The position numbers and the translations under genes were made by a program. The notes under the pieces were generated by a model. It had not been told where the DNA came from, did not search any database, and was given only the letters and a program-made list of their open reading frames with translations. A stretch of 40,633 nt of DNA from Dimorphilus gyrociliatus. Lineage: Eukaryota > Animalia > Annelida. Where the stretch lies: contig CAJFCJ010000101.1 of the NCBI GenBank assembly GCA_904063045.1, positions 45,838 to 86,470 of the forward strand, given 5' to 3'. Shown one piece after another: positions 1-40,633 of the stretch. Numbering within the stretch: the stretch's first letter is position 1; each line of letters begins with the position of its first letter.

Positions 1-76
1 AAATAAATTTAGCATGTGTGTATAAGGAGGAAGCATATTTACTTATTATATGTTTTTAGTAGTATTATATGGTACA

Positions 77-142
77 GGAGAAAATGTCCACTAGAGAAAA
101 CGTCCACTATTTGGAGAAAACGTCCACTGGAGAAAATGTCCA
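77..142 (+). repeat. Left TIR of the MULE (tandem ~15-20 bp units)
   Basis: GGAGAAAATGTCCACTAGAGAAAACGTCCACTATTTGGAGAAAACGTCCACTGGAGAAAATGTCCA; its reverse complement recurs at 3672-3733. Confidence 0.9.
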
Positions 143-344
143 ATAGATGAAATGCCTATAAGAGGAATTTGATGTAGGGATGAAAATATTTAATATTCAG
201 AGTTATAAGGGAAATTTGAAAGGAAAAACTAAATAAGAACAACTGGAAATATTTGAATATGAATATATTAAATAAGTACAACTAAAGACCAATAATAATA
301 TAATGATAGACAATAGTGTAACAAAATTGAAGAACAAAGAGATA

Positions 345-1955
345 TTAGACTGGGCTATAAATATTGGAAGCTTTTTCAAGTAAATCCAATGATGTGATTG
401 AAGCAACCTCAAATTGTTGCCATAAGCTAAATATTTTGCTTTGAATATTCTGATATGCTTTTCTTGCTGTCTACAGATTTTCTTCTCGCTCAGCAGTTTT
501 TTATATAGTTTTATCAGATCTGCTTCTCTTTTCAGTTCATCCAAAAGGGAATAGAAGCCAGAGTTTAGATTGATGATTTTTGTTCAACCTGTGATGCCAG
601 CCCTCAAGGTCATTATTGGTTCTGATAGCCTCACCATATACAGACCACATCTCTGGTTTAAAATATCCATCTATCCATTGAGTTTCAATGTTCTCAAATA
701 AAGGATGTATTTCAAAGGAACATATTTCTTTTATAGCCTGAAAAGTTGGTTGAACTAAATCAGAAGGCAGGAAAGGTAAGGTCATTAACTTCTTCATGAC
801 ATCATATTCTGCTCCTCTTTCCTTGTACATCTTACAAAATCCCAATTCCTGGAAAAAAAACATATGTATTATATCTGCATCTGAAGTGGTTGATTCAATT
901 ACTTGAATCTTTCTATAAACTGCTTGAGTCCAGTGAAAAACACATCCTTTAATGATTGTCTGAGGATAAGTGGAGGATAAAGCTTTCCAAATAGCCTTTT
1001 CAAAGTCCACAACAATTTTTTTAGGGCTATGTCCATTTGTTAAATCTTGCATTGCCTGCTTTGAAAGTTATTAGATCATTAAAGTTGAAATGTAAAGTTT
1101 CTGTACCTTAAAAAGTTTCTTGTAAGCCACCTTTTTCTTGGATCCCATAAAAGCAAATGCCATTGGAACTTGTTTCATCTCACCATTCTTTTTGATGAAT
1201 CCATGAATGGAAAAAAGTTGATAAAATGGGTCTTTTACACATTTAAATGTGCCATCCATAAACCATATTTTACCCTTTGATAATAAGTCAATTTGCTTTA
1301 AAGTTGAAAATATCAGTATTCTATCATTCTCCATTTGAACTGGATTTGTCTACAAATACTTAATCTATTTGTTTGAAAGTGAATTACACGATAATTGGTC
1401 ATATAATCCCTATAAGTAATGTTGAAATGATATTTATCATTTTGTACTGGAAAAATATCTAAAAATTTGAACAGAAACAAGCAAAATAAACTGGATTTTT
1501 GTCCTATTTCTCTTGAAACAAACATTTTGTTCTTTTCCAACAAGTAATACATAAGTAATTAATTATGAAATGAGTACTGTCATTTGAAATTCTTTTTAAA
1601 ACATATTCACCATTTATGTATTCAAAAAATTTTCTTTCTAAAAGTATAATTTGAAATTTCCTAGGTGTCAAAAAAAATTTAGAGCAAATCACTCACTTTT
1701 TAGCTTTGATTGACAAGATTGCATTTCAACATATAAATTGTCAAAATTTTTGGAATTGGCACAAAATTCAGTTAAATTATGTTTAGCACATTTATTAAAT
1801 AACACTGGATAAAATTCCTTTGATTCATCATCATAAACCTCTGCTATAAAAGTAACAGAGTTATCTGATCCTATTTTGAATGCAAATCCATATGCAAATT
1901 GGATGAAAGAATGTAAATGCCAAAATATTTTTACAATTTTTATATTAAAATTCAT
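345..1955 (-). pseudogene. Intron-containing MULE transposase, frameshifted
   Basis: Motifs WFMDGTFK, IVVDFE, GCVFHW and RTNNDLEGWH. GT-AG introns at 1056-1106 (joins LFK|AMQD) and 849-902 (joins KIQ|ELGF). Frameshifts near 1335, 550 and 430. The C-terminus LWQQFE...IYSPV* ends at 345. The 5' limit (1955) is uncertain. Confidence 0.85.
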
Positions 1956-2121
1956 ATTTAAAAAATGTTTTAAAAATTCAAAAATATAAAAAATATTTTT
2001 TGAAAATTTATACTGAAATCAAAAATTTAATTAGTAAATATGTACACATAGGTACAATACATTCGCCAGCTCTATTTTACAATAAATAAGTAGTATTAAA
2101 CTAGTATTGTTTCAATTTTGA

Positions 2122-3526
2122 ATGAAAAATCATAATGGAAGAGAGGTCATTGCTTTATGTGACTCAGGAGCACTTTTATCCTTTATTACAGAAAAAGAAA
2201 TCAAGTTAATGGACCCAAAATTCATAAAGATGAATACCACTGGCTTACCAATTATTACTTCAGCAGAGGGAAATGCTTTAAAGACAAAAGGAAAAACCAA
2301 ACTAAACATCCAGTTTGCTGGAAGAATTTTTTATTTTGGAAAAACTTGATATAGCTATAATTCTTGGTTGTGATTTCCTAGAAAATACTGGAGCTCTTTT
2401 TAATTTTGCAACAAAACAAGTTTCTCTTCCATTCTTTATCAGAAAAGGGGAACCAGTTAAAAAGTTTCTGCAACAAAATCAAAACCACCAAACCAAGTTT
2501 AGAAAACAAGGCAACATACAAAAAGTAACTGTTGGAATGATTGGACAACACTATCAAGAGTATGACACTCCTTCAGAAGTTTCAGATAGTGTGGACTCAG
2601 ATATGGAAATTACTGATCCAGATACTGGATATGATACAAGCAATACTTTTGGTTCAAGCATAGTCTATGAGGAATTCCATGGCTTTGACTCAAATAGCAA
2701 CTATGGCACAGATGAAACTTCCAGTACTTCTGAAGATTATGGTTCAGAAGCAAGTGCTGAACCAGACAATAACTCAGACTCAGATTTGGACTTAGTGAAT
2801 TGCACAAACTCATCTGAAGAAGCAACTGACAACACACCTGATTCTGACAATGACTCAGTTATTGTTATAGATTCATCTGATGAAGAGACTGGCAATGCAA
2901 CTGCTTCAGATAACAACTCAGTTATTATCATTAATTCATCTGAAGATGAAGCTGAAAACACAACTGAAGAATTGGCTACAGAAATGGAAATGAAAACACA
3001 ATACATAGAATTAGAAGATGGAATAACTATCAAAATTGAAAAAGAACAAAAGAAGACTCCAACAACTCCTGAAATAGAAGAATTACAGCTGGAAAGTATT
3101 GAGTTTGAACATTTGTCTGACCAAAATGTACACAATATTAATTCAAATACAGTAGAAATTGACAATTATTTACATGTGTCCAAAAATAATCTTGACAAAA
3201 GCAGAGAAGAATTATAAGACATGATCAAGAATTATGAAGACATTATTGCTACAAATCAAAATGATATTGGTTCACCAGATGTCCCACCAATGGCAATTGA
3301 ATTATTGGAAGATGTGAAACCTTTTAAACAAAGACCATACAGATTACCACCCAACAAACAACAGGAATGCAGGGATCAACTTAATGGATTACTAGAGAAC
3401 GGTTTAATTAGAGCAAGTAAAAGCCAATGGGCTTCACCAATTGTTTTTGTGAAAAAGAAAGAAGGAACATTGAGAATGTGTGTATTATGGGAATGTATTG
3501 GATACACCACAAAATATAAATCTTAA
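2122..3526 (+). pseudogene. Ty3/Gypsy pol fragment: aspartic protease, long acidic spacer, start of RT
   Basis: LCDSGA and ILGCDFL (protease, with a frameshift near 2330); PFKQRPYR, SQWASPIVFVKKKEGTLRMC (RT N-terminus). In-frame TAA at 3215-3217. RT similarity stops at about 3482. No LTRs seen. Confidence 0.85.
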
Positions 3527-3671
3527 CTTCCATATAACAATTATATTTCTAAGAAATATGTAAATTCTATATCCAATAACAAATATTCACAAATTGAAAT
3601 TTTAATAACCTTTTTTCCACATCTTATGTACATAGTCAACATTTTCTCCAGTGAATATTTTACACAGAGCA

Positions 3672-3733
3672 TGTTTTCTCCAGTGGACATTTTCTCCAAA
3701 CAGTGGACATTTTCTCCAGTGGACATTTTCTCC
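3672..3733 (-). repeat. Right TIR of the MULE
   Basis: Reverse complement reads GGAGAAAATGTCCACTGGAGAAAATGTCCACTGTTTGGAGAAAATGTCCACTGGAGAAAACA, matching the left TIR. Confidence 0.9.
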
Positions 3734-4023
3734 ACAATTCGTATTATATGTTCAATACTACTTAATAATGAATAGGATCTAAGACTTCAAAGAGTCCATA
3801 ATAAACAATTAATTAAAGTCATTATTATTTGGGTTTATAAGTTTATATATTAATCATATTGTAAAATTCAAGTTCAATTGTAAATTGCAAAATTTAGCTT
3901 GAAAATATGTTGCCACGCCTTGTACAGGCACCACCCTACACAAAAGTAGGTCAAGCCTGCTTATCTCTATATTAGCTATCAGCACAGTGCAATACTAGTT
4001 TAATACTACTTATCTGCAGATGT

Positions 4024-4218
4024 TGTTGAAAACGCCAACAGTTTTGTGGTTTTACCCTAACCCTAACCCAGCCCTGGACTCACTTCTAAGGGTTCCATTG
4101 TTCCTAACCCTAAGTTTGGACCCACCTAATTACAAACCAAATACTTTCATATTTTCCCTAACCTATTCCCAACCCAAAATCTCACCCCAAAAAGACACCA
4201 AAATGGGTGTTTTCAACA
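4024..4218. mobile_element. Putative ~195-bp MITE-like element with internal CCCTAA-type repeats
   Basis: 13-bp inverted ends TGTTGAAAACGCC (4024-4036) / GGTGTTTTCAACA (4206-4218), one mismatch. Internal CCCTAACCCTAACC and CCTAACCCTAA. No clear TSD. Confidence 0.45.
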
Positions 4219-4539
4219 GCCCCCCTTATCTACTATAGAATAAAGCTGACGAATGTGTGTGTATAGAGATTTCATTGGACACAAAAAAAATTCATATTTT
4301 CCTAATCAATCATAAATCTCTTTACAAAAGTTCAATTACCTATTATTCCTTTTGAGATAGGGTTGTTAAGGTTCAGTACATTTTCTCTAAAATATTCATA
4401 AGAATAAAAATTGGCATGAGAGATATCTTTATAATTGTCAATAATTTTGCTTTAAATTTTATTGAAATCAGCCAAGTAGTTTCTGAGATGTGATTTTTAA
4501 AGAAAAAAAATTAACTCTTTTATCAATTAAGACAGAGTT

Positions 4540-4790
4540 TTCTATTTTTATAGAATTCAATTATCTCTTATGGTTCTACAGTTATGATGCTGTCAAATTT
4601 TGGTTGTTATTTTTTGCATATAAGCCTACATACAATATTTGTCAAGGTTAAATTAACTTTATTTATATTTAAAAATCAGCTCTGAAATTTGTCATTCATG
4701 GTGATTTTTGCATGCAAATTTCAAATCCATTTATGGAATTTAATTATCCATTATGGTTCAAAAGTTAAAATTTGTCATTAATTTAATCTA
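4540..4790 (-). repeat. ~183-bp tandem repeat, same family as 10455-10925 but inverted
   Basis: GAATT(C/T)AATTATC..TTATGGTTC at 4553 and 4736; the reverse complement matches GAACCATAAAAGATAATTGAGTTC at about 10812. Confidence 0.65.
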
Positions 4791-5798
4791 TAGGCTTACA
4801 TGTGTAACCTTTATGTAAAAAAAAACAAGTTTTTTATATACCAGGTAACCTTGGTATAAATTTATTTTACAGAATTTTTATCTTTACAACTCTGTTTTTT
4901 TTTGCTAACTTAAATTCTCATAGAATTTGTCTTGCAAATTCTTGATTTAAGGAGATAAGCACTCTTTTGAAATTCACCTGGATTTCTTTTGTTAAACTCT
5001 CACAAAAAATTACTCATTCAAATTTAAATGACAAGAGGTATAATTTATAATATTTTCAACTGTTTGTGGACATGGCATTTGAATGTTTTATAAGAAAATG
5101 TGAGTCAGCCCTCAAATTTACCACACTTTTATGCTTATCAGAAATAGCAGAAGAAATCTATTGAAAAGTATTGTTAAAATGTTCCTTGCTTCATCTAGTA
5201 AGAAAAATGTATATTGTTTTTTAACCAAAATCTTTGCTCAATAATTTCATTTTAATTTTCTTTTCACTTAATACTATTATGACCAAGAGGCGTATAGTAA
5301 ACATCTTTGAGTTGGTTAAAACCCCTTAGTCCACAGTAAGAAAATGTGAAAATATACTAAATTATTCACAAATATTTGAAATTGATTGAATTAAAGGTGA
5401 AGGTCAAAATTAAAGGTGATTATAAATTTAATGCCACATTGTGTTGTAGTAATCACTGACATTAACCTAGGCCATTAAGGTTACTGGCTTCACTGTAGAA
5501 TCTGCCCATGTTCTTTTGTCTTACTCTAAACAAGTTAGTAGATCAGGTGTTTGAATGGTAAATATATCATGCTGACTAGACCTTTATCAAAGAGACTCAT
5601 AAACAAATAGGCTAAAATACTGTTTGAAGCTATTATGTATTTGTACAAAAGAGGATAGAATAAAATATACAATTGCATTTAATTTTTACAATAGAACTGA
5701 ACTATTAAGAAAAAAAGTTTATGAAAAATTGAGTTAGGCCAATTGCTCACAAAACATACAAAACTTGCAAAATATTCACAGTTGTCCGAGAAATCACG

Positions 5799-7386
5799 AT
5801 GGGTTCAACAATCTACAATTTTACTATTCTCTTTTTTATTTTTGGTTATATTTCACAAAAAACTAATATATAATCAAACTTATATATTGCCTTTTTTAAT
5901 TAACAGTTTATGGAACTCATGCAAACAACTTTGACTTGAAAGTTCAGGTTCCTGCTCAGATGATAGAAGGTTCGGAAGATTATATGTATTTTACTAAAGG
6001 TACTGGAAGTCCTACATGCAGGTTTCTATTTTTTTATTTATTGTTAAATGACAAATTTTAAAAATTCAATTTTGTTCTCCAGCTTTACACTTAATAAACC
6101 AGATGGAAGTGAAATAACTACAGGCTCACTAGTGATAGATGGCTTTAAATCTTTTACATTGGCCAGTTCTCTTTTTACACAGATCACTGCTGATTTTTTA
6201 GCGACTTATAATTTTGACTGCTCATTTCAAGGTGACACCATTAACTTTCAGATGGAATCATATGTTCATTCAATTGAAGGTATGCAATGGAATGTTTTAG
6301 TCAATATCTATTAAGTATTTATAATGCTTTGTTAGATTTTGGTGGGTCTAGTTTACCAGCAACATTTGGTATTAAGATAGAAATATCAACTCAACAAAGT
6401 TCACCAGTTACAGTTTCCATTGAGGGTGGTACTGGTGGTCCTACTTGCAGGTAATGTTTCATAATAAATTTCAGTTTATCATCATTTATTTTTCTGTTAT
6501 TCTCTATTTCAGCATAACTGCACCAGATGCTAATGTAGCCACAGTAGACAATCTTGGACCAGTTTCATTTCAGCAAGATCCAATGACAATTGTAGTTACT
6601 AAAACTGGTTCCCAAAGCTCCCTTTTACTTTCTTCAGTATGCTCAGATGGTGGAAAATCATTTACAAGCAGAATTCCAGTTTACTTCTCTGCAACTGCTC
6701 CTTCACCATTTGCATCTGCAACAGGAGATCCACATTTTGCTCAAAATGTTGTTGACCAATCAACTATGTCTACTAAACAAATATGTTATGATGTAACTGG
6801 GAAAATGGGAGATTATATATATATTGCATCATTTTCTAATAGTGGAATAAAGGTTTTTGGCCAACTGAAAGATGATTATTATATGCATCAAATTGTCATT
6901 CAATCTCCATCTGCCAATGTCACAGTAGCATTAGATGATATTCTTTTTGGTCATAAACATAATATTGAGTGGAATGAAAATATAAAGGAAATGACTTTTC
7001 AGACAAATGAGTTGAAATGTGAAATTGTAAATGACAAAAAGTTTTTATGTACTGAATTAAAGTCATCATTTCAAATTGCTGTTGAAAAATCAAAACACTT
7101 TTTAGGGGAAATGCATCTTGATGTAGGTTTTGGACTTTTGCCTAAAAATTATATTGAAATGGGTGGATTGATTGGAGATATTGGCAAGAAAGAATTTCAA
7201 TTCTTCTCACCAGTTCAAGTAGACCAGAATATTTTGACAAGTGAAATAGTAGCTGTTCAAGTGGACAAAAATTTGTTAAAAGGAAATGTTGTAAAAAGAA
7301 ATGGTCAAGCTTGCTGGTTACTTGACACAAATGAAATTTTAAAACCTATGAAGATGACCAACTATATGTTCAAAGATATTAACTAA
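5799..7386 (+). CDS. Secreted 448-aa protein: signal peptide, two ~104-aa beta-rich repeats, ITIH C-terminal-like (GDPH) domain
   Basis: Exons 5799-5844, 5907-6021, 6083-6279, 6336-6450 and 6513-7386 join in frame (1347 nt) across GT-AG introns of 62, 61, 56 and 62 nt. The N-terminus MGSTIYNFTILFFIFVYGTHA looks like a signal peptide. ATGDPHF..ICYDV..SGIKVFGQL..HLDVGF..GGLIGDI resembles the ITI heavy-chain C-terminal domain. Confidence 0.85.
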
Positions 7387-7560
7387 TATTCAAGTCAATT
7401 GAATAATTCACATTTAAAAATTTGGCTTAAACAAACAGAAGAAATCAGTGTTTTCTTTAATTCTCTATTAACTTGATACTTTTATTTCATAAATTTTAAA
7501 CTGACATTACTATTACAATGTCAAAAGACATTACTTATGAAAGATTGATTTAATACATAA

Positions 7561-8127
7561 ATATTCACAAATTTTCCACAAATTGAATTTCAAATAGTTT
7601 CAAATTTAAAGGAATCTTACGTTGTATTATTACAATTAAAGAATAGTCTATTAGGTTTAGTAAAGATTAAAAGGATTTTCGGTGATAAATTCCAGTTTTG
7701 CTGTCCAGTATTGAAGAATATTGGCAAGCATGTCGACTGTTTACCGTCTGTACAAATGTTTTTCAGTTGCGATAGATTATTAAGTTTAGATTTGATAAGA
7801 CTTATCTTTTGGCTTTTTGGAATTTGGTGATTTTGTTACATCTCTCTATATTCTTTTTGTTGGTATTGCGGATATGTACTTTTCAAATTCCTATCTGGAA
7901 AACGACAATATTTGGAAAAATGGCACAATTTGCCAAATATTAGGTGCACTAATGACATTTTCACAGATATTATCATCTATTTGTACCCTACTCGTTACGT
8001 TGGAGAGACACCAAGCCGTTGTTAGACCATTTGACGAATCAATTTTTCAAAAATACATCGTTATCATTATTCCCTCAGTAATAATCTTTTGCCTGACAAT
8101 ATTGATAATCCCATTAGCCTTTAATCC
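7561..8127 (+). pseudogene. LGR/GRL101-like (relaxin-receptor-type) GPCR fragment
   Basis: 7561-7830 reads ..IFGDKFQFCC..DCLP..FFSCDRLL..LIRLIFWLFGI (hinge and TM1). The sequence then jumps, with frameshift, to GDFVTSLY..WKNGTICQILG..TLERHQAVVRPF (TM2-TM3). TM1-end/ICL1 is deleted, and the gene is cut off after TM4 by telomere-like repeats. Confidence 0.8.
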
Positions 8128-8169
8128 GGGTAGGGTTAGGTTAGGTTAGGTCTTGGGGTTAGGGATTAG
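8128..8169 (+). repeat. Degenerate telomere-like TTAGGG/TTAGG tract
   Basis: GGGTAGGGTTAGGTTAGGTTAGGTCTTGGGGTTAGGGATTAG begins exactly where GPCR similarity ends. Confidence 0.75.
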
Positions 8170-8580
8170 CACAATCAGTACAGACTGGTAATCCCAAAAG
8201 TGCACACACACTTATAACCAAGCTTTGGCTAAGGGTTGGTGTAGCTATTGAGGAGTTGCTATCTTGAGTAGCAATTCCCCAGCCTAAGCTGTAACTGTAT
8301 CTCCAACAAAACCACTTACAAATTCTCCACAAGACTGTTTTAATATGCCACCATGGGGATAGCCAACATTCTAATAGATTCAGAGTGTTGGTATTTGCAA
8401 AAGAGCCAGACATTCTATGTAGTGGAGATATGGTGAAGCTAGCCATAGCCCAATTACACTTTTTACAATCAGCAATGAAAAACATGTGGTCTGAATTACA
8501 ATTGAGGTTTCCCTCAATCTTTTTAGTAATATTGAAGACGAGTAGAATCAGGCCCACACTTAAATGACAAGGGTAACTGT
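8128..8580 (-). mobile_element. Probable 3' fragment of a Penelope-like element with a degenerate GIY-YIG-like domain
   Basis: The minus-strand ORF reads KKIEGNLNCNSDHMFFIADCKKCNWAMASF..LHRM. This follows the PLE endonuclease pattern (I.G.F.C.S.N.IY.I.C..C...YVG.T....RM) but with the GIY and YIG triplets replaced. YPHG occurs in an adjacent frame. It ends in a C-rich CCTAA/CCCTAA tail. Confidence 0.45.
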
Positions 8581-9126
8581 GAGAGGTATAAAAGGGAAAA
8601 TATGTGACAGTACTGTGTGAGTGAAAAAATGAATGTTTAAAAATAAATTGTGATACTTCAGTTCAATATAGATGCTCTTTTAGAAAACCATAGACTTAAT
8701 TCAATACTATTTAATATGAATACTTAACAATAGCATTGTGAGCTGGGTACAGATAGAGATAAAAGCTCAGAATATTCAATACATATCTTATTTGGAAAAC
8801 ACTGGCTTTTTGTTGAAAGTTTGATATAAAACTTTGGACAAATATCATTCATTTGTTGAGGTTCTATTTGGACAAGTGCTTTGGTGTAATATTAAATGAG
8901 GGGTATGGACAAATATGTTTGGGATGAGAACAAAATTCCTACAATCACAATACAACAAAGTACAATACAAGTAATCATAAATCTTGTAAAATATGTATTA
9001 AAGAGAAAAAATATCAGATGTAATAAAAACATTCTACTCTCAAAAAATTATGCATTCTAGTGTTTTTCCTTAATGTGTGGAGCTTTTGTTAATTTTACAT
9101 AAGCTTTTCTCCCCTTCTTTCTGATA

Positions 9127-9432
9127 TTAGAAAGATATATTATAGGTTGCAAGACAATATGATCTTCTTGAATTACAATTCTCAAAAAATTGTCGTTTGC
9201 AATGTAGGCAAGAATTTCTGCTAGTATATCGCTGAAAGGAAAAGTACAAATAAAGCTTATGGAATAAATTTTCTATATATAATACCTTCTCCAATAATTC
9301 TCTCATAAGAAGAGTTTCCATCAATCCTTCATCTCTTCCATCCAATAACTCCATCAATTCACTTTGAAATGGTGCAGAAATTGCACAATGTGCCAGCATA
9401 ATAACAAGACAAATGCCCAAAAGATATTTCAT
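9127..9432 (-). CDS. 83-aa secreted prepropeptide: signal, acidic pro-region, KR site, 4-Cys cationic peptide
   Basis: ATG at 9432, MKYLLGICLVIMLAHCAISA signal. Removing a 54-nt GT-AG intron (9232-9285) creates EK|R, followed by YTSRNSCLHCKRQFFENCNSRRSYCLATYNISF*. Confidence 0.75.
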   Translation of the reverse strand: MKYLLGICLVIMLAHCAISAPFQSELMELLDGRDEGLMETLLMRELLEKVLYIENLFHKLYLYFSFQRYTSRNSCLHCKRQFFENCNSRRSYCLATYNISF

Positions 9433-9789
9433 GATTTGGAAGTAGCTTGTAAAAGATTTGAAATGTGTGAAAGTATAAAATATTCTAGTTGATATATATA
9501 CATATATATATCTTTTATATTTTTTTGACAATATGGAGTTTATGATAAAATGAATAGCAAAAAAACCAGTTTAAGACTTCAATAACTCAATACTGTGTAA
9601 TATGCTTCTGAAGGCTGTAAACAAAAATTAATCTGTTACTATTTTATACCTGTGTACTACTTATTCAAAAACCTTTGAGAGAAATACAATCGCCAGGTTT
9701 TTTTTAATATATATCATATTGAAAGTGCTATGTATTATGATACTGTATATCAGAATTTGTACATACCATTTTAAAATCATCAGCAATTG

Positions 9790-10070
9790 TAGGGGATGTT
9801 CATTTAACTGGGTATTTTAAATGTGATTTTGACTCCTTATTCTTCAAACTAAATATGAACCATGTGAATAAAACATTCAAAATATATATAACACACTTTC
9901 CTGTTCAATGACATATCTACATACCATTATATCATTGAAGGATGTATATTTTGAAAGGAATTGTTGAAGTTGTTCATAAGACCAGCTATTTTTAAGGTGA
10001 TGTTGACTCCTTAATCTTCAAACTATAAATGATTTCTGTGAAAAAAACATTTATAATATATATAAGACAC
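9790..10070 (+). repeat. Degenerate 174-bp tandem duplication
   Basis: GACTCCTTA(T/A)TCTTCAAACT at 9831 and 10005; TGTTCAT at 9797 and 9971. Confidence 0.7.
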
Positions 10071-10454
10071 ATGGAAAATCCTGTGGGAACATGCCATAAG
10101 CTAATCTGGCCTAGATAAAATTATATAACACCAATGTGGAGACATGAAGTTAGTTAGTAAACTTTAAAATCACTGATAATCAAATTACATCTGAGTGTGA
10201 GAAAGTTCTACAAACATGTTAAAGAGAGATAAGAGTTTGTTGTAACTTGATATCAGCATTATAGTATTAATGTATGTACTGAATTTCAAATCTCTATCTT
10301 AATTAACAACAATTAGTCAATAAACTGCAGTTTGGCTATTTTAAATGTACTTTCCATTCTGGTAGGTAGAAAATTTTTCTAGATAAACACTCTGTTGGAA
10401 TTGTTTCTAATTTCCTTATAATAGCAAACTGTAAAACACCTTAACTTCTAATAG

Positions 10455-10925
10455 TAACTGATATTTGGATTCTGTAAGCAGATTTGAGATTGGCAAACCA
10501 AAAATAGTCAATATACCAAGTTTCAAAGCTCTAAGTTAAGTAATAACAAAGTTAGATTTCAGACGACAAATGTTTTTTGTAGGTCTATATACAAAGTATC
10601 AATTAAAATATAAAGTTGCCATAACTTTTGAGCTAAAAGAGATATTTGGATTCTGTAAAAAGATTTATAATAGGCCCACTAATATTAATCTATGTACCAA
10701 CTTTGAAAGCTTTATGATTATTAATAACAGAGTTAGTTTAACCCTGACGAATATTTCATAAAGCTCACAAATAAAGAATAATGAATAAAACGTGACAGCG
10801 CCATATCTTTTGAACCATAAAAGATAATTGAGTTCTGTAAAAAGATTTGATATAGGCGTAATAATATCAATCTATGTACAGTTTTTGAAAGCTTTAACTT
10901 AATTAATAACAGAATAAAAATTTTG
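10455..10925 (+). repeat. Three ~181-bp degenerate tandem units
   Basis: GATA(T/A)TTG(G/A)(A/G)TTCTGTAA at 10460, 10641 and 10823, each followed by similar ..AAAGCT..AATAACA.. blocks. Confidence 0.75.
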
Positions 10926-11092
10926 TGACGAAAATATGATTATAGGCTGACATTTAATGTACTGTTCAAAAGTAACTTATATAAAAAAATAAATTATTTA
11001 ATGAATTACATAAAAGAGATGCACTAAACTTCAAGGCAATGTAGCTCAAAAACTAATTCTCATTAAATCAAGATGAAGGGACTCATCTTCAC

Positions 11093-11352
11093 AAAGAAGG
11101 GGGAAGTTGTACAACTTTGGTTATATTTTACATGCTTGAACTCTATTATTTTATGCAACATATACATGTACATCTTAAAACCTACGCAAGAAAATGCTAT
11201 AACATTGGCCAAACATAAGTCTGATTAGTCAGCTTGAAGGTTCATCTTTAATTACCAATAAAGGTTTGGCCAAGTTATAATTTAATTAACTTGCCTAGGG
11301 TGTGGCCAAGTTATAATTCAATTAACCTTCCTAAATGTTGAACCTTGTAACA
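11093..11352 (+). mobile_element. Candidate PPT plus 3' (or solo) LTR of about 245 bp
   Basis: Purine tract AAAGAAGGGGGAAG (11093-11106), then TGTACAA (11108) ... TTGTAACA (11352). Internal 36-bp tandem duplication (11267-11332) and AATAAA. No partner LTR in the window. Confidence 0.4.
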
Positions 11353-12935
11353 TCCTGTTACTAAAGATAAATATGAACTACACATTTCGGCAACTGTAAA
11401 GTGATGATTGGATGTCAGAGACAAACCTCAAAGTGTATAAATCCTCATTATTCTCATTTGGCATGCAGCTTCCATCTGGACCCAAGGACCTGGGAAAATC
11501 ATCTGGAAACAACCTCCACTGGAACCATCCATCTACTCCTCAACATTGGAAGACAGTTTGGTAATTTGGCAACCTGCTATTACAAACTATCTACTCTGCT
11601 ATTGAACTCTCATATTGTTACTTGCTTAAGTATTATTATTGCGAATAAACCATTTTAATTTAAACATTTGTTTAAAGGTTCGAGTAGAACCAGTATTGTT
11701 ATAACTTGCAAACGCATAGATTTTGCCAGCAAGAGCAGTACATCATCGTACTGTCATATCTGAAGGTGTTTCATTTCAGAGTATGTTGCACTTATATCAA
11801 TAGAAGAAATGTCAATATTGCAATACTGGCAAATATATGGGCTGTGCTGTTCAGGTTATACTATGTGAGGCTTCTGTTTATCACCAGGTCATTCCACAGT
11901 CTCATCTGGCTGAGTCTCTTATTTTTATTAGATATGGCCATCAATATTTACTTTATCTTCACAATTTGTTTCATGAGATCATTGCTGTATTTCAATATCA
12001 ATATACTGGTGGATGGATGGGGGATTGCAGAGAAGGTCGATGCTATGGGCGATGTGATACCGGGATTGTGAAGGATTGTGAAGGATTGTAATTGTGTTTC
12101 TTTATTTTGTTTGTGGATTTTTTTTATGAAAATTCTCTTCTTTTCATAAGAATCTCTCATGTGAAGAAATTCTTAGAATTTTTGTTCATTTTACATCTTT
12201 TAAATGTTTTACGAAAATTTTATAAGAAGTATAAGCTCAGAGAGTTCTTTAAAAAAATAGTTTTCAATCCTAAAACCTGAATAAACATATTGAAAGATTA
12301 TTAGCAGAGGCACATCATACATAAAGATTTCTGAATCTTTCCATGTCATTGAAAAATTACTGAGGACATTGGGCATTTCAAATAAAATGTGAAGAGAAAA
12401 GTTAGAACTACATCTGATAAGATGGCATCGAATGTGTTGACAGGATTGCAAAAAATGTCTTTTTAAAACCTTGGCTACGTGTTAATTTTGGCTGTTCCAA
12501 TCAAAAGACATGTTGTCATGACACCTCTGACAATTTAAATGGAGAGTAAATAACATTTTACACATTGAATCTGAACAAAAATAATGTCGATCCATGATCG
12601 CCATTTTAAAATATCCTCCTGTGCCAGCAACAATTGCAAAAGTATTTTTTTACAAGCGAAACTTTAAGCAAGGAGAATTACTAAAGATCAAGTGTGCAAA
12701 CAAACTTTACTACGATATTTTTGAATATGTCACTGATGAAAAAGAGGTTGAAAAACATGAAAGATGAGACCAAATTGTGGTAGATGCAGGGTTTTGAGAA
12801 TGAGAATTTATTATTTCCTTGCTATGAGTATCTCATTCTGTGGTACTTTTCTGCCTCTTGAGTCTTTTCTGAGAGGTTCAACAAAAAATATTTTAAATTT
12901 TCAAAATGTGATAAAGAGGCGAAGCCGGCTGGCCA

Positions 12936-13075
12936 CTTAAATCCAATCATTATTACTCAAGTTCGATCATGTTTTTGCTTAAAATCCAATTGAAATTACT
13001 TAAATCCAATTGAAATTGATTAAATCCAATTAAAATTACTTGAATCCAATCATATTTTTACTAAAAATCCAATTT
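12936..13075 (+). repeat. Array of ~19-bp TAAATCCAAT units; inverted counterpart at 15065-15220
   Basis: ACTTAAATCCAATCATTATTACT and repeated AAATCCAATTGAAATTAC; the same motif occurs in reverse complement at 15140-15200. Confidence 0.7.
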
Positions 13076-13159
13076 AAAATTAAACTGAAAAAAGATTGTA
13101 TTAAAAAAAAACGGATTCAATCACTCTTTCCATCACTTATTTTTAAAGAATAAATAAAA

Positions 13160-14385
13160 GATGGCAGAATGGTTTGCTTCTTGGGCCGTCCTTTTTAGCC
13201 AAATTTTCATAGGTGTTTCATATAAATGTGAATGTCCGTATTTTTTGAAAGCAAATAGTAAATAAAGTGAAATTCTCCATTGCCGATTTGAGCACTATCA
13301 AATTTTCTGACACACTGATCTGTCCTAATGACACAAATTCATTATCTTGAGAATGGTTCAAATGTGAGAGATATAAAATGGTCTGATCTTCGCTCAAGGC
13401 GTGTTTATCAAGAGATGGGCCGAGTTTATTATAGGATGTCATAGTTTTTTCACTGAAGAATCTTGGAGAGATTAGATGCTCTAATATCACCATCTGGGTG
13501 AGAGATCTGAAATTATCGCCTCGAACGATAATTCACAGCTGTTTACAATGAAAAATGTTTCCCTTTTTTCTCAAAGAGTTCAGAGGCATTCTAATAAGAT
13601 TCTGATCCACAGAGCATCATCGATGCTAACACAAAAAGTGTATCGTTATCTGAGAATCCGAAAAGGATTAGTGCAAAATCTGCACTTGAAAAATTGAAAG
13701 TTCTATCAATGTCAAAGAACCTCGCATCTAGAGTATTTTTTAACAATTTTTAATTTGAAAGAAAAACTGTATGTCTTTTGCATTCAGTTGAGCAATTAAG
13801 TCCTTGTTTTCATTCATCAAATTTGCGAGAATCAGTTTGAAATCACTAAAATTTTCTAATTTTGCATCTTCTTTGAGTTTTGTCTGTTTCAGGTTATATA
13901 CTGTCAGGATATTCAGGTATCCTTCCTGAACATAGATATCGTTCCACGAACGATTTAGGAGTTTTCTCCATTGTGAAAGAGGATGAAGAAATTTGCATAA
14001 AAACTGAGGGTTAAATTTATTTTCTTTTTTCAAGAGCGGCTGTGTGGCTTTGAACAGATAAAGATGGTGATAAAATGTCCGGAGTGGAGACATTCTGTGA
14101 CAATACTCTGTTGCTTTTATATCTTTGTATCCATTTTGTAATATGCTGATATTTTTTCGGGGTGGCAAGTTTGCATCGTGATTTAAAAGCTCATTTATCC
14201 TCCTTTTCTTTTCTATAGTTTTCGATTTTAAAGCTGATAATTGACAATCATGAGTGTATGTATGATTCTGTTGGTTTATAACACTCTTATTATCATTTGT
14301 GATGCTTCAATTCTGAAAATTGCAATCTGTCAGTAAACACTTCCATTTCTTCACAGTTTTTCCATCAGATCTTTGTACATTCATG
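13160..14385 (-). pseudogene. Heavily decayed MULE-like transposase
   Basis: KWKCLLTDC..HTYTH (FLYWCH-like finger), FFDIDRTFN (first Asp motif), IISDL (second Asp), and C-terminal ETP..GRPKK, spread over several frames with many stops. Confidence 0.55.
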
Positions 14386-14413
14386 ACTAAGAGAATACCT
14401 GAATCAGAATATT

Positions 14414-14567
14414 AGAACCGCCAACCATTTTTTTGAACCTCCAACCATTTTTCACAGCCGCCAACCAAAATTAAAGCCTCGCAACCAAAATTTTGAACAG
14501 CCAACCTATTTTTTAGACTTCGCAACCATTTTTCAGACTTCACAACCATTTTTTAGAACCAGCAACC
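14414..14567 (+). repeat. Minisatellite, about 8 units of ~20-21 bp (core (G/C)CAACC)
   Basis: agaaccgccaaccattttttt, gaacctccaaccattttc, cagccgccaaccaaaatt ... agaaccagcaaccc. Confidence 0.8.
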
Positions 14568-14657
14568 CAAAAATATTTTTGAAAGGAAATTCGAAATATT
14601 TTTTAAAATAAAAACAATAAATTTGATTTGAAAACAAACAATGGATTAAAAAGAGTT

Positions 14658-14954
14658 TCATTCCTTACGCTTGGCTGTGAAGTTATTTTGATTGGTTAGA
14701 TGATTGGTGTTCTTTTTCGGCCTTCCTTGTTCTGAACGGCCAAGAAGTGGTGTCTCAAATATTTCAGACACATTTTCTGAAATAAAAACTGAATAAACCA
14801 TACCTGAATGGATAATTTGTGTATTTTGATGCTCAATCACATTCCAAATTATTGTGGTTCTCTTTGTCTTTTGAAAAATCTCAGTTTGTACAGAAAAATT
14901 TCTTCCTTCTATGCATGATCCTTCTGTTGAGTCATCTGGCTTTTTATCCTTCAT
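14658..14954 (-). pseudogene. C-terminal fragment of a second related transposase
   Basis: Ends FETPLLGRSEQGRPKK, paralleling YETPMKIW..GRPKK at about 13175-13220. Confidence 0.4.
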
Positions 14955-15064
14955 GTCTTCTTTTTTCTCAGCATTTTCTGAGAGATCATGATATTTTCAT
15001 AAAAATGATTATTTCTTCTAGATGATCTAAAATTTTGAAAATCCAATTTTTACTTCTAATAGAG

Positions 15065-15220
15065 TAAAATTGGATTTTTAGCAAACAAATGATGGGATTC
15101 ATTCAATTTGAATTGAATTTTTATTTTGAATTGATTCAAGTAATAATGGTTGGATTTAAGTAATAATGATTAGATTTAAGTAATAATGATTGATTTAAGT
15201 AATAATAGTTATATTCAAGT
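15065..15220 (-). repeat. Inverted partner of the 12936-13075 array
   Basis: Tandem GATTTAAGTAATAATG units; the reverse complement is ACTTAAATCCAACCATTATTACT. Confidence 0.7.
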
Positions 15221-15289
15221 ATTTATCCTTTATGAATGGTAACATCTGAGGGGTTAAGAATTCTACGTCTCGGCTGGATCACGAATTCA

Positions 15290-15690
15290 CATCAGATGGT
15301 AACTTTGACATGTCTTTGTGATTCATTTTCTTTTCTTTTTCATTCATAAAAACAAGATAATTATCTTTTGAGAGCTCCTCTTTTATAACCTCTGTGGTTC
15401 CTCTTATTTTATTCTCTTTTCTTTTTTGAAATCATTAATTGTGACAATCTGTTTTTTCACAAATTGTTCTTGTTTCTTTTGAAATCTTTGGGCATATTTG
15501 CAAATCTTTTGATGCTCTTTTTTTATATTCTCTAATTCACTTGTCCACACCCTTGTAAATGTCATCTTTATTGTTGAATGTAATGTTCTGTTATACTTTG
15601 TTATAATTTCTTGTAATTTCTCATTCGATATTTTTTTTTTTATTTCTTCTTCTCATCATTTCTCGTAATATTCTGATTTATCTTTGAAAC
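15290..15690 (-). pseudogene. Ty3/Gypsy integrase C-terminal fragment
   Basis: KYNRTLHSTIKMT (YN.T.H..IKMTP motif), followed in another frame by EELSKDNYLV..KKMNHKDM. Confidence 0.55.
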
Positions 15691-16180
15691 CTTCCTTTAG
15701 TTTCGAATAGGTTTTTTTATCAACACAAATTTATTCTGAAAAACTCACCATACAATCAAAAACAACTCAGTAAAAAGAGATGAGAAAAGAATTAACTGGT
15801 CTGCTCGTCAGAGCAACCGTGGCCATCTGGCCTTTGGTTCATGCGTTTCGAATAGGTGGAAACAGAAAATCAACCCTAAAAATATTATTTTAAAAACGAC
15901 ATCGTACATAATCATATTTAAAAAACATAGAAAAAGGAAATTCTATCAAAATTCGACAATGATTGAGGTAGGATTCATTGGCTAGAGACCTGTTCCTACC
16001 TATTTTTATGTATGTTTTTTTGACAATATTTTTCAATTCCATGTTCTGAACGAGAGTTTCACAATAAAACACTCTTATTATCAAATTTTCTTATGTGAGT
16101 ATGGAAAAATAATACGAAAATTATTCTATTTAAAACTAGAGGAGAAAATAACATCAGCTGATGTAGATCAGAATAGGATT

Positions 16181-17296
16181 GTGTCGGAATGTACTTCGAT
16201 GATTGTGGTGAATGATTTAAAATACATTCCAACAAAACAATATAATATCAGGTATGTTATTAAACTGATAGACACAAAATACAATGAAAGGATAAAGAAA
16301 AATGACGATGTTACGGATGAATGTAGAGTAACTCTGTGGAAAGATGTGTTTCTCAGATATGATTCTGGAATATCTGATAAAAAAAGAATAATGGTTTTCT
16401 TTTCTGAAAATACAAAAAATTTTATGAAAGAGGTATCCGTCATATTGATTGATGGCACTTTTAAAATTTCACCAACAAGTTCACGACAAGTTCTAACAAT
16501 TCATGGTCTGCATATCGATAAGTATTATCCTTTAATTTACTTGATTCTTCCAGATAAATCGACAACAACTTATAAAAAGGCTTTTAAAATAATCACAGAA
16601 AAAATTCAATTTGATCCAGAGTATATAATAACAGATTTCGAATTGGGTCTGATAAATTCTTTGAGAGAGACCTTCACTCATGCAAAATTTGGTGGCTGCT
16701 TGTTTCATTTCACACCAGCAATATGGAAAAAAATACAAAAATTAGGAATTGCCTCAGTTTATATGAAAGACATTGGAGTTCAAAAGATCGTTCACAAAAT
16801 ATTAGCTCTTCCTTTTTATCCTGTAGATGATATTGAGAGGAGAGTATCAGAAATCAAAAGTGAAGTCATCTATCGTGAAAGAGAAAACACATTTGATGCT
16901 GTTTTTGAATATTTAGAAAATGTTTATTTAGGAAGATATGAATATGGTATTTATGATTCTCCAACATATCTTATAGATTTCTGGAATGTATATGATTGTG
17001 TATTGTCTGATATACCACATACAACAAACATACTTGAAGCATGGCACAGAGAAATGAATGAACAAATTGGGGTAGTGCACCCAAATATTGCTCATTTAGT
17101 GAAGTTTTTTAAACAAGAGGAAGAAAAAACATATGTTGGTATTAATCAGGCATTTCAAGGTGTGTTAAATACTCAGCAAAGTAAAGATTTCAAAAAAGAA
17201 TATTTTCTAAAGCAAATATTAAAGAAAAAAGAGAAATTTGAAGACAATTCATTTTTTAAAGCATTGGATTCTGTTTATGGTTGGAAGCTAGAATAG
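16181..17296 (+). CDS. MULE/Mutator transposase with intact DDE core
   Basis: FLRYDSG..RIMVF, LIDGTFK, YIITDFE, GGCLFHF, TTNILEAWH. The frame is stop-free from 15986 and the first ATG is at 16199. The true start and the TIRs were not identified. Confidence 0.9.
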   Translation: MSECTSMIVVNDLKYIPTKQYNIRYVIKLIDTKYNERIKKNDDVTDECRVTLWKDVFLRYDSGISDKKRIMVFFSENTKNFMKEVSVILIDGTFKISPTSSRQVLTIHGLHIDKYYPLIYLILPDKSTTTYKKAFKIITEKIQFDPEYIITDFELGLINSLRETFTHAKFGGCLFHFTPAIWKKIQKLGIASVYMKDIGVQKIVHKILALPFYPVDDIERRVSEIKSEVIYRERENTFDAVFEYLENVYLGRYEYGIYDSPTYLIDFWNVYDCVLSDIPHTTNILEAWHREMNEQIGVVHPNIAHLVKFFKQEEEKTYVGINQAFQGVLNTQQSKDFKKEYFLKQILKKKEKFEDNSFFKALDSVYGWKLE

Positions 17297-17559
17297 CAGG
17301 TGAATAAATCTGTTTTTTTATTTTTTGTTAAAAATAACCACTGGCAATGCTATCTTATGTTTTTTTTGTGTTACAACACCCAATTAACAGTTATATGACT
17401 GCAAAATATTTTTTTGTTTGTAATCTATTCATAGATATTATTGATCAAAAATGCTGCTAGATTAATTTGATAAAATTTTTGCCAAATCGGCAAAATTTTA
17501 CAGAGTTAACTCATAAACATACTTTTTTGCATTATTCTTTTCAATTTTCTTCATATTTT

Positions 17560-19440
17560 TTAAACTATTGTTGATTTTAAAGGGTATTTTTGCCATTTTA
17601 GCAAAAATACCTCAAGCCCACAAGATGCAGGTAAATTCGCATCAAGGTTAAATGAAATAGCTGAACTCCTTAAATTGGACAGTAATACACAACAACATGT
17701 TCTAAACCAACTGATTGAAGAGAACATGCTCGCCAAGGTCAAATCCCACACCACAGCCAAATTGAAGCTGAAGGCAATAAACCTCTGCAATACCCACCTG
17801 AAGATTCTATCATTTATTTAGAAGAGATGCATAATACTAGACAAGAAAATTATACTTCCATATTGACATATATGGAAAAGATCTCAGATGCAGCCAGAAA
17901 ATAGGGGATGTGCGAATGTGCAAAAAAGGCAGAAATCGATGTCAAAATATCCGATACCTTCATAAACAACCTACATCTTAGAGTAAAAATGAAAATGTCT
18001 AAATTGGGTAAGCACACCTTACAAGATGTCCTGGATTCAATCATTACGTCAGAAAAGATGATTCTTAATAATCTGAAATTGTCACAATCTCCTACTGTCA
18101 CATCTACAAACTCTTCTAACAATCAGATACTCAAAAATGATGGTAAAACTACAAAAACCCCATCAAAAATAAAGTTTTTTTCAATATCATAAAAACTCAA
18201 GCCACAGCACAGAGAATTTTCGGACCATAAAATTGGTTGCTCAACAAAATAGAGCTAGACATCTAACAAACACATCATTGTCTTCGAATCACAACCGCAG
18301 CAGCAATATCTATTGGAAAAACGAAATAAAGATGATAAAAGAGATGCAAGATTTTCAACAGCAATAAAAAGGAGAATAATGAAAAGGATGCTAACAAAGA
18401 AACAAAAAACATGCTCATAAATACAGCAGAAGAACCAAAACAGATCATCCTAAACACAAAACATGTTAAACTGGTGATTGATACTGGATCTGGACTTAAT
18501 TTCCTCAGCAAGAAAAAAGACAGAGTACTTAGGTTAACACCAGAAAAAAACGATGCAGTCAAAATCACATTTGGAAATGGCTCAATGTTTACAACTGAAA
18601 ATATTGTTACAATATCCCTCGAAGTCAGCAATAATCAAGTAAGCAAAATAGGCTCAAAATTCTATATTGCTGACAATCTACCTTATGACAGTGTAATCGG
18701 ACTCAAATACTAACGAGAACAAAAATGCACAATTAATCTCGCAGATGGCACAGTAAAACTGGACAACAACTATATAGACACAAATTTATCACACATTTCA
18801 ACACATCCAGATAATTTAATTGTCTTTAACACAAACCTACTCACAATAACTAAGAAAATCGAATCACTGGTCAAATCATATAAGATGAAGGGGCTAAGCT
18901 TGGTAAAATTCCAGAAGATACCTGTTGAATCAACTTGTTAGAAAACAAAGTTATCACAGAACCCCCATATCCAGTACCAAATAAGCTCAAAGAACAAGTC
19001 ACAGAACATATAAGAGAGTTAATTAAAGATCGGATCATCAAAAAATCAAGATTGAACTAAAACAGCCCAACTTATGTAATACCTAAACCAAATGGTGACA
19101 TGCGATTAGTCACAACATTAAAATCACTGAATAATATGATAAAGCCACTCGACTTCTCTTTCTCGTCAGTTGAAGACCATATTTTTGATCTAAAAGGTAC
19201 AAAAATTTTCTCTAAAGTTGACATGAAGGTTGGATACTATCAGATCACCATACGTGAAAAGGATACTGAGAGAACTGCATTTAGTATCCTAGGCCAGAAG
19301 TTTGAATACCTCAGAATGCCATTAGGCATAAAAACAGCTACATTCATTTTTCAAAGAACCACAAAACAACTGCTCAGTCACCTACCATTCATAATTGTTT
19401 ATTTAGATGATATCCTCCTTTATAGTAAAAATGAGAGCTA
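17560..19440 (+). pseudogene. Decayed Ty3/Gypsy gag-protease-RT, 3'-truncated
   Basis: Knuckle-like YHKNSSHSTEN (~18185), LVIDTGS protease, and IPKPNGDMRLV..FSKVDMKVGYYQI..YLRMPLG..YLDD. Similarity ends right after YLDDILLYSKNES. Confidence 0.85.
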
Positions 19441-20476
19441 TGTATATTTTGTTGTTTTTTTTCTGTTAAAATTCATATGATATTTGTGACAAAAAAATGA
19501 AAAAATTGTAAATGAAAGTTTAAATCAGAGCTGGTCACCCATCAGGAAAACCTGGCTGAATTGGGACAAAAAAACCTGGGCTCCCAAATCCAGCAAATTT
19601 TTTTTACCTGGTTGGCCTGGCACCCTGGTTTTCCAGTGATGAATATGAGATCAGTTGTGATATCTTTCTTTTTGTTGAGAAAATTGATATCATTATCTGA
19701 AAATATGAATGTAAGAAATTTATTGTTAGAATGATCAGAAAATCATCTGTATTTATATAAAAATAAGCATTTAAAATAATCGATGTTGTATATCTTACAA
19801 AAAATTTTGATAACAAACAGAACAAAAAGTGTCAAAAAATGGACATGGTTTTTTATGATTGTTATTTTACTATAATTGACATTCTTTCAAACAATCCAGC
19901 TCTCATTTTGGACAATAGAGCATAAAAAACGATAAAAATAGAAAAATAGATTGCAATAGAAAAAACTGGTATGGCCCCATCAAGAAAGCTGTTTTTATTT
20001 TTAATATTAACATTGAAAGATGTGTTTTTTTGGATATGTGTTAGTTTTATAAAACAGTCCTTAAATTCGACAATTATAAAATATCTGCTCTGTTTGCAGG
20101 TTATTAAGATGATTCAATAAATTGATACGTAATGATTGAAATATTTTATTGTACTAATTCCTTTTTTTAGAATATAAATAAATAAAAGAGTAGAAAGTGT
20201 GAGAATAAGTCATTTCAAAAAAATATTTGTCATAGAAGTTTTTATTTTTAAAGACCGAGCTAGCAACACATTTCCTTTTCATATGTATAAGATTCAAATG
20301 TTTTAAATAAAAGCTTGTAATTTGGTTCTTTGAATGATAGCTTCAATAAACTATGTGATTTCATTGATATTTGCAAATTTGAATGTTTTAAATCAAAAAA
20401 AAATCACAAACTTAAAATTATGTCTAAAGCAAACTGTATTGATTCTAAAAAAAATTAACTAGCCCCTAAAATACAG

Positions 20477-20673
20477 ATGAAAAGAAGTGATCTTACAGCA
20501 GAGCAACAGAAACAAGAACAGTACATGGTAAAAAATTGCTTTAGACAATAAACAGATGGTTCTTGGAAGTGTATGAAAATAAATGGTAACTCCCAAAAGC
20601 AGTGTGAATTTACAATTTCCGAGGCTGGCACCTGTCGTTTGCAAGAAAGCACTTAGAAACTTCCATTCATTAC
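20477..20673 (+). pseudogene. BED-type zinc-finger transposase N-terminal fragment
   Basis: SWKCMK..KQC..AGT, then (frameshift) ARKHLETSIH; one in-frame stop. Confidence 0.45.
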
Positions 20674-21080
20674 AGTTTTTTTTGATCGATTTTCACATGT
20701 GATTGAACTGTTTTGCTGCATGGCAGCTTAATTTGTAGATTGCTGAGGTTGGATTGAACTGCTAAACTATCCAATTTTTTCAAAGGTATATTAGAATCAA
20801 TGAAAACTTTGACAAATGCTTTTGAAAACTGTTTTTGAATTTGGACAATTTCTTTTTTCGAACTTTGTCGAGCCTCAAGACAGTGGCGATGTATCTTAGT
20901 GTGAGAATGACAGTGTATCTTGCTTTCGTTGGTTGTTTTTAAAATAGATTTTCACACTGTGCACTCAAGATGTTTTTTGTTCTTAGAAATGTTTATAAAT
21001 GGTGCTTTTTTACATAAATGCCTGAGTTTCTCACCATGTGGCAGTGGTTTTCGCATAGGACCTGAGGGCCATCGCTTCAT
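20670..21080 (-). pseudogene. CGGBP1-like/hAT-related transposase N-terminal fragment
   Basis: LECTV*KSILKTTNESKIHCHSHTKIH (zinc finger; the stop at 20952 sits where the second Cys is expected) and FVKVFIDSNIPLKKLDS (.NIPL.K motif). Confidence 0.55.
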
Positions 21081-21208
21081 AAGTATGAAAACAGTAAACT
21101 TGGTGGTACCCAAAATTACATAAACTTTTTTCTGTTGTATCAGAAACACAATCTATGCCTGAAAATTAAACACAGACCATATGGTAAATTTGTACGAAAA
21201 AACACCCT

Positions 21209-21310
21209 TGTCGTAGGGCCTCACACCTAAACTTCTAATTCTGAAAATCTTCTACCCCCAGATTCCAATGCGAGAGCAACAGCTAACAATTAATAAATTT
21301 AATTACGACA
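21209..21310 (+). repeat. 5' LTR (TGTCGTA...TACGACA)
   Basis: 7-bp perfect inverted termini; 14 differences from the 3' LTR in 102 nt by manual alignment. Confidence 0.9.
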
Positions 21311-24300
21311 TGGCGTCGGCTGTAAAAATAATGCCACACTTTTCAGAAGAAGATACAAAGGACTGACCGTCTGGCTCAGAGACAGTGCTCTTTTTGCAGG
21401 TACAGCCATGATGTCGGATGATACAACCTTCCACTCAATGATACTGGCTTTAGACAAAAAGCATGCTCCAAGGCATCACAAGCAACGCAGGAAAAGTCAC
21501 AACTCAAGAATCATTCATACAACTAATAAAAGAATGATTCAGCAATCAATGTGCAAATAATATTACACTTACACTGTTTCTCAGCACTAGCCAAGCAGCC
21601 AGCTACGATGATTTCACAAATTATTAAAGATGCAATGCTTCTATACGAAAGAAACCTTTTACAAAATATGCCACTTATATAAATGGTGATAGTAAAATCA
21701 CCAACAGAACTCAAAGCATACTTACTAGAAAAAAAATTCAGAATACTGGCACGATTTTGTGAGCACGGCGGAAGAATCTGCTTGGATAGCATTTACAGAA
21801 AAGTTGCAAATCAATTCAGTAAACTACAATAATTGAAATCGTAACGAGAGAAGGACAAGACAGGTCAACCATTTCAAAACAGTGAGAGAGCATACATCAC
21901 AAAAACCATTCAAAAATTGTGAATTTGATGGCAAATGCGGGCACATAACAGACGATTGCTAATCCTCAAAGAGGCATCTAATATTCTAAAAAAGAAAGGA
22001 AACAGCACAGTGAACGTGATTGATGATGACCCAATCAATAAAAATTCCTTCATTTATTCGAATTCTCTTCAATCAAGTGACAAGAATCCATTTTTTTGAA
22101 AATCAATTGTGGTGGAAATCTTCACATATGATTACTTGATACAGGTGTTGACGCTTCAATAATTCATGAAACAAATCTGCCACAGGGTGTCAAAATCTTT
22201 CCTTATCATGCAAATGTTCGATCAGCATCAGGAGAGCCCTTGATGATCATAGGACAAGCAATAGACATCCCACTGTATATAGGCAGTAATAATTTAGTTT
22301 CAAGTCCACTGGTGACAAATCTCAACCCAGAATATACAATAATTGAAACACTAGTTATTAAAGAAAAGCCAAACTTGATCTTAACCATTCTAAAACAAAT
22401 AACTAACCAGAATTTGCTTCCCAATTAGGGCAAAAGCGTCTACTCAATAACCACAATAGAAAAGTTCGATAAGCTTTTTAACACGAGATTGACGAGACAA
22501 CACTGTGTACAGTAGCAGAGCACGCAATAGAAACAGGAAATTCGAAACCAATCACTGTTCGAAATCACCAAGTCCCAGTCCAATGGGCCGACAAACTAGA
22601 CGAGATGATCCAAAAAATGCTTGCAAATAAGATCATTAGAGGATAAAACAGCCAATGGTGCTCTAGAATTGTTCCAATACCTAATAAGGATGGGTCTGTT
22701 CGACAGTGTATAGACTTTAGACCTTTAAACAGGGTCACAATAAAAGATCAATATCCCATACCAAGGATTTACGACATAATACAAACACTCGCTAATGCTA
22801 GCTATTTTCAAATACTCGATGCAACCAGCAGCTACTTTCAAATTCCACTAACCGAGGATGGCAACCCAAAAACCGCCTTCAGTTGGAAAAACAACTTATT
22901 CAGATTTAACAGAATGCCGTTTGGACTATCCAATGCTCCAACAACCTTTCAAAGAATAATGGATAAAATTCTTAAATTGGAAATGAGTGACTTTATTAAG
23001 AACAAATGTAATTTTTTTAAAACAGAGATCAAAATTTTTGAGCAATTTATCAGCAAAGGAATTGTCAAACCAGATCCAAAGAAAATAGAAGCAATATTAA
23101 AGTGTGTCGAGCCACATACAATTAAAGAACTCAGGTTTTTTTGTGGCCTTGCAAACCAAATCCGAGATTTTGCTCCTGCCTTTGCTCAAATGGTCGCACC
23201 ACTGAACACATTATTGAAAGGTAGAACTAAACGCAGTGTTGAAAAAGTAAATTGGTGTTCACAAGCATCAGCCTCCTTCAAAAAAACAAAAGAAACGATT
23301 GCAAAAGTCACACAAAGAGCACAGCCTGACCTGTCACTCCCGTTCTTTCTAACAACAGACGCATCAAATCAGTAATTGGTGCGATTTTGTCACAAGAAAA
23401 GAATGGCAAGTGTAGAATGATTCATACTTTCAGAAAAACACTGGATCAGACGCAAATAAACTATTCAGTCACCAACAAAGAGCTTCTCAGGCTTGTCTGA
23501 GGAATTGAACACTTTAAATACAATTTATTAGGAAAAAAATTTATTCTAGAAACAGATCACCATGCTCTGAAATATTTACAACTAGTGACTTAGCCTAACA
23601 GCCGGCTAATGCGTTGGTCTCTATTCCTGCAAGATTACGATTTTGAAATAAGGTATTGTTGTATCCGCCTGATATTTTACAGGTGGATAAGTACTCCTCG
23701 ACGAGAGAAGAATTTCTGGTTGAAGAAAATGTTTTTTGCATGGGGTAAAGAATTTATTCAAATTTATATTTTAGAATTTTGTCTAGACATTTTCTGAAAA
23801 AGGTAAAACAAAACAGTTGTGTTCGGCTGCTAGAATGATGCAACAGTATATTCCAGGAGAATCTAGAGCAGCTGATTTTTTAGCTGATATACAATTGCAA
23901 ATGTCAAAAGTTCGGATGAATTATGTAATAATGAAAAAGAAGATATCCTGAATGAATATCACATCGGAAGTGGTCATGGTTCTAAAGGCACGATGCACTT
24001 TCTGCTTAAAGGTAATTACAAATGGAGTTATATGGCCAAGGACATTGAAGATTTCATTAGAAAGTGTCAAATCTGTGTTTAAAGTGGTACTCTGGAACAA
24101 AACACAAAATTTTACCCAATAGTATCTACACGTCCTAATGAAGTCTGGGTCGACCTGATCGGGCCGTTAGAAAGAACCAACAACACTCATCGCTATATCC
24201 TAGTGGCAATTGATCACTATACAAAATGAACAGAACTGCAGCAATTCCTGACAAAACGGTGGCCACTGTTGCCAAAAAGATCAAAAGTCTAATAATCGAC

Positions 24301-24390
24301 AGACATTTGATCCCAGAAACCATTCTATCTGATAATGGTACCAAATTTCAGAATCAAGAAATGACCAGGCTTTGCATGAGATTCAACATA

Positions 24391-25907
24391 CAGTCAACCC
24401 TCTAAATTTTTCCACATCCAAAAATTATCATATTACAAGCTCCCCCCCAAACAAAAAAAAAGAAAGACACTAATATTTATTAAAACAGATTGAAATTTGT
24501 ATCATCAAAAATTTCTTCACAATTTGGGTTACTTGAATCAAAATGGCCATTGAGACTGTCATTTACTGTATTCAAAGCCGAGGGAACATTAAAATCAACC
24601 AGTCCAAGGGATTGCATATGCAATTCAAGATCTTTTAATAGAGACAGCCCATGATCATCTATGCTGTGATTGAAAGCTTTCTCAAGAGAAAAATCAAGAC
24701 AGGTACTTTCTGAATGAGAAAGAGGGGAATTCTGAACATTCACTAAGCACATTAGAAGTGTTAAATTCTACATCTTTTCCAAAAACATGTTGTTCCAGAA
24801 ATTTTCGTCTGGATATTCTGTATTTGATGGATGGTTGGATTGTAAAGGTTGGTTAACATTACTGACTGTTTCCAATAAATGATTATCTTGTGTATGGTTT
24901 GTTTCTTCTTCCTCTTTTATAAATCCTGTTTTTACCCAAGAATTCCAAATAGTTGTAGGTGTTACTTCGGAACAAGCATTTGAACACATTTCAATCGTGT
25001 CCTTTATGTTCAAAGCTTTGTAGTTGGCTTCTGCAGAAGCATAAACTGATTGTCTCAATAGAACTTTTTGTGTTGGTAAAGTTAGAAAGGCATTGTGGAT
25101 TCTTATATTTATGGATAAAGCCAAGTTTTTTCTTTTCAGAACCATCAATATTGGTGCATAAAAGAAGTGATACCCAATCTTTTGGGACTTTGAATCCTTT
25201 TCTCTTATTTTTAGCATTTGTAGTCAGAGCACATGCTTTAAAGAACAACCCAGTCTCATCACAATTGAAAATATCATTTTTGTGGTAGGAATGTAATTTA
25301 TCTTGAAAATTTGCTAAAAACTCTGAGTAATCTGGTGTAATAACAGCTAATGAATCACCAGAAAGTCTTCTCGATCTAATACATTCTCTGGTTTTAAATC
25401 TATACATCCAACCATTAGATGCTGTGAAGCCTGAGATTTTTAGATCTTCAGCTATCTCCAATGCTTGTAATCTTAGGTCATGTTCTGTATAGTTATATCC
25501 TTGGTCCTCGAGATCATCGCACCAACAAGTCAATCTCTCATTAATTGGACCGAATTTCATGGTTGTGTTCATGCTTTTGTAATTCAAAGGCAGGTTTTCT
25601 CTCAAATCTAAAAATTTTTGCTTATGTTTTTTGATATATTCTATAGCTTTTCGAGAAATATTTTTATTAAGAATTTCATTGAAGTGTTTAGCAACTGACG
25701 TATGATTTGCATCGGGGTTTTCATCAATATACTTTATGATATCAAGTCGCTCTTTGAGTGTTAAAAGAGTATTTGCTCGCTCGACCATTATAGGTTAATT
25801 TTTCTAAGAGCAAAAAAATTATTAAAAACCCTTAAAATGCTTCATAAAAATGGAAAAATGGAGGGGTGGAAAACACAAGAGGTAGGAAAAACAGAGAGGG
25901 CCAACTG
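24391..25907 (-). mobile_element. pogo/Tigger (Tc1/mariner) element inserted at TA in the Gypsy integrase
   Basis: TIRs CAGTCAACCCTCTAAATTTTTCC / (rc) CAGTTGGCCCTCTCTGTTTTTCC. TA on both sides (24389-90, 25908-09). The integrase reading FNI|NAKFSSPDHQET rejoins across it. Confidence 0.9.
24768..25788 (-). pseudogene. pogo/CENP-B-like transposase with internal deletion of most of the DDE_1 core
   Basis: LTLKERLDII HTH, ASNGWMYRFK, IFNCDETGLF, LLLCTNIDGSEK, KNPQC; then an abrupt jump to the C-terminal LNIKDTIEMC..VTPTTIWNSWVKTG. Confidence 0.85.
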
Positions 25908-26435
25908 TAAATGCAAAATTTTTCATCACCTGATCATCAAGAAACTGTGTGTGATGTTGAAATGGCTAACAAAACACTGATGAATAAAGTTCGTAAACTG
26001 TCTAATTTTTGAGAACTTTGTTGATCTACAGTCCTAGAAGCAGCCACTAAGGCAACCAACATATCGTTCAATAGGTGTATCCAAACATCTCCACATATTT
26101 TTGTGAAGCAAACAGAACCAGAATTTCACTGTGACAGTAAATATGGTGTAAAAAATCAATTGGTCCCCTTTTCATTGTCAAATGAGAAAAGGAATCGTTC
26201 AAGAACAGAATATGAAGATAAATCATTACGCAAAGGGCAAAGAGATTGTTTTGACCAATTCGAAATAGGTCAAGACGTAATGGTCTATAAGAAAAGAAAA
26301 TTAAGACTGGCATGGTGGCTATGAAATCACTGACAGGCCGAGTGATTACGCCTTTTGGGTAGGAAATGGCCTTCACAGATTAAGGTTTAACAAACAAATG
26401 ATCAAATTATCACTGATAAAATCTGAAAAAGGGGA

Positions 26436-26537
26436 TGTCATAGGGCCTCACGCCTACACTTTTAATTCTGAAAATATTTTACCCCCAGATTCCAATGCAA
26501 GAGCAACAGCCTGCAATTAAGAAATTTGATTAAGGCA
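26436..26537 (+). repeat. 3' LTR
   Basis: TGTCATAGGGCCTCAC...TAAGGCA, preceded by a polypurine tract. Confidence 0.9.
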
Positions 26538-28529
26538 ACCTTCTTTTCAGAAAAACCAGGAGAAATAGTTTCCATTGATATCTGTGATGCATTCAAAATT
26601 GAACCTAAAATCAGTTTCCCACAGCAGATATATTTTCTGACAACGATCGATCTACACTCCAGATTTTCTAGAATTGGAATTTTGAAAACTTTGATGACCA
26701 AAGAAATCTGCAAACTTCTTGAAAAAATTTTGCTACATTAAGAACAACCAAAAAAATATTTACAGATAATGGAACGCAGTTTACATCAAAAATCTTTGCT
26801 TTAATTATGAAAAAATACAACATTCAGCATGTTAAATCCAGAATTTATAACTCAAAAGGAAATGCCAAGTCTGAACACATCAATAGAACAATCAATGAAA
26901 TTATGAGAATGGTTAGATTTAAATTTGAGATAAAGATCGTAGTCCGCTGTTATGCCTGGAGGCATTATGGCTGACTAATGACAGAGGGAAAAATCAGTCA
27001 TAATGACTGCAAGTTAAAAAAAAGAAATGCGATAAAAGGAGTATTCATTCAAATTTCGAAAAAGAATGTATATAATGCAGAATGGTAGTTCTCATTAGTG
27101 TAAAATTGTATGTTCTTACAGCAATTCAGTTTCAGCATCGTGTTTGTGCTCTGACATTATAATAATTGTGAGAGAATTTGTAGTATAAATCCTGGCAGAA
27201 CATGTCCTGTCTTGACATCTCTATCTATTTTCATCATTAAGATTGAACTCAAAATTGTGAATAAAATTGTAAAAAATAAGTAAGCAGCCTTTTTTCTTAC
27301 TTGAATATTCTTTTGGTGATTTTGTTTTTTCTTTTTGCTCCATTTGTAAAAAAGTAAAGGGCTGATTGAAAAATTTCTTGCAGTCATTACGGCAGTGATC
27401 CATCAATAAGTTGTTTTACCTTCTTTTTTTTTCTTTTTATATCCTTCAATCCTATGCTGTGTTTCATATCAAAGAAGGGGCATCCTTTCTTCAGATTCAA
27501 ACCTCTTAAATCTCCTTCATTTCTATAAAAGACGATCACTAGGTTTCGATGAGGACTGGCCTTATCTTAAATGGTTTGATGAGTCTTCAAGTAAAACCAT
27601 TATGATTGAAGGAAGGTACTGTACAAAATATTACTTTTGTTGGTCTTTTATTGTTTGTTAATTTAATATCTGATCATTTACCTATAATAGTAAAAATAAG
27701 CTCAGAATGATCATTTATCCTTTAATAAATGAAATAGTGTTGCAATTGTCGGACTCGAATTGAAAAAGTATCACAAATTAGGGTAATGATCAAATAAATA
27801 GAGTTTATTGTTGACTTTACTCGTGCAATTCGGGATTTGTTCCTGATGCTACAAAAGATCTTCAAATGAAGATGTGGGATCTCACACATTTGTGATGCAA
27901 TCATTTCCCTGACAAATCATCTTTGACATTGATCAGATGGTCTGGGTTTTGGGTTGAAACCTGATTTGTCTCGGCTCCTATATCTGAAAAAAGAGTGTTT
28001 CACTGAAAGGTATAAATACCTTTGGAAACAAGAATAAACATTATATTTTCTTTGATTTCTTTTATTGCAGTATATATTGATTTATTTATTTATTCATCTA
28101 TTTGATTTATATTTTATACAATTGTAAACAATTACAAAGAAGGAAGAGAAAGCAAAGAATCCCAACTGTAATATCATTTTAGATACAAAATGATTATCCA
28201 TACCCTTTTTTTCGTATTTGTCACATTCCATTATCCAAACTTTGTTGGTGGCCAATGGGAACAAATGTTTAAAACAACTACATAATTGTCTGCTCAAGGC
28301 GAACTTGAATTTCAATTCGAAAACAGATCAATATCTCTACGGTTAATTTTATCGATCTTTCCACCAAGCCCTTGTATCTGATAGCAATCACAACAACCAG
28401 TCTTTGTGATCAGGGTTAAACACTCAATGCAAGGCGCCGTTCAGTACTTAAATCTTATGATTAATATTGTTGTGGAACAGGTTTCAGATTAGAATTAGTA
28501 TCTTAATCCAGACAATAATGTTTCATTTT

Positions 28530-29830
28530 GTCTATAATTGTAATGGATAGAGGGAAAGGGAGTAATTTTTTTCAAATGAAGAATGCATCTCACAACAAAA
28601 AAATGCAAGCTACGAGTACAAGAGAGGAGCCTATCATGTCCGGCAAGAAAGCACTAAGATGGAGGCTCGATGCAAAGAATAACAAAAATAATGAATTCAA
28701 AATGGAAACGTTGACAAAGACATAGAGAAGAGACTTCTCATGGTATAATGCCTGCTGGATTTGAAAAGTTGACAGAAAAATAAGTGGCCTGTAAGTAAGT
28801 CTAGTGAAGAAATTTTGAACTATTTTATGAGTTAGGCAGCCAGGACCAGTTGCCTGTGACATGGGAAGAATTCAAGGTTTTTTTTTGAAAATGGCTCTGA
28901 TTTATCCTTTGAACTAATTTAGAAATTTCCTATAGAAAAATGGTCTGCATATGTAAAGCATGTTGCCAAGACGGTCAAACACAGAGGTATCGCAGATGAG
29001 CTAGTGATCAGCAAATTGAGAAAGGAAAAGTGCACAGTTGAAGTCAGGACAATATTTTATTTAGAACTTTGAGCCTAAAGATGACTTTCTATATCCCACA
29101 GTAAATGGATATGGCAAAGATACTTATTAGCATTAAATAGAATGTAAGTTATGTTTTTCAAAATTAGAAAATGGAGAATGGAAATAATTTGAGGATAAAA
29201 CAAGTAAAAAAGGAGTTAAATTGTTATAAATGTGGTGAAAAAGGACAGTATGCTTATCAATGTTTTAATACAATAAAGAGAAGCATCAATATAGCAGTAA
29301 GAAAAACTGATGGCAACTTAAATGAGTGAAAAGTAAAATTGAATGTTTTGAAGCACTTGGCTTCATTTGACATAGTATCCTCTTTTAATTTTATTACACG
29401 GAGAATTTTCATCGAAATTCAAAATATTATCTCAGAAAATCTTGAGATGCTTTCAAAATAACATTGTTAAATAATGAGAAAATCTCAATTACAAAGGAAT
29501 GGTAAATATGAGTGTGTCACAATCAAACAAGTTTTCATCTGACTTTTTATGTAATTTAATCTGGAATATTCCAGGTTATATATTCGATCACAAGTTTCAA
29601 CAAAATGAATTAAAATTTCGGGTAGAATGCACCATAGAGACAAAGCTAGATAGAAAGGTGAGCATGAGGCGACCATTGAGAAGCGACCATGAAAGAAAAA
29701 AACTAAATAAAAAGAGTGCAGAATTAGTTGATCAAGATTATATAGAACAAAGCACATCAAATTGGCTTAATCCAGTAGTATTTAGGACGAAGAAAAATGG
29801 TGATATAAGATTTTGTCTGGATTTGAGAAT
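28530..29830 (+). pseudogene. Decayed Ty3/Gypsy gag-protease-RT N-terminal fragment
   Basis: CYKCGEKGQYAYQC knuckle (~29221); STSNWLNPVVFRTKKNGDIRFCLDLR. Many stops. Confidence 0.75.
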
Positions 29831-30499
29831 TTTTTTTATTTCAGAAGAATTTTTCATAGTTTTTGTTATAAAAGACATATTAGACTTAAAAATTCATTTT
29901 TTTCAAATTCTTTTATTGACAAATGATTATCCAAAAGGAAATAAAAAAAATACAAGATGCCCATCAAAATGTGAGATATAGAAGGCTCTTCAGCTGAAAT
30001 TTGAAAAACTTTGTCAGAATTTATAAAATCGATTGATTCATACCATTTGTAAATAAAGATTTTTATTTCAATCTTTGTGAAAAATCTATAAAATAAAGAT
30101 GAGGATTATAACTGAAAACTGTTCATTGCAAATCCAAGGGACATATTACAGTTATAAAGCAGATGGATTTCCTTAAGAAAGAACTCGAAGAAGGAAAATC
30201 GCATTCGGAAAAAACTCATCTTGAGTTTCTCGAGGCCATGTTAGAATCTGGCGTACCAATTGGTGCTTTTACAGGTCCAAAAATGACAGCTTTTTTTAAG
30301 AAAATATTAATTTTGATATAAAATTGATTCATATTATTCAAAAAAAAATTCAGAAATAAGAGAAAAACAACTAATTGATGTCAGGAAAACTTTTTAGATC
30401 GAGATTTTTTACTCTATTTCGACAAGACTACCAATCCGGACAGTCGTTACGTTCTCAATATTGTCAGCATTATTTTAGACAGATTGTACAATATTTTTT

Positions 30500-31321
30500 A
30501 ACACTCATTTAATACATCATAGTTACAAGTGCGATTCCTGTACAAACTTTATGTGTTTAGCTAAAAATGCACAGTTTGCTGATAAATATGCCTGGCGCTG
30601 TTATACTAACGGTTGCCCTAAACACAAGAAATATTTTTCAATCAGTACTGGAAGCTTTTTTGAATTGTTTTAAATATCGATTCGTCATATTTTAAAGGGT
30701 GTTTTTAATATTGTTTGAAACAGTCAACAGCCTCAATTGCAAGAAATATGAGTCTCAGAAAAACACAGTTAATAAGATATTAGAAAAAATTAAAGAAAGA
30801 ATACCTGAGCCAAACTTCAATGGGAATAAACTTGGCGGCTCTGGTAAAATCGTCCAAATTGACAAACTATGTTAAATTATGGATTTAAATCACATAGGGG
30901 CCGTTCAGCCAATAATAGAACAGATGCGCTCACAATTGTTGAATTTGATGGTTGTATAACTTGAGTGTTTGCTAAAGTTATACCAAACAAACAATAGAAT
31001 ACAATCATGACAATAATACTTGAAAATGTTCTACCAAGGAGTGTTATTCACACCGATGAGCATGGAGCATATGCAAACTTAAGAAGATATTCATTTACAC
31101 ATGAAACAGTCTGTCATAAATACGAGTTTGTCAATGCAATAACAAGAGCTAATACACAGGCTGTTGAATCATTCAACAATATCATTAAACTTGAAATAAA
31201 ACAGAGAGAAGGAGTTAGTACAGTCAAACAACAACTTTTTTTAAATGAGGTAGGCTTCAAATTCAATAAAAATGATGATCTTTCAAGAGCAATTTTCAGC
31301 TTAATGTGTTTAAGAGAATAA
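30500..31321 (+). pseudogene. Merlin/ISXO2-like (IS1016-related) transposase
   Basis: KCDSC..M..DKYAWRCYTNGC..SISTGSFFE; LGGSGKIVQID; VIHTDEHGAY; VCHKYEFV; NTQAVES. Frameshifts and stops in the 5' half. Confidence 0.85.
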
Positions 31322-31719
31322 TCCGTGTTTTTTTTTTCAATTTTTTAACTTTTATTTTTATTTAAATAGCACTCTTGAAGTTTAATAAGATAAAATGTTG
31401 TTAATTTATTTTTTATTCAAATTTTATAATTTCCAATTCATCTCGATTTTTTTTTCTCTCTTTTTTGTAAAAAAAAGGGATTTAAATCGATGATTTGAAG
31501 GAGCAGGTGATTTTATGAAAGAACTCAATTTTAAAAAATATGTTAAAATGCTGCTACACATCATATTCACATCTTCAGATGTTATATAAGATCATAAGAT
31601 ATTATAATTTTATTGAAGCTTCCTAGAGTGGTTATAAGCTAAAATCTACTTTTAAACAACCATTTAAACATTTCAGAGGTTTTCAAACGATAAAATATTA
31701 ATTTGAGTAAAATTAATCA

Positions 31720-32730
31720 ACCTTGATCCCAGAAATGATCCAAACAAGAATGTACTTACATATCCACCACATAATGGTGTCTCTGACTCAAGACATGATT
31801 GAGATGATGGAAAACTCAAGATGCTGGAAGAGGAAAAGGTTAGAGATGATAATGAAAGGAAAAAGGGATTCAGAACAACCTCTTAGGAATCATCATGCCG
31901 ACAATTTAACAATCTATCAGTACAATCACAAATATAGCTTCGAGAACTCTAGGACTGCAATGGTAAAACATGTTGACCAGATCATTTTCTGCCACAATTC
32001 CTTCTATTTAAATCACAATAGGGAGATGAAAAATGTTGAATGTTATACGAATGAAACTGAAAGGGACTGCAAGAGATTGGTTTGATCAGAAAAGAGAAGA
32101 AGTTGGTTGGCTAAGCTTTGAGTTTTAAGAATGTAATTTTTGGGTCCATTTGCACCCAAAAAATTTTTGAAACAGATAAAACCTATGAAAGGCTAATCAA
32201 AGGCTTTGAAATAGGAAAACATGCAGAGTTAGTTGCCGAAGTATATTTGATGCGAAACAAACCTGAGATGTCAAAAGAGAATATTCTTCATTTATTAATG
32301 AGAAATCAAACATTTCAAATTGTAGAAAAGATATAACCCAGCTTTACAACAGACAGAAATCCTCAAATTACTGTTAGAATTGGGCTCGAATTCTCAAAAA
32401 AAAAATAAAAATTTCATCAACAACTTACATGAAGAAATGGCTCAAAATAAAATTGTTTAACCCTAAAGAGATGATAGGCAAACGAATTGATCAGACAGGA
32501 AAGAGGGTCTTCAAATTCAGATGTCACAGATGCTCAGAAAAGGGGCATATTCGTAAAGATTTCCCAAAAGAAATCAGGATAGCTGCCTCGAAAGATTCAA
32601 GCGTTGAATCTCTGACAGTGAAGGTAAGCCAACTGGTAGCAGATTGAAGACCATACTTCTATTGAAATATTGCAAACAATGTGCTGAAAATTTTGTTAGA
32701 CTCAGGTGCTACAAGCAATTTTGGATCAAC
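31720..32730 (+). pseudogene. Decayed Gypsy-like gag and protease start
   Basis: CHRCSEKGHIRKD knuckle (~32520); ILLDSGATSNF at about 32690; truncated thereafter. Confidence 0.7.
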
Positions 32731-32875
32731 GAAAAAAAGGCCTGAAAGGGGTATTACGAAAAAGAAATGTTGAGAAAAATATTACATAAAAATATTAGAA
32801 AAAAATATAAAATAAAAAAAATAAAAAAAATGCAATATTATGAAAAAATAAAAAAAAAATAAAAAGAATGTAATA

Positions 32876-33508
32876 CAGTCGTCCCTCGATATAATGAAGA
32901 AGAAGCTATTTTTACTTAAACTACATTTTTTAAAAGGTTTAATTGTTGGTTTCTTTTTTGTAACCTATTTTTAATTTTTTTTTTCTTCTCAGAATATAAA
33001 ATCTCAATGTTTTTTATCATTTCCCTCCACTTTTTATAGTAAATAATGAAATGTTTTTTAAATTTTTTATATCACAAAATTTATTCTATTAATAAAAATG
33101 ATTAAACTATTGAGGTGGTCGAGAATATTTATATCGATAGATAATTTATGATGTGCTGTATGGAAATTCTGATAAAAACCCTTTTCTTGATATGCTTGCA
33201 AAGAACAATAATTAGATGATTTGATGTTACCAAATTCAGTGATTTATATTTTTATCTACAAAAAATGGAACTATGGTTCATAGAAAATGCTAGTTCTGAT
33301 AGGAGCAAGTTTTTTGAATTGAAAAACAATTTACTTGACATGAAAAATGCTAACAGAGGAAACATCACTAGTTATATGCACAGTAAGAATAAATATGGGC
33401 CATAAAAATGAAAATAATTACTGATTGTTTTTTTTTGGATTTCATTATTTTCCAATAATGAATTTTTTTTCAGCTGGCCCCTTTTTTCATTAATGGAAGT
33501 GTTGACTG
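32876..33508 (+). mobile_element. Non-autonomous pogo/Tigger-type element (633 bp)
   Basis: TIRs CAGTCGTCCCTCGATATAATGAA / (rc) CAGTCAACACTTCCATTAATGAA, flanked by TA on both sides. Confidence 0.75.
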
Positions 33509-33929
33509 TATTATGAAAAAGTTAAGAATTACATAAGTTTTAATATAAGTAAATTATAATGAAAGTTTTTATATTAGCAGAAAATAACTGTGAATTAATA
33601 GAAAAAGCGGAATATTGTAAAAAGAAAATAGATACAAATAAATTTATTTTCTCAATATTCAAAATTTGAAATTAAATCAAGTATTGCATTAAATAGATCT
33701 CCTCTGTTATTCTCTTTAAGCATTATTTCAAATAAATATTCTCTCAATTTTTCTCTTTTGATACCTTTCATCTGTTTTATTCGTTGTTTTGTAAAACATA
33801 TTTTTCTCAGGCCTTTTTTTTCGTAATATTTCAACCCTGTAGAAAAATGAGTTCTTTTATTAATTATGTTAAAAAATAACAAATTCAAAGAATGAAGAAA
33901 TCATTTCACATTTTAGAGCTCATGGTTTT

Positions 33930-34230
33930 ATCAGAAAACATATGATTTGCCATCGTGCAATCATGCTTTAGTAGAAAACCCAGTCAAACGTAATACTGAT
34001 GGTTTGATGTTCAGGCTTTTGTTTAAATCATGTGAGAAATATCAACTATATTTCTCCATTTGAATAGGTTCTTTTTTTGAGAAATTGAAATTGAAATTCA
34101 ATCTATAAACAATTTTTACAATTATTTACTGATATTCTAAAATGAGTTAGTAAAAATAACATCACAAGAATTGGGTGTTTCACATCCAACTGTGACAAAA
34201 ATGGAATCTGAATGCCACCATCCTTGTGTT
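33930..34230 (+). pseudogene. Second Merlin/ISXO2 N-terminal fragment
   Basis: PSCNHAL..KRNTDGLMFR..SCEKYQLYFSI*IGSFFE; ELGVSHPTV (HTH); KQIGG. Confidence 0.65.
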
Positions 34231-34866
34231 AAACAAATCGGTGGATGATATCCATTTCTGTGCCCAATCTGCACAGAATTTCCAATTCTTTTATATTCTT
34301 TGACAAATTTGAATTTCTTGAATGTCCTGGTGTCCACAATCTTGATCCTTGACTGTTGAAACATTTTCCAAAGTTAGCATGAATAGAAACTTATGAATTA
34401 TGTCATTCATTACATGATTCATATGATACATTCTTTACAACATTTATTACTTACTTGTATCACAAACTTATTAAATCATTTCATTTAAATTTTATTTGGG
34501 ATATTTTCTGGTTTTTTCTCTCACATGTTCTAGTTAACAGATAGGCCTGTAAAAAAAGTATTGACAAAAATTTTTTCATGAAATAGTAATGGCTTTTAAT
34601 AATCCAGATTGTGAGGCACCAAGGGACAGAGATATAAAAGTGTATCCTAAAGGAAGCAATTTTGTAAGAATATAGATTTGCACATAACAATAAAACAGTA
34701 AAATGTAAAAAAATTACCACTCCATTATTTTAAAGTTAAAAGCATTTATTTTTTTCCCTTATCAAAATTTTATATGAAATTAAACAAATTTCTTATTCAG
34801 TTTTTACTGACTAACTTTGACAAATGTTTCAAAAACAAAAACTAAATTATTTGAAAACATTATAGT

Positions 34867-35205
34867 TTAATCAATTGACAAAAGATAACTAATTGGTAGC
34901 TTATCTACATGATTTTCAAGCAAAATTGATTTTAAACTTAAAACAGCATAAATATTTAAGATAGTCTTTAAAATGTTATCTCTTACAGTTGAAGAGAATT
35001 GCAGATGTTCTTGTTCATCCAAATCATCAATTATTTCATTTAGGATGTCCCTGATGGAACTTAGGGAGTAGCAGTATTGGTGTATAAATTCATCATAAAT
35101 TTCAGTAATCATAAGCTTGTGAATATCATAGTAGTCTATTAATTGAGGTAATAAAGAATTTACCTCCTGTATTAAGTCAGTGATAACTGATTCAAAAGAA
35201 GACAT
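34867..35205 (-). CDS. 112-aa acidic, helical-looking orphan protein (paralog A)
   Basis: Intact ORF with an acceptor (ttttccacag) directly before the ATG and a 51-nt leader intron at 35206-35256. About 74% identical to paralog B by manual alignment. Confidence 0.8.
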   Translation of the reverse strand: MSSFESVITDLIQEVNSLLPQLIDYYDIHKLMITEIYDEFIHQYCYSLSSIRDILNEIIDDLDEQEHLQFSSTVRDNILKTILNIYAVLSLKSILLENHVDKLPISYLLSID

Positions 35206-35733
35206 CTGTGGAAAAAATATAATTTATAATATCATTTCAGTCAGATTAATTATTACTTAACTATAACTGTGTGTTTCACTTGTTAATGTGATCCTATCAG
35301 TCCAAAATTTCCACTTGATATAAAGTCAGTTTAAGAGTGTATTGCACTTTTATACATAATAAATTTTTTTCTAAACAGAATAACTATTAAAGTAAAATTT
35401 ATAAAAGTTTATAAGTTTAGTTTGAATTTTTCACAATTAAAAATCATTTAACTTATAAATAACTCTATAATAATCTAAATTTTCCCACAACAAATAATAT
35501 TCACTAAATTTCAGCAAAAAATTATCAAGAAATGTTGCTAACAACAAAGCAGATTGTACTCTTGATATAAAAAGGATATTTATTATGTTTTTATTATTTT
35601 AACTGTCAAAATGTCTATTTTTTTTCCTGATCAATATATTTTAGGAAACTTTACATATTCTAATTTCAATTTTTACTTGGGAAGTTTTTAGCATATATTT
35701 TCAAAAAACAAAAACTAAAATATTTGTAAACAT

Positions 35734-36075
35734 TTAAGCTTCATCAATTGTAAAAAAGTAATCAACTGGCAACTTGTCTACTTGATTTGCAAGCAAAATT
35801 GACTTTAAACCTAAAACTGCATTAATGTTCAGAATAGTCTTTAGCATGTTATCCTTGATAGTTGTTGAAAATTGCAGTTGTTCTTCTTCCAATTCATCAA
35901 TTATTACACTTAAGATGTCCCTGATTGAACTTAGAAAGAAGCAATATTGATGGATAAATTCATCATAAATCTCAGTAATCATGAGCTTGTGAATGTCATA
36001 ATATTCTATCAATTCAGGCAATAAATGATTTACTTCTTGTATTAAATTAGTGATAGCTGATTGTAAAGAAGGCAT
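35734..36075 (-). CDS. 113-aa acidic, helical-looking orphan protein (paralog B)
   Basis: Intact ORF with the same 51-nt leader intron (36076-36126). Tandem unit is about 870 bp. Confidence 0.8.
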   Translation of the reverse strand: MPSLQSAITNLIQEVNHLLPELIEYYDIHKLMITEIYDEFIHQYCFFLSSIRDILSVIIDELEEEQLQFSTTIKDNMLKTILNINAVLGLKSILLANQVDKLPVDYFFTIDEA

Positions 36076-36499
36076 CTGTTGAAAAAATATTGTTAATAAA
36101 ATTACATCAGCAACTTTAATTATTACTTAACTGTAATGATGTTATTCACTTCTCTCAGTGATCCTAAGAGTCCAAAATCTCAATTGAATATAAAGTCTAT
36201 GGAAGAATACATTTTACTTTATATAAAATGAATTATTTTTCTTTCTAACTGATAGATATTTTTATAAAATAAAAGTAAAGTTTTCAAGCTTGGTTTAAAT
36301 TTTTCACTAAATGTTAAAATTGAAAATATTTAACTGATTAAAAAAGAACAAAATATATTGCTTTGTAAACTCTTAAACTAATTTTAACATATTCAAGATT
36401 TTCAACAAAAAAGAAATAAAATTCATGTGGGAAAGTGTATATGGAATAATCTCATTATACCAGATTACATTACCTAACATATCAGTGTTATATAATTCC

Positions 36500-36669
36500 T
36501 ATAAAACATTTAAATTCAATCTAAAATTTTCATTTTGTGTTTGTAAGTTGATTATCTCACATCAATACATTTCACCATTTTAAAGAAGCAATTGAAAATT
36601 AAAGGATATCTGTGGTATCTATTTATTGTTACTCTTATATATAAATTATTGAATATTTTAATATTGTAG
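36500..36669 (+). promoter_or_regulatory. TATA box, initiator and 5'-leader intron of the PLE ORF
   Basis: TATAAAA at 36500-36506; TCATTT at 36530-36535 (A at 36532, 32 nt from the TATA start); GTAAGT donor at 36543; TTGTAG acceptor ending 36669, 5 nt before the ATG. Confidence 0.55.
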
Positions 36670-36674
36670 TCAAT

Positions 36675-39600
36675 ATGAACATAAACCAGCAAGCTTACTT
36701 TTCAAAAGTAAGACCTTGGGTATTCCCAAATATGTTTGAAAAGAGGAGCATTGACATATCTCCAGAAAGAAATGATGAATTTGTGAAACAATTGACAAAC
36801 CAACTTAACTTCATTGCAGGATTCATTTCAAAACAAAAGAAATCATATAATGAAATTGTTGATTTAAAGGCTGGTCTCTTTTTTAAAGATCGAGAAATGT
36901 TTACAAAAGAGGCAGAAGAGGAATGCAAAAAGAAATATGCAACATTTCAACAATCTTTACTTGACATCTATCAACAACAATGTGAAATGTTTCTTGATCT
37001 CAACAATTATGATAACCTGTTTATCTTTAAGAGATATGTCAATGATAGACAATTAAAGAAAGCTTTAAGTACTATAAAGAAGGAATACAGCTCTGAGGAA
37101 AATTTCAACAATTTTCAAGAAAAGGTTATAGAATTTTTTTCAGAGGCTAATTCTTCTGCTTCTAATTCTCAAGAAGAAAATAAAATAAATAAAAATATTG
37201 AAGAAACAGAAACAGAGGAAACTGATATACATAAGACTCTTGATAATCTACATTGTCCTGAAATAATTGAAAAGCAAAATGATAAAGAAAATACAACAGA
37301 AATAACTAATAATGACCAGTCAAACCAAGAAGCTACAATAGAAGAGTATGTTGAAATTGAACAAGAAGATCATAGCAATAATGAGGAAATTGTAACAATT
37401 GTACCAATAAAGCATATTTCAAATGTTAGAAAGGAAGAAATACAAAAAATATTACAAGTAACTGATCATTCAAGAAAGTTTACAAACACTCAAGTTCTAA
37501 ATAGAAATTATTACAACAGAGATTTGAAACTTTCTGAAATGTTTTCTAAAATTGGATTCAATTTTAAAACAGAAACTGAAGCAAAAAATCATGCAAAGCT
37601 TCTCAAACCAATAAAAGAAATAAATTCTGACATTATGATTTTGGGAAATAGCTCATTTAGAGATGTCAATATTAAAAATTTATGCTCTTTAAAACTATTA
37701 AATGATTTAGAGAACTACAGTTTAACAGTTGTTAACATCAGTAAATTGTTAGCAATAGATTTGGAAGAAATTGTTGGAAAATGGAACTTGGATTTTAAAA
37801 TTCTTATTCTTCATGTAAACCTAAATGGAGTTGAAGTTGATAGTTTTTTAAATTTAGTAAATGGAAAATTTACTGATTCCAAAAAAATCATATGCTCAAT
37901 TCCTTACACAAATAGAGAACATATACCAAAACCAGAGGAATTTACAAAATTGCAGCAATTTGGTTTGAAAATATTGGATCTGACAAACTTGGAATCTTTG
38001 GGATATAAAGAAAATCCTACAGGAAAGTCAAAAGGGAAGCATTTAACAAAAACTGCACAGGAATTTTGTATCAATTTATGCCTAAAATGCTGTTCTGAAA
38101 GCTTAAATGGAAACCAGGTAGAAAATTTCTCTATTTACAACTTCAATAGCAATAAGTACATTGTTAATTTAAGTAAATATGAAATTCCCAGAGATGTTGA
38201 GGAATTCTTAAATTTAGGTTTAAAGTTTACTTTTCACCAACAAAGTAAAAGCAATTGGCAAAAAATATCTACATTAAATTTAGAGGAATTTTTTAAAAGG
38301 TTGATTTTCGTTGATAAACATATTGAAGGTGAAAGTGAACCTTTAGTAAAAGATTGGAGACCAAAGAAACAAAAATCAGAATTAACACAATCATTTTCAG
38401 ACATTTTTTTAGATGACTGTATAAAAGATTTTAAAATTGATTGTAAAAGGTATTTGAAACAATTTCAATTCAATAACATCAACAACCCTAAAAATAATAA
38501 AAACTTTAAACTCAACAATCAGACACTAATGGAAAGTTTAAAATCATTTTTCTCATTAGACATTATAATAAAATCTTCTGACAAAGGATCATGCCTTGTT
38601 ATTCAGAATAGAGAGGACTACTTAAAAATGTGTCAACATCTAATATCTGATGAAGAACAATATTGCCTTTTAACAAATGGACATGTTTTTACTAAACAAA
38701 ATATTAAATACTATAAAGATCTACTGAAAAAGTATAAATATTGTATTGAAAGTAGTCACTTAAATGCACTATTGGACTCATTAAAAGATTGTAAACCAAG
38801 AAATTTCTATGCTCTTCCAAAAATTCATAAGGAACAACAAACTGATTGGATTGTACCCTTTTCAATTCCAAAAGGCAGACCAGTAATTTCATGTTTAAAT
38901 AGTGAAACTTATGAAATATCAAGATTTATTCACCATCTACTCTATCCAATAAGTAAACTTCATCCTTCTTTCATTGAAAATAGTACAGATATTTTACACC
39001 ATCTTCAAGATTTAATAATACCAAATGATGCCCTTCTAATTACAATGGATATAAAAAGTATGTTCTCTATAATTGATACACATTCTGGATTAAATGCTAT
39101 TGAATATTTCCTTGAGAAATATTCACCATTTGGAAAAGACAATCAGATATTCAAAGAATTTATAATCAATACTTTGAAATATAGCCTTCACAGAAATCAC
39201 TTTCTATTCAATGGACAATTTTATTTGCAAAAACTTGGTTGTGCAATGGGTCAAAGTTATGCTCCTGCCTATGCAAATATTTGGATGGCTTGGATAGAAG
39301 AAACTATAATAGCCAACTTTCAACCATTTCCTTTTTTATACAAAAGATATTTAGATGACATTTTTATTATTTGGACAGATTCAAAAAAAGAATTTGATAT
39401 ATTCTATGCAAAGATCAACAATATAAAAAAGAATTTAAAATTTAAAGTTCAAATTGAAAAATCTAAAATTTCTTTTTTGGATTTGACATTCTTCAAAGGA
39501 ACAAAATTTCTTCAAACTGGAAAACTTGACTATTCTATACACTTTAAAAATTGTGAAACATTCAATTTATTAAATAGAAATTCTCTACATCCTCCCTACA

Positions 39601-40633
39601 CTTTTAAAGGAATTTTAAAAGCACAATTTCAAAGATTTTACATAAATAGCTCTTCTCCCTTCCTTTACAATTACACTTGTGAACTTGTAAAAAAATCTCT
39701 ACAAAGACAAGGCTATTCCCATAAAGAAATTAAAACAGCAATAAAAAAAGTAAGAAGGACCAACTTAAAAATGACCAAAGTTAATTCTGTAATAATTCCA
39801 AAGGATAACCAAATATTTTCAACAATTCTCAAAGAAAGAATTTTAGATATTTCAGATAAGATTCTTATTGGAGATGGTAACAGAGTTGTTAGAAGAAGAA
39901 ATACAATTGATTTGAATGATCAACAACATTCAGTTCTGTTCATTATTCACTGTAAAGAATGCCAGAAAAATATGATAGCCTATTTACAACCTGATTTTGG
40001 AAAGCACATCACCAATATACTATTAATGAACTTGACAAAGTTAAATAATGATTGTCTTTCAGAAAATTTACTTAATCATGATCATCTCTACAAAAATGTT
40101 AGAAAAAATATTCTACTCTTTCCATTGGAACAAATCAGAGATACTTCAATTTTATTAAATCATATTCAACAATTAGTCTACAAGGAGAATATAAAGAATA
40201 TATTTTATCATCCTTTTGGACTTGCAAAATTTACTGTAAATCCTCCATTTAGAAAAATTCCTCTAATATTACCTTACAAAAAAAATCTTTCTCCTTTAAT
40301 AAGTAAGATAAAAAAGAGATACCAAAAACTTCAAATGGAAAAACAAAAATTTCAAAAATACAACTTACTATTCTCCTACCAAACTAATAAAAATAATATA
40401 AGACAAAAGATACTTTATAGTAATTTTGATTTTTTGAAAAAACAGCAATGCCATAATATTGTATTTCAGAAACAACCAAATCAAAGTAATCAAGTTGAAA
40501 AACAGCCAGTAACACCTCTACCACCAATAAGGCATAGATCTTTCCTTCAACCAACAAAAAGATCAATACAGGCTACTGATGATATTCTTACCCCTGGACC
40601 ATCTGGAATTCAAGATACAGTAAAAGATACCAC
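36675..40633 (+). CDS. Penelope-like retroelement polyprotein, >=1319 aa, open at the window end: SGNH-like domain, RT/thumb, degenerate GIY-YIG-like module
   Basis: Manual translation finds no stop from ATG 36675 to the end. PLE motifs: IVNLSKY, LGLKF, IKSSDKG, FYALPKIHK, GRPVIS, MDIKSMF, GCAMGQSYAPAYANIWM, RYLDD (YLDD at 39348-39359), FLDL, NSLHP, IPLILPY, YQTNKN. Confidence 0.93.
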   Translation, partial: MNINQQAYFSKVRPWVFPNMFEKRSIDISPERNDEFVKQLTNQLNFIAGFISKQKKSYNEIVDLKAGLFFKDREMFTKEAEEECKKKYATFQQSLLDIYQQQCEMFLDLNNYDNLFIFKRYVNDRQLKKALSTIKKEYSSEENFNNFQEKVIEFFSEANSSASNSQEENKINKNIEETETEETDIHKTLDNLHCPEIIEKQNDKENTTEITNNDQSNQEATIEEYVEIEQEDHSNNEEIVTIVPIKHISNVRKEEIQKILQVTDHSRKFTNTQVLNRNYYNRDLKLSEMFSKIGFNFKTETEAKNHAKLLKPIKEINSDIMILGNSSFRDVNIKNLCSLKLLNDLENYSLTVVNISKLLAIDLEEIVGKWNLDFKILILHVNLNGVEVDSFLNLVNGKFTDSKKIICSIPYTNREHIPKPEEFTKLQQFGLKILDLTNLESLGYKENPTGKSKGKHLTKTAQEFCINLCLKCCSESLNGNQVENFSIYNFNSNKYIVNLSKYEIPRDVEEFLNLGLKFTFHQQSKSNWQKISTLNLEEFFKRLIFVDKHIEGESEPLVKDWRPKKQKSELTQSFSDIFLDDCIKDFKIDCKRYLKQFQFNNINNPKNNKNFKLNNQTLMESLKSFFSLDIIIKSSDKGSCLVIQNREDYLKMCQHLISDEEQYCLLTNGHVFTKQNIKYYKDLLKKYKYCIESSHLNALLDSLKDCKPRNFYALPKIHKEQQTDWIVPFSIPKGRPVISCLNSETYEISRFIHHLLYPISKLHPSFIENSTDILHHLQDLIIPNDALLITMDIKSMFSIIDTHSGLNAIEYFLEKYSPFGKDNQIFKEFIINTLKYSLHRNHFLFNGQFYLQKLGCAMGQSYAPAYANIWMAWIEETIIANFQPFPFLYKRYLDDIFIIWTDSKKEFDIFYAKINNIKKNLKFKVQIEKSKISFLDLTFFKGTKFLQTGKLDYSIHFKNCETFNLLNRNSLHPPYTFKGILKAQFQRFYINSSSPFLYNYTCELVKKSLQRQGYSHKEIKTAIKKVRRTNLKMTKVNSVIIPKDNQIFSTILKERILDISDKILIGDGNRVVRRRNTIDLNDQQHSVLFIIHCKECQKNMIAYLQPDFGKHITNILLMNLTKLNNDCLSENLLNHDHLYKNVRKNILLFPLEQIRDTSILLNHIQQLVYKENIKNIFYHPFGLAKFTVNPPFRKIPLILPYKKNLSPLISKIKKRYQKLQMEKQKFQKYNLLFSYQTNKNNIRQKILYSNFDFLKKQQCHNIVFQKQPNQSNQVEKQPVTPLPPIRHRSFLQPTKRSIQATDDILTPGPSGIQDTVKDT

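Follow-up and report, generated by a model that had tools for sequence, protein, structure and literature searches.

A giant open reading frame of Dimorphilus gyrociliatus is likely the main protein gene of a Terminon-like Penelope-like element with a predicted inactive GIY-YIG domain

The annelid Dimorphilus gyrociliatus carries a giant open reading frame (ORF) that encodes a Penelope-like (PLE) reverse transcriptase (RT). This ORF is likely the main protein gene of a Terminon-like, nuclease-dead PLE that belongs to an old lineage of low copy number, rather than a domesticated gene. It lies on the plus strand at positions 36675-40633 of the window, by which we mean the entire stretch of 40,633 nucleotides analysed here (contig CAJFCJ010000101.1, hereafter C101, positions 45,838 to 86,470). 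The resemblance to Terminons is one of organisation, and membership of the Athena clade is unlikely given the annelid host and nearest relatives that are nuclease-bearing (EN+) PLEs.

Translation of this interval yields 1,319 codons with zero stops, and the stop counts of the five remaining frames over the same stretch range from 71 to 149. The first ATG is the frame start, with an in-frame stop 10 codons earlier. Among 500 shuffles at 27% GC, the longest open run averages 58 codons and reaches a maximum of 123, such that the observed length is far beyond chance. A preliminary description had reported an intact frame of this size with RT motifs and a YLDD motif, and both the translation and the RVT_1 match given below bear this out. 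The ORF is absent from the mechanical ORF list because its frame runs off the window end, where 3,215 N follow directly (C101:86471-89685); the frame thus enters an assembly gap and comprises at least 1,319 codons, and the 1,212-aa NCBI gene model (DgyrCDS14925) ends artificially. Its last portion is a low-complexity tail that reaches the gap (40425..40633, plus strand; from translation and alignment with kin), and the same alignment places the stop codon of the kin ~30-60 codons past the cut end. Extending the contig, which had been proposed as a check, did not reach the stop, the 3′ end or a hammerhead, and past the gap the same contig holds no element sequence. The 3′ end of the C101 copy lies inside the gap, and no hammerhead, tail or ORF2 is visible for its own lineage. 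The window start also sits directly after an N run, and thus the window ends at assembly gaps on both sides.

Within the window we found no telomere repeats next to the giant ORF, no hammerhead motif and no ORF0 homologue; the contig carrying P0002, a relative discussed below, likewise shows no ORF0. The remaining window ORFs of at least 150 aa are small fragments that match MULE, Tc5/pogo and LTR-RT sequences only in part, and the earlier remark that the other transposable elements (TEs) here are decayed is therefore roughly right.

The RT occupies residues 496-1000 (38160..39674, plus strand) and comprises the N-terminal PLE motifs from IVNLSKY onward, the RT core and the thumb, as delimited by RVT_1, alignment and outside matches. 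When this piece is scanned alone, Pfam returns RVT_1 above its gathering score (E 3e-12, 47 bits; window 38871-39473), and a Pfam scan of the whole giant protein returns neither RVT_1 nor PF01541. The YLDD motif is intact at residues 892-895 (window 39348-39359), and the RT motifs are invariant across the aligned kin. The best outside matches are PLE proteins of 730-860 aa with 30-36% identity that carry RVT_1, GIY-YIG and HTH_animal domains. Among kin, dN/dS is 0.08-0.19 overall across the middle domain, the RT and the dead nuclease, a measure that is unreliable for the lineage's own branch against its kin, where synonymous sites are saturated.

A post-thumb linker (residues 1001-1075; 39675..39899, plus strand), which is without the zinc-knuckle Cys motif of ordinary relatives, leads into a GIY-YIG-derived domain (residues 1076-1195; 39900..40259, plus strand) recognised by alignment and by hhalign, for which this domain and the module that follows it score a probability of 97.8 and an E of 1e-12. 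Here the catalytic residues are replaced: the GIY Tyr is now F1089, the YIG Tyr M1100 and the Asn A1184, and the Arg and His are lost, while E1152 and a CxxC (C1093, C1096) are retained. Five of the six nuclease hallmark residues are replaced in every member of the clade, the Glu being the exception, and neither the whole giant protein nor its pieces match PF01541, whereas the outside relatives do. Judged by these residues, the catalytic set of a canonical EN+ PLE (Tyr, Tyr, Arg, His, Glu, Asn) is broken and the nuclease is probably dead. The domain is nevertheless under constraint equal to that of the RT (dN/dS 0.11-0.19 among kin). It is followed by a conserved C-terminal PLE module (IPLILPY...LLFSYQTNKN; residues 1196-1250; 40260..40424, plus strand; alignment and hhalign), an order also seen in one group of relatives. 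Thus the single GIY-YIG nuclease that PLEs usually carry at their C-terminus is present as a domain, but it is internal and its catalytic residues are gone.

Ahead of IVNLSKY (residues 496-502, starting at window position 38160) lie ~495 residues, close to the ~490 previously noted. The N-terminal domain (residues 1-164; 36675..37166, plus strand) has homologues at the N-termini of the sister ORFs and of P0044 and P0002, and matches nothing in Pfam or among PDB sequences. It is predicted to be helical and has no fold assignment, as the AF2 model reaches a pLDDT of only 48 and is too poor for a structure search. An acidic low-complexity linker follows (residues 165-252; 37167..37430, plus strand; 27% D+E, 34% N/Q/S/T), which in the aligned kin is far longer and variable. 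The third part is a middle domain (residues 255-495; 37437..38159, plus strand), in which AF2 and the structure search VIA delineate a small N-terminal subdomain and then an SGNH-like alpha/beta core (approximately residues 317-479; 37623-38111, plus strand, from the predicted fold). P0044, a stand-alone protein of 472 aa from a coral-reef metagenome, aligns end to end with the front 490 aa (E 1e-40) and ends at the exact point where the RT motifs start in the giant ORF. On this homology, the front extension is best read as an ORF1-like module that is a separate protein elsewhere, and the giant ORF as an ORF1-RT fusion. The helical N-terminus, acidic linker and SGNH-like block of the preliminary description are thereby recognised as one conserved extension, with the SGNH assignment now made at the level of a predicted fold, and the layout it called unusual is indeed not that of an ordinary catalogued PLE, combining a front module with an internal dead GIY-YIG domain.

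With moderate confidence, the middle domain has an SGNH/GDSL-esterase-like fold. The AF2 model (pLDDT 70, pTM 0.70) contains five beta-alpha units, and in a wide VIA structure search the top 22 rows are SGNH/GDSL hydrolases in 22 of 22 cases, with 138-165 residues aligned at an rmsd of ~4 A and with Z scores of 5.8-7.6 that, being below 8 and obtained with a model of medium confidence, amount to moderate evidence. A Foldseek search of the same model against PDB gave no match at E <= 0.001; its lowest-rmsd rows are also SGNH proteins, but with E >0.01. Searches by sequence recover no such similarity: PDB sequence searches with the giant protein and with a middle-domain profile yield no SGNH match, Pfam at E up to 10 yields neither SGNH nor anything consistent for any middle-domain member, and the profile run against 1.84 billion proteins retrieves six kin only and zero hydrolases. 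Three residues are candidates for the catalytic blocks and in the predicted fold would take the positions of SGNH blocks I, III and V: S326, at the junction of beta1 and alpha1 within the motif GNS (GDS or xDS in kin), and N384 after beta3 and H456 opening the last helix, both of which are invariant in the fused copies. In place of the block II Gly there is N354 and in place of the triad Asp K453, and P0002 and the ORF2 paralogues are without the Ser or His of the SGNH-like blocks. Among kin the middle domain has a dN/dS of 0.11-0.19.

In a tree whose outside members are database PLE-like proteins, the giant ORF belongs to a clade of 11 rows with SH-aLRT 100. The C101 gene and P0002 form deep single branches beside a nine-row multi-copy group with near-identical copies, such as those on C76 and C68, which are 98.8-99.5% identical. 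The C101 protein shares 41-46% amino acid identity with its kin, and since all domains are intact over this divergence of 54-59%, the lineage must have been under long-term selection until the recent past.

The sister elements are at least ~11 kb long, and we infer lengths of up to ~16 kb. They carry ORF0, ORF1 and ORF2, and among their extra ORFs is one that encodes a paralogue of the esterase-like domain on its own. Their 3′ tails consist of tandem units with a minimal PLE-type hammerhead motif, in long arrays of 626-698 bp, and their ends run into (CCCTAA)n. The motif, read by eye and counted as a pattern, occurs 65 times genome-wide and 0 times in controls, and the junction between tail and CCCTAA occurs 11 times and 0 times, respectively. 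Rfam reports no hammerhead at gathering or relaxed thresholds, sister tails included. Hammerhead and reverse-telomere repeats are found at C3:9246-9359, 11868-11958 and 12592-12653, and also on C51, C53, C59, C70 and other contigs. At the start of a 3.2-Mb contig, sister copies follow one another in a chain, oriented as would be expected if they had been added to a chromosome end. It is from these sister lineages that we infer how the C101 copy itself integrated.

The giant-ORF lineage is represented in the genome by one full copy on C101 and one broken fragment on C121, whereas the sister lineages are multi-copy. Window positions 35562..39175 (plus strand) recur at C121:3035-6649 with 99.64% identity; the C121 copy is frameshifted at codon 493 and ends at the point matching window position 39175. 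The copy in the window is therefore young, as the preliminary description had proposed in suggesting a young active element, but at 41-46% identity to its kin the lineage is not. C121 is not the other haplotype of C101, as shared matches are only TE-sized; it is TE-filled and unrelated in context. Position 35562 was also considered as the 5′ end of the element, since the C121 copy starts there. This assignment was dropped because the upstream edge of that copy adjoins a 689-bp LTR-like repeat with at least 40 copies of 98-100% identity, and because the upstream region in the window is a tandem duplicate with a paralogous small ORF.

Upstream of the giant ORF lies a small antisense ORF of 113 aa (ORF B; 35737..36075, minus strand), whose homologues have the same antisense, upstream placement relative to the elements on C51 and C3; another homologue maps to C68:142117-142449. 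ORF B probably belongs, as an accessory gene, to the same element as the giant ORF. A second antisense ORF of 112 aa (ORF A; 34867..35205, minus strand) is its paralogue (74% amino acid identity, dN/dS 0.18) and sits in a 75% tandem duplicate (34724-35462 versus 35593-36344).

Could the giant ORF instead be a host gene, that is, a PLE-derived RT with accessory domains that the worm has kept, for example for its chromosome ends, and that no longer moves? A single-copy old lineage that nonetheless retains a fully open frame of 1,319 codons would fit such a gene, as would its annotation by NCBI as protein-coding and a dead nuclease that precludes integration by cutting. We consider this unlikely, however, because a second, decaying copy of 99.64% identity resides in an unrelated, TE-filled contig, the locus itself is a TE island whose adjoining small accessory ORFs also accompany mobile sisters, the closest kin are all multi-copy elements with recent copies, and the reef-metagenome pair P0002/P0044 resembles an element and not a conserved orthologue. 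Of the two options left by the preliminary description, a mobile element or a domesticated gene, the former fits better, although the mobility of this particular lineage rests on two loci.

A different objection is that the element is an incomplete dead end, immobile and without ORF0, whose frame is open only through the recency of the copy. Indeed, no ORF0 homologue accompanies it, only two copies exist of which one is broken, and the three synonymous and three non-synonymous coding differences between C101 and C121 reveal no constraint since the copies split. We give this little credence, given that every domain has stayed intact over the divergence from the kin and that ORF0 may not belong to the giant-ORF lineage at all, being absent from the P0002 contig as well. 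More improbable again is that the lineage or the whole clade is kept by its hosts as an RT that heals chromosome ends, having lost the nuclease, retained the domain for end binding and neared a telomerase-like domesticated role independently of rotifer Athena; if so, this would be an annelid PLE en route to such a role. It is very improbable that the ORF is an ordinary EN+ PLE whose GIY-YIG is functional and whose N-terminal part is a fortuitous read-through, for even though the domain is homologous to GIY-YIG and keeps Glu1152 and the CxxC, the other five hallmark residues are replaced in every member, the giant protein has no PF01541 match, purifying selection acts on the front 490 aa in kin (41-46% identity), which are also conserved in P0044, and ordinary relatives span only 730-860 aa.

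For a Terminon-like mobile element, we hypothesize that the lack of a working nuclease would leave the target uncut, and that reverse transcription would be primed on free 3′-OH ends, supplied by telomeric G-overhangs or by breaks, once these ends have paired with the reverse-telomere tail in the element RNA, as proposed for Athena and Terminons. The dead nuclease domain might then have a structural role or bind DNA ends, whereas the front module could act like a retrotransposon ORF1 in assembling an RNA-protein particle. The esterase-like domain, with its Ser, Asn and His kept, is possibly active on an ester or membrane target.

Terminons and Athena elements have so far been described in bdelloid rotifers and treated there as a peculiarity of that group. 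An annelid and a reef organism now present the same organisation, with no working nuclease, esterase-like domains, hammerhead tails and reverse-telomere ends. The Terminon-like elements here appear to derive from nuclease-bearing PLEs with conservation of the dead nuclease domain. If true, a telomere-seeking lifestyle would be a repeated outcome of PLE evolution, and these elements would be a natural system in which to study the role of a non-cutting GIY-YIG fold and that of esterase domains in retroelements. The paper on the D. gyrociliatus genome gives a TE content of 4.87%, and neither "Penelope" nor a word beginning with "telomer" appears in its text (PMC7854359).

The closest parallel in organisation is found in bdelloid rotifers, whose Athena PLEs and Terminons (Gladyshev & Arkhipova 2007; Arkhipova et al. 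2017; reviewed in PMC6431247 and PMC5408684) are EN-deficient, carry GDSL esterase ORFs and have a hammerhead with reverse-complement telomere repeats behind it. Shared features are a PLE-type RT with no working endonuclease and large multi-ORF elements with GDSL/SGNH esterase-like ORFs, some without catalytic residues. As seen in the sister lineages, they also share a 3′ hammerhead and then reverse-complement telomere repeats, 5′-truncated copies and head-to-tail chains. In contrast to Athena, the hosts are an annelid and a reef organism, the RT and the esterase-like module share one continuous reading frame, the hammerhead units of the sister lineages are arranged in long tandem arrays (626-698 bp), and the D. 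gyrociliatus protein still contains the dead GIY-YIG domain that Athena lacks. Because this domain is retained and the nearest RT relatives are EN+, nuclease activity appears to have been lost within an EN+ lineage.

Similar losses are on record, as EN- families emerge within EN+ PLE clades, with the Neptune-like MjPLE01 of kuruma shrimp and Chlamys PLE-X given as examples and the latter portrayed in PMC8557442 as having no EN domain. These share the secondary loss of the nuclease and a presumed other source of 3′-OH. Unlike PLE-X as portrayed there, the D. gyrociliatus element keeps an inactivated EN domain, constrained as strongly as the RT, and has added large accessory modules.

Esterase-bearing ORF1 proteins are described for the CR1, L2 and RTEX non-LTR retrotransposons (Kapitonov & Jurka 2003, as cited in PMC8557442; PMC5408684), and the likeness lies in an SGNH-type esterase domain within an ORF1-type protein with a helical region ahead of it, here predicted. 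Compared with those accounts, the present case concerns another class of retroelement, in which the module is fused to the RT, is not recognisably similar in sequence to any SGNH family and has neither the Asp nor the block II Gly.

Finally, PLEs with GIY-YIG between thumb and C-terminal module (P0003, P0004, P0005, P0008, P0012, P0014, P0015 and P0022) match the giant ORF in the order of homologous regions behind the RT. At 730-790 aa, however, these proteins are without the front module, have a complete set of nuclease residues and retain the zinc knuckle.

The Penelope-like (PLE) reverse transcriptase (RT) gene at window positions 36675-40633 (+ strand), here called the giant ORF, comprises 1,319 stop-free codons and starts at the first ATG downstream of an in-frame stop. 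The uninterrupted frame claimed in the preliminary description is borne out, in that the remaining five frames of this stretch carry 71-149 stops, and the longest open run in shuffled versions averages 58 codons and never exceeds 123. The window spans positions 45838-86470 of contig C101, and the frame is ended by an assembly gap, because 3,215 N follow it at C101:86471-89685 and the window itself likewise starts past an N run. Alignment with kin places the interruption approximately 30-60 codons short of their stop codon, and thus the protein is nearly complete. The corresponding NCBI product from Dimorphilus gyrociliatus, DgyrCDS14925, is a 1,212-aa model that departs from the open frame at residue 1209 and acquires an artificial 'TMP' end (window 40302-40633 plus the gap), which is probably an annotation artefact due to the gap.

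The whole giant-ORF protein has no match in Pfam; the RT piece scanned alone matches RVT_1 over the Pfam cut-off (E 3e-12). A word search with residues 495-1260 returns 42 proteins. Beyond the self match and P0002, a fused relative of 1,327 aa, these are proteins of 725-860 aa that carry RVT_1, PF28514, GIY-YIG (PF01541) and HTH_animal (PF26215), a combination that, judged by its domains, is the make-up of a PLE. The YLDD motif lies at residues 892-895, and this and the other core RT motifs are invariant across the family alignment, in agreement with the earlier claim that the RT motifs are intact.

The region beyond the thumb aligns with the GIY-YIG domain, and with the next conserved module, of relatives in which the nuclease precedes that module. 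When the two groups are aligned separately, a profile-profile test links them with a probability of 97.8 (E 1e-12, 154 columns). Throughout the giant clade, the YIG tyrosine is replaced by M, the Arg and His are gone, and the Asn has become A or V. The GIY tyrosine is F in the giant clade, C in P0002, and is kept as Y in the copy on contig C50. The Glu and a CxxC pair are retained, and the zinc knuckle upstream is lost. Among the sister lineages, dN/dS is 0.11-0.19 for this domain, 0.08-0.17 for the RT and 0.11-0.19 for the middle domain (residues 255-495), values that are rough because synonymous sites are near saturation. Since its hallmark residues are replaced and its dN/dS resembles that of the RT, we regard the GIY-YIG-derived domain as a conserved pseudo-nuclease. 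The RT appears competent, unlike the nuclease.

The first ~495 residues, ahead of IVNLSKY, align over their full length with the sister ORFs. They also match P0044, a stand-alone protein of 472 aa (E 1e-40), whose C-terminus falls at the exact point where IVNLSKY starts. The existence of P0044 beside fused kin indicates an ORF1-like nature for the extension, which occurs both fused and free. P0002 and P0044 share one 8.3-kb contig, which derives from a coral metagenome sequenced with long reads by Tara Pacific (ERR14224706), and are not encoded in the D. gyrociliatus assembly (77.9 Mb in 349 contigs); thus the clade reaches beyond this species. The module is rare: searched as a profile against 1.84 billion proteins, the middle domain finds six kin only. 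Contigs from two or more sequencing runs (Logan records L039, SRR23372229, and L040, SRR24081689) encode a stand-alone esterase-like protein, P0043 (226 aa, with GDSS and KGKH motifs), and 10 samples are given for one of these contigs. Outside D. gyrociliatus, the module therefore also circulates alone. A further middle-domain match lies outside the window at C101:9100-9492 (- strand), inside a 726-aa open frame. In the separate gene model P0045 (DgyrCDS14481, 321 aa), an F5/8 type C (discoidin-like) domain is combined with a C-terminal region similar to a portion of the ORF2/middle-domain family, which may reflect either a chimeric prediction or the capture of a fragment.

Sequence methods, including the same profile search, give no SGNH match for the middle domain. 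Its AF2 model (pLDDT 70, pTM 0.70) has a small N-terminal subdomain followed by five beta-alpha units. Foldseek with this model yields no significant match, its best low-rmsd rows being esterases such as TesA. In an unbiased VIA search of 48,161 chains, the top 22 rows are exclusively SGNH/GDSL hydrolases, among them PAF acetylhydrolase, sialic acid esterase, CE3 esterases and an OatA domain. These rows align 138-165 residues at Z 5.8-7.6, and a Z below 8 can mean a common arrangement only. We nevertheless argue for a real relation to SGNH proteins because the top list is uniform and the whole core is covered. In the model, S326 (in the motif GNS) sits at the beta1-alpha1 junction, N384 in the loop past beta3, and H456 at the opening of the last helix, so placed that they appear to occupy the sites of SGNH blocks I, III and V. 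All three are invariant across fused copies. The S326 position reads xDS in sister ORF1 copies and GDS in P0043 and P0044. The Gly of block II and the Asp at His -3 are absent from the middle domain, and P0002 and the ORF2 paralogues are without the Ser or the His. Of the N-terminal extension described earlier, the SGNH-like block thus holds at the level of the fold, with moderate confidence; the helical N-terminus (164 residues) is predicted with low confidence.

A count of genomic copies, as the preliminary description had proposed, reveals one further copy at the DNA level. This copy (C121:3035-6649) is 99.64% identical to window 35562-39175, has a frameshift at codon 493, and ends at the point equivalent to window 39175. 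C101 and C121 do not represent two haplotypes of one region, as their common matches are only TE-sized. At the protein level, ~12 loci with 41-47% identity form a sister group, with open frames of 1,536-1,707 aa on C3, C76, C50 and C51. The C76 and C68 copies are 98.8-99.5% identical, and those on C70, C171 and C195 are separated by almost zero branch length; these near-identical sets imply that the sister group moved recently. An SH-aLRT of 100 supports the 11-row giant-ORF clade in the tree, where the giant ORF and P0002 are deep single branches next to a 9-row group. The genome also holds a second PLE family with ORFs of ~790 aa, 26-27% identical to the giant ORF (C162, C254, C41, C46, C257 and C107). 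It is present in numerous near-identical copies, some of which are arrayed in tandem with a spacing of 5,259 or 4,728 bp (for example C162:32191-34101 and 37450-39360), and looks like an ordinary multi-copy PLE family.

Collinear comparison gives the layout of the sister elements as ORF0 (~510 aa), the giant ORF1, ORF2 (~300-350 aa, a middle-domain paralogue) and a 3' tail. The tails consist of tandem units of 626 or 698 bp, and every unit carries a minimal hammerhead-like motif, read by eye as TGACC-CTGATGA-stem-GAA-A-CCATGG-T-A-GGTCA, in which helix I has 5 bp and a palindromic loop replaces helix III. We take this form to be the PLE-type minimal hammerhead. Rfam does not call the motif in these tails; it occurs 65 times in the genome versus 0 in the reversed control. 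Tandem arrays bearing the motif, with units of 600-840 bp (mostly 626, 675 or 698 bp), form the 3' tails at C3:5263-12358 and 36737-48647, C59:123252-129638 and C195:6249-10923. At 11 places, versus 0 in the control, the tail end ...TCTAGTTCAA... continues directly into CCCTAA repeats. Contig C3 (3.2 Mb) starts within one sister copy, the tail of that copy and CCCTAA tracts come next, and a second copy lies ~26 kb further in; copies, tails and tracts share a single orientation, and CCCTAA is on the element sense strand.

Upstream of the giant ORF and antisense to it, two small ORFs (window 34867-35205, 112 aa, and 35737-36075, 113 aa; both - strand) lie within a 75% tandem duplicate and are paralogues (74% aa identity, dN/dS 0.18). 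On C51 (68058-68369) and C3 (19170-19487), homologues occupy the antisense strand upstream of the sister elements, with one more at C68:142117-142449, and the small ORFs probably belong to the full element. A 689-bp repeat (window 11054-11743; C121:2346-3035; C68:181163-181851; C76:159836-160528) is present in 40 or more copies that share identical ends, most at 99-100% identity and a few at 98%, and directly adjoins the 5' side of three PLE-clade copies. The repeat probably represents an LTR, belonging to a very young LTR retrotransposon, perhaps of the family that the genome paper calls Dingle (PMC7854359). Because the C121 copy starts, at the equivalent of window 35562, beside this repeat, that position is probably an insertion site and not the 5' end of the element. 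Short ORFs elsewhere in the window (537-1052, -; 16181-17296, +; 22914-23375, +; 24991-25788, -) match parts of MULE transposase, LTR-type RT/RNase H and Tc5/pogo DNA-binding domains. They are fragments of other, broken transposons that surround the giant-ORF element, as the earlier impression of decayed neighbours had it.

The main rival explanation, that the giant ORF is a domesticated host gene, is weakened by this TE-island setting, by the second, decaying copy, and by kin that are element-like. The best reading is a PLE that uses pre-existing 3'-OH ends, whose RT is joined to an ORF1-like, esterase-like module and whose former nuclease fold may be retained for a non-cutting role. Because the 3' end of the giant-ORF copy lies inside the assembly gap, we infer its mode of integration; no telomere repeats adjoin it within the window, and in its closest kin the elements terminate with hammerhead tails and reverse-telomere repeats.

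The genome paper (PMC7854359) contains neither "Penelope" nor any word beginning "telomer" in its text. Families without endonuclease (EN-) that emerge inside endonuclease-bearing (EN+) clades are already described (PMC8557442). Relative to the literature searched, the annelid and reef setting, the conserved dead GIY-YIG kept within an RT protein, and the in-frame ORF1-esterase-RT fusion seem to be new. GDSL ORFs, some of them catalytically dead, have already been published for Terminons (PMC5408684, PMC6431247). The order of the chain on C3 is that expected for addition to a G-rich chromosome end, and in this respect it resembles the Athena elements and Terminons of bdelloid rotifers (PMC6431247).
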